DNA of 64,000 nucleotides. Origin: Dehalococcoidia bacterium. Lineage in GTDB: Bacteria > Chloroflexota > Dehalococcoidia > UBA2979. Under the pieces are notes generated by a model that saw nothing but the letters and a program-made list of their open reading frames with translations, was not told where the DNA came from and made no database searches. The DNA lies in assembly GCA_009379925.1 (NCBI GenBank), contig WHSU01000015.1, positions 3,446 to 67,445 on the forward strand, in the 5' to 3' direction. Each line of letters opens with the position of its first letter. The stretch's first letter is position 1. Of the stretch, positions 1 to 64,000 are shown piece after piece. The translations under genes were made by a program, and so were the position numbers.

Positions 1-4
1 GCCA

Positions 5-1045
5 TCAGACGTCCGCCACGCGTCGCTGCCGAGCGATCCAGATCAGGAACGGTGCGCCGACCGCGGCCGTGACAATCCCCACCTGGATCTCGGACGGCCG
101 CATCAGGATGCGTCCGAGGATGTCCGCGCCCAGTAGCAGCATGACACCCACGAACACCGAGTACGGCAGCACCCATCGGTAGTCCGGTCCCACCACCACG
201 CGCACGATGTGCGGGACGGCAAGGCCAACGAAGCCGATCGGCCCCGCCGCGGCGACGGCGGCGCCGGTCATCAGCACGACGAGGACCGCCGCCACACCTC
301 GGACGCGCCCGGTGTGCATGCCCAGCGCGCGGGCGGCATCGTCGCCGAGGCTCAGGACGTTGAGCTGGTGCGACATCAGCAGCGCGCCCGTGGTACCGAC
401 GATGAGAAACGGCAGCGCCGTCCACAGCACCTGGAGGTCCCGCCCCGCGAGGGACCCGGCAGACCAGAAGCGCACCGCATCCAGCGTCTCGCGGTCCAAC
501 AGGAGCAGCGCCGACGTCCACGACGTGAGCAGTGCGGAGACGATCACGCCGGCGAGCGCGAGCTTGACCGGCGAGGCGCCGCCCGCGCCCGCGGTGCCGA
601 TGCCGTACACCAGCGCGGAGGTCGCCAGGCCGCCGGCAAAGGCGAACCAGACGTACTGCATGGGCTCGGTGAGCTGCCCGAAGTAGATGGCCGTGACGAT
701 CGCGAAGCTGGCGCCCGCGCTCACCCCCAGGATCGAGGGCCCGGCGAGCGGATTGCGGGTGGCCGCCTGCATCGTGCCGCCCGCCACCGCCAGCGCCGCC
801 CCAACCGCAACACCGATCAGCGTGCGTGGCACCCGCAGGGAACGCACCACTGTCTGTTCGTACGAGCCGGCGTCGTAGTCGAAGATCGCGGCCAGCGAGT
901 CCGCGGTGGAGACGTCGAGCGAGCCGATCCGCAGGCTGAGCACGCATACGGCCAGCGCACCCAGGGCGCAGAGGAAGAGCCCGGCGCCTCGCGACCAGCG
1001 GAGCCGCAAGCGCGGGAGGGGGCGTTGGACGACTTCAGCCGACAT
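5..1045 (-). CDS. FecCD-family iron-siderophore ABC transporter permease
   Basis: Multi-TM protein with LRVPRTL, MQAATRNPLAGPSILGVSAGA, LGDDAARALG and GPIGFVGLAVPHIVR motifs. Its stop overlaps an ATG at 3-5 (TGATG), so another gene probably continues off the left edge. Confidence 0.95.
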   Translation of the reverse strand: MSAEVVQRPLPRLRLRWSRGAGLFLCALGALAVCVLSLRIGSLDVSTADSLAAIFDYDAGSYEQTVVRSLRVPRTLIGVAVGAALAVAGGTMQAATRNPLAGPSILGVSAGASFAIVTAIYFGQLTEPMQYVWFAFAGGLATSALVYGIGTAGAGGASPVKLALAGVIVSALLTSWTSALLLLDRETLDAVRFWSAGSLAGRDLQVLWTALPFLIVGTTGALLMSHQLNVLSLGDDAARALGMHTGRVRGVAAVLVVLMTGAAVAAAGPIGFVGLAVPHIVRVVVGPDYRWVLPYSVFVGVMLLLGADILGRILMRPSEIQVGIVTAAVGAPFLIWIARQRRVADV

Positions 1046-1155
1046 CGCTTCGGTACCCTACTCGACTCGAATGCTCATGCGCCACATTAGCGCCGTTATA
1101 TACATAAGTTTGCGCGACTTGTGGCCATTCATCGTCGCAGCGTTTCGACGCTCTG

Positions 1156-1185
1156 TTGACATTAGCCAGTCCTAACATTCACAGT
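1156..1185 (+). promoter_or_regulatory. Candidate sigma70 promoter (-35 TTGACA) overlapped by a DtxR/IdeR-like iron box
   Basis: TTGACA at 1156-1161. TGACATTAGCCAGTCCTAA (1157-1175) matches TTAGGTTAGCCTAACCTAA at 13/19 positions and lies in the divergent intergenic region of the iron-uptake genes. Confidence 0.6.
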
Positions 1186-1229
1186 CAATGGCGGCTCCCA
1201 GCAGATACTGGCCATACTCAGGGGGGACG

Positions 1230-2351
1230 GTGCTGGAACAGAGACCTGCAAGCGAGACACGTCCGGACGGCACGCCGTCTCGCGCGCTCCTTCACGCAAC
1301 GAGCCGCCGTCGCTTCCTCGCAGGGATCGGTGGGGCGGCGTTCGCGGCGGGGTTCCTCGCGGCCTGTGGCGACGAGCGCGACACCGCGCCCGCGGCCACT
1401 ACGGCCGAGCCGGGCACGACGATAGACACAACCACCTCGACGACCGCCGAGGCGTCGTCACCGACGACCGGCTTCACGTTTACGGACGGACGAGGGGTGA
1501 CGGTCACGCTCGACCGGAAGCCGGAACGCATCGTGGCGTACGCCGCGCCGGCTGCTGCGCTCTGGCACCTGGGCGTCACGCCTGTCGGAATCTTCGCCGG
1601 CTCCCCGCTGTCCGAGTCGGCGAACCTGGCCGACATCGACGTGACCGGCATCGACACGGTCGGCAGCGTCTACGGGGAGATCGACCTCGAGAAGCTGGTG
1701 GCCCTCGAACCCGACCTGGTGGTGACGGCGTGCAGCCCACGGCAGGGCGATCTGCTCTGGGGATTCGCCGACCTCCAGGTGCAGGAGCAGGTCGAGTCCG
1801 TCGCGCCAATCGTCGCGATCAACGGCATCGAAGACCCCACCGAGGTCATCAGCCAGTTCGAGGCGCTGGCGACTGCGATGGGCGCCGACATCGAAGGCCC
1901 CGAGTATGCGGCGGCGAGCCAGCGGTTCGACACCGCCGTCGCCGACCTCGAGGATGCCACCGCCGCCAAGCCGGGTCTCACCGCGGTCGCTGTGACGAGC
2001 TACGACCGCCAGCTGTACTTCGCGAAGCCCGCGGCGTTCCCCGCGCTGCGCCAGATGGGGACCTGGGGCCTCACCGTGGTGGAGCCGGCCGGCGGCGACG
2101 ATTTCTGGGAGACCGTGAGCCTCGAAGAGGCAAACAAGTACCTGGCGGACCTGATCCTCTACGACACACAGCCCGTGCTCGACCTCGAGGACCTCTCAAA
2201 CATCGGGACATGGCAGTCGTTGCCGGCGGTGCAGTCGGGCCAGATCGTGCCGTGGGACAAGCTCGAGAACTGGAGCTACGCGGCGTATGCCGCGGACATC
2301 GAGGCGATCACCCAGGGCGTGAAGGCAGCCGACCCGGACCTGGTCGCGTGA
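1230..2351 (+). CDS. Iron-siderophore ABC substrate-binding lipoprotein 1 (Tat signal)
   Basis: SRRRFLAG twin-arginine motif, LAAC lipobox, FTFTDGRGVTVTLDRKPERIVA and IDLEKLVALEPDLVV. GTG at 1230 follows a G-rich RBS; alternative start at 1188. Confidence 0.9.
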   Translation: MLEQRPASETRPDGTPSRALLHATSRRRFLAGIGGAAFAAGFLAACGDERDTAPAATTAEPGTTIDTTTSTTAEASSPTTGFTFTDGRGVTVTLDRKPERIVAYAAPAAALWHLGVTPVGIFAGSPLSESANLADIDVTGIDTVGSVYGEIDLEKLVALEPDLVVTACSPRQGDLLWGFADLQVQEQVESVAPIVAINGIEDPTEVISQFEALATAMGADIEGPEYAAASQRFDTAVADLEDATAAKPGLTAVAVTSYDRQLYFAKPAAFPALRQMGTWGLTVVEPAGGDDFWETVSLEEANKYLADLILYDTQPVLDLEDLSNIGTWQSLPAVQSGQIVPWDKLENWSYAAYAADIEAITQGVKAADPDLVA

Positions 2352-2406
2352 GCCACCTCCGAGCCGGGCATTCCTGCGCCCGCGCAGTTCACAAGGAAGA
2401 CCCTCG

Positions 2407-3522
2407 ATGAATCCTGAACAGTTGCCCGTCATCGCCGGCGGCCGAGTATCGCGACGCCGCTTCTTGGCGGGCATGGGCGGAGCAGCCTTCGCCGCGGCCT
2501 TCGTCGCGGCCTGCGGTGACGGCGACGACCCGGCCGTGACTTCGACGCCGACCGAGGCGGGAAGCCCGGCGCCGGCTGGGTCTGGGAGCAACCCTACCGC
2601 ATCGGCGTCACCGACCGGCGAGGCGGGCGCCTTCACGTTCACGGATGACCGAGGCGTCACCGTGGACTTGCCGGCGGTCCCCACGCGAATCGTCGCGCAG
2701 GCGGACTCGGCGGCGGCGCTCGCGGACCTCGGGATCATGCCGATCGCGACCTTCGGGGAGGCGCTGCCGGCGGATACGCCTTCGCTCGCGAGCCGCGGGC
2801 TGGGCGACATGGAGTCCGTCGGCGAGGTGTGGGCTGAGATCGACCTGGAGAAGCTGGCGTCGCTCAACCCCGACCTGGTCGTCACCCGGCTCTACCCCTC
2901 GACGGATCCGCCGATCGTGTGGGGCATCGCCGACGAGGCGATCGCGACGATCGAGCAAATCGCACCGATCGTCACCATCGACATGCTGAAAATTACGACG
3001 CATGGCATGGAGCGCTTCGCGGAACTGGCACAGGCGCTGGGCGCCAACCCCGACGCTCCGGAGCTGGTCGCCGACCTCGAGCATTTCGAGGCGGCATCCG
3101 AGGCGGTACGGGCGGCCGCCGCCGCGAAGCCCGGTCTCACCGTCCTCGGAATGTCCCTGACACCCGACAACGTGTACCTCGCGGTCCCCACGGACCACCC
3201 GGACATCGCCTACTTCGAGGAGCTGGGCGTCCAGTTCGTCGTGCCGGAGACAGCCGATCCGACGTGGGCCACCATTTCACCGGAACAGATCGGCAGGTAC
3301 CCCGCGGACATCCTGTTCATCGATGCGCGGGGGACGGGAGCGGGGCGCCCCTCGTGGGACGCCTTCGAGGCGAACCCACTGGCGGCTTCGTTGCCGGCCG
3401 CTCAGGCGGGTCAACTCCTGGAGTGGCACGCCGCACCTATTCCGTCCTACCGAGACTTTGCCAGGAACCTCGACGACCTGGCCGCGGCCATCGATTCCGC
3501 CAGCCCGGACGTGGTGGCCTGA
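2407..3522 (+). CDS. Iron-siderophore ABC substrate-binding lipoprotein 2 (Tat signal)
   Basis: SRRRFLAG...VAAC, FTFTDDRGVTVDLPAVPTRIVA, IDLEKLASLNPDLVV; clear paralog of the preceding gene. Confidence 0.9.
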   Translation: MNPEQLPVIAGGRVSRRRFLAGMGGAAFAAAFVAACGDGDDPAVTSTPTEAGSPAPAGSGSNPTASASPTGEAGAFTFTDDRGVTVDLPAVPTRIVAQADSAAALADLGIMPIATFGEALPADTPSLASRGLGDMESVGEVWAEIDLEKLASLNPDLVVTRLYPSTDPPIVWGIADEAIATIEQIAPIVTIDMLKITTHGMERFAELAQALGANPDAPELVADLEHFEAASEAVRAAAAAKPGLTVLGMSLTPDNVYLAVPTDHPDIAYFEELGVQFVVPETADPTWATISPEQIGRYPADILFIDARGTGAGRPSWDAFEANPLAASLPAAQAGQLLEWHAAPIPSYRDFARNLDDLAAAIDSASPDVVA

Positions 3523-3567
3523 GGGGACTAACCGGCCCGAGCCACAGACTGTGCGAGGAGAGATCAC

Positions 3568-4554
3568 ATGTCCCAGCACCCGCGCCCATTCCCGCGCCGC
3601 CGCTTCCTGGCTGGCGCCGGCGGCCTGGCCTTCGCCACGGCGTTCCTCGCCGCCTGTGGCGAGAGCGACGCCGGCGACGACGAAGCGGCGACCGTCACCA
3701 TCGACGACTACTTCGGACCGGTCACGATTCCGGCGGATCCCCAACGGGTGGTCGCGGGGGACTCGGTCACCCTCGGGAACATGCTCGCGCTCGGTGCGAA
3801 GCCGATCGGCGCGGGCGTGAACCGAAACTCGTTGCCCGGCTACCTGGGCGACCAGATGGACGGCGTCGCGGACCTTACCGCGGACAGCGGGATCGATGTG
3901 GAGCAGGCGCTCGCCCTGGGCCCGGACCTCGCCATCACCTTCGCCGGCTTCGCCGACGACCCGTGGAACCAGGACAACTACGACCGCTACAAGGCGGCGC
4001 TCCCCACGTTCGGATATCAGTACGGGTACACGTACATCGAAGAGATCACGCTCAACCTCACGGAGGTCGCCCGGGCGCTCAACCGCAGCGAACGCGCACA
4101 GGAGCTGATCGACCAGTACGAGGAGCGCGTAGCCGGCCTCCGTCAGCGGACGTCCGACGCCGGCCTGGCGGACAAACCCGTGTCGGTGATCCGCCTGTCG
4201 CAGGACGGCAATTACTCGATCCGCATCGGGTCATCCGAAAGCATCGTGTTTCGGGCGCTCGGAATCGCTCAGCCGGAGGGCCAGCGGAACCCGGACGACT
4301 TCAGCATCGAGGTGAGCCTGGAGAACCTGAACCTCCTGAACGAGGCGGACACCGTCTTCGTCTACGTGGACGACAATGCCGCGAGCGAACAGTCGGTCGT
4401 CACAGAGAACGCGGTGTGGCAGAGCCTGGAGCCCGTGCGGAACAACCGGGTCCACTTCGTGAACTCCGGCATCTGGAACAGCATCGACATCATTGGCCTG
4501 ATGCACATCCTCGACGACGTCGAGGAACTGCTGATCGCGCCGGCCGAGGCGTAG
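3568..4554 (+). CDS. Iron-siderophore ABC substrate-binding lipoprotein 3 (Tat signal, FhuD/FepB-like)
   Basis: RRRFLAG...LAAC, VTIPADPQRVVA, EVSLENLNLLNEAD, WQSLEPVRNNRV; AGGAG RBS upstream. Confidence 0.9.
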   Translation: MSQHPRPFPRRRFLAGAGGLAFATAFLAACGESDAGDDEAATVTIDDYFGPVTIPADPQRVVAGDSVTLGNMLALGAKPIGAGVNRNSLPGYLGDQMDGVADLTADSGIDVEQALALGPDLAITFAGFADDPWNQDNYDRYKAALPTFGYQYGYTYIEEITLNLTEVARALNRSERAQELIDQYEERVAGLRQRTSDAGLADKPVSVIRLSQDGNYSIRIGSSESIVFRALGIAQPEGQRNPDDFSIEVSLENLNLLNEADTVFVYVDDNAASEQSVVTENAVWQSLEPVRNNRVHFVNSGIWNSIDIIGLMHILDDVEELLIAPAEA

Positions 4555-4561
4555 CGCTCGG

Positions 4562-5311
4562 ATGCCGGGCCCCGGAGCGACCGTAATCGATGACTGGGCG
4601 CCGCCTGCGGGCGCCCGGTGCCCGCGCATCGAGGTCGGCGCCCCGGACCCCACCGATGGCCGGCGCTGGTTCCGTGTCGCGGACCTCGCCGACCCCGCCG
4701 GCGGCATCCTCGACTGCGTGCTTGCCGAGATGGCAACAAACCGCGGCTACTCGGACGGGCATTCGCAAGGGGGTGGCCTCTCATTGCTGACCGCCGGCGC
4801 CGCATTGGAAGTGGTGCTGCGCACCTTTGGGGGCGATCCGCTTCCGGTCCTTCGTCCGGGTTCGACCTGGTTCCAGGTCTCCCCGTACGGCAACGCGACG
4901 GCCGTGCGCGTCGAGTCCCGGGAGACGACTTCCCCCTCGGTCGCGGCGTTGCGCGCGATCCTCCGCGGCCTCCTGGCGCCGTTCTACGCCGCGATCCACG
5001 CGCGCACAGGGTTTCCTGTGGTCGCCCAGTGGGCGCAACTGGAGTCGAACATCGCCTACTCGATGCTCGGCGCGCCGGACATCCCACAGGTCCAGGCCGT
5101 CGAGTTCCTCGACCGTTTGTTCGCGGACGGGGACGTCCTCCATCGGGCGCGCCCCCGCATCTCGTGGGTGGAACGACGCGGCGCGCCGCTCGCCTTCGTC
5201 ACGAGGCGGGTCTGCTGCTTCAACTTCCGCGGCATGAACGGCGAATACTGCGGCAGCCAGTGCCCGATCGTCCCGGCACCCGAACGCGCCCGGAGGGCCA
5301 TCGATGACTGA
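4562..5311 (+). CDS. FhuF-like ferric-siderophore reductase ([2Fe-2S])
   Basis: C-terminal RRVCCFNFRGMNGEYCGSQCP (C-C-x10-C-x3-C); sits in a siderophore uptake operon. Confidence 0.8.
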   Translation: MPGPGATVIDDWAPPAGARCPRIEVGAPDPTDGRRWFRVADLADPAGGILDCVLAEMATNRGYSDGHSQGGGLSLLTAGAALEVVLRTFGGDPLPVLRPGSTWFQVSPYGNATAVRVESRETTSPSVAALRAILRGLLAPFYAAIHARTGFPVVAQWAQLESNIAYSMLGAPDIPQVQAVEFLDRLFADGDVLHRARPRISWVERRGAPLAFVTRRVCCFNFRGMNGEYCGSQCPIVPAPERARRAIDD

Positions 5312-6122
5312 CACCCAACAGGAGACGACGGTCCTCGAACCGCTGGCGACGGCCACCTTCATCACCACGGTGGCGCGCGTCGAGCACATCGCGCGGTCGT
5401 TCGTCCGCATCACGTTCGCGGGCGGCGACCTCGAGCACTTCCAAAGCGTCGGCCCGGACCAGTTTCTCTACCTGCTCCTGCCGCCGCCCGGCCGCCGGCA
5501 ACTCACCATCGACGCCGGGTTCACCTGGGACCAGTACCGCGACATGCCCGAGCAGGACCGGCCAGTCGGCGCGTATTACACCGTGCGCCACCACCGCCCC
5601 GAGGTTGCGGAGCTGGACATCGATGTCTTCCTGCACGCGGAACGCGGCCCGGCCTCCGGCTGGGCGGCGACGGCGCAGCCGGGCGACCCGGTCGCGCTAT
5701 GGGGACCGCGGATCGCCTACGCGCCGCCCGCGGACACCGCGTCCCTCTTGCTCCTCGCCGACGAGGCCGGGATCCCGGCGCTGGCGTCGATCCTCGAGTC
5801 GCTTGCGCCAGGTACCCCGGCGCGCGCCTTCATCGAGGTCTCGGAGGCAGCCGACGAGCAGTCGCTCCTCGCCGCGACGGACGCCGATGTGACATGGCTG
5901 CACCGCAATGGCCGCGAGCCCGGCGGCCCGACCCTCCTCCTCGATGCCGTGCGCGACCTCGATCTCGCACCCACCGGCGTCTACGCCTGGGGCGGCGGCG
6001 AGATCCGCGCGATGAACGACCTGCGTCGCTACCTGCGGCAGGAGTGCGGCCTCGCCCGGACGGCGACGAGTCTGGTCGGGTACTGGCGGCACCCGCACCA
6101 CACGGAGGACGCGCAGGAGTAG
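5304..6122 (+). CDS. Siderophore-interacting protein (ViuB/YqjH family, FAD-binding)
   Basis: RITFAGGDL, YYTVR, GPASGWA, LLLADEAGIPA, VTWLHR and GYWR motifs. Confidence 0.93.
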   Translation: MTDTQQETTVLEPLATATFITTVARVEHIARSFVRITFAGGDLEHFQSVGPDQFLYLLLPPPGRRQLTIDAGFTWDQYRDMPEQDRPVGAYYTVRHHRPEVAELDIDVFLHAERGPASGWAATAQPGDPVALWGPRIAYAPPADTASLLLLADEAGIPALASILESLAPGTPARAFIEVSEAADEQSLLAATDADVTWLHRNGREPGGPTLLLDAVRDLDLAPTGVYAWGGGEIRAMNDLRRYLRQECGLARTATSLVGYWRHPHHTEDAQE

Positions 6123-6264
6123 TCGGCGGTCCGCGCTGCACCGTCGCGCGGACAATTCGATGCGTCCCTCGCCTGGATGGCTCCGCCGCAAGGCGGTGCG
6201 TCCCATGTCGCCGGACGGCGGCCACATGGCCGCCACCCGCGACACAGCCGGCCCTATTCTCGAC

Positions 6265-6285
6265 TACTCAGAGTCTGAGTATGAT
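6265..6285 (+). promoter_or_regulatory. Palindromic operator TACTCA-N5-TGAGTA overlapping a TATGAT -10
   Basis: tactca gagtc tgagta at 6265-6281 and TATGAT at 6280-6285; same layout as the site at 7245. Confidence 0.7.
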
Positions 6286-6360
6286 ACTGGTTCGGTTGAA
6301 GTGCCTGCGTTTGCGCGGCCGCTGGACGAGTCAGCGACCCACGATGGAAGAGGCGCCGCG

Positions 6361-7200
6361 ATGACACGTCCTACCCACGCCCTCCGCCCTGATGCGTCCG
6401 CAGCCTTCGCCGCGTACCGGGAAATGGTCGAAGCGCACCGGGAACAGGTCGGTCGACTCGCCGAGGAACTGCAGCAGGGCGACGAGTTCTTGCGCGCGCG
6501 GGTCAACTCCTTCCGGCCGGGTGTCCTCGAAATCGAGGAGTGGGAGCACGTCGCGGCGCTGGCGCGGCCCGAGGACGCCTGGCTCGACATCGGAGCCGGC
6601 GCCGGGCGGTTCGTGGTGCCGCTGAGCGCGCGCGTCGCGCGGGTGATCGCCATCGAGTCATCCGCGGTGATGCGCGAGGCGCTGGCAGAGGCGACATCCG
6701 ACCTCCCGAACGTCGACATCCTCGACCTGCGCTGGCCACCGCGCGACGACGCCGGACCGCGGGGAAACGTGGCCCTGGCGGCGAATGTGCTGTACGACGC
6801 GACGGAGCTGGAGTCCTTCCTCGAGGCGATGGAACGGCACGCCGACACCAGCGTGGTCGTCGTCTCGGACCGGGCGCCTCGCACGCCGGACCCGGAGATC
6901 TGGGAAGCGCTCTTCGGCGAGGCGTACCGTCCACTGCCCGCGCTTCGCGAGTTGTTGGCGGTGCTCGGGGCACTCGGGCGCCGCTTCGAGATGCGCACGG
7001 AGCCTGCGGCGCCGGTCCCTCCCGTGCCGCTCGATGTCGGGCATCGCCAGATGCGGTGGCGGTACGGCCTCGCCGAGGGCTCGGAGCGAGATCGCCGGCT
7101 GCGGGAGTCGCTCATCGAGCGGTACGGCACGCCCGGCGAGATGCTCGCGCTGCCGCCGCGACGCGCCTTCACCGCCGTCGTGTGGTGGCAGTCATCCTGA
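6361..7200 (+). CDS. Class I SAM-dependent methyltransferase
   Basis: Motif I WLDIGAGAGRF, post-I VIAIESS, LAANVLY. ATG at 6361 follows a GGAAGAGG RBS. Confidence 0.85.
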   Translation: MTRPTHALRPDASAAFAAYREMVEAHREQVGRLAEELQQGDEFLRARVNSFRPGVLEIEEWEHVAALARPEDAWLDIGAGAGRFVVPLSARVARVIAIESSAVMREALAEATSDLPNVDILDLRWPPRDDAGPRGNVALAANVLYDATELESFLEAMERHADTSVVVVSDRAPRTPDPEIWEALFGEAYRPLPALRELLAVLGALGRRFEMRTEPAAPVPPVPLDVGHRQMRWRYGLAEGSERDRRLRESLIERYGTPGEMLALPPRRAFTAVVWWQSS

Positions 7201-7237
7201 GCGCGGTCGCGGTGGACGCAACGGAGAAGCCGCGACG

Positions 7238-7265
7238 TTGACAATACTCACGCCCCGAGTATGAT
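7238..7265 (+). promoter_or_regulatory. sigma70 promoter (TTGACA-N16-TATGAT) with a TACTCA-N5-CGAGTA operator in the spacer
   Basis: TTGACA at 7238-7243, tactca cgccc cgagta at 7245-7261, TATGAT at 7260-7265. The ATG at 7274 has no RBS, so the mRNA is probably near-leaderless. Confidence 0.8.
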
Positions 7266-7273
7266 TCGCCTCC

Positions 7274-7843
7274 ATGCTCGAACATCCTGCGCCACCGTTC
7301 GATCCGACACCTAAGTCGATCGGGGCGCTCAAGCCGCTTGAATACGCACTGCTGGGGTTGCTCAGCGAGCAACCATCCCACGGGTACGTGCTGCAGCAGG
7401 CGTTCTCGGAGAGCGCCGACCTCGGCGCGGTGATCCGTGTCGAGGCGCCGACCCTCTACGCCGCGCTGAAGGAGCTGGCCGCGCGTGGGCTGATCGCCGG
7501 TCACGAGGTCAAGCGCGGCAGCCGTCCCGCACGCACGGTCTTCGAACTCACCGCCGATGGGAGCACCGCGCTCGAGGAGTGGCTGACGGCGCCCGTGGAG
7601 CGGCTCCGCGAGATCCGCCTCGACTTCCTGCTGAAGCTGTACTTCCTGCGCCGGCGTGGCGCCGACAGCGCGCGCGCACTCGTCGACGCCCAGGTCGCGG
7701 CGTGCCACCGCTACCTAGCGCGGTTGGAGGCCTGGACGGCGGAGCTTCCCCTCGACAGCTGGGTCTACCTCGTGGCCGAGTCGCGAGTCGTCGCCGCGCG
7801 CGGCACGCTCGAGTGGCTTCGCTCGTTCCGCGGTCGGGTCTGA
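7274..7843 (+). CDS. PadR-family transcriptional regulator (AphA-like, long C-terminal domain)
   Basis: LEYALLGLLSEQPSHGYVL, TLYAALKELAARGLI, RPARTVFELTADG, FLLKLYF. Confidence 0.92.
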   Translation: MLEHPAPPFDPTPKSIGALKPLEYALLGLLSEQPSHGYVLQQAFSESADLGAVIRVEAPTLYAALKELAARGLIAGHEVKRGSRPARTVFELTADGSTALEEWLTAPVERLREIRLDFLLKLYFLRRRGADSARALVDAQVAACHRYLARLEAWTAELPLDSWVYLVAESRVVAARGTLEWLRSFRGRV

Positions 7844-8700
7844 TGTCCGTAGTAGCCCGCCGTGGGGCGAGGCGGCGCTGGCTGTGGCTGCTGCCGCTGG
7901 CCGCCACCGCGGCGATGCTCGGGGCCTGCGGGGACGACGCCAACGAGACCCCGACCGCGACCATGACCGCTAGCGCGCCGACCCCAGGCGGCACGCTGAG
8001 CGTGTTCGCCGCGGCGTCCCTGTCCGAGGCGTTCCGGGCGATTGGCAACGCCTTCGAAGCGGAGCACCCGGACGTGTCGGTGGAGTTCAACTTCGCCGGG
8101 TCAAGCGCGCTCGCCACGCAGGTCGAGCAGGCCGCACCCTCCGATGTCTTCGCGAGCGCGAACATGGAGCAGATGCAGCGGCTCGTCGATGCCGACCTGA
8201 TCACGAGCGATCCGCGGGTCTTCGCCCAGAACCTGCCGGTGATCGTGGTGCCGGCCGACAACCCGGGCGAGGTCTCCTCGGCCGCAGACCTGGCGGACTC
8301 CGGGCTGAGCCTGGTGCTCGCGCTCGAGGACGTACCGGCCGGCCAGTACGCGCGCGACGTGTTCGCGAACCTGGCCGGCGAGCCCGAATACGGCGCCGGC
8401 TTCGAGGAGGAGGTCCTCGACAACGTCGTCTCCTCCGAGGAGGACGTGCGCGCTGTGCTCGTCAAGGTGGAGCTTGGCGAGGCCGACGCGGGGGTGGTCT
8501 ACAAGACCGACGCGGCGGTGACCCCCGGCACAGTGCGGGTGATCGAATTCCCGGTCGCGTCGAACGTGATCGCCAACTACCCGATCGCTGGGACGGCGGA
8601 CACGGACAACCCGGAGGCCGCCGCAGCCTTCATCGACTTCGTGCTCGGCGAGACGGCGCAGGGCATTCTGACCGCCGCGGGCTTCGATCCGGCGCCATGA
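7843..8700 (+). CDS. modA: Molybdate ABC transporter substrate-binding lipoprotein
   Basis: LGAC lipobox, LSVFAAASL, FNFAGSSAL, DVFASAN, VPAGQYA, DVRAVL, GEADAGVVYKTD. ATG overlaps the padR stop (TGATG). Confidence 0.93.
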   Translation: MSVVARRGARRRWLWLLPLAATAAMLGACGDDANETPTATMTASAPTPGGTLSVFAAASLSEAFRAIGNAFEAEHPDVSVEFNFAGSSALATQVEQAAPSDVFASANMEQMQRLVDADLITSDPRVFAQNLPVIVVPADNPGEVSSAADLADSGLSLVLALEDVPAGQYARDVFANLAGEPEYGAGFEEEVLDNVVSSEEDVRAVLVKVELGEADAGVVYKTDAAVTPGTVRVIEFPVASNVIANYPIAGTADTDNPEAAAAFIDFVLGETAQGILTAAGFDPAP

Positions 8701-9533
8701 TGGGACGCCGAGGACCGCGGCACCGGCCCGATCAGCGGTCTCTGTACACCGGATTCGCTGCGCCGGCGGCCCTCGCGCTCCTCTTCCTCGGCGTACCGCT
8801 GGTAGCGCTGGCCTACGAGGCGGCGACCAGCGGCGGCATCGGCGACAGGCTCACGAGCGACGAGACGCTGGCCGCGCTGCGCCTCTCCCTGATCACCAGC
8901 ACGCTCACGCTTGTCCTGGCGCTGCTGCTCGTCACACCGCTCGCCTACCTCCTGGCGCGGGCGGACTTCCCCGGCAAGCGGCTCGTCGACACCCTGATCG
9001 ACCTGCCGCTCGTCCTGCCGCCGACCGTAGCCGGCGTTGCGCTGCTGGTCGCCTTCGGGCGGCGCGGCGTGCTGGGCCCGTCGCTCGAGGCGAGCGGGAT
9101 TGAGCTGGCGTTCACGACAGCGGCGGTGATCGTCGCGCAACTCTTCGTGTCCGCCCCCTTCCTCGCGCGCAGTCTCAAGGCCGGGTTCGAGGCCGTCGAC
9201 CCGGCGTACGAAGCCGTCTCCGCGACGCTCGGAATCTCCGCGTTGCGCACGTTCTGGCGCATCTCCCTGCCGCTGGCGCGTCCAGCTCTGATCAGCGGCT
9301 CCGTGCTCTGCTGGTCGCGGGCGCTGGGCGAGCTTGGGGCGACGCTGATCTTCGCCGGGAACTTCGAGGGCCGCACCCAGACGATGCCGCTCGCGATCAT
9401 CACCGCCTTCCAATCGTCGAGCGGGCTCGCGGGGGCGATGGCGCTGTCCGTGATCCTCGTGGGCGTCGCGTTCGTCCTGCTGCTGCTCATGCGCCTCACG
9501 ACGGTCGACCCGGGCCGGCAGGCCGGCGGCTGA
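8697..9533 (+). CDS. modB: Molybdate ABC transporter permease
   Basis: DLPLVLPPTVAGVALL, EAA-loop region, SRALGELGAT, RTQTMPLAI. Confidence 0.93.
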   Translation: MMGRRGPRHRPDQRSLYTGFAAPAALALLFLGVPLVALAYEAATSGGIGDRLTSDETLAALRLSLITSTLTLVLALLLVTPLAYLLARADFPGKRLVDTLIDLPLVLPPTVAGVALLVAFGRRGVLGPSLEASGIELAFTTAAVIVAQLFVSAPFLARSLKAGFEAVDPAYEAVSATLGISALRTFWRISLPLARPALISGSVLCWSRALGELGATLIFAGNFEGRTQTMPLAIITAFQSSSGLAGAMALSVILVGVAFVLLLLMRLTTVDPGRQAGG

Positions 9534-9537
9534 GCGC

Positions 9538-10623
9538 GTGCTAAACGTCGACATCGCGCTCCGCGTCGGTTCCTTCGACCTCGAGATCGCATTCGCGATC
9601 GACCGCGAACTACTGGTGCTGTTCGGGCCGTCGGGCTCCGGCAAGAGCATGACGCTCGGCGCGATTGCCGGGCTTCGCACGCCGCAGCGTGGTCGCATCG
9701 AGGTAGGTGAGCGCGTTGTCTTCGACAGTGCCACCGGTCTGAACCTGCCGCCTCAGCGTCGAAACGTTGGGTACGTGGTGCAGCAGCTCGCACTGTTCCC
9801 GCATCTCGATGTCGCCAGGAACATCGCGTACGGCCTCGGAGGGCTCAGCCGGGCGGCAAGGCGGCAACGTGTCGAGGAGCTGCTGGCGCTGCTCAAGCTC
9901 GATGGCCTTGCCGGGCGAATGCCGGCGCAGCTCTCGGGCGGGCAGCAGCAGCGGGTCGCGCTGGCCAGGGCCCTCGCACGGCCGACCGACGTGTTGCTGC
10001 TCGACGAGCCGTTCTCCGCGCTGGACGAGGCGCTGCGCGCCGATCTACGCATCGAGCTGTTGCGCCTCCGCCAGGAGCTAGCGTTGCCGGTGGTGTTCGT
10101 AACGCACGACCTCCGCGAGGCGCACCTGCTGGGCGACCGCATCGCCGTGCTGGACCAGGGGCGGGTGCTGCAGTTTGGTCCGCGCGAGGAGGTGTTTCGC
10201 ACACCCACGTCTCGGCGTGTCGCCGAGCTGACGGGTGCGCAGAACATCTTTCGCGGTCGGGCGTTCAACGGCCGGCTGGAGGCGGGGGGGCTGCCCCTGC
10301 GCGCCAACCTTCCCGACGCCATCGCGGGCGACATCGAGATCGCGATCCGCGCTGAACTCTGCAACCTGCGCCGGCTCGATCCGGATAGCGAACTACCGGA
10401 GAACTGCTACGTCGCACGAGTGACTGCCAACCTGGCGTTCGGGAGCATGCACCTGCTCCGCCTGGAGCCCGAGGGTCACGGCGTGCCGATCGAGATCGAG
10501 ATCGCCGCACGTCCGTACGAAGTGCTCGGTGTCCACTCGCAGGACCGGTGGGTGGTGGAACTGCCCGCCGACGACCTCTACGTCTTCGCCGCGTCCCCCG
10601 AGGAGGCTGCGCCGCTGCGGTGA
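9538..10623 (+). CDS. modC: Molybdate ABC transporter ATP-binding protein
   Basis: GPSGSGKS, NLPPQRRNVGY, LSGGQQQR, LLLDEPFSALD, VTHD. Confidence 0.9.
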   Translation: MLNVDIALRVGSFDLEIAFAIDRELLVLFGPSGSGKSMTLGAIAGLRTPQRGRIEVGERVVFDSATGLNLPPQRRNVGYVVQQLALFPHLDVARNIAYGLGGLSRAARRQRVEELLALLKLDGLAGRMPAQLSGGQQQRVALARALARPTDVLLLDEPFSALDEALRADLRIELLRLRQELALPVVFVTHDLREAHLLGDRIAVLDQGRVLQFGPREEVFRTPTSRRVAELTGAQNIFRGRAFNGRLEAGGLPLRANLPDAIAGDIEIAIRAELCNLRRLDPDSELPENCYVARVTANLAFGSMHLLRLEPEGHGVPIEIEIAARPYEVLGVHSQDRWVVELPADDLYVFAASPEEAAPLR

Positions 10624-10653
10624 TGCGTGGACGGGCCTCGATGGCCCGGGGGG

Positions 10654-11694
10654 CTACTGGTAGACGATGTAGTCGGGCGGACGGTCGAGGGCCATGAGGT
10701 CATCCGGCTGGATCAACGGCTCGTCCCAGCGGTAGAAGAGCTTGATGGCCGGGCGCTCGGAATACTCCGCCAGCGCATAGCGCTCGTATCCCTCCAGCTT
10801 CGGCCACGGCGCGCCGTAGCCGTCCATGTCTACGCTGACCTCCACCTCCGGGACGTCATCGAAGTCGGCGGTGTCCGCCAGCATCTCCGGACGGAACTGG
10901 TGCAGCACCAGCACCTTGGGCGGCAAGCCGTGCTCCCGCACGAGGTCGGCGAGGTAGCCCTGCACCTCGTTCACGTCCGCAGCACCCAGCGTGCCGATCA
11001 CGACGCCGGGCGCGGCGCCGTACGACCTGGTGGCGAACTCCGGGTCGAGCGCCAGGTGGACGAACGGCTCCTCGAGGAACCGCTCCAGCCGCTGTACGTC
11101 GGTCAGGGGCGTCGACCAGCCGATCTGCAGGTCGAGGAATAGCAGCAGTCCGTGTTCTCGCGCCGCCGCCACATACGGCTCGATCACCTCGGGCGGCATG
11201 CGCTCCAGGTAGAGTCCGTCCGGCATCGGGTCGCGCTGCGCGACATCGACGATGAGGTGCAGCGCGGGGATGACGTCCTGGTCGCCGTTAAGCGCGTCGT
11301 ACTCGGCGGCCAGCGCGCGCAGCTCGGCGACCGCGTCATCGATGTCCTCGTGCGCGCCGAGTTCGCCCATGACCGCGACGCCGGGGTGGCCGTAGAAGGA
11401 GACGACGAGCGCGTCCTGGAAGTACGAGCGGGGTGGAACGGCTTCGACGGGCTCGGGTCCCGCCATTTGCCCCACCGGCTCGGGACCGGCGAGACGCGGA
11501 GCGCGCGCCAGCAGGAAGCTGAGGTCGATCTGGATCAGGATCGGTCGGGGTCCGTCCGGCGCCACCACCAGCGGGGGCGGCAGGGCTGGTGCGGCGGCGC
11601 TCGTCGTCCCGGGGAGAGCAGCAACGACGAGTGCGAGGAAGAGCACCACGGTCAGCGCGGCGTGCCGGGCGGCACGTCGAGAGGTCATGGTCAT
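10654..11694 (-). CDS. Conserved secreted hypothetical protein (possible glycoside-hydrolase-like fold)
   Basis: N-terminal signal peptide and conserved-looking blocks YGHP, LDLQIG, HLALDPEF, LVLHQF, DMDGYG, KLFY, YIVYQ. Confidence 0.75.
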   Translation of the reverse strand: MTMTSRRAARHAALTVVLFLALVVAALPGTTSAAAPALPPPLVVAPDGPRPILIQIDLSFLLARAPRLAGPEPVGQMAGPEPVEAVPPRSYFQDALVVSFYGHPGVAVMGELGAHEDIDDAVAELRALAAEYDALNGDQDVIPALHLIVDVAQRDPMPDGLYLERMPPEVIEPYVAAAREHGLLLFLDLQIGWSTPLTDVQRLERFLEEPFVHLALDPEFATRSYGAAPGVVIGTLGAADVNEVQGYLADLVREHGLPPKVLVLHQFRPEMLADTADFDDVPEVEVSVDMDGYGAPWPKLEGYERYALAEYSERPAIKLFYRWDEPLIQPDDLMALDRPPDYIVYQ

Positions 11695-11871
11695 CCTGGC
11701 TCCCGCACCAGCCCACCGCGCAGGACGACCTTACAGCAATGAGGCACATGCGTAAACACCTGAGCATTTCTTAGCACCTCTCCACTGTTCAAGGACATCC
11801 CTCGACCGATGCTCACATCGAACGACGGATGAGGAAGCGCACGGACGACGCTGCTCTACACCACCGCGAAC

Positions 11872-12648
11872 GTGGATCCGCTGGTCAAGCGGGTCCTGGC
11901 GGCACACGAGCCGCCGGCATCGCTCAGGGCGCTGCTCGCGCTACGCGAGCACGAGCCCTTCGCACCACAGGCGCTGGCGCGCGTCGTGAGCCAGGCCCCA
12001 CTGATCGTCGAGCGCATCCGCCTGGGCTACGCGGCCCCCACCGCCGTGGCGGACTACGGCAATCGCCGCCCGTACACGGTGCGCGACGCGATCGCGGACA
12101 CGGTAGGCCCCGACCTACTGCGCCACGAGTCGGCTGCGTCCTGGGAGTGGACGTACGTGGTGGCCGCGTACACGACGGTGCTGGCCGAAGCCCTCCAGCG
12201 CCACACCGACGACGCATTCGCGGCCGGGTTGCTGCTCAACGCGTCGCGACTGCTCATGCTCCACCACGCCACGGACGACACCGAGCGGGCGCTGGAACGC
12301 GCGCGCCAGTCGAGCATCCCGGTCGCGCAGGCGGAGCGAGACACGCTCGGCTACTCGCACCTCGAGTTCGGGCGCGCGCTCGCGGAGGCGTGGGGGCTAC
12401 CGGGCAGCATCCAACCGGCGTTCGACGAGGACGCCGACCCGGAGAGTCTGTCCGGGCTGCTGCGTCGCGCCGAGCGGATCGCCTGGCAACACGGCATGGA
12501 CGACCCACGCGGCGTGCGGCCCGCCGCCGGCGCGCTGGAAGAGCGCGCGCCGGCCCTCGACGCCTTCCGCGAGAGCCGGCAGGCGGCGGGTGGCGTGCTG
12601 GCACGGTTGCGCGGGTTCATGGCCGCCGCGCACATCGAGTTCCAGTAG
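11872..12648 (+). CDS. HDOD-domain protein (HD motif degenerate)
   Basis: AFAAGLLLNASRLLM (canonical AGLLHDIG) and ERDTLGYSHLEFGRALAEAWGLP. Confidence 0.8.
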   Translation: MDPLVKRVLAAHEPPASLRALLALREHEPFAPQALARVVSQAPLIVERIRLGYAAPTAVADYGNRRPYTVRDAIADTVGPDLLRHESAASWEWTYVVAAYTTVLAEALQRHTDDAFAAGLLLNASRLLMLHHATDDTERALERARQSSIPVAQAERDTLGYSHLEFGRALAEAWGLPGSIQPAFDEDADPESLSGLLRRAERIAWQHGMDDPRGVRPAAGALEERAPALDAFRESRQAAGGVLARLRGFMAAAHIEFQ

Positions 12649-12668
12649 CCGCCCCGGGCGCGTCCAGC

Positions 12669-13754
12669 CTATTCCGAACCGATCTCCAGCACGGAGCGCG
12701 CCACCTCTCCGCTCTTCAGCGTGTCGAATGCCTCGTTGATCTGGTCCAGTGGGAAGCGCTTCGTGACCAAGCCATCGAGGTCGAGTTTGCCCTGCTGGTA
12801 GAGCGCCATGATGTGCGGCATGTCTACGTGGAACCGCGCGGAGCCGTAGAAGGAGCCCTTGAAGGTCTTCTCGTCCAGCCAGATCATCCCGGGCAGCTCG
12901 ATCTGGTCCATCGCCGGGACCATCCCGACAACGACCGCGGTGCCGCCTCGGCGGGCCATGTCGTAGGCCTGGCGCGCCGTCTGCTTGAGGCCGATCGCCT
13001 CGAAGGCGAAGTCCACTCCACCACCGGTGAGGTCCTTGGCCGTCTTCACCGCGTCGCCCTCGCCGGGGTTCACGCCGTCTGTGGCCCCGAACTGCTTCGC
13101 GACCGCGAGCTTATGCTCGACCAGGTCGACGGCGATGATCTGGCGCGCGCCGGCCAGCCGGGCGCTCTGGATGATGTTGAGCCGCACGCCGCCAGTGCCG
13201 ATCACGGCCACCGTCGAGCCCGGCGTCACCTTCGCCGTGTTCACGACGGCCCCGTACCCCGTCGTGACCGAGCAGCCGACGAGCGCGGCCACATCCATGC
13301 CGACACCGTCCGGCACCTTCACGAGCCCCGAGGCGGGCGTCAGCGAGTACTCCGCGAAGCCTCCGACGTTCGTCATCGCTGTCACTGCCGTCTCGTCGCG
13401 CCACAGCGTCGGCTGGTCGCGCCGTCGGGGCGTCGAGGGCGTCTGACAGAGGTTGGGACGAGCGGAGGAGCAGTATTCGCAGATGCCGCACGGCTGCACG
13501 AAGCCGACGATCACGCGGTCGCCCGCCTGCACGTTCGTCACGCCGGCGCCCACCTGCTCGACGACCCCAGCCACCTCGTGGCCCAGGACGGTCGGGACGC
13601 GCGCCGGGTACGTGCCCTCGATGAAGTGCAGGTCGGAGTGGCAGACGCCTGCCGCCACCACGCGGACCAGGGCCTCGCCGGTACCGGGCTCATCGATCCT
13701 GAGGTCATCGATGCTCAGCGGCGTGCGCGCCTCGTTCAGGACTGCTGCTTTCAT
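12669..13754 (-). CDS. Zn-dependent alcohol dehydrogenase (MDR family)
   Basis: GVCHSD, GHE, structural Zn CGICEYC...C, LVGCSVTTG. The nucleotide-binding loop reads GTGGVR. Confidence 0.93.
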   Translation of the reverse strand: MKAAVLNEARTPLSIDDLRIDEPGTGEALVRVVAAGVCHSDLHFIEGTYPARVPTVLGHEVAGVVEQVGAGVTNVQAGDRVIVGFVQPCGICEYCSSARPNLCQTPSTPRRRDQPTLWRDETAVTAMTNVGGFAEYSLTPASGLVKVPDGVGMDVAALVGCSVTTGYGAVVNTAKVTPGSTVAVIGTGGVRLNIIQSARLAGARQIIAVDLVEHKLAVAKQFGATDGVNPGEGDAVKTAKDLTGGGVDFAFEAIGLKQTARQAYDMARRGGTAVVVGMVPAMDQIELPGMIWLDEKTFKGSFYGSARFHVDMPHIMALYQQGKLDLDGLVTKRFPLDQINEAFDTLKSGEVARSVLEIGSE

Positions 13755-13880
13755 TGGTCGCTCCCCTCCGGCTGCGTATGCCCGTGACGTACAGACTGTA
13801 TGGCGCTCTCCGTGCGGCACATCCTACGCGAGCACGCGCGATCTTGCCCGCAGCACCGTGGAGACCCCGGCGCCCGTCCT

Positions 13881-13907
13881 TCAGCGCGCCGCGGAAGCCG
13901 TCGATGA
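13881..13907 (+). promoter_or_regulatory. Candidate sigma28 (FliA/WhiG-type) promoter
   Basis: TCAG-N15-GTCGATGA, about 20 nt upstream of the GTG start (GGGAG RBS) of the HD-GYP gene. Confidence 0.4.
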
Positions 13908-13927
13908 TCACGCCGGGAGTACTGACC

Positions 13928-14974
13928 GTGACCGATACTGTACCGCCCACCGCATCCGCCAAGCCGCCGCCCGTGGCGTCCGACGCGCCGGACGGGATCG
14001 CGTCGCGGCCGCGTCGCCGCATCCCCGTGCCGTCCGCCATCTTCACGGCCGGCGGCGCGCCCTCGTTCCTGGTGTTCGACGATCAGGGCGCACCGGTTGA
14101 CGCGAAGCGTGACTTCCTGCGCGACGGCCCGGCGACCGTACACGTAGTCCCCAGTGACCTCGAGGCGCTGAACGCGCACCTCCAGACGGCCCTGCACACC
14201 GTCGTCGCGCACGAGGGCATCGCTGCGGGCGACCGCGCATGGGCGCTGCACCGAGCGCGGCTGGCCGCCACGGCCGGACTGCTGCGCGGCGAGGAGCGGC
14301 TGAGCGCGGCGGCAGACGTGTCCAGGGCGTGTCGCCAGGTGGCGCTCTTCACCCTCGAGCGCCCAGACAGCTTCCGCTTCCTCGATGTCATCGCCGGCAA
14401 CCAGTTCACGCCCGTCACTCGGGCGGTCGAGACCGCGATCTTCGCCGTCTCGCTGGCCGCCGCCGAAGGCCTGCGCGACCCAGACACGCTGACCGCCATC
14501 GCCCTCGCGGGCGTCTTCGCCGACACCGGCAAGCTGACGCTGTCCGGCGAGCTGCTGGCGAAGGCAGCGCCGCTGGGCAACGACGAGTGGGAGCGCATGC
14601 GCGAGCATCCTGCGCGTTCCGCGGAAATCATGCACCGCTGCGGCATCGTGGAGGCCACCGCCCTTCGAGGCGCGCGCCATCACCACGAGCGCTGGGACGG
14701 TTCGGGCTACCCGGGCGGCCTGCGCGGCGAAGACATCCCGCCGGAGGCGCGCTACCTGGCGATCGCCGACGCCTATAGCGCGCTCACGGTCGACCGTCCG
14801 TTTAGCGAGCATCGCGACCCGTTCGGCGCGCTCTCGGAGATGGCGCAGACCGCCGGCCAGTTCGAGCCGCGCCTGCTCCGCCTCTTCGTGCCGCTGCTGT
14901 GCTTCAGCCAGGAGACGGACGCGGCCGCCGCCGAGACCACCGAGGCTCAGGCCACGCCCGAGGTGGCCGCCTAG
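13928..14974 (+). CDS. HD-GYP domain protein (HD replaced by AD)
   Basis: HHHERWDGSGYPGGLRGEDIP, IADAYSALTVDRP, MREHP. GVFADTGK stands at the HDIGK position. Start uncertain. Confidence 0.85.
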   Translation: MTDTVPPTASAKPPPVASDAPDGIASRPRRRIPVPSAIFTAGGAPSFLVFDDQGAPVDAKRDFLRDGPATVHVVPSDLEALNAHLQTALHTVVAHEGIAAGDRAWALHRARLAATAGLLRGEERLSAAADVSRACRQVALFTLERPDSFRFLDVIAGNQFTPVTRAVETAIFAVSLAAAEGLRDPDTLTAIALAGVFADTGKLTLSGELLAKAAPLGNDEWERMREHPARSAEIMHRCGIVEATALRGARHHHERWDGSGYPGGLRGEDIPPEARYLAIADAYSALTVDRPFSEHRDPFGALSEMAQTAGQFEPRLLRLFVPLLCFSQETDAAAAETTEAQATPEVAA

Positions 14975-14985
14975 GCTTCGTGCTT

Positions 14986-15894
14986 TCAGTCCAAGGGTCG
15001 CCCAACCTCGACGCCCGCGAGCGCCTCGATAGCCGTCACGAGCGCCTGCGTACCCGCGTCCCCGCCGTGCGACCGCTCGACGGAGGCGAAGAGCTGGTGC
15101 ACCAACGAGGTGCCGGCGAGCGGCACGTGCAGCTCGTCCGCCGCCTCCAACGCCAGGCGCAGGTCCTTCTGCTGGAGCCCGACCTTGAAGCCCGGCGCAA
15201 AGTCCCGTTCGACGACCTTCGGTCCGAGGTTGGAGATCTGCCACGAGCCGGCGGCGCCGGCGGAGATCGCCTCGAGCATCGTCGAGGGGTCGACACCGCT
15301 GCGCTGACAGAAGACGAGCGCCTCCGCCATCGCGAGGTTGTTCAGGACGACGGCGATCTGGTTGCACAGCTTCACGGTCTGTCCCGCGCCACTGGGGCCA
15401 CAGTGCGTGATCCGGGCGCCCATCGCCTCCAGCATCGGCCGTGCGCGGTCGAGCGCCTCCGGCGTGCCGCCGACCATGATCGAGAGCGTGCCGGCAACCG
15501 CGCCCTGTTCGCCACCGGACACCGGCGCGTCCAGCATCGCGCCGCCCCGCGCCTCCACGCGGCGCGCCAGCTCGCGTGTGGCCGCGGGGGCGATCGTCGA
15601 CATGTCGACGAACACCGAGCCCGCGCGCACACCCTCGATCGCGCCCTCCCATTCGTCGCTACCCAGCAGCACCGCCTCCACGTCCTCGGTCTGCCGCACG
15701 CACGCCACGACGACCTCCGCGCGGCGTGCGACGTCGGCGGGCGACTCGCCGCGTAACGCGCCATCGGCGACGGCCGCGTCCAGGCGCTCGGGCGAGCGGT
15801 TCCACGCGACGACCTCGAAGCCTGCCTGGCGGAGGTTGCGCGCCATGGGCGCGCCCATGATGCCCAGCCCGATGAACCCGACCGTCTCAGCCAT
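14986..15894 (-). CDS. Beta-hydroxyacid dehydrogenase (2-hydroxy-3-oxopropionate reductase / 3-hydroxyisobutyrate dehydrogenase family)
   Basis: VGFIGLGIMGAPMA, LDAPVSGG, GQTVKLCNQ, FAPGF...KDLRLA. Confidence 0.93.
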   Translation of the reverse strand: MAETVGFIGLGIMGAPMARNLRQAGFEVVAWNRSPERLDAAVADGALRGESPADVARRAEVVVACVRQTEDVEAVLLGSDEWEGAIEGVRAGSVFVDMSTIAPAATRELARRVEARGGAMLDAPVSGGEQGAVAGTLSIMVGGTPEALDRARPMLEAMGARITHCGPSGAGQTVKLCNQIAVVLNNLAMAEALVFCQRSGVDPSTMLEAISAGAAGSWQISNLGPKVVERDFAPGFKVGLQQKDLRLALEAADELHVPLAGTSLVHQLFASVERSHGGDAGTQALVTAIEALAGVEVGRPLD

Positions 15895-16000
15895 CGCGTC
15901 GCTCCTCGTCTCCCACTTGCTCGCCTCGAACACCCTCGCCGGGCTCGACCAACGAGGTGCTCACCAGCGCGACGATTGTACGGGCGCGGCCGCGAGCGCC

Positions 16001-16067
16001 TTGACAGACTGCCGTGGGCGGGGCAGTATCCGAGTATCGCGAATCACGATATCGCAAGAAACAGATA
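16001..16067 (+). promoter_or_regulatory. Promoter (TTGACA-N17-CAGTAT) followed by tandem TATCG...GATA inverted repeats
   Basis: TTGACA at 16001-16006; TATCGcgaatcaCGATA at 16035-16051, with an overlapping second imperfect copy to 16067. Confidence 0.5.
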
Positions 16068-16079
16068 GCTCTATCGGAA

Positions 16080-16483
16080 CTGGCCACAGCGAACACGAAC
16101 ACGCAGAGCACCGGCGACGCAACGCCGCACGCGGTCGCGCGCATGAACTGCTACTCCACGACCATCCGGAGGTCCGCGAGGAGTACGAGCGGCTCCGACC
16201 GCGCTACGAGGCGGTGGCGGCGCTGATCCGTGCCCGCAAGCTGGCCGGCCTGACACAGACCGAGCTGGCGGAACGCATGGGCCGGCAGCAGAGCATCATC
16301 AGCGAGATCGAAAGCGGCCGGCGCAGCCCTCGGTTGGACACGCTGGCCGCCGCCGCCCGTGCACTCGGTCTGGAGCTGCGGGTCGACTTCGTCGCCGAGG
16401 GCAGCGCGGACGGCGCGCCCGAGGCGCCACCCGAGGCGCCCGAGACAGAACCCAGGCCGGCCCGGCGCCGGCGACGCCGATGA
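16080..16483 (+). CDS. XRE/HigA-like HTH regulator; start unresolved, possible frameshift near 16140
   Basis: DHPEVREEYERL...LIRARKLAGLTQTELAERMGRQQSIISEIESGRRSPRLDTL. No in-frame ATG/GTG follows the promoter. Stop overlaps the ATG of the ABC exporter. Confidence 0.8.
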
Positions 16484-18375
16484 TGGCGCACGGCCGCATG
16501 CGCCGCGGCCTCACCGGCGAAGACCGCCCGCAGGGCTCGAAACTCCGCATCCTTCGGCGCGCTGCGGGCCTCTTCCGCCCCTATCGCTGGCACTTCGCCG
16601 GACTCGTCCTGCTGATCGCCGTCACCGCGACCCTGAGCCTGCTCCCGGCGCTGCTGATCGCCGCGATCGTCGAGGCGGTGGCGCCTCCCGAGGGCGGCGG
16701 CTTGCCGCCGGGCACCACCGGCGAGGTGACCCGCATCTTCGTCATCATGGCGGGGCTCTACCTCGCATCCGGCCTGCTCGGCGTGCTGCTGGGTTACGTC
16801 AACCAGCTCGTCGGCCAGTCCGTGATGTACGACGTCCGGGCGGCGTTGCACCGCCACCTCCAGCGCCTCCCCGTGCGCTTCTACACCGCCACGCGCACCG
16901 GCGAGATCATGTCCCGCATCGTCACCGACGTGAACACGGTGCAGCAGGCCGTGACCGGGACGTTCACCGAGTTCCTCACGAACTTCATCACGCTGGTCGT
17001 CGCGCTGGGGCTGATGTTCGCCATCGAGTGGCGGCTGGCGCTGCTGGCGATGGTGGTGTTGCCGCTGTGGGTGTACCCCACCCTGCGCGTGGGTGACGCC
17101 CAACGCCGCCTGCAGGGACTCTGGCAGGAAGAAGCCGCGCAGATGTCGGCGCACCTGGAAGAGACGCTCTCCGTCTCCGGCTCGATGCTCGTGAAGACCT
17201 TCGGCCGGCAGGACTACGAGTCCCGGCGCTTCCTGCACTCCAATGCGCAGCTCCGCAAACTGTCGATCCAGCGCATGATGGCCGGCCGTTGGTTCAACAT
17301 GGCCACGGAACTCTTCGGGTTCCTTTCGGTCGCCATCGTCTACTGGCTCGGCGGCATGCTAGTGCTTGGCGGCGACATCCGCCTGAGCGAGGTGGTCGCG
17401 TTCGCCGCGCTGTCGAACCGCGTCTTCACACCGTTCCGCCAGATCGCGCGTATCAACACCACCGTGCTCACCTCGCTGGCCCTCTTCGAGCGCATCTTCG
17501 AGTACCTCGACCTGCCCGTCGAAGTGGACGAGCGGCCCGACGCCACCGCGCTCGACCGGCCGCGCGGCGGGCTGACGTTCGAGGACGTGCGGTTCAGCTA
17601 CGGCCGCAACAGCGCACCCGCGATCGACGGTGTGTCGTTCGACGTGCCGGCGGGCCAGATGGTCGCCCTCGTCGGTCCCTCCGGCGCGGGGAAGACCACG
17701 GTCACGTACCTGCTCCAGCGCTACTACGACCCGCAGGCCGGACGCGTGCTGCTGGACGGCCACGACCTGCGCGGCCTGACCCTCGACTCGATCAGCCGCG
17801 CCGTCGGCACGGTGATGCAGGAGACGTACCTCTTCCACACCACGCTGCTGGACAACATCCGCTACGGACGGCTGGAGGCGACAGACGACGAAGTGATGGA
17901 GGCGGCGCTGGCGGCCGGGCTGGGCTCGCTCCTCGAGCGGCTGCCGGACGGCCTCGAAACGACGGTCGGTGAGCGGGGGTACCGGCTCTCCGGCGGTGAG
18001 AAGCAACGCGTCGCGATCGCACGGGCGATCCTGAAGGACCCGCCGGTGCTCATCCTCGACGAGGCGACGTCGTCACTCGACTCCAGGCTGGAACGCGAGA
18101 TCCGGGACTCCACCGCGCAGCTCGCGAAGGGCCGCACGACCGTGGTGATCGCGCACCGGCTCTCCACCGTCGTCGCCGCGGACCTCATCCTCGTGTTCGA
18201 CCGCGGCCACATCGTGGAGCGGGGCCGCCACGGCGAGCTGCTGGCGCAGGACGGCCTCTACGCCGCGCTGTACCACGAGCGGTTCTCCCACGACGAAGCA
18301 GCCGCCGCAGCCAACGGCGCCACAAACGGCGCCCACGCCCGCCGCGGCGCCGGACGCCTCGACCCGAGCGCGTAG
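16480..18375 (+). CDS. ABC exporter, fused permease and ATPase
   Basis: Six-TM domain, GPSGAGKTT, LSGGEKQR, ILDEATSSLD, IAHRLST. Confidence 0.95.
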   Translation: MMAHGRMRRGLTGEDRPQGSKLRILRRAAGLFRPYRWHFAGLVLLIAVTATLSLLPALLIAAIVEAVAPPEGGGLPPGTTGEVTRIFVIMAGLYLASGLLGVLLGYVNQLVGQSVMYDVRAALHRHLQRLPVRFYTATRTGEIMSRIVTDVNTVQQAVTGTFTEFLTNFITLVVALGLMFAIEWRLALLAMVVLPLWVYPTLRVGDAQRRLQGLWQEEAAQMSAHLEETLSVSGSMLVKTFGRQDYESRRFLHSNAQLRKLSIQRMMAGRWFNMATELFGFLSVAIVYWLGGMLVLGGDIRLSEVVAFAALSNRVFTPFRQIARINTTVLTSLALFERIFEYLDLPVEVDERPDATALDRPRGGLTFEDVRFSYGRNSAPAIDGVSFDVPAGQMVALVGPSGAGKTTVTYLLQRYYDPQAGRVLLDGHDLRGLTLDSISRAVGTVMQETYLFHTTLLDNIRYGRLEATDDEVMEAALAAGLGSLLERLPDGLETTVGERGYRLSGGEKQRVAIARAILKDPPVLILDEATSSLDSRLEREIRDSTAQLAKGRTTVVIAHRLSTVVAADLILVFDRGHIVERGRHGELLAQDGLYAALYHERFSHDEAAAAANGATNGAHARRGAGRLDPSA

Positions 18376-18487
18376 CCCTCGAGAGGCGGCCAACATCGAG
18401 GCGTCTCGGGGGCGGGGTGGCCCGCAGGCCCTCCCGCCTGCGACAATGGCCCCGCCGCAACACCGGACAACGGGGGAGGGACACACA

Positions 18488-18667
18488 ATGGGCAGGCTGC
18501 TCAAGCGCCTCGTGGTGCTCGGCGTGATCGTGGGGATCGGACTGCAGGCACTCAAGCGCCTCGGCCTCCTCACCGGCGGCGAGTGCGGACCAAACTGCGA
18601 CTGCAGCATGGGCGCGGAGGCCTGCACCTGCGGCCACCCCACCTGCCTCACCCCGGCCGTGGGGTAG
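18488..18667 (+). CDS. 59-aa membrane-anchored Cys/His-rich protein (metallothionein-like)
   Basis: GGGGGAGGG RBS; N-terminal hydrophobic helix followed by CGPNCDCSMGAEACTCGHPTC; strong GC3 codon bias. Confidence 0.7.
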   Translation: MGRLLKRLVVLGVIVGIGLQALKRLGLLTGGECGPNCDCSMGAEACTCGHPTCLTPAVG

Positions 18668-18755
18668 CCGAGGCCGCCCCCGCTCTACCGTTTCCTCGTA
18701 GGGGCGCAGCGTGCTGCGCCCGCTTGGTGCTTGCCGCACGCGCTCCAGGCTCCCC

Positions 18756-19706
18756 TTACCCCACCGCCTCGCCGGTGAGAAACGCCCGAGGTACGCCGCG
18801 CATCATCAGGTCGATCGTTTCGTCGGGGACGCCGGACTCGCGCAGGGCGGGGAGCGCTGTCGTCGACAGGAAGAGGTAGCGGGTCGGCATCGAGCGCGGC
18901 TGGAGGCCCGGCGCGTAGTCGTGGCCCAGCATCAGCCGGTGCGCCCAGCCTCGGTCGACCAGCGCCTTGACCGTCGCGTTGCGTTGCTCCCACGTCGGAC
19001 GCTGCTGCTGTCCGTCCGCGGTCGCTACGGTGCCGCCGGGGTAGCGGTCCATCGAGAGGTAGACGCCGGCGTTGAGCAGGCGTTCAAGGTACTCGACGTC
19101 CGTCGTGTCCGCGCTGTGGCCGATGCACACGCGGTCCATGTTCGCGCCGGCGTCCCGCAGGATCTCCATCTGCCGCCAGCCGACCTCGAGGGGCGCCCAC
19201 TGGTGGCTGCTGATCGGGCAGCCGGTCTCGCGCGAGGCGATGGCCGCGGCGCGGAGGATGAGTTCCGCCGCCTCCGAGACGCCTTCCGCGTCAGACGCCA
19301 CCTTGATCACGCCGGCCTTGATGTCCGTGTCCTGGATGCCTTCCCGGATCTCGCGCACGAAGACCTCGGCGGTGCGCTCGGGCGACCACGACCGTAACTG
19401 GCGGGGCACCTCGCGCCAGATGCCCGTCGCCACGACGATGTGGAGGCCGGACGCCTTCGCGTAGTCCACGCTGAGCGACATCGAGCGGCCGAGGTCCGGC
19501 GTCGAGAGGTCGATGATCGCGTCGACGCCTCCCTGCTTGGCTTCGGTCAGTTCGGCGATGCCCCGCTCCCGCATCTCGTCCAGGTCGAACATCCACGGGT
19601 ACTCCACGCCGAGGATGGCGGGCGGGCGCGGAGTGTGTTCGTGGCTCAACGTGAAGCCCAGGTCCTCCGCGGGGATCGGCCCCAGCACTGTCTCGATCGT
19701 GGTCAT
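18756..19706 (-). CDS. Phosphotriesterase-family amidohydrolase
   Basis: IETVLGP, TLSHEH, IVVATG, VIKVA (carbamylated Lys position), CIGH, LGHD; AGGAGG RBS. Confidence 0.9.
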   Translation of the reverse strand: MTTIETVLGPIPAEDLGFTLSHEHTPRPPAILGVEYPWMFDLDEMRERGIAELTEAKQGGVDAIIDLSTPDLGRSMSLSVDYAKASGLHIVVATGIWREVPRQLRSWSPERTAEVFVREIREGIQDTDIKAGVIKVASDAEGVSEAAELILRAAAIASRETGCPISSHQWAPLEVGWRQMEILRDAGANMDRVCIGHSADTTDVEYLERLLNAGVYLSMDRYPGGTVATADGQQQRPTWEQRNATVKALVDRGWAHRLMLGHDYAPGLQPRSMPTRYLFLSTTALPALRESGVPDETIDLMMRGVPRAFLTGEAVG

Positions 19707-19735
19707 CGCGTGCTCCTCCTTGCGGCTTGACGGCC

Positions 19736-20383
19736 CTAGCCGCGGCCCTTCTGTTCGCCCCAGCGCTCCCAGTGCGTCACTTCCTCCACCGGCCGGCGTT
19801 TCGGCTGCGAGAACTGGCCGCGCGCAGGGTAGCCGAGGGGGATGAGCGCCATGGTCAGCGCGTCCTCGGGGATACCGAGCAGGCGTTTCGTGTCGTCCTC
19901 GTGGCCGGCGTACAGCGACGTGAGCGTGGCGCCGATGCCGTAGCCACGCGCGGCCAGCGCCAGGTTCTGCACGGCGCCGTAGATCGAGGAGCCGGCGCGC
20001 GGGTTCGGTCGCGTGGCGGCGTTGCGCAGCACGGGGATGACCCAGACCGGCGCCTCCTCCAGGTGCTCGGCGAGGTGTTCCGCGCTCAGGTAGTTCGCGC
20101 GGCCCAGGCCGGCGCCATCCGGGTCCGACAGGATCTGCTCGCGGCGGGTCCCGTAGGACGCCTGCCAGCCCTCGCGGTACCACTCCGCGATCTGCCGCTT
20201 CACCTCGGCGTCCCGCACCACGACCCAGCCCCAGCCCTGCGCGTTACCGCCCGAGGGACCGCGGATGGCCGCGTCGAGGATGTCCCACAGCACCTCGTCC
20301 GGGATGGGATCGGGCTTGAGGTAGCGCATGGCGCGCGTGGAGTGCATGGCGTCGAATAGCTCGATGTGCTCGCGCTGGGGCAT
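19736..20383 (-). CDS. Nitroreductase family protein
   Basis: TRAMRYLKPDPIP, GPSGGNAQGW, AVQNLALAARGYGIG, IPLGYP. Confidence 0.92.
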   Translation of the reverse strand: MPQREHIELFDAMHSTRAMRYLKPDPIPDEVLWDILDAAIRGPSGGNAQGWGWVVVRDAEVKRQIAEWYREGWQASYGTRREQILSDPDGAGLGRANYLSAEHLAEHLEEAPVWVIPVLRNAATRPNPRAGSSIYGAVQNLALAARGYGIGATLTSLYAGHEDDTKRLLGIPEDALTMALIPLGYPARGQFSQPKRRPVEEVTHWERWGEQKGRG

Positions 20384-20481
20384 GGAGTCTCCGTTCACTG
20401 GCTCGAGTCGGGCGGAGTGTAACCGCGCATCGGACGACCTTGCACCGCGGACGCGGCTTGACAGGCTGACCGCAGTCCGAA

Positions 20482-20503
20482 AGGGCGCAGGGCCTTGCGC
20501 CCT
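20482..20503 (-). terminator. Hairpin, possible terminator after the DUF6886-like gene
   Basis: AGGGCGCA-N6-TGCGCCCT with only a short T run on the minus strand. Confidence 0.4.
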
Positions 20504-20524
20504 ACAGCGCCCGTCGTTGGACAG

Positions 20525-21073
20525 CTACCTCGCGATGTTGGCCGGTGGCGGGCTGGAGGCGGGGCCCTCCCAGTCCTGCGCGTTGCGAAGCCGGATGCCG
20601 GAGACGTGCAACGAGGTGTCCCAGGCGCCCCGCAGCGGGGTGAGGCGCTCTACCAGCCGCACTTCCACCTCGGCCGCCCGCAGCGCCTCGAGCAGGTCGC
20701 CGACCGGCTCGACCGACAGCGGCGTCAGGGTCTCGCGGCTGACGTACATCCACCCGTCGCCCTCCACGCTTTCGAACGGCTCATCCGCGAAGGTGTAGCG
20801 GTAGAGCGCGGTGGAACGCATGCGCTCGAGCCAGTCCCATTCGAGGTAGGCGATCATCCGCGCGTCCGTGTGGTCGAACCACCGCTCGCGGTCCTCGGGT
20901 GTCGTCGATGGGACCTGCCACACGAGGATGCGCGGGCAGTCGCGCGGGAAGAAGTACGCGGGCGCGTGCCACTCGTCGATGGCCCAGACGAGCGGCTGCA
21001 CCTCCGGCCGGTGCGCGGGCGTGCGCGGTTCGAACACCTCGATGGTGGGGTCGTCGGAGAAGTGATAGAGCAT
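20525..21073 (-). CDS. Conserved hypothetical protein (DUF6886-like)
   Basis: LYHFSDDPTIEVFEPR, VWAID, YFFPRDCPRI, SGIRLRNA; family recognised from memory. Confidence 0.7.
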   Translation of the reverse strand: MLYHFSDDPTIEVFEPRTPAHRPEVQPLVWAIDEWHAPAYFFPRDCPRILVWQVPSTTPEDRERWFDHTDARMIAYLEWDWLERMRSTALYRYTFADEPFESVEGDGWMYVSRETLTPLSVEPVGDLLEALRAAEVEVRLVERLTPLRGAWDTSLHVSGIRLRNAQDWEGPASSPPPANIAR

Positions 21074-21113
21074 CGACCCCTCACCCCCGGGCGCCGTCGC
21101 CCCCTGCGGGCGA

Positions 21114-21139
21114 CCCTTCGACGGGATCAGGGCGAGCGG
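21114..21139 (-). repeat. Intergenic REP-like repeat arm, copy 1
   Basis: Reverse complement ccgctcgccctgatcccgtcgaaggg matches 36902-36927 at 22/26 positions. Confidence 0.6.
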
Positions 21140-21149
21140 CGCCCCTCCC

Positions 21150-22304
21150 TCACTGATTCCCGAGGATCAGCGTGCTCGTCGCGGAGAACATCCCGCCGGG
21201 GGCGTGCACCATCGACACCTCGACGTTGTCGAGCTGCGCCGGGGCTTCGCCGCGGAGCTGCCGCACGGACTCCTGGATCGCGAACATGCCGTACATGCCC
21301 GTGTGCGTGTAGGAGAGGCCGCCGCCGTTCGTGTTCATCGGCAGTTTGCCGCCCGGCGCGGAGTTCATCTCCGCGAACCACGGGCCGCCCTCGCCGGGGC
21401 CGACGAAGCCGAGGGCTTCGAGCGCGTAGATCGGCGTATGCGAGAAGGCGTCGTAGAACATCGCGTGCTGGATGGCGGACTGGTCGAGGCCGGCCATGCG
21501 GAAGGCCTCGGGACCCGTGATCTTCGCGGCGGCGGTCCACTCCGTGAAGTCCCACATCTGCGAGATGTTGGTGTGCTGCGAGGACTCGCCGCGTCCGAGG
21601 ACCCAGACGGGCTTCTTCGGGAAGTCGTTGGCGCGCTCCTCGGAGACCACGATCAGCGCACCGCCGCCGTCCGTGACCAGGCAGCAGTTCAGGAGGTGCA
21701 GCGGCCACGCGATCATCCGGCTGCTCAGCACGTCCTCGATGGTGATCGGGTCGCGCATCATGGCGCGGGGGTTCTGCTGCGCCCACTGGCGCGTGGCGAC
21801 CGAGACGGCCGCCAGTTGCTCCTCGGTGGTGCCGTAGACCTTCATGTGCCGCGCGATGGGCACCGAGAACATCGAGGGCGGGCCAGCGACACCGTACGGC
21901 GCCTCGAACTGGCCACTCATCGACTGCCGAGCGCCGCCGAAGCCACCGGCGCCGACGCGCGAGCGGCCGGACTCGCCGTGCGTGATCAGCACGGTGTCGC
22001 AGTAGCCGGCCGCGATGGCGGCGACGGCGTGGCCGACGTGGATCAGGAACGACCCGCCGCCTACAGCGGTGCCGTCGATCCACTTCGGCATGATGCCCAG
22101 GTACTCGGTGAGTTGCGCCGGCGAGACGCCCGCGGTGGCGACGCCATCGATGTCGTCGAGCGTCAGGCCGGCGTCGGCGAGCGCGTTGAAGGCGGACTCA
22201 GCGTGCAACTGGAGCACCGAGCGGTCCGGCAGCACGCCGACGGTGTCGGTCTCGGCCGCGCCAACGATGGCGGCCTTGTGGCTGAGGTTTCGGGAGTCGG
22301 GCAT
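21150..22304 (-). CDS. Thiolase-superfamily protein (SCP2/Ltp2-like, no N-terminal catalytic Cys)
   Basis: AAIVGAAET, CCLVTDGGGA, MFYDAFS, NTNGGGLSYTH; GGGS where thiolases have CxSG. Confidence 0.9.
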   Translation of the reverse strand: MPDSRNLSHKAAIVGAAETDTVGVLPDRSVLQLHAESAFNALADAGLTLDDIDGVATAGVSPAQLTEYLGIMPKWIDGTAVGGGSFLIHVGHAVAAIAAGYCDTVLITHGESGRSRVGAGGFGGARQSMSGQFEAPYGVAGPPSMFSVPIARHMKVYGTTEEQLAAVSVATRQWAQQNPRAMMRDPITIEDVLSSRMIAWPLHLLNCCLVTDGGGALIVVSEERANDFPKKPVWVLGRGESSQHTNISQMWDFTEWTAAAKITGPEAFRMAGLDQSAIQHAMFYDAFSHTPIYALEALGFVGPGEGGPWFAEMNSAPGGKLPMNTNGGGLSYTHTGMYGMFAIQESVRQLRGEAPAQLDNVEVSMVHAPGGMFSATSTLILGNQ

Positions 22305-22319
22305 CGTGTCGTCTCGTCT

Positions 22320-22754
22320 CTACGTCGCGGCCGCGATCTGCGGGCTGCCTACGCCAGCTTTCCAGAGCGGCAGCGTGACCTCGTCGTCCACATCCTGGTA
22401 GACGATCTCGAGGGGCGCATCGACCGGCAGCTTCTCCGGCGTCGGGTCATCGAGACCGGTGATGTTGGTCATCATCTTGCCGCCCTCCTCGAGGGCGACG
22501 ACGGCGATCACGTACGGCGGCTCGAAGGCGGGGTGACCGCGGTGCGCGATCACGTAGGAGTGGAGCGTCCCCTTGCCGGAGGCCGTGCGCCACTCGACGT
22601 CCCGCGAGTGGCAGCCGGGATACGGACAGAACGGCCGGGGGTAGAAGTAGCCACGGTCGCAGGTGTTGCAGTGCTGCATCCGGAGTTCATGACGCTTCAG
22701 TCCGTCCCAGAACTCCTGCGTCTCCGGCGTCGCCTGCGGGAGCGGTTTCTGCAT
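22320..22754 (-). CDS. DUF35 Zn-ribbon/OB-fold protein
   Basis: FWDG, CNTC...CPYPGC, SGKGTLHSY, PYVIAVVALEEG; adjacent to the thiolase-like gene. Confidence 0.92.
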   Translation of the reverse strand: MQKPLPQATPETQEFWDGLKRHELRMQHCNTCDRGYFYPRPFCPYPGCHSRDVEWRTASGKGTLHSYVIAHRGHPAFEPPYVIAVVALEEGGKMMTNITGLDDPTPEKLPVDAPLEIVYQDVDDEVTLPLWKAGVGSPQIAAAT

Positions 22755-22889
22755 GCGCTGCTGGCCCACCATGCCGTGTCATCCCCTCATCGCGTCGACG
22801 CCGCCGGTCGCGGCGCCACCCGACCATCCGAGCCGGGCCGCGCGCAGTCTAGCACCGGGCGCCGAGGCGCGCGCGCGGGGTCGCGCAGG

Positions 22890-23090
22890 CTACAGCAGCG
22901 CGAGGACGACCACGCTGCCGACCATCACGACGATGAGGAACACCGCGACGGCGCGGAGCAGCCGAGGCGTCCACAGCCGGTGCGGAGGCGGATCCCATCC
23001 GGCGTAGCCGGCCTCCTCCGTCAGGTCCGGGTCGAGGTCGCCCTCGGTCGACTCGACCCAGCCCTCGCCCTCGCCCGGCTCGTTGCTCAC
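22890..23090 (-). CDS. Small acidic protein with a C-terminal TM helix
   Basis: GTG overlaps the PaaI stop (GTGA); acidic N-terminus and hydrophobic C-terminus. Confidence 0.55.
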   Translation of the reverse strand: MSNEPGEGEGWVESTEGDLDPDLTEEAGYAGWDPPPHRLWTPRLLRAVAVFLIVVMVGSVVVLALL

Positions 23091-23536
23091 GAGGTGGCGC
23101 CATCCCGCTCGAGCGCGCACGTGACTCGAGCACGGCAGTTGAGGCGTCCGTCGGCACCATCGCTGATCGTCACGTCTACGACCGCGAGCCGCCCGATGCG
23201 GAGCACGCGCGCCTCGGCGACCGTGCGCTCGCCGACCGCCGAGGTGAGATACGAGATCCCGAGGTCCTGTGTCCCCGCGAGGCGCGCGCCGTCCTCGATG
23301 ACCGTGCGCAGGCAGAGGTGAGCGGCAAGCTCCGCGAACGTGGCTAGCGCGCCGCCATTGATGGAGTCACGGACCCCCGCCACATTCGTGCCGTTGCGGT
23401 CCATCACCAGGCCGGCGTGACCTTCCTCCAACACCTCGACGCGGATCCCGAGCGCAGCGAAGAGCGGCTGCGCGTCCCAGAACGCGGCCGCCTCGGCCGG
23501 CGGCGTGCCGGGCACCGGCAGGGCGAGCGCCGTCAT
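23087..23536 (-). CDS. PaaI-family (hotdog) thioesterase
   Basis: FAALGIRV, INGGALATFAE, TQDLGISYL. Confidence 0.85.
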   Translation of the reverse strand: MTALALPVPGTPPAEAAAFWDAQPLFAALGIRVEVLEEGHAGLVMDRNGTNVAGVRDSINGGALATFAELAAHLCLRTVIEDGARLAGTQDLGISYLTSAVGERTVAEARVLRIGRLAVVDVTISDGADGRLNCRARVTCALERDGATS

Positions 23537-23979
23537 CGAGGCGCTCCGTCCGCAGGGCGTATGGCGTAGGAACCGCGTCCGTACGCGATCGGTGCGCCCT
23601 CGTCGTCCTCGACGCGGACATCGACGACCGCGAGCAGCGCACCTCGATGCACCACCGTGGCGGTGACGACCGCCTCCCCGAGGGGTTGGGCGACATACGT
23701 GAGGTTCATCTCGGCGGTGCCATTCATGACGTCGCGCCCAGACTGGACGGTCGTGCTCACGGCGCTCACGAGGGCCAGGTCGGCGGCCGTGGTGATGGCG
23801 AAGGTGCTCACGCCCTCGGGTGCCTCGTTGCCATCGATGCCGGCCGCGCTGCCGGGGACGCGGACCACGCGGTAGCGGGTGAAGCCCTCCGCGATCTCTT
23901 CGGCGCGAAGGCCCAGCGCGCGGTTCAACGGCTGTGCGTCCGTACGCTCACGCCACTGCTCAACCGGGGGTGCCGGCAT
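23533..23979 (-). CDS. PaaI-family (hotdog) thioesterase, second paralog
   Basis: LNRALGL, TAADLAL, TAEMNLTY, AYGRGSY. Confidence 0.8.
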   Translation of the reverse strand: MPAPPVEQWRERTDAQPLNRALGLRAEEIAEGFTRYRVVRVPGSAAGIDGNEAPEGVSTFAITTAADLALVSAVSTTVQSGRDVMNGTAEMNLTYVAQPLGEAVVTATVVHRGALLAVVDVRVEDDEGAPIAYGRGSYAIRPADGAPR

Positions 23980-24106
23980 CGGGCCACCTTCTTTGCTGGG
24001 TAGATCGAGGCGAGCCTACCGGATCGGGCAGGTGGCGCGACAGGCCCGCGACCCGGGCCGGGCGGTATGCTGCCGAGAGGCGGCCCCACACGGAGTAGGA
24101 GAGCGG

Positions 24107-24841
24107 ATGAGCGTCCTGGTGCAGCGGGAGTTCTCGGTGGCACAGCCCAACCAGGCGGAGTTCGAACGCCAGAGCCGCGAGGGGCTGTGGCCGACGTTCC
24201 TGCACTTCGGCGCGCTCATGGTCGCCTTCGGACGCTGGGGGTTCAACGGACCGGGCGGCGTGGTGGTCACGAACACCGTGTACGCGGACATGGAGCATTG
24301 GCTCGCCACACGCGCGAGCGCCGGCGACTTCTACCGTGACGAGACGATCATGGAGGAGACGAAGGAGCTGCGGCCCATCTTCGAGGCGCGCGGCGGACTG
24401 GTCACCGAGTCGAGCGCCCGCATCATCGACCTGGACGACGATGTCTCCGAGCCACGGCCGTTCTACCGCCAGGCCGGCCAGCCCACTGCCACGCCACCAA
24501 ACACCTTCGGCGCCGGCTCCGTGATCTCCGAGCGCCGCTACGTGGTGCCCGAGAAGTCACAGGAGGAGTTCCTCCGCCTCTCGCGAGAGCAGATCTGGCC
24601 GTGGCTGACCGAGCAGGGCGGGCGGCTCGTCGGCTTCGGCCGGGACCCCCTCGGGCCGCCCTCACAGATCATGACGTTGTTCGCGTTCCGCTCCCTGCCG
24701 GACTGGTACCGCCTCGCGCACCCGGCGGAACACGAGGCGCCGGGCCGGCCGAGCGAGGCGTGGCAGGCGCGGCACAACCTGATCGCGACACAGCAAGGGC
24801 GCCTGCTGATCATCGGCTCAGACTTCGGCACGAAGGTCTAG
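24107..24841 (+). CDS. Tandem NIPSNAP-like domain protein
   Basis: Two repeats of (E/Q)RxY/F...EF.R.SRE..WP....G...V.FGR; AGGAG RBS. Confidence 0.65.
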   Translation: MSVLVQREFSVAQPNQAEFERQSREGLWPTFLHFGALMVAFGRWGFNGPGGVVVTNTVYADMEHWLATRASAGDFYRDETIMEETKELRPIFEARGGLVTESSARIIDLDDDVSEPRPFYRQAGQPTATPPNTFGAGSVISERRYVVPEKSQEEFLRLSREQIWPWLTEQGGRLVGFGRDPLGPPSQIMTLFAFRSLPDWYRLAHPAEHEAPGRPSEAWQARHNLIATQQGRLLIIGSDFGTKV

Positions 24842-24849
24842 GTGGTCTG

Positions 24850-25785
24850 ATGGTGGACGGCGCTACCTCGCCGCCCGTGGACACCGCGCTGCTCGCGGAG
24901 ATCGAGGCGCTGGCCGTCGAACTGGCCCGCGAGGCCGGGGACACGGCGACCGGGGCGCTCGAGCGGGTGCTGGAGATTGAGTACAAGACGGACGCGAAAG
25001 GCAAACAGCCCGCCCGTGACCCTGTGTCCGAGGTGGACCGCGCCGTCGAAGCGCTCGTCCGGGCGCGGGTGGCCGAGCGCTTCCCGGAACACGACATTAT
25101 CGGCGAGGAAGTGGACCACCACCCAGCCTCCGACCAGGAGTTCGTGTGGGTCGTCGACCCGGTGGACGGCACCGCCAATTTCATCAACGGCTTCCCGCTC
25201 TTCGCGGTCTCCATCGGCGTACTACATCGAGGCGCGCCGGTGGTCGGCGTGGTGTGGTGCGGCGCAAGTCACGCCCTGCGTCCCGGCATCTACCACGCGC
25301 ACCTGGGCGGACGGCTGCACTTCGACGGCGAGGCGATCGAGCCGGACCGCGCGGCGGCGGGGGTACGCCGGCGGCTGAGCGCCGCGCCGGGCGGCTCGCC
25401 CGCGGGCACGCGCGCGTGGGACCACCGCGTCACGGGCTCCGCCGCGATCGAGGTCGCGTTCGTGGCCGCGGGCATCTTTCAGAGCGCGACCTTGTGGGGC
25501 CTGCACCTGTGGGACGTCGCCGCCGGTGCCGCCCTCGTGCGGGCAGCCGGCCGCGAGGTGTGGGTCCGGGGACGCGACGGCTGGCAGCCCCTCGAGCGCT
25601 TCGAAGCGCCAGCGCGGCTGCCACGCGGCGTGAAGGAGGACCGTGCACCCTCGCTGCGCGACTGGCGGCAGCCGCTCATCGTCGGCACGCACGAGGCCTG
25701 CGCGCTGATCCGGGAACGCGCTCGACCGCCGGGCTGGTGGGGCCGCTTCATGGCCCGCATCGGCCTCCGCGGGCGCAGGCGGTAG
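24850..25785 (+). CDS. Inositol monophosphatase family protein
   Basis: IIGEE, WVVDPVDGTANF, GSAA, WDVAAG. Confidence 0.92.
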   Translation: MVDGATSPPVDTALLAEIEALAVELAREAGDTATGALERVLEIEYKTDAKGKQPARDPVSEVDRAVEALVRARVAERFPEHDIIGEEVDHHPASDQEFVWVVDPVDGTANFINGFPLFAVSIGVLHRGAPVVGVVWCGASHALRPGIYHAHLGGRLHFDGEAIEPDRAAAGVRRRLSAAPGGSPAGTRAWDHRVTGSAAIEVAFVAAGIFQSATLWGLHLWDVAAGAALVRAAGREVWVRGRDGWQPLERFEAPARLPRGVKEDRAPSLRDWRQPLIVGTHEACALIRERARPPGWWGRFMARIGLRGRRR

Positions 25786-25797
25786 CCGGTCCCGTCT

Positions 25798-26559
25798 CTA
25801 GACCATCGGCCAGGGGACGCAGCGGTACGGGTACATCTCCGGCAGCACCGGCTGATCGAGGAGGGCGCGCGCGCGGCGTCGAAGCGCCTCCGTCTCCGCG
25901 CGCGAGAGCCGTTCCCGAAGCGGGAGCGAGTCGTCGTCGTCCAGGCAGTCGAGAAGGCGCCGGATGTCGGCCAGCCACGGCTCCGGGACCTCGGTGCCGG
26001 CATAGTCCCAGATCACCGTGCGCAGCTTCTGGTGCTGGTGGAAGCAGAGCCCGTTGTCGATGCCCCAGATGTGGCCGCCCTCGTCGAGCAGCACGTGGCC
26101 GCCCTTGCGGTCGGCGTTGTTCGCCAGCAGGTCAAAGACCGCGCAGCGCACGAACTGTTCGTCGTAGGTGTCGCGCTCCCGGAGCACGAAGTAGTGCTCA
26201 GACGGGTCGTGCTCGATGAACAACTGCATCGACCCCTCGCCGTGGGGGCCTCCTCGCCCCACCGTAGGCGGCACCAGATCCCAGCCGAGCAACCGGGACA
26301 GCTCGTATGCGGCGACCTCGCGATTGAAGAGCGTGCCGAAGGGGAAGTCGTGCAGCGGCCGCTCGCCGCGCGCGGGCTTGTAGACCGCCAGCCCTCGCCC
26401 GTGCTCACGGTGTGTCAGTTCGGTGAGGAACACGTAGTTCGAGGAGTCGTAGACCAGCTGTTGGTCACAGATCTCCGCGTCCCGCAACGCATCCAGCACC
26501 CACGAGTCGCTCGCGCGCCACTCGTGCTGCAGGCTGCCGTCGGCGCTGGTGACTGCCAT
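25798..26559 (-). CDS. SCO1664-family PI3/4-kinase-like protein
   Basis: SNYVF, VYKPARGERPLHDFP, REVAAY, NNADRKGGH, GIDNGLCFH, KLRTVIW. Confidence 0.88.
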   Translation of the reverse strand: MAVTSADGSLQHEWRASDSWVLDALRDAEICDQQLVYDSSNYVFLTELTHREHGRGLAVYKPARGERPLHDFPFGTLFNREVAAYELSRLLGWDLVPPTVGRGGPHGEGSMQLFIEHDPSEHYFVLRERDTYDEQFVRCAVFDLLANNADRKGGHVLLDEGGHIWGIDNGLCFHQHQKLRTVIWDYAGTEVPEPWLADIRRLLDCLDDDDSLPLRERLSRAETEALRRRARALLDQPVLPEMYPYRCVPWPMV

Positions 26560-26625
26560 CGCGGGCCCTCCGTGGGCGCCCCCCGATTGTAGGTGAGGCC
26601 GGCGCCCGGGCGTGGCGAGGGCGCG

Positions 26626-27441
26626 CTACTGCGGTTTCACGACTTCGCGCTCGGTCAGCCCCAGGCCGCGCCGCATCGCGGTCGCGTGCATCACCATCGT
26701 CGCGAGCGCGGGCAACGAGGCGTCCAGGGCGGCCTTCGCCTGCGCGATCGCGGCGTCGCTCAAGCCGGCCGCGCGCAGCGACTCCGGGTTGGCCTCCACC
26801 GGCTCGGCGAGGAAGCGCGCCCCCGAGCGGGCGTAGTAGTAGAGCGCGCGGCCGCGCCGGCGGAAGTCCGGGTACGTCGTGAGGTGCTGCAATTCCTCCC
26901 ACGCGGTCACCAGGTAGCCCGGCCAGACGGCTACCGCGCGGTAAAGCTGCGGTGGCGCCTCGACGTTCAGCGCCGCGACCACCTCGGGCAGCGGCGGCGT
27001 GTCCGGCGAGGCGAACCGCACCTCGGTCTGGAGGTGCCGCCGCTCACGCTCGGACGGCTCCCGAGGCTCGGCGCGGCCATGCCCACCCACGCGCGGCCGC
27101 CCCCACGCCTCGGAGAGCGCGGCGACCAGCAGCAGGAGCTGTGGCTGCACCCGGTGGAAGACATCGAGCACCGCCCGCACCTGCTCCAGCTCGGCCTCGT
27201 CGAGCGGAAACTCCTCGGGCGACCGTAGCGGCTCGTAAACCTCCTCGACGGCGTCGAGGGCCATGTCCGCCATGTAGAGCGCGCTGCCGAGGAAGCCCGC
27301 GGTCTCCACGGAGGCGGCCAGCCGGGGCCACAGGTGCTCCAGGTAGCCCTCGGCGGTGGCGAGGCGCTCGATGGCTTCCGGGACGAAGGGGCAACGGAGC
27401 GCCTCGGCGATCTCGTGCGTCAGTATCTGGGTGGTGGCCAT
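26626..27441 (-). CDS. DehI-like (group I haloacid dehalogenase fold) protein
   Basis: Internal two-fold repeat (EIAEALRCPFVP...GYLEHLW / EVVAALNV...YRAVAVWPGYLVTAW) and LDVFHRVQPQLLL. Confidence 0.55.
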   Translation of the reverse strand: MATTQILTHEIAEALRCPFVPEAIERLATAEGYLEHLWPRLAASVETAGFLGSALYMADMALDAVEEVYEPLRSPEEFPLDEAELEQVRAVLDVFHRVQPQLLLLVAALSEAWGRPRVGGHGRAEPREPSERERRHLQTEVRFASPDTPPLPEVVAALNVEAPPQLYRAVAVWPGYLVTAWEELQHLTTYPDFRRRGRALYYYARSGARFLAEPVEANPESLRAAGLSDAAIAQAKAALDASLPALATMVMHATAMRRGLGLTEREVVKPQ

Positions 27442-27577
27442 GCATCGAGGATAGCGGACGCGAGGGCGCGAGACTGTACGCACGCCGACGGACGCGTTAT
27501 GGTGACGCGAGTCCGGTCGAGCTTGCGGCACGCCGGACAAGATAGATTGACCCTGGCATCCGGAGGGCGTCCCCAGC

Positions 27578-29494
27578 ATGCCCCTCACCCCGCTGCATCC
27601 GCGCTGGCGGCGGCTGTCTCGGCGTGCCTGGCCGTGCGCGGGCCTCGCCGTGCTCGTCGTCGCCTCCGCCCTCCTCGCCGGCGGGCTCCCCTCCGTGGAG
27701 GCGCAGGGGGTCGAGGTGCTGGGCGATGCCTGCCTGCTGGCGCCCGAGGCGAACGCGTACATGTCATGCCCACCCGCCGTCCTGACCGCGGACGGACCGG
27801 GGACGTTCGCCGCCACATGGTCCACCGGGGCCGAAGCGGGCGCGCAGTACGAACTGGCGGCCAACCTCAGCTCATCGGCCGACACCTCGGACGCCAGCGC
27901 GGTCCTCCGATACGGCTTGGCGGACGGCAGCTACGTGTCGGTCACCGGTCCGGCGCCGGAGGGCGCCGTGGTGTCGGTCCGCGTCGAAGGGCACGCTGAG
28001 GGCGCCGGCGCCACCCTCACCATCGACGCCCTGTTGCTGACAATGCTGCCCGCCCCGCCCATCGAGGAGAGCCCGACCGCCACCCCGACCTCGACGGGCA
28101 CACCCGGGCCGAGTCCGACCCCGTCACCGACGGCGACACCAACACCGACGCCAACGCCGCCCCCGGTCGTCGGCGGGCTGGTGAACGGCGACTTCGGCGC
28201 CATGCCCGCACTGGTCGGATGGACGAGGCGCGGCGGCTCGGCGTCCGTCCGGGATGGCTGGGCCGCGCTGGTCTCCACCTCAGACTCGACGAAGTACCTC
28301 CAGCAGAGTGTGCCGGTGGAGCCGGGCCAGTGGTACGAGGCCGCGGCGGTGCTACAGGTCACCGGCGCCGCTGAGGCCGGGTGGGTGCGCATCGCCTGGT
28401 ATCCCTCGACAGATGGCGGCGGCTCACAGCTCTCCACGGTGGACTCCGAGGCGATGACCGGCGGCCTGGCCGTGGTCACGACAGGCCCGGTGCAGGCTCC
28501 ACCCGGCGCGCTGAGCGCCACGGTGCGCCTGATGCTCCGGCCGTATGGCTCGGTGCACGCCGAGTTGCTGGCCGACCTGGCAACGTTCCTCCCGGCCGCA
28601 GCGCCACCACCTCCAACACCGTCCCCCACCCCGACCCCCACGCCAACCGCAGCCCCCACCGCGACCGCGACGCCGAGCGCGACGGCCACCCCTCGTCCGC
28701 CGCCGGCGGCGACGTCCGGGCCCTCGGGGTTCGTGGGTCCTGCCGGGCCAGCCGGTCCGTCGGGTGGCGCGCTGCCGGGAGCCGGCGCCGGCGGAGCAGC
28801 GACCGAGGCCGGTACGGGAGGCCTGGTCAGAATCACCGAGCTGCTACCGAACCCGACGGAGCCGGGACGCGACACCGACTGGGAATGGATCGAGCTGACC
28901 AACGTGGGCCTCGGACCGGCGTCGCTCGCCGGCCTCTCGCTCCGCGACAACGCCGGGCCGGTCGATCTGCCGGCGATGGTGCTGGCGCCGGGCGCGTCGG
29001 TCGTCATCGCCGGACCGCTGGGCGCCGTCGGCGAGGCAGCGGTGTTCCGCCCGGCGACCGGCCTGGGGAACGGCCTGGGCAATGCCGGCGACCGGCTGCT
29101 GCTCACGGACGCCGGAGGCGAGGTGCTGGACGCGCTCTCCTACGGCGAGGACGTGACGTACGCCTCGTCCGGGCCGGCCCTGCTCTCCGCGCCGGGACCG
29201 GGTCAGTCCATCGAGCGCTGGTTCGACGCCGCCGGCGTCCTGCTGGGGAGCCGTATAGCTCCGCGGCCATCCCCCGGGACGATGCACGTGCCCGCGGGCA
29301 TCGAGGGTGCGTCCGAGGGCTCGACGGCGCTCGATGGGTCCGAGTCGCAGTCCGGCGAGCCCGCGCGCGAGTCGATCGCCAGCGGGACGCCGGACCGTCT
29401 TGGCTGGATCGTGGCGCTGACGTTCGTGGCGGGCGGGCTCGCGGGCGTCACCGCGATCCGCGTCCTGGGCGGCGGCCGCAACCCGACCGTGTAG
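27578..29494 (+). CDS. Surface protein: signal peptide, carbohydrate-binding-like domain, lamin-tail domain, PT linkers, C-terminal TM anchor
   Basis: LVNGDF...GW, VRITELLPNP...EWIELTN, LGNAGDRLLL...DALSYG; (PT)n tracts near 28070-28165 and 28600-28700. Confidence 0.8.
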   Translation: MPLTPLHPRWRRLSRRAWPCAGLAVLVVASALLAGGLPSVEAQGVEVLGDACLLAPEANAYMSCPPAVLTADGPGTFAATWSTGAEAGAQYELAANLSSSADTSDASAVLRYGLADGSYVSVTGPAPEGAVVSVRVEGHAEGAGATLTIDALLLTMLPAPPIEESPTATPTSTGTPGPSPTPSPTATPTPTPTPPPVVGGLVNGDFGAMPALVGWTRRGGSASVRDGWAALVSTSDSTKYLQQSVPVEPGQWYEAAAVLQVTGAAEAGWVRIAWYPSTDGGGSQLSTVDSEAMTGGLAVVTTGPVQAPPGALSATVRLMLRPYGSVHAELLADLATFLPAAAPPPPTPSPTPTPTPTAAPTATATPSATATPRPPPAATSGPSGFVGPAGPAGPSGGALPGAGAGGAATEAGTGGLVRITELLPNPTEPGRDTDWEWIELTNVGLGPASLAGLSLRDNAGPVDLPAMVLAPGASVVIAGPLGAVGEAAVFRPATGLGNGLGNAGDRLLLTDAGGEVLDALSYGEDVTYASSGPALLSAPGPGQSIERWFDAAGVLLGSRIAPRPSPGTMHVPAGIEGASEGSTALDGSESQSGEPARESIASGTPDRLGWIVALTFVAGGLAGVTAIRVLGGGRNPTV

Positions 29495-29549
29495 CCGGTC
29501 GAAGCTCCCGGGCGCCCTCGGTACACTGGAGGGAGCGAAGGGCGGTCGC

Positions 29550-30485
29550 ATGCCTCACACCCTGCTGCTCGCGGCGCCTCGAGGCTTCTGCGCGGGCGTC
29601 GTGCGCGCCATCGACGTGCTGGACCAGGTGCTCGAACGCGAAGAGCCGCCGGTGTACGCGTTCCACGAGATCGTGCACAACCGCTACGTCGTGGACAGCT
29701 TCGAGCGACGCGGCGCCGTCTTCGTAGACTCCGTCGAGGAGGTGCCGGAGGGCGCGTGCATTGTCTTCTCCGCGCACGGCGTGTCGCCCGAGGTGGTCCG
29801 GCGCGCCCAGGAGCGGCGGTTGCGGGTCATCGACGCCACGTGTCCGCTGGTGACCAAGGTCCACCTGGAGACGCGCAAGGCGGCGCGCGACGGCTTCGAC
29901 GTCCTGCTCGTCGGCCACGAGGGCCACGACGAGGTCGTCGGTACGACGGGCGAGGCGCCGGAACGCACGCGCGTCGTGGACTCGCCGGCAGACGTGCGGG
30001 CGCTGGCGGACGGCGGACGGCCGGTCTTCGTCGTGACGCAGACGACGCTGTCCGTGGACGATACCGCCGCCACGATCGAGGAGATCCGCGCCCACTACCC
30101 ACAGGCCGAGATCCGCAACGACATCTGCTACGCGACCACCAACCGCCAGGCGGCGGTGCGGGCGCTCGCGGAGCGCGCCGGCCTGGTGATCGTGGTGGGT
30201 TCCGAGAACTCCAGCAACAGTGTGCGTTTGCGCGAGGTGGCCGCTGCCGCCGGGGCGACGGCCTACCGCGTCGACGGCCTCGAGGAGATCGACCCCGCCT
30301 GGTACGACGGCGTCGAGGTGGTCGGACTGACCGCGGGCGCCTCTGTGCCGGACGAGCTGCTCGACCTGATCATCGCCGACCTGCGTGAGCGCGGGGTCAC
30401 GCAGGTCGAGCCGGTGGTGGTGGCGACGGAAACCGTGGAGTTCCGCCTCCCCGAGGAGCTGGCCCTCCCCGTCATCGAGGCGTGA
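29550..30485 (+). CDS. ispH: 4-hydroxy-3-methylbut-2-enyl diphosphate reductase
   Basis: PRGFCAGV, IVHN, DATCPLV, GHDEVVG, QTTLS, DICYAT, SSNS, TAGAS. Confidence 0.97.
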   Translation: MPHTLLLAAPRGFCAGVVRAIDVLDQVLEREEPPVYAFHEIVHNRYVVDSFERRGAVFVDSVEEVPEGACIVFSAHGVSPEVVRRAQERRLRVIDATCPLVTKVHLETRKAARDGFDVLLVGHEGHDEVVGTTGEAPERTRVVDSPADVRALADGGRPVFVVTQTTLSVDDTAATIEEIRAHYPQAEIRNDICYATTNRQAAVRALAERAGLVIVVGSENSSNSVRLREVAAAAGATAYRVDGLEEIDPAWYDGVEVVGLTAGASVPDELLDLIIADLRERGVTQVEPVVVATETVEFRLPEELALPVIEA

Positions 30486-30512
30486 CCAGGCGGCCCCGGT
30501 GCTGCTGTGTGG

Positions 30513-31190
30513 CTACCGGATCACGTAGCCCACACCGCGGAGCGTGGTGATCACATCACCGGCTCCGGCGGTACGCAGCTTGGAACGCAGGCGCGAGATG
30601 TGCGCCTCCACGAAGTTGCGCGAGCCGAACGTCTCGTAGCCCCAGACTTCGCTCGATAGTTCGTCGGTGTTGATGACCTGGCCTCGGCGTTCCAGCAGCA
30701 GCCGCATCACCGAGAACTCCTTGGGCGTCAGGCTCAAGGGTTCTTCGGAGACACAGATCTCGTGGGAACGCAGCCGCATCCGGATCCCGCAGGGCCCGTT
30801 CAGCTCATCGAGCACGGCCACCTGGCTGGAACGCCGGCGGAGCACGGCGCGTACGCGGCGGCTCAGCTCCGGTAGTTCCGTGGGCTTCACGACGTAGTCG
30901 TCGGCGCCCAGGTCGAAACCCGCGACGCGCTCGGACAGTTCGCCGGCGGCGGTCAGGAAGATCACCGGCACATCGCTGCCGGTGCGGATCTCCCGCATCG
31001 TGTCGAACCCGGACATGCCCGGCAGGCCCACGTCCAGGATGACCAGGTCGTAACCGTCAGACTCCAGCGCGCACAGCGCCTGCTCCCCCGTCCCAACGCC
31101 CTCGGCGTCTGCTCCGTCTAGCTCCAGGACACCAGCGATCGTGTCGCGTACCAATGGTTCGTCGTCGACGACCAGGATTCGCGGTTGCAT
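30513..31190 (-). CDS. OmpR-family response regulator (orphan)
   Basis: ILVVDDE, LVILDVGLP, FLTA, GADDYVVKP, LTPKEF, TLRGVGY. Confidence 0.93.
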   Translation of the reverse strand: MQPRILVVDDEPLVRDTIAGVLELDGADAEGVGTGEQALCALESDGYDLVILDVGLPGMSGFDTMREIRTGSDVPVIFLTAAGELSERVAGFDLGADDYVVKPTELPELSRRVRAVLRRRSSQVAVLDELNGPCGIRMRLRSHEICVSEEPLSLTPKEFSVMRLLLERRGQVINTDELSSEVWGYETFGSRNFVEAHISRLRSKLRTAGAGDVITTLRGVGYVIR

Positions 31191-31410
31191 CGGACCCCCC
31201 ATGGACCTCAGCAGCGACACCTCGGGTCCGGCGGGTGGATCCGCCGGATGGGTGCCACCGAGGGTGTATCCGGGCGGTTCGTGGGGCGCAACCTCTGGAA
31301 TAGACATGCAATACCGTGCCTTCGGGACCGGACGCGGCGCGGCGCGTATATCAATTGCGCGATCGGGTGGGATCGCAAAACCATTGTGCCGCATCCGGTC
31401 GCTGACGTAC

Positions 31411-31474
31411 CCCTGACGCGCGTCAGGGAAGTCCCGAAGTCGGTCTGGCGTCTGACGGGAATGTCAGAATGTCA
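31411..31474. promoter_or_regulatory. Cluster of TGAC/GTCA palindromes upstream of the response regulator
   Basis: Perfect 18-bp CCCTGACGCGCGTCAGGG (31411-31428), TCTGAC-N6-GTCAGA (31451-31468), and GAATGTCA twice in tandem. Confidence 0.4.
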
Positions 31475-31491
31475 CGCTTCGATTATGTCGT

Positions 31492-32283
31492 TCAGAGTAG
31501 CCCGCGCCCCTGCAGGAAGTCGAGCAACAGCGCGTGATACTCCTCCCGCGCCTCCCGGTAGACGCCGTGTCCGGACTCCGCCACGATCTCAAGCCGCGCG
31601 TCCGGCACGTGCCGGGAGATCACCACCGAGCCGCCCGCCCCGGCCACCGTGTCCTTGCCGCCACCGATGACGAGCGCGGGGCAACTGATGCGCTTCAGGT
31701 CCGGCGTCATCGGGTGCTCGCGCAGCCCGGCCGTCGCCCGGCATTCGGCCACGTATGACTCCAGGTGTTCGGGGGCGACATCCGTCCGCGCCCCGACGTC
31801 CGTCACGGTCGCGTGCCCCTCGAAGGCCGGCGGTGTCTCCCGCCCCTCGACCGCCGCGCTTCCGAGGCGTGCGACCTCACCGCGGAGGTACCAGTTCTCG
31901 CTGGCGCGCACGTTCACCTCGCTGGAGGTGGAGTCGAGCACAATGGCCGCGCAACGCTCGGGGTAGTCGATGGCGAAGCGCTGCACCACCACGCCGCCCC
32001 AGGAGACGCCGTGCAACACCGCGCGCTCGACGCCCAGCCGGTCGAGCAACCGGTCGAGGTCGGAGGCGTAGAGCGGCAGCGAGTAGCGGTCCGCTCCGCT
32101 GGAGCGGCCGAGCCCGCGGTTGTCCCACGAGATCGTGCGGAACCGCTCGGCGTACCAGTCCATGTCCTGTTCTTCGAAGGGCCGGCCGCTGCCGCCGAGT
32201 CCGTGGCAGAAGACGAAGGTCGTGTCTCCCTGCCCGCGCTCCTCGTAGTGGATCGAAACGTCACCCAGGTCCATCAACGGCAT
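31492..32283 (-). CDS. Alpha/beta hydrolase
   Basis: HGLGG, DNRGLGRS, GVSWGG nucleophile elbow, GGKD, SGH. Confidence 0.92.
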   Translation of the reverse strand: MPLMDLGDVSIHYEERGQGDTTFVFCHGLGGSGRPFEEQDMDWYAERFRTISWDNRGLGRSSGADRYSLPLYASDLDRLLDRLGVERAVLHGVSWGGVVVQRFAIDYPERCAAIVLDSTSSEVNVRASENWYLRGEVARLGSAAVEGRETPPAFEGHATVTDVGARTDVAPEHLESYVAECRATAGLREHPMTPDLKRISCPALVIGGGKDTVAGAGGSVVISRHVPDARLEIVAESGHGVYREAREEYHALLLDFLQGRGLL

Positions 32284-32400
32284 GCCAGTCCTCCGTCCGC
32301 TTGTGCCCGCACTTCTACGCCGCGGCGGGCCGCACGACAAGCGGCATCGCGTCCGAGGGGCGGCAGACAGCGGCGGGCGCGGTAAGGTCTCGGCCGCTTC

Positions 32401-33264
32401 TCAGTCCGAAGCGCACTCGCGGTCCACGAGGGCCTCGTACGCCTCGCTGAGACGGCGCGTCAGGTCGCCTGGCGCGTTGCCCGACCAGGCGAGGTCGGCG
32501 GTGGGCGCAGCGATGCTGCGCACCGGGCGCAGCCCGAGGCTGCTGCTCAGGAAGACCTCCTGCGCCTCGGTGAGCGCAGCGGGCGCGATCGTCCGCTCCT
32601 CCGCCGGCAGCCCGAGCCGCCCCGAGCACTCCAGCACCGCCTCGCGGGTCACGCCCGGCAGCGGTCCGTCCTCCAGGGGCGGCGTGACCAGCCCGCCCTC
32701 CAGCACGGCGAACAGGTTGGCGGTGGCGGCCTCGCAGACGTCGCCGCGGCGGTTGAGCAGCAGGGCGTCATCGACGCCCGCACGGCGCGCCTCGGAGCGC
32801 GCCAGCAGGTAGGGCACGAACTGCGCCGTCTTCGCGTCGCGCAGCGGGCGGTCCTCGTCGATGCGGACGCTCACGATGTGCAGGGAGACGGGGGCCGCGC
32901 GCCCCGCGGCCAGCGGGTCCACCGTCACGACGGCAGACGGCCACGAGGCGGCCGCCAGGTCCGGGCCGTCCCCGGCGCCGGCGGTCACCGTGAGCCGCAC
33001 CATCGCTTCCGCCAGTCCGTTCGCCTCGAGCGCTTCGGTCACGGCGCGCGCCAGCGCACGATCGGCGGGCGGCCGCACACCCAGTCCGCGCAGGCCGCCG
33101 TCGAGCCGCTCGAGGTGCCGGTCGAGCCGGAAGACGCGCCCGTTGCGCGCCAGCATCGTCTCGAAGCAGGCCGCGCCATAGCGGAACGCGAAGTCATCGA
33201 CCGGCAGCACGGCCTCGCCACGCGGGACCAGGCGTCCGTTGACCCACGCGACCCCGCCTGTCAT
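32401..33264 (-). CDS. pabC: Class IV PLP enzyme, probable 4-amino-4-deoxychorismate lyase
   Basis: YGAACFETM, HLERL, KT, EAATANLF, LPGVTR; coupled to pabB. Confidence 0.8.
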   Translation of the reverse strand: MTGGVAWVNGRLVPRGEAVLPVDDFAFRYGAACFETMLARNGRVFRLDRHLERLDGGLRGLGVRPPADRALARAVTEALEANGLAEAMVRLTVTAGAGDGPDLAAASWPSAVVTVDPLAAGRAAPVSLHIVSVRIDEDRPLRDAKTAQFVPYLLARSEARRAGVDDALLLNRRGDVCEAATANLFAVLEGGLVTPPLEDGPLPGVTREAVLECSGRLGLPAEERTIAPAALTEAQEVFLSSSLGLRPVRSIAAPTADLAWSGNAPGDLTRRLSEAYEALVDRECASD

Positions 33265-34727
33265 CGCGCACCGCGGTGGAGGAGACGGGCGGCGCCGCCC
33301 ACGGACTCGCGGTCCACCTCGGCCGGCCCTTCGTCGGGCAGGCGTACCCCCAGCGCCCGTGCCATGCCGCGCGCTTTGTGCAGCGTCTCTTCGTACTCGG
33401 CCTCTGGCTCCGAGTCGTAGACGATCGCGCCGCCCACGTGCATGTGCGCGACGCCGTCCGACAGTGTGAGCGTGCGGATCGCGATGTTCAGGTCGATGCG
33501 GCCGTGCGCGGAGATGTAGCCGAGGCTCCCGGTGTAGACGCCTCGAGCGGTCGGCTCCAGCTCGTCGATGATCTCCAGCGCACGCACCTTCGGGGCTCCC
33601 GTGATCGAGCCGCCGGGGAAGGTCGCCCGCAGCAGGGCCTCGAGTCCGACACCCGGCCGCCGCTCCGCTGTCACCGTGGAGGTGAGGTGGTGGACCTGCG
33701 CGAAGGACTCCAGCTCTGCAAGCTGCGGCACCCGCACCGTGCCGGTCGCCGCCACCCGCCCCAGGTCGTTGCGTTCGAGGTCCACGATCATCACGTGCTC
33801 GGCGTGGTCCTTCGTACTCCCAAGCAGCTCAGCAGCCAGCCGGCGGTCATCCTCGGCGTCCGCGCTGCGCGGCCGCGTGCCCTTGATCGGCCGCGTCTCC
33901 AGGTGACCACCGTCCGCGAGCAGGAATCGCTCCGGGGACGACGACAGCACCTCCAGCCGTCCGAGTGGCGCCTCGATGTCGAGGTAGGCGGCGAAGGGCG
34001 CCGGGCTCACGCGGCGCAGCCGCTGGTAGACGTCGATGCCGGGCTCCGCCACCAGCGCGGAGAAGCGCTGCGCGAGGTTGACCTGGTAGATGTCACCGGC
34101 ACGGATGTAGGCGCGCGCACGCTCGACGGCCTCGATGTAGCGCGCGTGCGTCATGTTCGCGTGCAGCGGGGCGGTGATGTGCCGCGCCCGCGTGGCCTCT
34201 GTGTCCGGCGTGGCGCCATCCTCCAGGCGCCGTCGCAGCGCGTGTACCGCGTCGCGGCGGCCGACCAGCCAGCCGGCCTCGGCCTCGCCGTCCCACACCA
34301 GCGCGGCGTCGTACCACGCCATCGCGAGCGAAGGGACACCCACATCGTCGAGCGTGGTGGCCGGCAGCCGCTCCACCTCGCGCGCCAGCTCGAAGCCCAG
34401 GTAGCCGACCGCGCCGCCGAGGAACGGGAGGCCGTCCGGCGCGGCCGCGTGCGACGGTGCGTCCTCCGCCTCGACCAGCCGCGTCAGCGTGGTCAGGGCG
34501 CCACTGGAGCAGCGCTGGAGACCGGCGGCGCCCTCCAGGAACACGTCCTCGCCGTACGCCGTGAGGCGCCACCTCGGGTCGCTGCCGACGATGGACCAGC
34601 GGCCGAAGCGGGCGTCCGGCAAGGCGGAGTCCAGCCAGGCAAGCCCGGGGCGCGCTCGGAGCCGCGCGGCGGCGGCGGACGGATCGCACGCCGTCCACGG
34701 CTCGATCGCGGGCTGCCACGAGGTCAC
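33261..34727 (-). CDS. pabB: Aminodeoxychorismate synthase component I
   Basis: WLDS, GDIYQVNLAQRF, SPAPFAAY, SSPERF, PIKGTRPR, MIVDLERNDLG, FPGGSITGAPK. Confidence 0.92.
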   Translation of the reverse strand: MTSWQPAIEPWTACDPSAAAARLRARPGLAWLDSALPDARFGRWSIVGSDPRWRLTAYGEDVFLEGAAGLQRCSSGALTTLTRLVEAEDAPSHAAAPDGLPFLGGAVGYLGFELAREVERLPATTLDDVGVPSLAMAWYDAALVWDGEAEAGWLVGRRDAVHALRRRLEDGATPDTEATRARHITAPLHANMTHARYIEAVERARAYIRAGDIYQVNLAQRFSALVAEPGIDVYQRLRRVSPAPFAAYLDIEAPLGRLEVLSSSPERFLLADGGHLETRPIKGTRPRSADAEDDRRLAAELLGSTKDHAEHVMIVDLERNDLGRVAATGTVRVPQLAELESFAQVHHLTSTVTAERRPGVGLEALLRATFPGGSITGAPKVRALEIIDELEPTARGVYTGSLGYISAHGRIDLNIAIRTLTLSDGVAHMHVGGAIVYDSEPEAEYEETLHKARGMARALGVRLPDEGPAEVDRESVGGAARLLHRGAR

Positions 34728-34803
34728 GGTGGGGACTCGCTCCTGCCCCGGCCAGCATCCGGCGCGGTTTCATTGTAGGCGGGTGGCCCTCTACGCTCAG
34801 ACG

Positions 34804-35244
34804 ATGCGACGGGAGCAGATCCGCACGTGGTCCGCGGCCGGCATCGTGGTGGTGCTCGTCATCATCCTGGTAGCCACGCTCAGCCCGTACGGCAGCGCGG
34901 GCGCCGGTGGCTCCCTCTTCGCGCGCTTCGACGGCTGGGAATACAGCTTCGGGATCGCCCCCCTGGTGGTGCATTTCACGCTGTTCGGCCTCTTCGGTTT
35001 CATGCTTGCCCTGCGCTACGCCTCCAGCGACCTCGCTCTGACCTCGCCGGTCCGAGCGATGTTCATGGCGCTGCTCCTGATCTGGGTGCTGGGCGGGGCC
35101 ACCGAACTGGCGCAGGGCTGGACGACCACGCGCGAACCGAAGTTCGAGGACTGGGTCGCCGACATGCTGGGTGGCAGTATCGGCTTCTTCGCGGGTTCCA
35201 TCGCCGCGCGCTGGGTGCTCAGCCGCCTCATGGCGGCGCGGTAG
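34804..35244 (+). CDS. VanZ-family membrane protein
   Basis: HFTLFGLFG, TELAQ...RE...DWVADMLG. Confidence 0.8.
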   Translation: MRREQIRTWSAAGIVVVLVIILVATLSPYGSAGAGGSLFARFDGWEYSFGIAPLVVHFTLFGLFGFMLALRYASSDLALTSPVRAMFMALLLIWVLGGATELAQGWTTTREPKFEDWVADMLGGSIGFFAGSIAARWVLSRLMAAR

Positions 35245-35265
35245 GCCCCGCCCTCGGCCGGTCAG

Positions 35266-36033
35266 TCACGCCGGGTCGGCGTACACCCGCATGCCGTAGT
35301 CGTTGTAGCGGCGCGCCGGGTCCAGCGACGACCGCGCCGCGATACGCGACACCTTGATGCGGTGTCGCCACGACCCACCCCTCGAGGCGCGGCGCACGCC
35401 CTCAGCCGGCCCGCGCGGGTCGACCACCGGGGCGTCGAGGTAGGCGTCGGGCGCGTACCAGTCGCCGCACCATTCGTGGACGTTCTCGGCCATGTGGTAG
35501 AGGCCATAGCCATTCGGCGGAGAGGAGCCGATCGGCTGAGGGCGGTCCGCGCCGGCGGAGCCGAAGGCGAACGGTCCGCTGTCCCAGGGGTCGTCACCCC
35601 ACGGGTAGAGGATGCCAGCCACGCCGCCGCGAGCGGCGAACTCCCGCTCCGCCTCGGACGGCAGCCGGCAGTGCCGCCCGAGCACCGTGCTGAGCCACGC
35701 GCAGTAGTCGACGGCGTCGTACCAGCTCACACCGGCGGCGGGCGCGTCCGGCCGGTTGAATCGCTCGTCGTCCCAGAAGCCCGGCGGCTCGTGGCCTGTG
35801 GCCTCCAGGAAACGCGCGTACTCGGCGTTGGTGACCGGGAACACCGCGACGGCGAACGGGCCGATGCTCACCTCGCGCACCGGCTGCTCGTCGCCGCGCA
35901 GGGTGGAGCCCATGGTGAACGTGCCGCCCGGCAATTCCACGAACGGCGTCGCCTCCGGCCCCTCCGCGAGCAGGCGCTCGCGGGCGGCGCGTCCGGGATC
36001 AGCGGTGGCCGGAGCACCCTCGATGTCAGTCAC
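35266..36033 (-). CDS. FGE/SUMF1-fold protein (no catalytic Cys pair)
   Basis: FTMGS, VTNAEY, VSWYDA, RLPSEAE, PNGYGLYHM.ENVHEW, RGGSW. Confidence 0.88.
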   Translation of the reverse strand: MTDIEGAPATADPGRAARERLLAEGPEATPFVELPGGTFTMGSTLRGDEQPVREVSIGPFAVAVFPVTNAEYARFLEATGHEPPGFWDDERFNRPDAPAAGVSWYDAVDYCAWLSTVLGRHCRLPSEAEREFAARGGVAGILYPWGDDPWDSGPFAFGSAGADRPQPIGSSPPNGYGLYHMAENVHEWCGDWYAPDAYLDAPVVDPRGPAEGVRRASRGGSWRHRIKVSRIAARSSLDPARRYNDYGMRVYADPA

Positions 36034-36130
36034 GCGGCCATGCTAACAGCCGCTCTCCGCAGGGCCGAGACGGCGGGCACGCGCATTACCGTTGCGTAAA
36101 ACTCTCTGCGCCGTATCATCAGGTGGGAGA

Positions 36131-36148
36131 TCGTTTCTTTCTTCACAA
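36131..36148. promoter_or_regulatory. Partial Rex operator candidate
   Basis: TCGTTTC-TTTC-TTCACAA: right half matches TTGTGAA-N4-TTCACAA perfectly, left half is weak; upstream of rex. Confidence 0.35.
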
Positions 36149-36205
36149 GTGACCATCACACGAAGCAGACCCGCGCCGCATCCGCATTGCCCCGGGGAGT
36201 TGCCC

Positions 36206-36880
36206 GTGCCGTTGGAAATCCCCGACGTCGTGATCGACCGGCTGCCGGTCTACTACCGCCTGCTCTCCCGCCTCGCCTCGGAAGGCCGGGCGGTGGTCTC
36301 GAGCCAGGAACTGGGCGACGAACTCGGCGTCACGCCTGCCCAGATCCGTAAGGACCTCTCGTACTTCGGCCGCTTCGGCAAGCAGGGCCGCGGCTACTCG
36401 GTGAACCGGCTGGCCGAGGAGCTGCGAGTCATCCTGGGCCTCAACACGCGCTGGAGCGTGGTGGTCGTCGGTCTTGGCCGCCTGGGTCGCGCGATCTCCT
36501 CGTATCCCGGGTTCAGCAGTCAGGGCTTCGACATCGTCGCGCGATACGACGCGAGCCCGGACATCGTCGGCACCGAGATCGACGGCGAACTCGTGCGTTC
36601 CGCGGGCGACATCGAGAGCGACCTGCGGCAGCACGCGGTGGACATCGGGATCGTCGCCGTGCCCGCGGAAGCGGCTCAGGAGGTGGTTGACCTGCTCGTG
36701 CGTGGCGGCGTGCGGGCGATCCTCAACTACGCCCCGACGCGTGTGGTGGTCCCGGAGGGCGTGGAACTCAAGCACATCAACCCGGTGCTCTTCCTCCAGA
36801 GCATGACGTACCACCTGAAGCGCGGCGTCATCGAGCGCGACCGCGTCAGCCTCACCTCTAACGGCGACCACGAGAGCTGA
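36206..36880 (+). CDS. rex: Redox-sensing transcriptional repressor Rex
   Basis: IPDVVIDRLPVYYR, SSQELG, QIRKDLSYFG.FGKQGRGY, VGLGRLG, ILNYAP. Confidence 0.96.
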   Translation: MPLEIPDVVIDRLPVYYRLLSRLASEGRAVVSSQELGDELGVTPAQIRKDLSYFGRFGKQGRGYSVNRLAEELRVILGLNTRWSVVVVGLGRLGRAISSYPGFSSQGFDIVARYDASPDIVGTEIDGELVRSAGDIESDLRQHAVDIGIVAVPAEAAQEVVDLLVRGGVRAILNYAPTRVVVPEGVELKHINPVLFLQSMTYHLKRGVIERDRVSLTSNGDHES

Positions 36881-36887
36881 GGGGCCG

Positions 36888-36907
36888 GAGCGGAGCGCGC
36901 TCCGCTC
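36888..36907. terminator. Perfect 20-bp palindrome between the convergent rex and mreB genes
   Basis: GAGCGGAGCG-CGCTCCGCTC. Confidence 0.5.
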
Positions 36908-36927
36908 GTCCTGAGCACGTCGAAGGA
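36902..36927 (+). repeat. Intergenic REP-like repeat arm, copy 2
   Basis: ccgctcgtcctgagcacgtcgaagga; inverted match to 21114-21139. Confidence 0.6.
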
Positions 36928-36964
36928 CTCTCGCCGCGGCTCCCCGCGCGCCTGGGGTCAGCGC

Positions 36965-37999
36965 CTACAGGGGATCGCCGATTAGCGACTCTTCCTCCGT
37001 CGGCAGCGAGCGCGAGATCACCTCGACGTAGTCGAGGGCTGCGCCGGCGCCTTTCGCCACGCAGCGGAGCGGATCCTCCGCGACGTGGACCGGGACGCCC
37101 GTCTCGTGTAGCAGCAGGTCGTCCAGGTGCCGCAGCATCGCGCCGCCGCCTGTGAGCACGATCCCGCGGTCGATGACGTCCGAGGCCAGCTCGGGCGGTG
37201 TGCGCTCCAGCACATGGCGCACCGTCGCGACGACCGCCGCCAGGTGCTCCTGGATCGCCTGGGTCACCTCGGAGGCGCGCACGGTGATGGTGCGCGGCAG
37301 TCCCGTGATCTGGTCGCGGCCACGGACGCCGGCGCTCAGCTCCTCCTCGAGCGGTAGCGCCGAGCCGATGGCAATCTTCAGCTCTTCGGCCGTCCGCTCA
37401 CCGACGACGAGGTTGTGACGGCGCTTGATGTACTGCACGATCGCGTCGTCCAGCCGGTCGCCCGCCACGCGGACCGACTCGCTGGCGACGATCCCGAACA
37501 TCGAGATCACCGCTGCCTCCGTCCGGCCACCGCCGATGTCGACGACCATGTGGCCGCGAGGGGAGCCGACGGGGATCTCCGCGCCGATCGCGGCCGCGAG
37601 GGGTTCCGGGATGAGGTGCGCGGGGCGGCGCGCCCCGGCGGCCTCCGCGGCATCACGCACGGCGCGCTGCTCGACGCTGGTGACGCCCACCGGGACGCAG
37701 ATCATCACCTCCGGTCGCACCAGGCTCATGCGGCCGATCACGCGGCCGATGAAGTAGCGGAGCATGGCCTCCGTGATCAGGTAGTCCGCGATCACCCCGT
37801 CACGCATCGGCCGGATGACCTGGATGCTCCCCGGATGGCGGCCGATCATCGCGTGCGCGTCGTCACCAACGGCGACGACGGTGTTGTCCCGCTCAGTCAG
37901 TGCGACGACCGCGGGCTCATCGAGCACGATGCCCTTGCCGCGCTCGTAGACGAGGACGTTCGCCGTCCCCAGGTCGATGCCGATGCGCTTGCTGAACAC
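36965..37999 (-). CDS. mreB: Rod shape-determining protein MreB/Mbl
   Basis: [42 protein letters not shown]. Confidence 0.96.
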
Positions 38000-38204
38000 G
38001 GCTATGGGCTCCCGCCCGCTCGGACGCTACGAGGCAAAGCGACATGCCTCCTCGGGCGGGCCGGGAGACGCAGACGGCTGCGCTCGCCGGCCGGAGGTCG
38101 GTTGTTGATAAGGCGAAGCCCGCCGCAGAGCGCACGCAGGGTACCGCCCCAGCCTCTCGACTGCCACGAGCGCAGCGGACCGTCAGGTGGGCGAAGACCG
38201 AGGG

Positions 38205-39461
38205 CTACGGCAGCCGCTCCACCTCAGCGCCCAGCGAGGCGAGCCGGGCCTCCAGGTGGGCGTAGCCACGGTCGAGGTGGTCGATGTCGTGGATGGTGGT
38301 CTGACCCTCGGCGGCGAGCCCGGCGACGACCAGTGACGCGCCCGCGCGGATGTCGAGGGCGCGCACGTGCGCGCCGAAGAGCGGTGTGGAGCCCTCGATG
38401 ATCACGGACTCACCCCCGGTGATGATGCGGGCGCCCAGCTTGCGCAGTTCGCTGATGTACAGCGTGCGGTTGTCGTAGACGCGTTCGTGGACCAGCGAAA
38501 CACCCGACGCCTGCGTCAGCGCCGCCGCCATCTGGGGATGCAGGTCGGTCGGAAAACCGGGATAGGGGACGGCCTGCACCTGCAGGGCGCGCGGCGCCTC
38601 CACGCACGCCGCACGAATCCCCAGACCGTCGCCGGTCTCGACGCGCATGCCCAGCTCGCGGAGCTTCGAGATCACGCTGTCCATATGGCCAGGAACGGCG
38701 TTGGTCACGCCGACGTCGCCGCGTGTAGCGGCCCCCGCGAGCAGATAGGTCCCCGCCTCCAGGCGGTCCGCGATCACCTCGAAGTCGGCGCCGTGCAGTC
38801 GCGCGACGCCCTCCACCTCCAGCATCGGCGTCCCGTGACCACTGATGCGCGCTCCCATCTGGGCGAGCAGGGCGGCGGCCATAGCCACCTCCGGCTCGGG
38901 CGCGGCGTTCACGATGGTCGTGTGCCCCTCGGCGAGCACGGCGGCGAAGAGCACGTTTACGGTGCCGAGCACGCTGGGGTAGTCGAAGAAGATGCGCGCG
39001 CCGCGCAGCGGCCGGGCGGCGGCGTGCCAGTTCGCGCCTCGACGCCCCACCTCCGCGCCCAGCGCGCGGAACCCAGCGAAATGTACATCGAGGGGGCGAG
39101 AGCCGATCACGTCGCCGCCGGGCGCGGCGCACTCCGCCTCGCCCGTGCGCCCCAGCAGCGGTCCCATCACCAGGAACGAGGCGCGCAGCTTCGTCACGAG
39201 GTCGTCGGGCGCCTGGCTGGAGGTCAGCTCGGCAGCCTGCACATCGACGCGCTCCCCGTCGATGACCACCTCGGCGCCCAGGGCGCGCAGAATCTCCGCC
39301 ATCTCACCGATATCGGCGATCTCCGGGACGTTGCGCAGCGTGACGGGGTCCGCGGTCAGGAGCGCGGCAGCGAGGGCGTAGAGGGCGGCGTTCTTCGAGC
39401 CGGAGACGGCCACCTCGCCTCGCAGCGGACGCCCGCCGTGGATGACGTATCGCCCGTCCAT
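38205..39461 (-). CDS. murA: UDP-N-acetylglucosamine 1-carboxyvinyltransferase (Asp-type active site)
   Basis: SGSKNAAL, LRAS, PGGDVIGSRP, DRLEAGT, PYPGFPTD, DIRAG, DRGY. Confidence 0.96.
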   Translation of the reverse strand: MDGRYVIHGGRPLRGEVAVSGSKNAALYALAAALLTADPVTLRNVPEIADIGEMAEILRALGAEVVIDGERVDVQAAELTSSQAPDDLVTKLRASFLVMGPLLGRTGEAECAAPGGDVIGSRPLDVHFAGFRALGAEVGRRGANWHAAARPLRGARIFFDYPSVLGTVNVLFAAVLAEGHTTIVNAAPEPEVAMAAALLAQMGARISGHGTPMLEVEGVARLHGADFEVIADRLEAGTYLLAGAATRGDVGVTNAVPGHMDSVISKLRELGMRVETGDGLGIRAACVEAPRALQVQAVPYPGFPTDLHPQMAAALTQASGVSLVHERVYDNRTLYISELRKLGARIITGGESVIIEGSTPLFGAHVRALDIRAGASLVVAGLAAEGQTTIHDIDHLDRGYAHLEARLASLGAEVERLP

Positions 39462-40192
39462 GCCGCCTCCTCATCCCGCAGCCAGCATAAGAGGAGCGCG
39501 TGGGGCGGGCGAGGCCGACCGGTTCTTCTGAAGAGCATGTCGTCTACGGGGTGGCGGGGTGCCAGCTCGGTGCGCGACTCGACCCGGTGGCGTACCGGAT
39601 TGCCGGAAGAGGGACGTGCGGAACTCACCGTCGCTCGATCAGAGAGCCCCACTCGCTCGATCAGAGAGCCCCACTCGCTCCAGCTCACCCCGTAGACGAC
39701 CTCATCCACCTGCATCCCGTCGCGCCCTTCGTGGCCGGCCCTAATGCCCTCCCGTTGCATCCCCAGCTTCTCCATCACCCGCTGGGAGCGGGCATGGCGA
39801 AGGCCAGTGGACGCCCAGACACGCTCAAGGTTGAACTGACGGAAGCCCCAATCGACCACCTCCCGCGCGGCCTCGGGAGCGATGCCGAGTCCCCAATGGG
39901 CTCGCGCGATGGCGTATCCGAGCATTGCCGCTCGATCGCCTGGCTCTACTTCGAGATTGACTGTCCCGATTACCCTCCCTCCGAAAACGACTGCGAAAGT
40001 CGGATATCGATCCCAAGGCTCCGCCATGTTCGTCGCGACGAAGCGCTCCGCATCCTCGTGCGAGAACGGCTGCGGGATATGAGGTAGTAACCGCGCGAAC
40101 TCTTCATCGTTCCGGTACGCGAGGGAGTCCTCGATGTCACCAGGCTCGAATGGCCTCAGCAGTAGACGTTCGGTGTGGAGGGCGGCTGGCAT
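39356..40192 (-). CDS. RimJ/RimL-type GNAT acetyltransferase; C-terminus extended by a 22-bp duplication (ancestral stop at 39625-39627)
   Basis: LHTERLLLRPF, LGYAIARAHWGLGIAPEA, SQRVMEKLGMQREG; lower GC than the flanks. Confidence 0.85.
   Translation of the reverse strand: MPAALHTERLLLRPFEPGDIEDSLAYRNDEEFARLLPHIPQPFSHEDAERFVATNMAEPWDRYPTFAVVFGGRVIGTVNLEVEPGDRAAMLGYAIARAHWGLGIAPEAAREVVDWGFRQFNLERVWASTGLRHARSQRVMEKLGMQREGIRAGHEGRDGMQVDEVVYGVSWSEWGSLIERVGLSDRATVSSARPSSGNPVRHRVESRTELAPRHPVDDMLFRRTGRPRPPHALLLCWLRDEEAAWTGDTSSTAGVRCEARWPSPARRTPPSTPSLPRS
39631..39680. repeat. 22-bp tandem duplication (about 2.3 copies)
   Basis: tcgctcgatcagagagccccac twice, then tcgctc. Confidence 0.95.
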
Positions 40193-40303
40193 CAATCACG
40201 AACCTACAACAAGCAAGGTGGCATCGTCGCCAGCCCCCACGTTCCATGCTCGAACGGCGACCTGGGCGGCGCACATCGGGGGCGTGCGTTAGCATCGCGC
40301 CCC

Positions 40304-40962
40304 ATGCGCGAGCTACGGGCTGGCCTCTGGTACTGGCAGGCGCCGCACCCGGACTGGACGCCGGGCGAGCGATGGCCGCGGGAGGTGTCGTCGTACGCGA
40401 TCGACGACGGCGCCCGTCTGCTCCTGTTTGACCCGCTGGCCGTGCCGAACGAGATCCTCCAACTCGCGGGCGACCGCGAAGCGGTGGTGGTGCTCACCGC
40501 GCCGTGGCACGAACGCGACACACAGAGCCTGGTCGAGCGCCTCAGCATACGTGTGTTCACGCCACCGCCCGACACCGCCGACGCCCTCATCCAGAAGTAC
40601 GGCATTACACCCGACGAGGTTGCCCGCGGCAGCCCCGACCTCGCCTGGCTGCTCGCGGGGGACCGCGGCGACGCCCACCTCTACTCGGCGGGCGACCGGC
40701 TGCCGATGGGAGTCGATGCGTTCCTCGGAAGAGAGCACAACGACCTCGTGCTCTGGATCGAGCGCATCGGAGCGGTAATCCCCGGCGACACCCTGGTCGA
40801 CTTCGGACGGGGTCTGGAGATCACCAGTGGCTGCGAGGGGGCGTGACGCGCGAGGAGGTCGTGGAGCGGCTACAGCCCCTCCTCGAACGGCCGGTCGAGG
40901 TCGTGCTCCCGACACACGGAGCACCGACAGACCGTGCCGCGCTCGAGCGCGCGCTCTCCTGA
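40304..40962 (+). pseudogene. MBL-fold-like protein split by a 1-bp frameshift near 40823
   Basis: One frame reads MRELRAGLWYW...LTAPWHERD...GDTLVDFGRGLEI; the protein continues in another frame as QWLRGGVTREEV...VLPTHGAP...ALS*. Could be a sequencing indel. Confidence 0.7.
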
Positions 40963-40977
40963 CGACCAATAGACGAA

Positions 40978-40997
40978 GCCCCGCCGGTTGGCGGGGC
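40978..40997 (-). terminator. Intrinsic terminator of the atp operon
   Basis: GCCCCGCC-N4-GGCGGGGC followed by TTCGTCTATT on the minus strand, about 35 nt after the atpC stop. Confidence 0.65.
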
Positions 40998-41031
40998 CAT
41001 CCTCGTGCTTCGGCAGGCGTCCGGGCCTCGG

Positions 41032-41472
41032 TCAGCGCGAAGCCGGCACTCCGGTGCCGCGGCGGCGGCGGACGACGCGCAGGCGCAGCAGCGAGCGCTG
41101 GAGGGCTGCCTGTGCCCTCAGCAGGTCGATGGCCTCGCCCGTGTCCGCCGCGCGCTCCGTCAGGTGCCGCTCGGCGCGGGTGCGCGCCTCGTCTGCCCGC
41201 GTCTCATCGATGTCAGACGCGCGCTCGGCGGCGTCCGCGAGGACGCTGACCTCGTCGTCGACGACCTGGATGAAGCCGCCATGCACCGCGATCGGGTCCG
41301 GGCCGGCGGGCGTGTATACGACCATCTCGCCGATCGAGAGGCTCGCCATCAATGGCGCGTGGCTCGGCAAGATCGTGATCTGCCCCTCGGTGGTGGGGAC
41401 CACGAGGCGTGTGACGTCGTCTTGCTCCAGGACCGTGCGGTCCTGCGTAACGATCGAGAGACGCAGCGGCAC
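41032..41472 (-). CDS. atpC: ATP synthase F1 epsilon
   Basis: GQITILPSHAPL, GGFIQV, VLADAAE, ID..RA. Confidence 0.95.
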   Translation of the reverse strand: MPLRLSIVTQDRTVLEQDDVTRLVVPTTEGQITILPSHAPLMASLSIGEMVVYTPAGPDPIAVHGGFIQVVDDEVSVLADAAERASDIDETRADEARTRAERHLTERAADTGEAIDLLRAQAALQRSLLRLRVVRRRRGTGVPASR

Positions 41473-41476
41473 CGAC

Positions 41477-43865
<2,389 letters not shown>

Positions 43866-43929
43866 CGCTCCCTCGTTCCCGCTCTACGCTGCCTGTTAGG
43901 TGTCCCGCTGCTCGATGCCCGCGTGGCGC

Positions 43930-45459
43930 TTAGTAGGCGACGCTGCCTTTGAACTCCTCGATGGCCGCCTGCAACTGCTGCTCGGTCTCATCGGAGAGCT
44001 GCCCGGTGTCCTGGATGGCGCTGACGATTTCCGGGTGACTGGCCCCGAGGAACTCGTGGAACGCCTTCTCGAAGTCGGCGATCTTCTCCACGGGCACGTC
44101 GTCCAGCAGGCCGCGCACACCGGCGAACAGGATCGACACCTGCTGCGCCAGGGTCTGCGGCTGGTATTGGGGCTGCTTTAGCAGCTCGGTCAGGCGCTGG
44201 CCTCGGAGCAGCTGCCGCCGCGTCGAGGGGTCCAGGTCTTCCGTGCCGAACTGCGCGAACGCCTGCAACTCCCGGAACTGCGAGAGGTCGAGGCGGAGCG
44301 TGCCCGCCACCTTCTTCATCGCGCTGGTCTGCGCCTTGCCGCCCACCCGCGACACTGAGATGCCGGGGTTGGTGGCGGGACGCTGTCCGGAGTTGAAGAG
44401 GTCCAGCTCCAGAAAGATCTGCCCGTCCGTGATCGAGATCACGTTCGTGGGGATGTACGCCGACACGTCGCCGGCCTGCGTCTCGATGATCGGCAGGGCC
44501 GTGATCGAGCCACCCCCGTACTCCTCCGTCACGCGCGCGGCGCGCTCCAGGAGGCGCGAGTGCAGGTAGAAGACGTCACCCGGGTACGCTTCGCGGCCGG
44601 GCGGGCGGCGCAGCAGCAGCGACACCTGGCGGTAGGCCCAGGCGTGCTTCGAGAGGTCGTCGTAGACGATGAGGACGTCACGGCCCTTGGCCATGTAGTA
44701 CTCGGCCATCGCGCAGCCGGCGTACGGCGCCAGGTACTGGAGGGCGGCCGACTCGGCCGCGGAGGCGCTGACGATGATCGTGTGGTCGAGCGCGCCCTCC
44801 TGCTCGAAGATCGCGGCGGTCTGGGCGACCTTCGCGTCCTTCTGGCCGATCGCGACGTAGACGCAGATCACGTCGCTGTTGCGCTGGTTGATGATCGCGT
44901 CGATGGCGATCGCGCTCTTCCCGGTGGACCGGTCACCGATGATCAGTTCCCGCTGGCCCCGGCCGAGCGGGATCATGGCGTCGATGGCCTTGATCCCTGT
45001 CTGCAGCGGCTGGTTGACCTCCACGCGGCTCACCACGTCCGGGGCGATGCGCTCCACCGGGTAGACCTCGCTGGTGGTGATCGGTCCGCGCTCATCGATG
45101 GGGTCACCGAGGGCGTTCACCACGCGCCCCAGCAGCGCCTCGCCCACGGGCACGGAAGCGACCAGTCCGGTCGTGCGGACCTCGTCGCCTTCCTTCACCT
45201 TCGAGTAGTCGCCCAGGATGATCGTGCCGACGGTCTCCTCTTCGAGGTTCAGCGCCAGCCCACGGATGGGGCGGCCCTGGTCGTCCTGCACGCTGAACTC
45301 GACCAGCTCAGAGGTGAGGCACTGCCCCATCCCGTGGATGCGGGCGATACCGTCGCCCGCCTCGACCACCGTGCCGACGTTCGTCTGCGTCGCCGTGGCG
45401 TCGAAGTGCTCGATCTGCTCCCTGAGGATGGAGGCGATCTCTTCTGCTCGTACGGCCAT
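43930..45459 (-). CDS. atpA: ATP synthase F1 alpha
   Basis: [48 protein letters not shown]. Confidence 0.98.
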
Positions 45460-45556
45460 CGCGGTTCCCTCGATGATCTTCACCGCGCTCGGGGCGCGGG
45501 CTCGCCGCGCGGCCGAGGCCCGGGAGGCCCCCGCCGCGGTTGGTTCTCTCGCCGCG

Positions 45557-46108
45557 CTAGAGCGCGGCCCGTTCCAGCCGGTTCCGCAACATGCGGAGCC
45601 GCGTCCGGGTGGACCCGTCCAGCAACTGGTCGCCGATGCGTACGACCATGCCGCCCAGGATCTCCGGGTCCACCTGGCTGTCGACCTCGATCTGCTTGCC
45701 GGTCCGCTGCGAGAGCAGTTGCGCGATCTGCTCGCGCCGCGCGTCATCGATCTCGACGGCGGTGGTCACGGTCGCTCGCCCGACGCCTCGTTGCTCGTCC
45801 ACCAGCTCGCGGAAGAACGAGGCGATGGAGGGGCCCAGCTCCAGCCGGCTCTTCGAACGCAGCAGCCGGAACAGGTTGAGCTGCTTCTCGCCGATCCCGG
45901 GTTGGACCCGGCAGACGATCGACTGGAACTGCTCGTCCGTCAGACCGTCCGCCTGCAATGCCGCGACGTACGCCGGTAGCGCTGTCAGCGCCTCCAGCGA
46001 CTGTGCGGCCTCGGCCCACTCGTCGAGCGCGCCGTCGGCCCGCGCTATGTCGAGCATCGCAAGGGCATAGCGTCGTCCGGCGATCTCGCGGGTCCCGGCC
46101 ACGGTCAC
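45557..46108 (-). CDS. atpH: ATP synthase F1 delta
   Basis: [14 protein letters not shown]...IGDQLLDGS. Confidence 0.95.
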
Positions 46109-46147
46109 TCCTCCTGCACCCTCTGGTCTTGCACCCTTTGGGGCACG

Positions 46148-46786
46148 CTAGTTGCGGGTTGCGCCGTCCGCGCCGAAGTCGCTGCTGACCAGCACCTCGT
46201 CGATCAAGCGTTGATGCGCGGGACGGTCCAGCGACTGGCCCACCACGCGCTCGGCGGCGATGATCGTCAGGTCCGCGAACTCGCTGCGCAGTTGCTGGAT
46301 GGCCTGCTGCCGCTCCAGCGCGATCTCCTCGCGGGCGCGCGCCACGAGCTGGCTGGCCTCGGCCCGTGCCTGCGCCTCCAGCTCCTCGCGCAGCCGCGCC
46401 GCGGTCTCCTGCGAGCGCTGGACCATCTCGCGGCCCTCGGCCCGTGCCTGCTCGATGGCGCGGCGCGCCTCTTCCTCGCTCGCCTGGGCGGCGGTGGCCG
46501 CCTGTTCCGAGCGGGCCAGGCCTTCCTCGATGCGCTTCTTGCGCTCGTCGAGGAGGCGGAGGATCGGGTTCCACAGGAAGAGCCGCAAGAGCACCAGCAG
46601 GATGGTGAAGTTGATCAACTGCGCCACCAGGCCCGGCAAGCTGAAGCCGAGCGCGGCAATGCCGCCGCTCTCTTCCTCCTGGGCGCCCACCACGGCGGGC
46701 ATGGCCGCCAGCGCGAGGCCGACCAGCACCGCACCGGTACGCGGTGAGCGTGCCACGCCACGCAGGCGACGGAGATGATGCGTCAT
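46148..46786 (-). CDS. atpF: ATP synthase Fo subunit b with signal-peptide-like leader
   Basis: QLINFTILL...W.PI..LLDERK..I; ATG at 46786 follows GGAGGAG. Confidence 0.95.
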   Translation of the reverse strand: MTHHLRRLRGVARSPRTGAVLVGLALAAMPAVVGAQEEESGGIAALGFSLPGLVAQLINFTILLVLLRLFLWNPILRLLDERKKRIEEGLARSEQAATAAQASEEEARRAIEQARAEGREMVQRSQETAARLREELEAQARAEASQLVARAREEIALERQQAIQQLRSEFADLTIIAAERVVGQSLDRPAHQRLIDEVLVSSDFGADGATRN

Positions 46787-46837
46787 CTCTGCTCCTCCGA
46801 CCGTTCCGGCCACCGACCTCGGCGGCCGTCCGGCTAC

Positions 46838-46870
46838 CGAGGCGCCCCGTACATCAGACGGGGCGCCTCG
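46838..46870 (-). other. 13-bp stem-loop between atpE and atpF
   Basis: CGAGGCGCCCCGT-N7-ACGGGGCGCCTCG. Confidence 0.7.
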
Positions 46871-46878
46871 TAGGTGTC

Positions 46879-47274
<396 letters not shown>

Positions 47275-47293
47275 TCATCCCCCATGTTGACTA

Positions 47294-48328
47294 TTAGTGA
47301 CCTTCCGCCGCGGCCGTGTGCGCCGCGCCGTGCTCCTCGCCATGACTGTCGTCGCCTCCGTGATGCGAGACCGCGGTCTGCGCAAAGACGAGGGTCAGCA
47401 TGGCAAAGACGAACGCCTGGATGAGCCCCACGAAGAGCTCCAGGCCGTAGAAGACATTCACCAGCACGAACGGCACCAGGAACGTCATCATCAACAGCAG
47501 GACTTCGCCCGCAAAGATGTTGCCAAACAGACGGAACGTGAACGAGATGATGCGCGAAAGCTCCGACACCAGTTCCAGCAGCCCCACGAAGGCATCGATG
47601 ATGCCCATGGGATTGCCCCTCAACAGCCGCCCGAAGGAAAAGAACTTGCCCAGGTAGCCGATCCCCAGCGTCGACAGCCCCCAGTACTCCACGAAGATGA
47701 ACGAGAAGATGGCGATCGCCAGCGGCGCATTCACATCGGTCATTACGGAGCGCAGATAGGGCGCCAGGATGCCGCTGAACGTGCCGTCCTCGTCCAGCGT
47801 CGGGGTCTCGCCCTCCTCGAAGTGGTGGGCGTCCGCCTCGTCGACGGTGTCGGGCGTGAAGGGGATGTAGGCGACGTCGGCGCCCGCCAGGTTCGTCTGC
47901 TGGAAGACCGCTTGCGTCGCGCCGTGACCGGGCTCCGTCACGCCGATGACGGCGTTGACGGGCAGGAGGCCCGCGTAGTTGGAGATGAGGATGAAGAAGA
48001 AGATCGTGGCAACCAGCGGGAAGAAGCGCCGGCCGTTCTTCTCGCCCGCGACCTGCACCACGATGCCGTAAAAGGCGACGACGGCCGCCTCGACGGCCCC
48101 GCTGAAGCCGGACGGCACCAGGCTCAGGTTACGGCCGACGAAGAAGCCGAGGAGCAGGAGGAAGCCCACGACCAGCCACGACGTGAACATCGTGTTCGTC
48201 ACGTCCAGCGGGCCCCAGTGGAAGACGGCCTCCGGGGCGACGATGATTGCCGGAGGCGGACCACCGACGAATACCATGCCCACGATCATGAAGGCCAGCA
48301 CACCGAGTCCGATGAGCAGCCAGCGCAT
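47294..48328 (-). CDS. atpB: ATP synthase Fo subunit a
   Basis: SNYAGLLP, ISFTFRLFGNIFAGE, ELFVGLIQAFVF..LT; His-rich tail. Confidence 0.96.
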   Translation of the reverse strand: MRWLLIGLGVLAFMIVGMVFVGGPPPAIIVAPEAVFHWGPLDVTNTMFTSWLVVGFLLLLGFFVGRNLSLVPSGFSGAVEAAVVAFYGIVVQVAGEKNGRRFFPLVATIFFFILISNYAGLLPVNAVIGVTEPGHGATQAVFQQTNLAGADVAYIPFTPDTVDEADAHHFEEGETPTLDEDGTFSGILAPYLRSVMTDVNAPLAIAIFSFIFVEYWGLSTLGIGYLGKFFSFGRLLRGNPMGIIDAFVGLLELVSELSRIISFTFRLFGNIFAGEVLLLMMTFLVPFVLVNVFYGLELFVGLIQAFVFAMLTLVFAQTAVSHHGGDDSHGEEHGAAHTAAAEGH

Positions 48329-48346
48329 GCGCCACCCTTCCGGTGG

Positions 48347-48559
48347 TTATCGTTCGCGTGTTCGCTCGAGCAGCTCTCGCAACTGCCGATAGGCGCCGTA
48401 CGACCCCGCCATCAGACCCAGCACCAGTCCGATGAGCGTCAGCACCGGCTCCGTGCCAAAACGCCCATCGAGGTAATGCCCGACGAGCGTGAGCCCCACG
48501 ATCGTGGTGGCGAGAAAACTCCCGATCCCGACCAGGCCGAATGCCGGCGAGTTCCACAT
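48347..48559 (-). CDS. AtpZ/AtpI-family small membrane protein
   Basis: GHYLDGRFGTEP...GLVLG; first gene of the atp operon. Confidence 0.85.
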   Translation of the reverse strand: MWNSPAFGLVGIGSFLATTIVGLTLVGHYLDGRFGTEPVLTLIGLVLGLMAGSYGAYRQLRELLERTRER

Positions 48560-48688
48560 GGCCGTGACCCTCCGGGATCGAGGCCAGCGGGACGGTAGCA
48601 CGCGCCGATCTGTGGATCAACCGCTTGTGAGCGCGTGCACGAATACCCCGCCGGCTGCCGCCCGACAGCGGCGGGACGCGATCCTTGG

Positions 48689-49222
48689 CTACTCTTCCTT
48701 CTTGCCGAGGCTGTCCAGGTCCAGCCCGGAGACAAAGTCGCGGAACGCCGCCAGCTTCTGCAGTTCTTCCTCGGTGACGGCGGCGGGCTGCTCCAGTTCG
48801 CCCTCCACGGGCTGGCCCTCGTCGTCCAGCACGATACCGGCGCGGTCCAACACTTCCTCGGCAACGAAGATCGGGACCTCCGCGCGGACCGCCAGCGCGA
48901 TAGCGTCTGAGGGACGCGAGTCGATCTCGATGGTGCGGCCGTCCTGCTCCACCTGGATACGCGCGAAGAAGGTGTCGTCCTTCAGGTCGTTGACGGAGAT
49001 CGACTTCACGACCCCGCCGAACTCCTTGATCATGTTGAACATCAGGTCGTGCGTCTGCGGCCGGGGGACGGAGACGTCCTGCAGGCGCAGCGCGATGGCG
49101 TCCGCCACATCCGCGCCGATCCAGATCGTCAGGTAGCGCTCAGCTTCCTTCTCACGCAGGACCACGACCCGTCGGTAATGGCGGAGTCCGACGCGGATGC
49201 TGTCGATGATGAGCTCGATCAC
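48689..49222 (-). CDS. Bifunctional nuclease family protein (DUF151)
   Basis: IWIG...AIA, RPQTHDL, FFARI, IDSRPSDAIALA. Confidence 0.93.
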   Translation of the reverse strand: MIELIIDSIRVGLRHYRRVVVLREKEAERYLTIWIGADVADAIALRLQDVSVPRPQTHDLMFNMIKEFGGVVKSISVNDLKDDTFFARIQVEQDGRTIEIDSRPSDAIALAVRAEVPIFVAEEVLDRAGIVLDDEGQPVEGELEQPAAVTEEELQKLAAFRDFVSGLDLDSLGKKEE

Positions 49223-49336
49223 AATGGTGCACCTCGGGCCCAGAGAGGGGCAGAACGTTCTGAGTCGAGTCTAGGAGCGCCCGTCTGGGACAGTCAACGA
49301 ATCGTCGAGGAGCCGGGAGGGAACACACGCCAATCG

Positions 49337-49603
49337 TCAGGGTTGTTCCTCGTCCTCCGCCGGCGCCTCGAACGGCTGCCCGAACAGCGCCTGCTCGATG
49401 GCGGAGTCCACCGGCGGGCCGCGTTCCACCAGTTCCTTCGCCCGCCGCGCCAGCACCGGCCGCTCCATGAGCACTCGACGCCCGCACGTGCGGCACCGCA
49501 GCCCGATGTCCGCGCCGACCCGGACGACGTCCCACTCGAGGCCGCCACAGGGGTGCTTCCGCCGCATGCGGAGCACGTCGCCCATCCGCAGGTCGAGGAC
49601 CAT
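49337..49603 (-). CDS. DUF951 family protein
   Basis: [13 protein letters not shown]...[18 protein letters not shown]. Confidence 0.92.
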
Positions 49604-49611
49604 CGGCGGTG

Positions 49612-50475
49612 CTACGCCTCGCGGGCGTCATTGATCGCGTCGCGCAACGCGATGGCCGCGTCCCGTGCGGCGGCCGCCCAGTCGCCGAGTGTGCGGGCGC
49701 CGCCCTTTGCGCCCGCGTAGAGCACGCCCCGCGACGCGTTCACCAGGATGCCGCCACCCTGCGCATCGGCCGCCGCGCGCACGGCGTCGCGTAGTTCGCC
49801 TTCCTGAGCGCCGACGCCGGGCATGAGGAACGGCAGGTCCGGACAGATGGCCCGGACGCGCGCAGCCTCCTGCGGATACGTCGCGCCGACCACGAGTCCG
49901 ACGTTGCCGCGCGTGTTCCACCCGTTCGCCTGCTCCGCCACGCGTTCGTAGAGCCGCGTGTCGCCGTGCTGCACGTCTTGGAAGTCGCGCGCGCCAGGGT
50001 TCGAGGTGCGGCAGAGCACAAAGGTCGTGCGGTCCTCGTACTCCAGGAACGGCTCGACCGCGTCACCTCCGAGGTAGGGGTTCACCGTGACGGCGTCCAC
50101 GCCCAGCGACTCGAAGACGGCTCTCGCGTAAAAGCGGGCGGTGTTGCCGATATCGTTGCGCTTGGCGTCCAGCAGCACGGGGACTCCGTCCGGGATGGAG
50201 CGCACGAGGTCGCGCAGCAGCGGCATCCCGCCGTCGATGTCCGGCTCGTAGAAGGCGGCGTTCGGCTTGTAGCAGCAGACCAGGTCGGCGGTCGCCTCGA
50301 CGATGGCGAAGAGGAAGTCGCGCGGCGAGACACCCTCCGGCATCAGGTCCGGGTCCGGGTCGAGCCCCACGCACAGCAGCGAGCGGTTGCGTTGGGCGGA
50401 GGCGGCGTACTTCGACCGGAAGGTCTCCGGTGTGGCACCGGCACCGGCGGATGTCGTCGATTCGGTCATGGTCAT
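49612..50475 (-). CDS. pyrF: Orotidine-5'-phosphate decarboxylase (type 2)
   Basis: [52 protein letters not shown]. Confidence 0.96.
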
Positions 50476-50497
50476 CGATGGCTCCCGCCTCCCCGGA

Positions 50498-51304
50498 CTA
50501 TATCGCGGCCTGTGCTTCCAGGCGGATCGGCGGCAGGTCGGCGCCGGCCGCGCGCAGACGCTCGATGGTCGCGGCGAACGCCGCGGCGTCGCCGGTCGCC
50601 TGCGCGAGCACCTCGGCGGGCTCCCCCATCGAGGGGTCGTGGCCCGCTTCGCGGAGCAGGTGGACCGCACGGCGGGCGACCGGCTCGGCCGCGTCGATGA
50701 TGCGGACACCCTCCGGCAGCAGGCCTTCGAGGGCGGCGCGCAGGAAGCCGTAGTGCGTGCAACCGAGCGCCACACCGTCGATGCCGGTGGCGACGGGCTC
50801 GGCGAGCGCCGCGCGCAGCATCGACTCCACACGTTCGCCGGCGACCTCGCCGGCCTCCACCAGGTCGGCGAGGCCGGGCATCGGCAGGCGCGCGACCTCG
50901 ACGCCCTGGCCGTAGGCCGCGGCGAGCCGAGCCAGCCGTGCACCACTCGTCGTACCTGGCGTCGCGAGGACGGCGATGCGCCGGCTGCGGCTACCCTCGA
51001 CGGCCGGCTTGAGCGGCGGTTCCATCCCCACGATCGGGACGTCGAAACGCTCGCGCAGGCACTCGAGGGCCGCGGAGGACGCGGTGTTGCAGGCGACGAC
51101 CAGCAGGCCCGCGCCATCCTCGAGTAGTCGTGCGGCCAGGTCGACGGCGCGCTCGCGCACCCACTCGGGCGGCCGTTCGCCGTACGGGAAGCAGGCCGTG
51201 TCGGCGAGGTAGCGGATGGGCAGTGCGGGGGCGATTCGGTGGAGCGCGGCGGCGACGGTGAGGCCACCCACCCCGGAGTCGAAGATGCCGACCGTGGGAA
51301 GCAT
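50498..51304 (-). CDS. murI: Glutamate racemase
   Basis: GIFDSGVGGLTV, PYGER, VACNTAS, LGCTHY. Confidence 0.96.
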   Translation of the reverse strand: MLPTVGIFDSGVGGLTVAAALHRIAPALPIRYLADTACFPYGERPPEWVRERAVDLAARLLEDGAGLLVVACNTASSAALECLRERFDVPIVGMEPPLKPAVEGSRSRRIAVLATPGTTSGARLARLAAAYGQGVEVARLPMPGLADLVEAGEVAGERVESMLRAALAEPVATGIDGVALGCTHYGFLRAALEGLLPEGVRIIDAAEPVARRAVHLLREAGHDPSMGEPAEVLAQATGDAAAFAATIERLRAAGADLPPIRLEAQAAI

Positions 51305-51426
51305 GGCGCCTCCGCAAGCACCCCGCCTGCAGGGCGAGCGTCCTCCGCTCGCTACGTCCATCGTAGGCGGGGGCCCGCGCCCCCTCAAGCGGCGCGACCG
51401 ACGCCGGCGCCCGCTAGACTCGCGCC

Positions 51427-52170
51427 ATGCGCGTTGAGGTCGCCGCCGTCCCGCCCGCCGATGCACCGCGTGACCGCACGTGCCTGGTCGTCGACGTGCT
51501 GCGGGCGACCTCGGTGATGGCGGTGCTCTTCGGGCGCGGCGCCCGCGCGCTCTACCCAGCGGGCAGCGTCGAGGCGGCGCGCGCGCTCCGGGGGGCGCTG
51601 GAGGCGGACGGACCGGTGCTGCTCTGTGGCGAGGTCGGCGGTCTACCCCCGGACGGTTTCGACTTCGGCAACTCTCCGCTGGAGTTCGCCTCGCTGGCCG
51701 CGCTTCCCGCGGAGCGCGCCGTCGTCACCACGAGCAACGGCACCCCGGCGCTGATGGCGTGCTCCGGCGCGCCGCTGACGCTGACCGCCGCTCCGCTCAA
51801 CGCCTCAACCGCCGTCGCCCTCGCGCTCGAACCAGGGCGCGACGTGCTCGTGGTCTGCTCCGGACTCCGACGCGAGCCGGCGGAGGACGACCTGCTGGCC
51901 GCCGGGCTCATCGTCGCGCGCCTGGTCGAGACCGGCGCCGAGCCGGAGGCCGCTGCGCGGCAGGCCCTCGAGCGCTACCGCGCAGCCGAAACGGACCTGG
52001 CCGCCGCGCTGCGCGCCAGCGAGCACGGCCAGCGCCTGGTCGCGCTCGGCTTCGGCGAGGACATCGACTTCTGCGCGCAGCCGGACCGCTACGGCGTCAC
52101 GGGCATGCTTGCGGTCGAGGCAGGACAACCGGTGCTGCGCCCCGCGCGTCCCGAGGGAGGTGAACGATGA
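51427..52170 (+). CDS. comB: 2-phosphosulfolactate phosphatase family protein
   Basis: VVDVLRATS, LCGE.GG, FDFGNSP.EF, TTSNGT, EDD..AG. Confidence 0.9.
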   Translation: MRVEVAAVPPADAPRDRTCLVVDVLRATSVMAVLFGRGARALYPAGSVEAARALRGALEADGPVLLCGEVGGLPPDGFDFGNSPLEFASLAALPAERAVVTTSNGTPALMACSGAPLTLTAAPLNASTAVALALEPGRDVLVVCSGLRREPAEDDLLAAGLIVARLVETGAEPEAAARQALERYRAAETDLAAALRASEHGQRLVALGFGEDIDFCAQPDRYGVTGMLAVEAGQPVLRPARPEGGER

Positions 52171-52907
52171 GCGGGACACGCCGTCCGCTGCTCAAGGCAT
52201 GCCTGAACGGTGCACGGCGACCCGAGGATGTCCCCGGCCTCCCCGTGACTCCTGGACAACTCGCCACGGACGCCGCGCTGGTGGTGGCCGCGGGCGCCGG
52301 CGCGGTGCACGTGCACCCTCGCAACGCCGGCTGTCACGAGAGCCTGCGCGCTACGGACATCGGCGCCGCGGTGGAGGCGATCCACGAGGCCATACCCGGA
52401 GTCCCGGTGGGCGTCAGCACGGGCGCGTGGATCGAGCGGGACCCGGCCCGGCGACGCGAGCTCCTCGAGGCGTGGGAGGTGCTACCGGACTTCGCCTCGG
52501 TCAACTTCTCCGAAGAGGGCGCGGAAGACCTCTGCGCACTGCTCCGTGACCGCGGCGTGGGCGTCGAGGCGGGCCTGTGGAGCGCCGAGGATGCCCGTCG
52601 CCTCGTGGCGAGCGGGGCGGGACCTCGATGCGTGCGCGTGCTGCTGGAGCCGCTCGACCGGGACCCGGCCGTGGCGCTGGAGACGGCGCGCGAGATCGAA
52701 GTAGTGCTGGACGCGGGCGGCGTCGACGTGCCCCGGTTGCTGCACGGGAGCCGCACCGGCGCCTGGACCGTGTTGACTGAGGCGTTCCGGCGCGGCATGG
52801 ACAGCCGCATCGGACTCGAAGACGCGCGCCACCTACCGGACGGCACGGACGCGGACGGCAACGAGGCGCTCGTGGCAGCCGCCGTGGCGATCCGCGATGG
52901 ACGCTGA
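52167..52907 (+). CDS. 3-keto-5-aminohexanoate cleavage enzyme family (BKACE/DUF849)
   Basis: KACLNG, AGA.AVHVHPR, PDFASVN, RIGLED. Confidence 0.9.
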   Translation: MSGTRRPLLKACLNGARRPEDVPGLPVTPGQLATDAALVVAAGAGAVHVHPRNAGCHESLRATDIGAAVEAIHEAIPGVPVGVSTGAWIERDPARRRELLEAWEVLPDFASVNFSEEGAEDLCALLRDRGVGVEAGLWSAEDARRLVASGAGPRCVRVLLEPLDRDPAVALETAREIEVVLDAGGVDVPRLLHGSRTGAWTVLTEAFRRGMDSRIGLEDARHLPDGTDADGNEALVAAAVAIRDGR

Positions 52908-52930
52908 CCCTTCGAGGCGCCCTATTCGCG

Positions 52931-53344
52931 CTATTCGCGCTCGGGCCGGTCGATCTGGAAGAAGTTGCTCTGCTCACCTGTTTTCAGGTGCTCCTGGAGG
53001 AGCAACACCAGGTTTCGCTCGTCGAATAGGCCGAGCCACTCGTCCCAGCCCATCGGCTGGAGCCTGGCGCCGCCGTACCCGGGGAAGATGAAGCGGAGAT
53101 CCCCGGCCCGCGCCCCCGGACCGCTCCGCGTCGCCGTTGCCGGCTGTGCCTCGCGCCCTTCCGCCCAACGGCGGATCACATCGTGCTGGCGGGTCGCGAG
53201 CGTCTGGCCCTCGTAGTCCTCGTGCTCGTCGGTCGAGTTGAGCCATTTCGCGCGCCGCGCCGAGCGCGACAGACGCGAGCCGTACCGCTCGAGAAAGCGT
53301 CGGTCTTCCGCAGACAGGTTCGTCGCCTCGATGCCCTGGACCAT
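52931..53344 (-). CDS. Conserved hypothetical protein
   Basis: HDVIRRWAEGREAQPAT, LRFIFPG, WDEWLGLFDERNL, SNFF. Confidence 0.7.
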   Translation of the reverse strand: MVQGIEATNLSAEDRRFLERYGSRLSRSARRAKWLNSTDEHEDYEGQTLATRQHDVIRRWAEGREAQPATATRSGPGARAGDLRFIFPGYGGARLQPMGWDEWLGLFDERNLVLLLQEHLKTGEQSNFFQIDRPERE

Positions 53345-53450
53345 GCGCACCCCCTCGCGCGGTCCCCCCTCATCCAACGTAGGGGGACGCGGCAAGGACG
53401 CGCATCGCGATTCCCGGGACCGTGGTGGGCGGCGGCGGTCCGGCGAGGCG

Positions 53451-55121
53451 TTAGAAGTTGACGCGGCGCGGCGGCGGACGTTCCTGGGCTGTCGCGCGGG
53501 TGCTGCGCGCGGCGCGCTTCGCCTGCTCGATGCGCAGCCCCAGCTCCTCGACCTCGCTCGGCTGGCGCGCACCGGCGAGGCGTGTGCGCATCTCTTCCGT
53601 GGCCGGGTGAGCCTGTTCCCACTCCGCCAGCGCGCGGGCCAGGGGCTCCAGGCGTGCGGCGTCCGGGAAGTGACGGCCGTAGCGCGCACGGTCGAACTCG
53701 GCGGCGATTTCGGTGAACACGGGCGCCTCCAGCACGCGGGCGCCGGCCGCCGCGAACTCCAGCGGTGTCTCGCCTGCCTGCCGCCGGAAGCCCCGGTCGT
53801 CCGACACGCGGACGATCCGCGCGAAGAGGCGATAGACCTGGTGAGCGCGGGTCCAGTCCGGCATGCCCGAACCGCGGCCGCCGCGTGGGAAGAGGTTGCG
53901 CAGCAACTGACCCACGCCCGCGCCCTCGCCGCCCTTCGCGCGCACCTCGCCGTACTCCCCTCCTTCGTCCCGCTGCCGCCGCGCGAGGAGCACACGCGCG
54001 AGGCGGTACGAGCCGTAGAAGAGTGCCGCGAGGGCGAGCGCCTTCAGGCTGTCCACGACCCAGCCCGGCAGACCGCCGTCCTCCTCGCCCGTGGCCTCCT
54101 CGGGGGGCTGTTCCCCCGGCTCGAACGGGGCGAAGTTGTCGAAGATGCCCTGCATGCCCTCGGGCAGCAGGAAGCGGAGCACGGTGTCCACCACCCAGAA
54201 GATCGGGGTGATGATCACGATCAAGATCACGCCCAGGATGCGTCCCACGATGTTGGCGAGGTACGCAGCCACGCGCCCGGCATCGAGGTAGGCCAGCAGC
54301 CCCAGGACCATCGCGGACACGGCCAGCAACGCCACCGTCCCGGCCACCGAGAGCACCCAGGGCGCGGTGCGGCGGACGCCCTCGGTCGGCTGTTGCGCCC
54401 TCGTGTTGTTGCCGACGGCGAGCAACAGGACGCCGAGCACGAAGTAGAGCACCGCGTACCACGCCAGCGACCCTACGTCGCCCGCTCGGGCGCCCACGAG
54501 CACAAGGAGCATCGCCGCGAACCCCAGCGAGAATGAGCGCAGGGCGCGCTCCATGGTCACGGGGGTCCGCCCCGCCACCAGGAAGCGCAGCCATACCACC
54601 ACCATGCCCATGAAGGTCAGGGAAAGGGCGGCGCCGTGCGGCCGGTCGAGTGCGGGGTCCGCGAGGAACGCCTGAAGGTCGAATCGTTCCGCGAAGTAGG
54701 ACGCCGGCTCGTCCGCGAAGCGCGCGACCCCGGAATTGTCCCAGAGCTGCAGGTCCCCCGCCAGCGCGAGGTGCAGCAGCACGTTGAGCGCCACGATCGA
54801 GGCGAGCAGCAGCGTGACCGCACCCAGCGCGCCGCCCAGGCGCGCCCGTTGCATCCATCGCATCAACGCGAACGCGCCGAGCGCCGCGACCAGTACCAGC
54901 AGCAACGACGGGCCGGAGACCACCGACTCGCTCGCTTCCCGCACATCGAGGAGGGTCTGCCGCGCGTCGACCGTGGCCACCTCACCCTGGAGACGGTCCG
55001 CGACGTCTCGCAGGAAGCTCCGTTCGGTCGCGGTGGCGGCCAGGCGCACGGCCGCGAACCAGGGGATCACCTCCGTGACCACGAAGAGGAAGTCCAGGGC
55101 GGTCTGTTGCGAGCGCCTCAC
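53451..55121 (-). CDS. DUF4129-domain multi-TM protein
   Basis: Many TM helices; C-terminal R..GETPLEFA...FDRARYG; GTG overlaps the DUF58 stop. Confidence 0.8.
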   Translation of the reverse strand: MRRSQQTALDFLFVVTEVIPWFAAVRLAATATERSFLRDVADRLQGEVATVDARQTLLDVREASESVVSGPSLLLVLVAALGAFALMRWMQRARLGGALGAVTLLLASIVALNVLLHLALAGDLQLWDNSGVARFADEPASYFAERFDLQAFLADPALDRPHGAALSLTFMGMVVVWLRFLVAGRTPVTMERALRSFSLGFAAMLLVLVGARAGDVGSLAWYAVLYFVLGVLLLAVGNNTRAQQPTEGVRRTAPWVLSVAGTVALLAVSAMVLGLLAYLDAGRVAAYLANIVGRILGVILIVIITPIFWVVDTVLRFLLPEGMQGIFDNFAPFEPGEQPPEEATGEEDGGLPGWVVDSLKALALAALFYGSYRLARVLLARRQRDEGGEYGEVRAKGGEGAGVGQLLRNLFPRGGRGSGMPDWTRAHQVYRLFARIVRVSDDRGFRRQAGETPLEFAAAGARVLEAPVFTEIAAEFDRARYGRHFPDAARLEPLARALAEWEQAHPATEEMRTRLAGARQPSEVEELGLRIEQAKRAARSTRATAQERPPPRRVNF

Positions 55122-56386
55122 CGGGCCACCGCCGCCGGATCGGGTGCGGCGGTCAGACCCTCGGTCTCCAGTTCGGCCTCGAAGCGCTCCATCAGCGTGG
55201 CCACCTCGGAGACACGGATCGGGTGAAGGGGCACGTCCCACTCGGTGCGCGCGGTCTTCACGACGTGCACGTAGTGGCCGTCACCGCGCAGGCGTCGCAA
55301 GGTCGCGGCCAGGTCCTCCGTCATCATCGCAGCGACCACCACCACGGTGGCGCCGGCGGGGAGGGCGAACTTGTGGTCCTCCAGTTCCGCCGAAAGGTCC
55401 GAGGTGGTGAAGTTCGTGATCATCGCCAGCGCCTCGAGGACACGGTTGAGCTGGTCCGGGCTGTTGCCCGCGCCGATACGGATCGGCCGGTCCGCGTCCG
55501 GGAACGAGCCGTTCGCCAGCATCCCCAGCGCTTGGCCGTCCTCGAACGCCGCACGGGCCAGGGAGGCGGCCACCGAGATGCCGCGTTCCAGCAGCACGGG
55601 GTCCGAGCCCTGCCAGGAGCGGGCGAACGTGGGGATGTTGAGCGCCACGATCACCGCCTGTGAGCGGGACGGCTCGTACAGCCGCGATTGCAGACGTCCG
55701 ACGCGCGCCGTCGCGCTCCAGTCGATGCGCTTCAGCGGGTCGCCGGGCAGGTAGTCGCGGACGCCCACCACCCGCGAGGGGTCCTCGAAGATGCGGTTGC
55801 CGCCGCGCTGCTCACCAAAGGGGCGCGCGCTGTCCAGGTCCAGGTCGGGCAGCGCGTACGTGCGCGGGTAGACCACGATCCCGTCCACCGGCAGGCGAGG
55901 GACCTCTTCGCGCTCGAAGAAGCCGAAGAGGTCGCCGGAGCGCAGCCTCGTGGGCCCCACGCGGAAGTACCCGCGATGCAGGGCGCGCAGGGTGAGCGGC
56001 CACTCGATGCGGTCGCGGCTCCCGAGGGCCGTGCTGCGCACCAGGACGTTCACGCCGGGCGACGAGCCGGGCGTGGTCTTCGTGTCGACCGCCTCCATGC
56101 CCCGCGGCAGGTTCTCCCGCAGTTCCACCCATGGCACCGGCAGCACCTTGCGGTTGTGCAGCGTCAGCGTGACATCGACGGTCTCTCCGGCGAACAGGCG
56201 GTGCTCCGACAGCGCGCGGTCGTAGTGCACCTCCTCCAGCGACAGCCGCGACCACAGCCTCGCCGACCCGCCGGTGCCGAGTACGAGCACGCCCAGGGCG
56301 ACCACCACGACCGAGCCGCCCACGAGGCCGAAGGCGATCAGCAGGGAGGATGCCAGCAGCCAGGTCTCCGTGATCAGCGCGCGCAT
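55118..56386 (-). CDS. DUF58 (vWA-associated) protein
   Basis: RGYF.VGP, GDLFG, VYP, GVRDYLPGDPLKRIDWSATAR. Confidence 0.92.
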   Translation of the reverse strand: MRALITETWLLASSLLIAFGLVGGSVVVVALGVLVLGTGGSARLWSRLSLEEVHYDRALSEHRLFAGETVDVTLTLHNRKVLPVPWVELRENLPRGMEAVDTKTTPGSSPGVNVLVRSTALGSRDRIEWPLTLRALHRGYFRVGPTRLRSGDLFGFFEREEVPRLPVDGIVVYPRTYALPDLDLDSARPFGEQRGGNRIFEDPSRVVGVRDYLPGDPLKRIDWSATARVGRLQSRLYEPSRSQAVIVALNIPTFARSWQGSDPVLLERGISVAASLARAAFEDGQALGMLANGSFPDADRPIRIGAGNSPDQLNRVLEALAMITNFTTSDLSAELEDHKFALPAGATVVVVAAMMTEDLAATLRRLRGDGHYVHVVKTARTEWDVPLHPIRVSEVATLMERFEAELETEGLTAAPDPAAVAR

Positions 56387-56416
56387 CGTGCGCCTGCTCT
56401 CCGGCTATCCGCCGAC

Positions 56417-57406
56417 CTACGACACCACGTCCGCCACGGGCACGGGCTCCTCCAGCAGGATCTCGTCGAGCACATCGTCCGAGGTGCGGCCGCGGAGCCG
56501 GGTGTTCGACGAGAGCAGCAAGCGGTGTCCCAGCACCGGGTGCGCGACGTGCTTCACGTCGTCCGGACGCACGTAGTCGCGCCCATCGATGGCGGCGTAC
56601 GCACGCGCCGCCCGGAAGAGCGCCAGCGAGGCGCGCGGGCTGGCGCCCAGGTCGAACGCGGCGTGGTCGCGCGTCGCGCGGGCCAGGCGCACGGCGTATT
56701 TCGCCACCTCGTCTTCCACGTGGATCTCCGGCAGACGCTCACCGAGCGCCGCGAGTTCCTCCGCGCCGACCACAGGCTCCAGCGCCTCCAGCGGCGAGCC
56801 CTCCTCGAAGCGGCGCAGCACCTCGAACTCCCCCTCCTCGGAGGGGTAGCCGACCTTCAGCCGCAGCAGGAAGCGGTCGAGCTGCGCCTCCGGCAGGGGG
56901 AAGGTGCCTTCCAGCTCCACGGGGTTCTGGGTCGCGAGCACCACGAAGGGCCGCGGCAGCAGCCGCGTCTCGCCATCGATGGTGACCGTGCGCTCCTCCA
57001 TCGCCTCCAGCAGCGCCGACTGCGTGCGAGGCGTGGCGCGGTTCACCTCGTCCGCGAGCACGATGTTGGCCATCAGCGGCCCCTCGCGGAACTGGAACTC
57101 GCCCGTCTTCTGCGAGTAGTAGTTGATCCCCAGCACGTCCGAGGGCATGAGGTCCGGCGTGAACTGGATGCGCCGGAACGAGGCACCGATCGACCGCGCC
57201 ACGGAGCGCGCCAGCATGGTCTTGCCGGTGCCGGGGACGTCCTCCAGCAGCACGTGCCCGCCCGCCAGCAGCGCCGCGAGCACGAGCGTCACGGGCTCCT
57301 CGGCGCCGACGATCACGCGTCCCACATTCTCGCGGATGCGCGCGGCGGCCTGCTGGATCGCCTGCGCGGCCTGCGTAACCCCTGCGCCGCTGGTCGATGA
57401 CTGCAC
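56417..57406 (-). CDS. MoxR-family AAA+ ATPase
   Basis: GHVLLEDVPGTGKT, RIQFTPDLMPSD, LADEVNRATPRTQSALLEAM, ATQNP, LPEAQLDRF. Confidence 0.97.
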   Translation of the reverse strand: MQSSTSGAGVTQAAQAIQQAAARIRENVGRVIVGAEEPVTLVLAALLAGGHVLLEDVPGTGKTMLARSVARSIGASFRRIQFTPDLMPSDVLGINYYSQKTGEFQFREGPLMANIVLADEVNRATPRTQSALLEAMEERTVTIDGETRLLPRPFVVLATQNPVELEGTFPLPEAQLDRFLLRLKVGYPSEEGEFEVLRRFEEGSPLEALEPVVGAEELAALGERLPEIHVEDEVAKYAVRLARATRDHAAFDLGASPRASLALFRAARAYAAIDGRDYVRPDDVKHVAHPVLGHRLLLSSNTRLRGRTSDDVLDEILLEEPVPVADVVS

Positions 57407-57490
57407 GCGGTCTCCGTCCCCTGAATCAGTAACGAAGTGGTGGCGCCGAAGAATAGCAGAGCGCTACCTGCGCATGTGAGGAGAGCGCGA

Positions 57491-58411
57491 TCAGTTGAAG
57501 ACGGCAAGCACCGGGACGTGGTCACTCAACGCGTAGGGCCGCCCCGCCGCGGCGGCGCAGAACGGGGCGCCGGTGAGCACGCGCGCCTCGCGCACGCGCT
57601 CGGCCAGGGCACCACCGGCGAACACGTAGTCCAGGCGCGCCATCGGCAGGTCCGAGCGGTACGTGTGGCCCTCGCCCGTGCCGGCCTGCGCGAAGGTGTC
57701 CACGAGGCCGGCGGCCAGCCATCGACGGTATTCGGGCATCTCCGGCCGGTGGTTCAGGTCGCCCTGCAGGACCACGTCGTAGCCGGCGGTCATGTCCTGC
57801 GCGATCACCTCCAGCAACCACGTGATCTCCCGCTCGCGGATGGCGGCGTCGTCGGGGTGGAGGTGCGCCGAGTGCACCACCAGCCGCCCGCCGCGCGGCC
57901 GGCCGAGGAGTGCGCGGCCCCAGTGGCGCGTGAACAATGCCTCCGGCCGTCCACCGTCCCGGACCGGGCAATTCGCCGACTCGATGACCTCGAGGCGCGT
58001 GAGCAGCGCACCCGGCCACGCCTCAGGGCTGGCGAAGCGCACCGGGGTCATACCCAGGCGCGTCGCGATCTCGTCTGTGACATCCTCGGAGGGCGCCTCC
58101 GCCAGCGTCACGATGTCCGCCCCCAGCGGCGCGAGTGCCTCCGCGAACAGCGCCGGCAAGCCGTCCGCGCCGCCATCGAGGTGTTGCGGTGCGATGCCCG
58201 CGGGGTAGCCGGTGCACTGGAGCACGTTGTACGTCACGGCGCGCAGCCCGGACGCCGCGGTACCCGGCCCGACGGTGCGGACGCGGGGGCGTGTCCGCGG
58301 CCGCCCGCGGCCGCCATTGCGGGCCTCGCGCCTCGACGAGGGGGCGGACACCCGCACTCGCGTGGTCGTCACGACTCGACCGCCCTTCGCCCGCCTGTGC
58401 GCGACGCTCAC
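57491..58411 (-). CDS. Endonuclease/exonuclease/phosphatase (EEP) family protein; true start probably downstream of 58411
   Basis: VTYNV, ADIVTLAE, SAHL, GDLN, RLDYVF, SDHVPV. Confidence 0.85.
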   Translation of the reverse strand: MSVAHRRAKGGRVVTTTRVRVSAPSSRREARNGGRGRPRTRPRVRTVGPGTAASGLRAVTYNVLQCTGYPAGIAPQHLDGGADGLPALFAEALAPLGADIVTLAEAPSEDVTDEIATRLGMTPVRFASPEAWPGALLTRLEVIESANCPVRDGGRPEALFTRHWGRALLGRPRGGRLVVHSAHLHPDDAAIREREITWLLEVIAQDMTAGYDVVLQGDLNHRPEMPEYRRWLAAGLVDTFAQAGTGEGHTYRSDLPMARLDYVFAGGALAERVREARVLTGAPFCAAAAGRPYALSDHVPVLAVFN

Positions 58412-58509
58412 CCGGTACTGCTCAGACGTGGCATGCTACCGGGAACAAGCGACCGAGACACCCGAGGTGGTCACGATCGGCATCGGTCGAGGACGGAGAG
58501 GACCGAACC

Positions 58510-58995
58510 GTGGTCGACACCGGCGTGGAGGTGCAGTTCCCCTACCCCGCGGCACTCATCGAGGCGCGCCGCGAGCTGGCCGCCCTCCTCGCCGACCTGC
58601 CGGAGACGCGACTCTACCGCGCCACGGAGCGCGAGGGCTGGACCCTGAAGCACCACCTCTCGGCGCTGGCCGCCTCGGACGCGGAGCTGGTGCACCTCAT
58701 CGATCACCTGCGCGCGGCGCTAGCACTAGGCACCAGGCCAGCGCCCCTCCACCTCCGTCGCTTCCGAGGCCAGGCGATGTTAGCCGCGCAGGAACTCCGC
58801 CTCGCCCCGCTGCGCGAGCACCTCGATGCCAGCGCGCAACGCACCGCCGAGGCCCTACAGACGGCTGCCGACCTCCTCGACGCCCCGCTCACCATCGAGA
58901 GCCGCGACGCCCGCTGCCTGGCGGACTGCGTCGCTGACCACGAAGCGCACGCCCTCGAAGCGTTGCGCGTGGTGCGGGAGGTTTTGGGGCGCTAG
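58510..58995 (+). CDS. DinB/MDMPI-like four-helix-bundle protein
   Basis: ARRELAALLADL...GWTLKHHLS and a C-terminal HEAHA; GGAGAGG RBS. Confidence 0.55.
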   Translation: MVDTGVEVQFPYPAALIEARRELAALLADLPETRLYRATEREGWTLKHHLSALAASDAELVHLIDHLRAALALGTRPAPLHLRRFRGQAMLAAQELRLAPLREHLDASAQRTAEALQTAADLLDAPLTIESRDARCLADCVADHEAHALEALRVVREVLGR

Positions 58996-59310
58996 GGCGA
59001 CGAAGCCGCAGAGGCGGATCGAGAATCGAGTGTCGCAGGTCTCAGGGCAGAGTGAGCGACGCCGTTCCGGCGTATTCCGCACATCACCGGAGGCGGGTGC
59101 CCTGATTCATCCGAATCGGACGGCGGGTCGGCCAGTCTCTGCCCGGGCACATCCGGACGCTCCCTCTCGGTCACTGGCTGCCTGGGCGACAGCGGGGCGT
59201 CGCACAGACGTTCTGACGTCTGTTAGAATCAAGCTGGCTCCGCTTAGTTCCTCCCCAGCTAGCGTACCAACGAGTTTGACACCGGCGCGCGCCGGGGAGC
59301 AGCGTACGCA

Positions 59311-59931
59311 ATGGACCTCCTCGTTCTGCTAGGGGCGATCACAGGGTTCGTCGGCGGGCTCGCCGGGTTGGGTGCCTTCTTCCTCCAGTGGCGCGTGCAC
59401 CGCTCGCGCAATCCGATGCTCAGCGTGGGGCAGCCTGCCGCCCTCTCGGTGTTCAACAACTACGGTGACGAGCATTTGCAGACCTACGTGACCGTCTCGA
59501 ACCCTTCGAGCCTTCCCAACGCCTTAAGCACCATCATCCTCGAGGGACTTGATCCGCGGTGCACGGTGCACACTGTCTCCCGAGAGCACGGCATCACCGA
59601 TGACATGCTGGTGCGAACGAAGCAGGGCAACCGTGCGGATAGCAGCCGCTTCGCATTGGGCCCCGGCGACGGGCCCTCCACGATCCGCCTAGTGTTCAAC
59701 CGTCCCTCCGATAGCGCGCTCGCGAACGCAAGGCTCTGGTGGCGAATAAGGTTCTATGATTCGCGCGGACGGCGGGTAACCCACCACGTTCGAGTGACTG
59801 ACCCGACGAGTGGTCTGGCGCACAACCTCCGGCCAAGTCGCGTCGTCGTCGCCTTCTGGACGGTGGTGCGCCGCGCCGAGCGGCGCTGGTGGATGGTGGA
59901 GCGACTCGCAAAACGTGCAATTGCCCGATGA
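59311..59931 (+). CDS. Hypothetical protein with N-terminal TM anchor (low-GC islet)
   Basis: GGGGAG RBS, hydrophobic N-terminus, atypical codon usage. Confidence 0.6.
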   Translation: MDLLVLLGAITGFVGGLAGLGAFFLQWRVHRSRNPMLSVGQPAALSVFNNYGDEHLQTYVTVSNPSSLPNALSTIILEGLDPRCTVHTVSREHGITDDMLVRTKQGNRADSSRFALGPGDGPSTIRLVFNRPSDSALANARLWWRIRFYDSRGRRVTHHVRVTDPTSGLAHNLRPSRVVVAFWTVVRRAERRWWMVERLAKRAIAR

Positions 59932-59932
59932 T

Positions 59933-60289
59933 TCAGGCGAGGTACCCGACGAGGTTGGGCGATGGTTGGCCACCTGATTGCTGCACGATGATCGCAATGC
60001 AAAGCGCGACGATCGCGCCCAGCACCTGACTCACCTCGTTGTCGTTCATCTGGTTCAAGGTCGCGCGCAGACGACCGGCCTCGGCATCGAGCGCCTCCCG
60101 TTGGGTCAGCCGGGCGTGGACGCGATCGAAAAGCGCTTGTGCATCTGGCGCAACGTCATGTCCGAGCCGGGCATGCATCAACTGATCTACCCAGACATCA
60201 TTGATTCGTTCTCGCGGGTCCGCGCTAGCGTGCCCCCCCAATGCGCGAAGAGTGCTCGTCGCCTTCTCAGCTGCGTAGTCTAACGTCAC
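59933..60289 (-). CDS. Hypothetical helical protein (low-GC islet)
   Basis: YAAEK...ERI...LT...G.LRATL..M; convergent with the neighbouring gene, stops 1 nt apart. Confidence 0.55.
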   Translation of the reverse strand: MTLDYAAEKATSTLRALGGHASADPRERINDVWVDQLMHARLGHDVAPDAQALFDRVHARLTQREALDAEAGRLRATLNQMNDNEVSQVLGAIVALCIAIIVQQSGGQPSPNLVGYLA

Positions 60290-60439
60290 GAACGCCCCTA
60301 TCAATTCCAGAGTCAGACAATTCCTGAACGAGCTTTCGTCAACGAGAGATATAGGTCGATCGGGCTTTCTACTATTTCCGCTGCCGCACGAAGTACTCCC
60401 CAGGGAGGGATCGAGCGAGGTTGGCGGACGCCTTGGTTG

Positions 60440-61690
60440 TTATGGCACATCCCCCGCCGCGCGTGACATGAGGTACCGGCGGAGCAACGACAGCGCCTGC
60501 AGGACCGCGCGGCGCTTGGCGGCTTCGCGGCCCTGGTAATAGCGGCTGTGGCTGTACTCGATGCCGCTGCCGTCCGCGAGGGCGATGTGCATCGTGCCGG
60601 GGGGCTGATCCTCCACCTCGGTGCCGCCGGCGATGCCGGTGATGCCGATGCCGAGGTCGGCGTGGAGGTGGGTGCGGGCGGCTTCCGCCATCGCCTCCGC
60701 GGTCTCCTTCGAGATCGCGCCGTGCATCGTGATGATCTCGGCGGGCACACCCAGCTCAATCTTCGCCTCGGTGGCGTAGGTGACGAGGCTGCCCTTGAAG
60801 TAGTCCGAGGAGCCGTCGTAGTCCGTGATCGCGCTGGCGATCGAGCCGCCGGTGGCGGACTCCATCAGCGCGAGCGTTAGGCCCTGGTCGCGCAACATGC
60901 GGCCTACCGCGGCCGGCAGCGTGTCGTCATCGATGCCCCACACGCTGGGACCCAGGATCTCCCGCGCGCGCTCTTCGAGCGGGTGGATGAGGTCCCACGC
61001 CTCCTCCCGAGTGGGGGACTTGGCGGAGATGCGCGCGTGGACGCCGTCCGCCCGCGCGTAGATGCCGATCGAGGGGTTCACGCTCGACAGCAGCGGCGAC
61101 AGCATCTCGTCGACCGTGCCCTCGCCGAGGCCGGTGGTCTTGAGGGTGCGCGAGACGAGGATCGAGTCGCTGCGGCGTTCCAGTTCGGGCGCGATCTCAT
61201 GCTGCCACATGCGCGTCATCTCTTGCGGCGGGCCGGGCATCACGGCGATCACCCGCCCCTCGCGTTCCACCCACCAGCCGGGCGCGGTGCCTCGAGGGTT
61301 GGGGACGGCGCGGGCGGACGGGATCAGCATCGCCTGCTTGAGGTTGCGCTCCGGCATGTTGCCGGAGGCGCCGGGGCGGCTGAAGAAAGCGCGTACGACG
61401 CGCTCCTGCTCCTCGTCGATCTCGAGGGCTTCGCCCAGCACCTTCGCGATCGTCTCGCGCGTCAGGTCGTCCTCGGTGGGTCCCAGGCCGCCGGTCGCGA
61501 ACGTGACATCCGAGCGCTCCCACGCGCGCCGCAGCACCTCCTCCAGGCGCGCGGGGTTGTCCCCGACCTGGCTGACGTAGAGCAGGTCGATTCCGTACTG
61601 CGGCAGTTGCGAGGCGATGAACGACGCGTTGGTGTCCGTGATCTCGCCCAGCAGGATCTCGGTGCCGATCGAGATGATCTCCGCGCGCAT
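60440..61690 (-). CDS. cinA: Competence/damage-inducible protein A (MoCF-like plus PncC domain)
   Basis: AEIISIGTEILLG.I.DTN, GGLGPTEDDLT, GTAPG, MESATGG, GITGIAG. Confidence 0.95.
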   Translation of the reverse strand: MRAEIISIGTEILLGEITDTNASFIASQLPQYGIDLLYVSQVGDNPARLEEVLRRAWERSDVTFATGGLGPTEDDLTRETIAKVLGEALEIDEEQERVVRAFFSRPGASGNMPERNLKQAMLIPSARAVPNPRGTAPGWWVEREGRVIAVMPGPPQEMTRMWQHEIAPELERRSDSILVSRTLKTTGLGEGTVDEMLSPLLSSVNPSIGIYARADGVHARISAKSPTREEAWDLIHPLEERAREILGPSVWGIDDDTLPAAVGRMLRDQGLTLALMESATGGSIASAITDYDGSSDYFKGSLVTYATEAKIELGVPAEIITMHGAISKETAEAMAEAARTHLHADLGIGITGIAGGTEVEDQPPGTMHIALADGSGIEYSHSRYYQGREAAKRRAVLQALSLLRRYLMSRAAGDVP

Positions 61691-61856
61691 GCGCTGCTCC
61701 TCGCCGTCGCGTGCCAACCGGTGCGTTGTGCTGCGCGCGAGAATAGCAGAGGTCGTGCCCGCCTCGACCGGTCGCGACAGGCGATGGGCGTGACGGCACG
61801 GCGTGTCCCTCGCGTCGGTCGGGCGTAGCGTGGATGCGAACGGAATCGAGGGACCT

Positions 61857-62603
61857 GTGACGTTGAGACCAATCCTCCGGCCGCTGGCGGCGCTGGGTAC
61901 GGGCATCCTGGGCGCCATCGCACTCATGGCCGGCGCGGCTACTGTCGAGGCGGCGCCCCTGGCCTGCACCGGGACCGCCGAGGCGGTGGTCGGCGCCGGC
62001 GCCGGGTCGCTGTCGACGCGCGTCGCCGTGGACATCGAGTGCGACGAGGCCGCGACGTTGCAGTTCACGCTGCCCGGTGGCGGCCAGTCCGAATTCGACA
62101 CCGAGGCCGATGGGACGTTCATGGGCGTCGTGGGCGGCGCCTACATCTGCAACACTGCGTCCGCCTCGGTGGCGGTCCTCGGCGCGACCGACGCCGGCGA
62201 CCAGTGGACGGGGCTCATCGAGATCACACAGCCGGCGCAGGCGCCCGCCGGCTCGCCGCCGCCCGGCGCGGTGTGCGACGTACTGCTGCACCCGGAGTTC
62301 AACTACGTGACGTACCAGGGCGCGATCGTGGCACCCTCGGTAGCGTTCGGTGACGCGCAGTTCAGCGCCGTCATGCCCACCGGCGACGACGAGAGCCTGC
62401 AGGGCTCGGAACAGGTGCTCGCCGTCTTCGAGTTCGCGCCCCTCAAGAGCGGCCTGCCCACCGAATGGGGCTTCCGCGAGTGGCGGCCGGGCGCTCCGGA
62501 CTTCGTGAACACGATCGACCTCATGGTGCCCGGCCACACCTACATCGTGCTGACGACCGCGGAACTGGCGTGGACATTCCCGGAGGCGGCCGCCACACCA
62601 TAG
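61857..62603 (+). CDS. Secreted hypothetical protein (four Cys)
   Basis: Signal peptide ending VEA-A; GAGGG RBS before the GTG at 61857. Confidence 0.65.
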   Translation: MTLRPILRPLAALGTGILGAIALMAGAATVEAAPLACTGTAEAVVGAGAGSLSTRVAVDIECDEAATLQFTLPGGGQSEFDTEADGTFMGVVGGAYICNTASASVAVLGATDAGDQWTGLIEITQPAQAPAGSPPPGAVCDVLLHPEFNYVTYQGAIVAPSVAFGDAQFSAVMPTGDDESLQGSEQVLAVFEFAPLKSGLPTEWGFREWRPGAPDFVNTIDLMVPGHTYIVLTTAELAWTFPEAAATP

Positions 62604-62636
62604 GCGGCGGCGGTCACGAGTCGGGCCGAACGCGAG

Positions 62637-62674
62637 GAGGCCGGTGTCCCCTCGGTCGAGGAGACACCGGCCTC
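62637..62674. terminator. Long hairpin between convergent genes
   Basis: GAGGCCGGTGTCcCCTCG-GT-CGAGGaGACACCGGCCTC. Confidence 0.7.
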
Positions 62675-62702
62675 GTGCTTCGCGCTGCGGACCAGGCCGA
62701 AC

Positions 62703-63893
62703 CTACCCCCAGCGCGGCTGCTCGTCCGGGTTGATACCCAGCGCCGTCTTCGCCACGAACTCGTGCGTGAGCGCGGAGTTCGCCGGGTGCAGACGGCCCA
62801 GCCGCGCGTCGCGGAACATGCGCTCGATGCTGCCGCGCTTGAAGATGCCGAAGCCGCCCGCCAGGTCGAGCGCGCGGTCCACCACCCGCCATGACCCCTC
62901 GACGGCGTGATACTTCGCCGAGACGATCTTGGACGGCCATACCGCGCCGTGATCGACGCCGTTCGACCAGTCCTCGGCCACGCTCTCCAGGTGGGGGAGG
63001 ATCGAGTCCAGCTCCATCACCATCTCGGCGATGTGGTGCTGCGACTCCGGGTGATAGGCCATCGGCCGCGTCAGCGCGATCGAGGTCTTCGACTGCAGGT
63101 TCTTCACGGTCTCCTCGAGCGCACGCTCGGCGATCGAGTAGTAGATGTTCCCGAACGAGAGCAACGCCCACGCGAAGATCGAGAGCACGAACAGGTCCAC
63201 GCCGGCGGCGCCCGCCGGGACGACCCGGCCGATGTAGCGGTCGGGCACGAAGACTCCATCGAGGATCGTGTCGTCGCTGCGCGTGGCGCGCATGCCGAGG
63301 ACGTCCCAGGTCTCCTCGATGCGGACGCCCTCGGTGTCGCGGGGCAGGAAGGCATGAACGATCTTCGGCGCCTGCGGGTCGCTGGTGTCCATGGAGTGCA
63401 GGCCCAGGCGCGTCCAGACGGGCGTCAGGCTGCCGAAGGACTTGCGGCCGGTGATGCGATACCCACCGTCGACACGCTCAGCGGCGGTGGTGGAGAGCAA
63501 CAGCGTGATGTCGTTGCCGCTCTCCGCGTGCCCGGCGGCGAACACCTCGCCGGCCATCGCCTCCTCGAGCATCCAGTCGAGCGTCGAGTCACCCGAGCGG
63601 TGGACATCGGCGGCCACGCCCACGAAGTAGTGGTGCATGTTGCTCGCGAGCGCCGTCGCGGGTGCGTGACGCGCGAGCCGGCGCGCCTGCCGCGCGTACT
63701 CGGCGAGGGTGAGGCCGGCGCCGCCGAACTCCTGCGGCACGGTCAGCTGCAGGTAGCCAGCCTCCTTCAACTCGTCGAAATCCTCCTGGAAGAACCGGTT
63801 CTCGCGGTCGTACTCGGGCGCACGGGCCTCGAAGCGCGCGAGCATGTCGTCGGTGAGCACAGAGCCGGATGTGGCTTTCGTGGCGGTGGTCAT
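62703..63893 (-). CDS. Acyl-CoA dehydrogenase family protein
   Basis: VPQEFGGAG, YRITGRKSFGS, WDVLGMRATRS, LAGG.G...ERMFRDAR. Confidence 0.92.
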   Translation of the reverse strand: MTTATKATSGSVLTDDMLARFEARAPEYDRENRFFQEDFDELKEAGYLQLTVPQEFGGAGLTLAEYARQARRLARHAPATALASNMHHYFVGVAADVHRSGDSTLDWMLEEAMAGEVFAAGHAESGNDITLLLSTTAAERVDGGYRITGRKSFGSLTPVWTRLGLHSMDTSDPQAPKIVHAFLPRDTEGVRIEETWDVLGMRATRSDDTILDGVFVPDRYIGRVVPAGAAGVDLFVLSIFAWALLSFGNIYYSIAERALEETVKNLQSKTSIALTRPMAYHPESQHHIAEMVMELDSILPHLESVAEDWSNGVDHGAVWPSKIVSAKYHAVEGSWRVVDRALDLAGGFGIFKRGSIERMFRDARLGRLHPANSALTHEFVAKTALGINPDEQPRWG

Positions 63894-64000
63894 CGCGAAT
63901 CCCCCTCTGCCCGCGACCGAATCCCGGTCGCGGCGCTAAACTGCGTTAAACAACGTTGCACGCACTTAACAGCAGCGCAGTACTTCCTGTCAAGAGTCTG

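Follow-up and report, generated by a model that had tools for sequence, protein, structure and literature searches.

The window analysed in this work is a stretch of 64,000 nucleotides from a Dehalococcoidia bacterium, and the genome scanned together with it comprises 3,544,553 bases (3.54 Mb) with 69.8% GC and is 87% complete. As read from the sequence, the locus contains a gene for a class I SAM-dependent methyltransferase (6361-7200), followed by the closely spaced genes padR, modA, modB and modC (7274-10623), all on the + strand. The padR stop codon TGA (7841-7843) shares one nucleotide with the ATG of modA (7843-7845), the stop codon of modA and the ATG of modB share the sequence ATGA (8697-8700), and modC starts with a GTG at 9538, 4 nt past modB. 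This packing agrees with a first-pass annotation of the locus, which described padR, modA and modB as translationally coupled and modC as following after 4 nt.

The modA product (7843-8700) is a molybdate-binding lipoprotein whose signal contains RR and whose lipobox reads LGAC. It scores 150.5 bits on the modA equivalog model TIGR01256 (cut-off 62.5) and 33-45 bits on the WtpA models (cut-offs 243-355), and a genome-wide search for modA returned it as the single match. The ABC permease encoded by modB (8697-9533) exceeds the equivalog cut-offs of both TIGR01581 (261.9 bits, cut-off 210.3) and TIGR02141 (213.8 bits, cut-off 182.6), and stays below cut-off on the WtpB (194 bits) and sulfate permease (175 bits) models. 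The ABC ATPase encoded by modC (9538-10623; PF00005, 105 bits) has a weak TOBE-like C-terminal part (TOBE_3, 18.9 bits, below the cut-off of 27); its match to TIGR02142 covers the ATPase part only and, at 225.7 bits, is below the cut-off of 285.

The regulator encoded by padR (7274-7843, 189 aa) scores on PadR models only, in Pfam as well as in NCBIfam, and not on ModE models. An N-terminal winged helix-turn-helix (PF03551, residues 26-102, 54.8 bits, cut-off 27) and a C-terminal helical domain (PF10400, Vir_act_alpha_C, residues 114-184, 25.3 bits, cut-off 22.4), combined with the expected length of about 180 aa, place it in the two-domain PadR subfamily. Among solved structures, profile matching puts it closest to B. 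subtilis PadR (5x11, E 1.1e-20, residues 5-144), with which it shares an RxDFLLKxYF hinge motif; the domain arrangement and a length of about 185 aa are common to it, to the B. subtilis protein and to two-domain PadRs.

The methyltransferase (279 aa) is preceded by the ribosome-binding site GGAAGAGG and by a 5' UTR of about 70 nt that folds no better than shuffled sequences (z 0.57), and its N-terminus fits the homologue consensus starting at M1. Its Pfam matches are weak (PF08241, 21.6 against a cut-off of 21.2). Foldseek and VIA found a generic methyltransferase fold for the AF2 model (pLDDT 94.6), the best VIA match being 2yqz_A (Z 15.8, rmsd 3.7, 229 residues aligned), and the glycine-rich SAM loop residues D76-G78-A79-G80-G82 are invariant across 40 homologues; the protein has both the Rossmann-like fold and the SAM loop of class I SAM-dependent methyltransferases. 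None of the ArsM, TehB and TPMT type families is among its NCBIfam matches, and the TehB-like chain 3cgg appears in the VIA results only at Z 13.3, inside the pack of generic class I methyltransferases.

A palindrome at two promoters

In the methyltransferase promoter, candidate operator 1 (6265-6281, TACTCAGAGTCTGAGTA) reads TACTCA-GAGTC-TGAGTA, a perfect 6-N5-6 palindrome whose last two bases are the first two of a -10-like TATGAT (6280-6285, + strand), a direct reading with a presumed promoter function. In the padR promoter, candidate operator 2 (7245-7261, TACTCACGCCCCGAGTA) reads TACTCA-CGCCC-CGAGTA; it fills the 16-nt spacer between a perfect -35 hexamer TTGACA (7238-7243, + strand) and a -10 TATGAT (7260-7265, + strand), the first two bases of which are again the last two of the operator. 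The observation in the first-pass annotation that one 17-bp palindrome overlaps the TATGAT -10 of two promoters is thereby confirmed.

A promoter scan of positions 6000-11000 returned the padR promoter as the sole sigma-70-like promoter, with 11 of 12 positions matching. The methyltransferase promoter has no recognisable -35, and this weak -35 explains why the scan did not call it. Since the padR ATG lies only 8 nt downstream of its TATGAT, the padR mRNA is probably leaderless. The two promoter regions scarcely align once the palindrome and the -10 hexamer are set aside, so they do not stem from a recent duplication.

The window holds two exact copies and one one-mismatch copy of the palindrome, compared with 0.07 expected from shuffles, and none of 100 shuffles reached three. 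When the whole genome was scanned for TACTCR-N5-YGAGTA, as had been suggested, three exact copies were obtained, and the intergenic ones are just the two promoter sites. The third (C46:86189) lies within the ORF of a penicillin-binding protein, where it spans the codons Y-S-N-G-E-Y, and is taken as a chance occurrence. One-mismatch copies are at the level of noise (18 genome-wide, 17 for the reversed control), and TATGAT itself has only 42 + strand occurrences in the genome. The candidate regulon put forward earlier thus keeps its shared palindrome, with an extent of two promoters only.

Conservation of the linkage and of the palindrome

Among near relatives, with PadR identities down to 35%, mod-type genes adjoin padR in all 15 loci, drawn from 13 genomes that share the family or class of this bacterium (14 loci found by tblastn, and L046 by Pfam). 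In a wider set of 52 loci collected with a PadR profile from Dehalococcoidia, Chloroflexia, Ktedonobacterales, Thermomicrobiales, Anaerolineae, Binatia and Methylomirabilota, padR stands beside modABC in 47. An independent sample of Chloroflexota, drawn mostly from different coded families, has mod genes beside this PadR clade in 12 of 20 loci. In two further sampled loci (L242 and L248), padR adjoins XdhC in one, and a Mo-hydroxylase large subunit, padR and a MobA-like NTP transferase are consecutive in the other. A Mo-related neighbour is absent in 5 of the 52 profile loci and likewise in 5 of the 20 from the independent sample; in one further sampled locus (L241), the padR neighbour is a Peripla_BP_2 binding protein only. 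Gene order varies among the linked loci, with padR first, last or divergent, and in three of them (L092, L096 and L099) a gene for PALP, a PLP-dependent enzyme of the cysteine-synthase superfamily, lies between padR and modA. The proposed check on padR-modABC synteny thus shows conservation in related as well as independently sampled loci. The clade is present in 87 of 401 sampled Chloroflexota genomes, a count that takes in G000 and two unpublished genomes, G439 and G267, and all sources name its proteins merely as generic PadR or AphA.

The 52 loci (533,272 bases) contain 18 exact TACTCR-N5-YGAGTA sites, 13 of which are within 330 nt upstream of padR. The other 5 precede padR by about 3.1 kb and belong to loci with the order modB-modC-padR (by tblastn); in the one padR-last locus read (L085), the site directly precedes the SBP gene with which the operon begins. 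Three genomes (G002, G022 and G027) have one exact site each in the whole genome, namely that of padR, and in G019 both TACTCA-type sites are at padR paralogues, each followed by ModA-type genes. L032/L050 carries the symmetric variant TAGTCG-N5-CGACTA at the equivalent place, with both half-sites altered. The two half-sites, left and right, show equally strong conservation, and the palindrome is kept although its offset to the -10 and to the start codon varies between relatives. Across several classes, therefore, the motif accompanies padR, either directly upstream or, where padR is last, about 3.1 kb upstream, as the earlier proposal demanded.

The 17 mod-linked PadRs compared all share residues R110, R112, C144 and Y147 of the window PadR; these residues are mostly missing from 9 paralogues whose loci have no ModA or ModB match. 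One paralogue without a nearby ModA or ModB match, par_L028, retains the R-x-R pair.

The methyltransferase gene adjoins padR, in divergent orientation, in 8 of the 14 closest loci; in the window it is co-directional and has its own operator copy. This linkage is confined to the closest clade, and at least one close relative, G019, has lost it: no operator lies within 1.5 kb of the closest unlinked orthologue (C17, 54% identity) there. Another unlinked orthologue (G091, 49% identity) is located after pstB-phoU. Distant relatives (35-38% identity, residues 4-253) carry a fused MocA-like NTP_transf_3 domain and are placed among CoxL/M/S-type, XdhC and AAA genes, that is, in Mo-hydroxylase clusters; the fused N-domain scores about 100 bits, below the MocA equivalog cut-off of 186. 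The window methyltransferase differs from these relatives in MocA maturation clusters of XDH/CODH-family enzymes in that it stands alone beside a transporter. The fusions point to a possible role in molybdenum cofactor or Mo-enzyme maturation, and nothing emerged to support the suggestion in the first-pass annotation that the enzyme's target is a metalloid oxyanion, a metallophore or the inducer.

Predicted control of molybdenum supply by PadR

The control of molybdate uptake is textbook knowledge for ModE and for the Moco riboswitch, the latter controlling mod and Moco genes in many bacteria without ModE, and many phyla have neither. In the 87%-complete genome we found no ModE (TIGR00637) match at E up to 0.01, no TOBE/Mop protein over cut-off and no Moco riboswitch (RF01055), and none of the latter in positions 5900-8000 at E up to 1. 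The genome carries MoeA, at least four XDH/CODH-family Mo-enzyme genes and one MocA-like gene. These findings support the earlier reading of the locus as a non-ModE switch, and all of the sequence-based checks suggested with that reading turned out in its favour. Note that 26 of 61 relatives have ORFs resembling the ModE N-domain, each scoring below cut-off, and that some of these relatives also have this PadR, so that the PadR and ModE systems are not strictly alternative.

From the sites and their positions, the gene families, and the conserved linkage and operator, all obtained by reading and comparing sequences, we infer with a probability of about 0.7 that PadR is an autorepressor that reports molybdenum status and controls the padR-modABC and methyltransferase promoters. 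The 17-bp palindrome TACTCR-N5-YGAGTA would be occupied by a PadR dimer, and since it overlaps both -10 hexamers and fills the -35/-10 spacer of the padR promoter, the bound dimer would block RNA polymerase. The protein would thus be a local repressor of two promoters, those of its own operon and of the adjacent methyltransferase gene, and the methyltransferase would be a co-regulated accessory from a family tied to molybdenum-cofactor or Mo-hydroxylase maturation. The clade as a whole would have molybdenum homeostasis as its dedicated function, in Chloroflexota as well as in some further phyla, taking the role held elsewhere by ModE or the Moco riboswitch. With ModE it would share the presumed job of shutting off modABC according to Mo status through a palindrome over the promoter, although the two proteins have no homology; the riboswitch is an RNA element, unlike PadR. 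We found no description of PadR-type control of molybdate uptake in the literature searched, and the locus points to an undescribed bacterial control of molybdenum supply, for which the defined operator makes the idea directly testable.

As in other two-domain PadRs, the predicted operator is a palindrome of ~16-17 bp at the promoter of adjacent genes. However, the box of PadR and LmrR, ATGT-N8-ACAT, differs from the window operator, and the targets are an inorganic oxyanion importer and a methyltransferase rather than a detoxifying enzyme or an efflux pump. Moreover, R110, R112, C144 and Y147 are specific to the clade of the window PadR, and the effector may be a co-repressor. In the version that we tentatively prefer, at somewhat under even odds, molybdate or tungstate is the co-repressor and the importer is turned off when Mo is sufficient. 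Metal importer operons like NikR-nikABCDE carry their own repressor, with the imported ion as co-repressor, and the window would resemble them in both respects; NikR differs in being a ribbon-helix-helix protein instead of a PadR winged helix-turn-helix, and here the repressor gene heads the operon. In classical PadR proteins, ligand binding frees the repressor from DNA, and a co-repressor would be a novelty in this family, which makes the effector logic uncertain; for the window PadR the two modes are equally possible.

A doubtful extension of this scheme makes the clade a third, protein-based class of Mo-status sensor, binding molybdate or the cofactor via R110, R112, C144 and Y147, and makes the methyltransferase family responsible for an unrecognised SAM-dependent methylation in the maturation of the molybdenum cofactor (MCD) or of Mo-hydroxylases. 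The methylation step is proposed because the family is fused to a MocA-like domain within CoxLMS/XdhC clusters; we know of no methylation step in Moco synthesis. If PadR control is real, PadR proteins would extend from the sensing of organic molecules to that of trace-metal oxyanions or cofactors, a large set of generic "PadR/AphA" genes would gain an annotation rule, and the link of the methyltransferase to MocA-like domains might reveal an unknown step in the maturation of XDH/CODH-type enzymes.

The same repressor and operators could also work by the classical logic: an organic ligand, for instance Mo-free molybdopterin, MPT-AMP or some further Moco intermediate, would build up during Mo shortage, take PadR off the DNA and thereby induce uptake, or else Moco itself would be sensed, as by the Moco riboswitch. 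The closest solved relatives, B. subtilis PadR 5x11 and 6jyi, are ligand-released sensors of small organic molecules, the XdhC, MobA-like and Mo-hydroxylase neighbours at L242 and L248 tie the clade to cofactor handling besides transport, and the invariant C144 might serve as a ligand to the Mo of a bound cofactor. However, R110 and R112, the basic residues specific to the clade, fit an oxyanion at least equally well, and importer operons that carry a repressor usually use the metal itself as co-repressor; we consider this alternative unlikely.

A transporter for tungstate or another tetrahedral oxyanion, with the switch controlling that ion, would be compatible with the main reading. The below-cut-off scores of ModB on the WtpB and sulfate permease models, the score of ModC under its own cut-off, and the PALP enzyme between padR and modA in three loci are in line with it. 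We regard it as improbable, because ModA is over its TIGR01256 cut-off and under those of the WtpA models, and is the sole ModA of a genome in which MoeA and several Mo-enzyme genes are also present.

It is also very improbable that PadR binds the palindrome in answer to a non-Mo cue, such as phenolic or other toxic compounds or general stress, while the mod genes ride along. The loci without a Mo-related neighbour and the generic names given to these proteins would suit such a role, but the mod linkage spans classes and phyla and survives changes in gene order, independent links lead to XdhC, MocA-like and Mo-hydroxylase genes, and the paralogues without a nearby ModA or ModB match diverge at the clade-specific residues.

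Finally, the palindrome might be the site of another factor or a mere promoter element, with PadR acting elsewhere, and its right half-site does overlap the -10, so that part of the conservation could be promoter-derived; this is scarcely credible, since the motif travels with padR across phyla and shifts upstream where padR is last, occurs once per genome in G002, G022 and G027, is as strongly conserved in its left half-site, persists at varying offsets to the -10 and start codon, and has the size and symmetry that suit a winged helix-turn-helix dimer.

Putative operators and promoters at the mod locus

The locus begins with a class I SAM methyltransferase gene (6361-7200) that has weak Pfam matches. 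It is followed by padR (7274-7843), which encodes a two-domain protein (PF03551, 54.8 bits; PF10400, 25.3 bits), modA (7843-8700; TIGR01256, 150.5 bits against a cut-off of 62.5), modB (8697-9533; TIGR01581, 261.9 bits, and TIGR02141, 213.8 bits, both above cut-off) and a modC-like ATPase gene (9538-10623) that scores below the ModC cut-off. The tight packing described in the first-pass annotation, with overlapping starts and stops, matches the sequence as read. Beyond the operon lie a 346-aa ORF on the reverse strand (10654-11694), whose N-terminus resembles a signal peptide and which matches no Pfam model, and, on the forward strand, the gene of an HDOD-domain protein (11872-12648; Pfam).

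Direct reading confirms the observation of two promoter palindromes: TACTCAGAGTCTGAGTA at 6265-6281 in the methyltransferase promoter (operator 1) and TACTCACGCCCCGAGTA at 7245-7261 in the padR promoter (operator 2). A TATGAT hexamer shares two bases with each of them. Operator 2 lies within a near-consensus promoter, TTGACA-16-TATGAT, that matches at 11 of 12 positions and is the only such promoter detected by a promoter scan of 6000-11000, a region in which no terminator-like site was found. Since the padR ATG at 7274 is only 8 nt past the -10 box, the padR mRNA is likely leaderless. A look-up of public data listed neither a sequencing run nor an RNA holder for this stretch.

The assembly that holds the window (3.54 Mb in 71 contigs, 87% complete, 69.8% GC) has Chloroflexota/Dehalococcoidia MAGs as its nearest named relatives. 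The window contains two exact matches and one one-mismatch match to the palindrome, against 0.07 expected. Genome-wide there are three exact copies, the third being within the ORF of a penicillin-binding protein, so that the two promoters claimed by the first-pass annotation hold the only exact intergenic ones. The flanks of the two window sites do not align beyond the palindrome and the -10 box, and the similarity is thus confined to functional elements. Chance origin and recent duplication of the sites are ruled out by the uniqueness of the motif in the genome and by these unalignable flanks. An RNA element as the basis is likewise rejected, because no Rfam match was found in 5900-8000 and no special fold in the methyltransferase 5' UTR. 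A wider regulon was not found in this genome: the third exact site is intragenic, and the 18 one-mismatch sites equal the reversed control (17). The window's one-mismatch site (12352-12368) falls within the HDOD gene and is regarded as a chance match.

Only one modA was found in the genome, alongside genes for MoeA, at least four XDH/CODH-family large subunits and a MocA-like protein; this indicates that the organism uses molybdenum and that this is the sole molybdate transporter found in the assembly. Searches of the 87%-complete genome for a ModE N-domain, a TOBE protein over cut-off and a Moco riboswitch found none of these, and PadR is the only regulator in sight for the transporter. Directly 5' of the methyltransferase is a siderophore-iron uptake set (3568-6122) that was identified by Pfam and consists of a Peripla_BP_2 binding protein (3568-4554), an FhuF-like protein (4562-5311) whose C-terminus weakly matches a 2Fe-2S model and a siderophore-interacting FAD reductase (SIP; 5304-6122); trace-metal uptake genes are therefore clustered in this region.

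Conservation of the padR-mod linkage and of the putative operator

Of 61 relative genomes, 18 contain a PadR match (E no higher than 1e-10). The linkage was examined in 17 loci (15 fetched with wide flanks, plus loci L005 and L006); mod genes adjoin padR in 16 of them by tblastn, and in the seventeenth, L046, Pfam detects an SBP_bac_11 gene. For a wider sample, a pattern search with the nine closest PadRs as queries and one genome per species gave 52 loci, of which 11 are the same places as loci of the first set. By their titles, these come from Dehalococcoidia, Chloroflexia, Ktedonobacterales, Thermomicrobiales, Anaerolineae, Binatia, Methylomirabilota and 'delta proteobacterium' MAGs. The expected conservation of padR-modABC synteny held, with a ModA, ModB or ModC match adjacent to padR in 47 of the 52. 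Three of the other five (L071, L080, L097, L098 and L100) have a CNNM/CorC gene next to padR, and their sequence ends soon after padR. The placement of padR varies: it may be first, divergent (L033/L057) or, in Ktedonobacterales and some Chloroflexia loci, last in the order SBP-modB-modC-padR. In three Thermomicrobiales and Chloroflexia loci, a PALP enzyme (PLP-dependent, cysteine-synthase superfamily), an accessory gene distinct from the methyltransferase, lies between padR and modA (L092 6258-7706, L096 6507-7703 and L099 6555-7727).

The PadR clade (E up to 1e-22) occurs in 87 of 401 genomes of the phylum, including the window's own (G000) and two unpublished ones (G439 and G267). For an independent sample, 20 loci were picked before their context was seen; they represent at least 16 coded families, with f82 and f91 contributing three each. 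Twelve of these loci have mod genes; in L242 padR is followed by XdhC, and in L248 padR sits directly between the genes for a Mo-hydroxylase large subunit and a MobA-like NTP transferase. In 14 of the 20 sampled loci, then, the clade is tied to molybdenum metabolism, and to more of it than transport. No such link was seen in L230, L237, L243, L244 and L247, and in L241 padR is followed by a Peripla_BP_2 binding protein. The L241 region (5945-7682) carries an exact palindrome and padR, with the binding protein, of FecB/BtuF type, in the place of ModA.

The motif TACTCR-N5-YGAGTA occurs 18 times in the 52 loci (533,272 bases), where about 0.04 sites would be expected by chance in a rough hand estimate from base composition. 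All 18 are upstream of padR, as the proposal of a conserved operator implied: 13 lie within 330 nt, and five (L085, L086, L094, L095 and L101) about 3.1 kb away; the L085 site, the only one of these five that was read, is immediately 5' of the SBP gene that begins the operon. Genome-wide, G002, G022 and G027 each carry a single exact site, at padR, and G019 has two TACTCA-type sites, one at each of its padR loci. The two G019 paralogues, in L046 (contig C157) and L038 (C77), share 43% and 56% identity with PadR of the window; both come with a TACTCA-N5-TGAGTA site and, downstream, a ModA-type binding-protein gene. Variants take the same position elsewhere, namely TAGTCG-N5-CGACTA in L032/L050, with both half-sites altered symmetrically, TACTCG-N5-CGARTA in Binatia loci, and TATTCA-N5-TGAATA in L235, L239 and L249. 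In L005, L006, L035 and L038 it is the left half-site that shares bases with a -10-like box (TATACT), and the in-frame ATG or GTG start falls within the right half-site, unlike in the window, where the right half-site overlaps the -10. Kept despite this shifting register and tracking padR through rearrangements, the palindrome is best explained as a predicted PadR operator. In L036 (the same as L063), the 250 nt that separate the start of padR from the palindrome are filled by about nine tandem copies of a roughly 17-nt GGTATGGACGCCGGCAG-like unit.

Strict complementarity between ModE and PadR is not seen among the 61 relatives. In one genome (G038:C53:3921-5020), a short ORF that matches the ModE N-domain (95.9 bits, cut-off 98.5) adjoins modA, so within the class both ModE-like and PadR-type neighbours of modA occur.

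The regulator and its candidate effector

The window's regulator has both domains of the PadR family and is not a ModE. Among solved structures it is closest to B. subtilis PadR (5x11; E 1.1e-20), and the two have the hinge motif RxDFLLKxYF in common. Residues R110, R112, C144 and Y147 occur without exception in 17 mod-linked PadRs and are mostly missing from nine paralogues with no ModA/ModB match in their loci, one of which (par_L028) keeps the R-x-R pair. Every source names the proteins of the clade only as 'PadR family' or 'AphA'.

The core interpretation of the first-pass annotation, a PadR switch on modABC and the methyltransferase, is supported by every comparative test available. A putative PadR dimer would occlude RNA polymerase at both promoters, from which repression of padR itself, of modABC and of the methyltransferase would follow. 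Importers with their own repressor in the operon commonly use the substrate as co-repressor, NikR being an example. Because they do so, and because an importer must shut off when its substrate is plentiful, we favour molybdate or tungstate as the co-repressor of PadR, at a probability of roughly 40%. The main rival is classical PadR logic, in which an organic signal of Mo starvation or of the cofactor would release the repressor. The XdhC, MocA-like and Mo-hydroxylase neighbours and the invariant cysteine lend this version some weight, and we consider it improbable beside a molybdate or tungstate co-repressor.

In the full-text literature searched, with subscription journals and supplements outside its coverage, no paper was found on a PadR regulator linked to molybdate transport. 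The new feature would be a familiar repressor fold and operator logic put to a trace-element importer, with an operator conserved across phyla.

The methyltransferase

The window's methyltransferase has 261 homologues, all of them unnamed class I methyltransferases. Its AF2 model is of high confidence (pLDDT 94.6), but neither fold nor clustering yields a function: Foldseek against the PDB and a wide VIA search match only generic class I small-molecule methyltransferases, and the ESM Atlas returns only 'class I SAM-dependent methyltransferase' clusters.

The gene adjoins padR divergently in eight of the 14 closest loci (L051, L053, L054, L055, L056, L059, L061 and L063), where a single operator serves the common intergenic region. 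In the window it is co-directional with padR and has an operator copy of its own, as expected if co-regulation is selected. Two orthologues speak against co-regulation: that of G019 (54% identity) is unlinked, with no operator within 1.5 kb, and adjoins an ORF with a weak Oxidored_molyb match, and that of G091 (49%) comes after pstB-phoU. Of 29 methyltransferase loci, 27 have no operator at a threshold of 10/12 or better, and the remaining two are those linked to padR. A second paralogue in the window's genome (contig C4, 44% identity) has unrelated neighbours and no operator even at 9/12. In L051 (4051-4888) the match to the padR-adjacent methyltransferase is split between two neighbouring frames (4051-4599 and 4601-4888), which points to a frameshift or misassembly in the MAG.

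In the database proteins P0108, P0115 and P0207, a MobA-like NTP_transf_3 domain, whose best NCBIfam models are MocA and DVU_1551 (both below cut-off), is joined to a methyltransferase of this family. The methyltransferase part is 35-38% identical to residues 4-253 of the window's protein. The fused form occurs in 17 of the 78 loci found with P0115, and in five of five genomes tested the gene is flanked on both sides by a MoCoBD_1 gene at a distance of no more than about 12 kb. Its neighbours in L162 are CoxM-, CoxS- and CoxL-type genes, XdhC, a MoCF_biosynth protein and an AAA ATPase. These fusions and their Mo-hydroxylase surroundings tie the family to maturation of the cofactor or of Mo-hydroxylases, rather than to the metalloid methylation suggested in the first-pass annotation. 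The fused proteins form a distant subfamily, however, from which the enzyme of the window may differ.

Directly 5' of the fusion in the CoxLMS-type cluster of L162 is a gene (3858-6983) for a 1042-aa protein, in which XdhC (XdhC_CoxI and XdhC_C) is fused to a PLP-dependent decarboxylase domain; the cluster also has a second XdhC_C, which bears a YHS domain.
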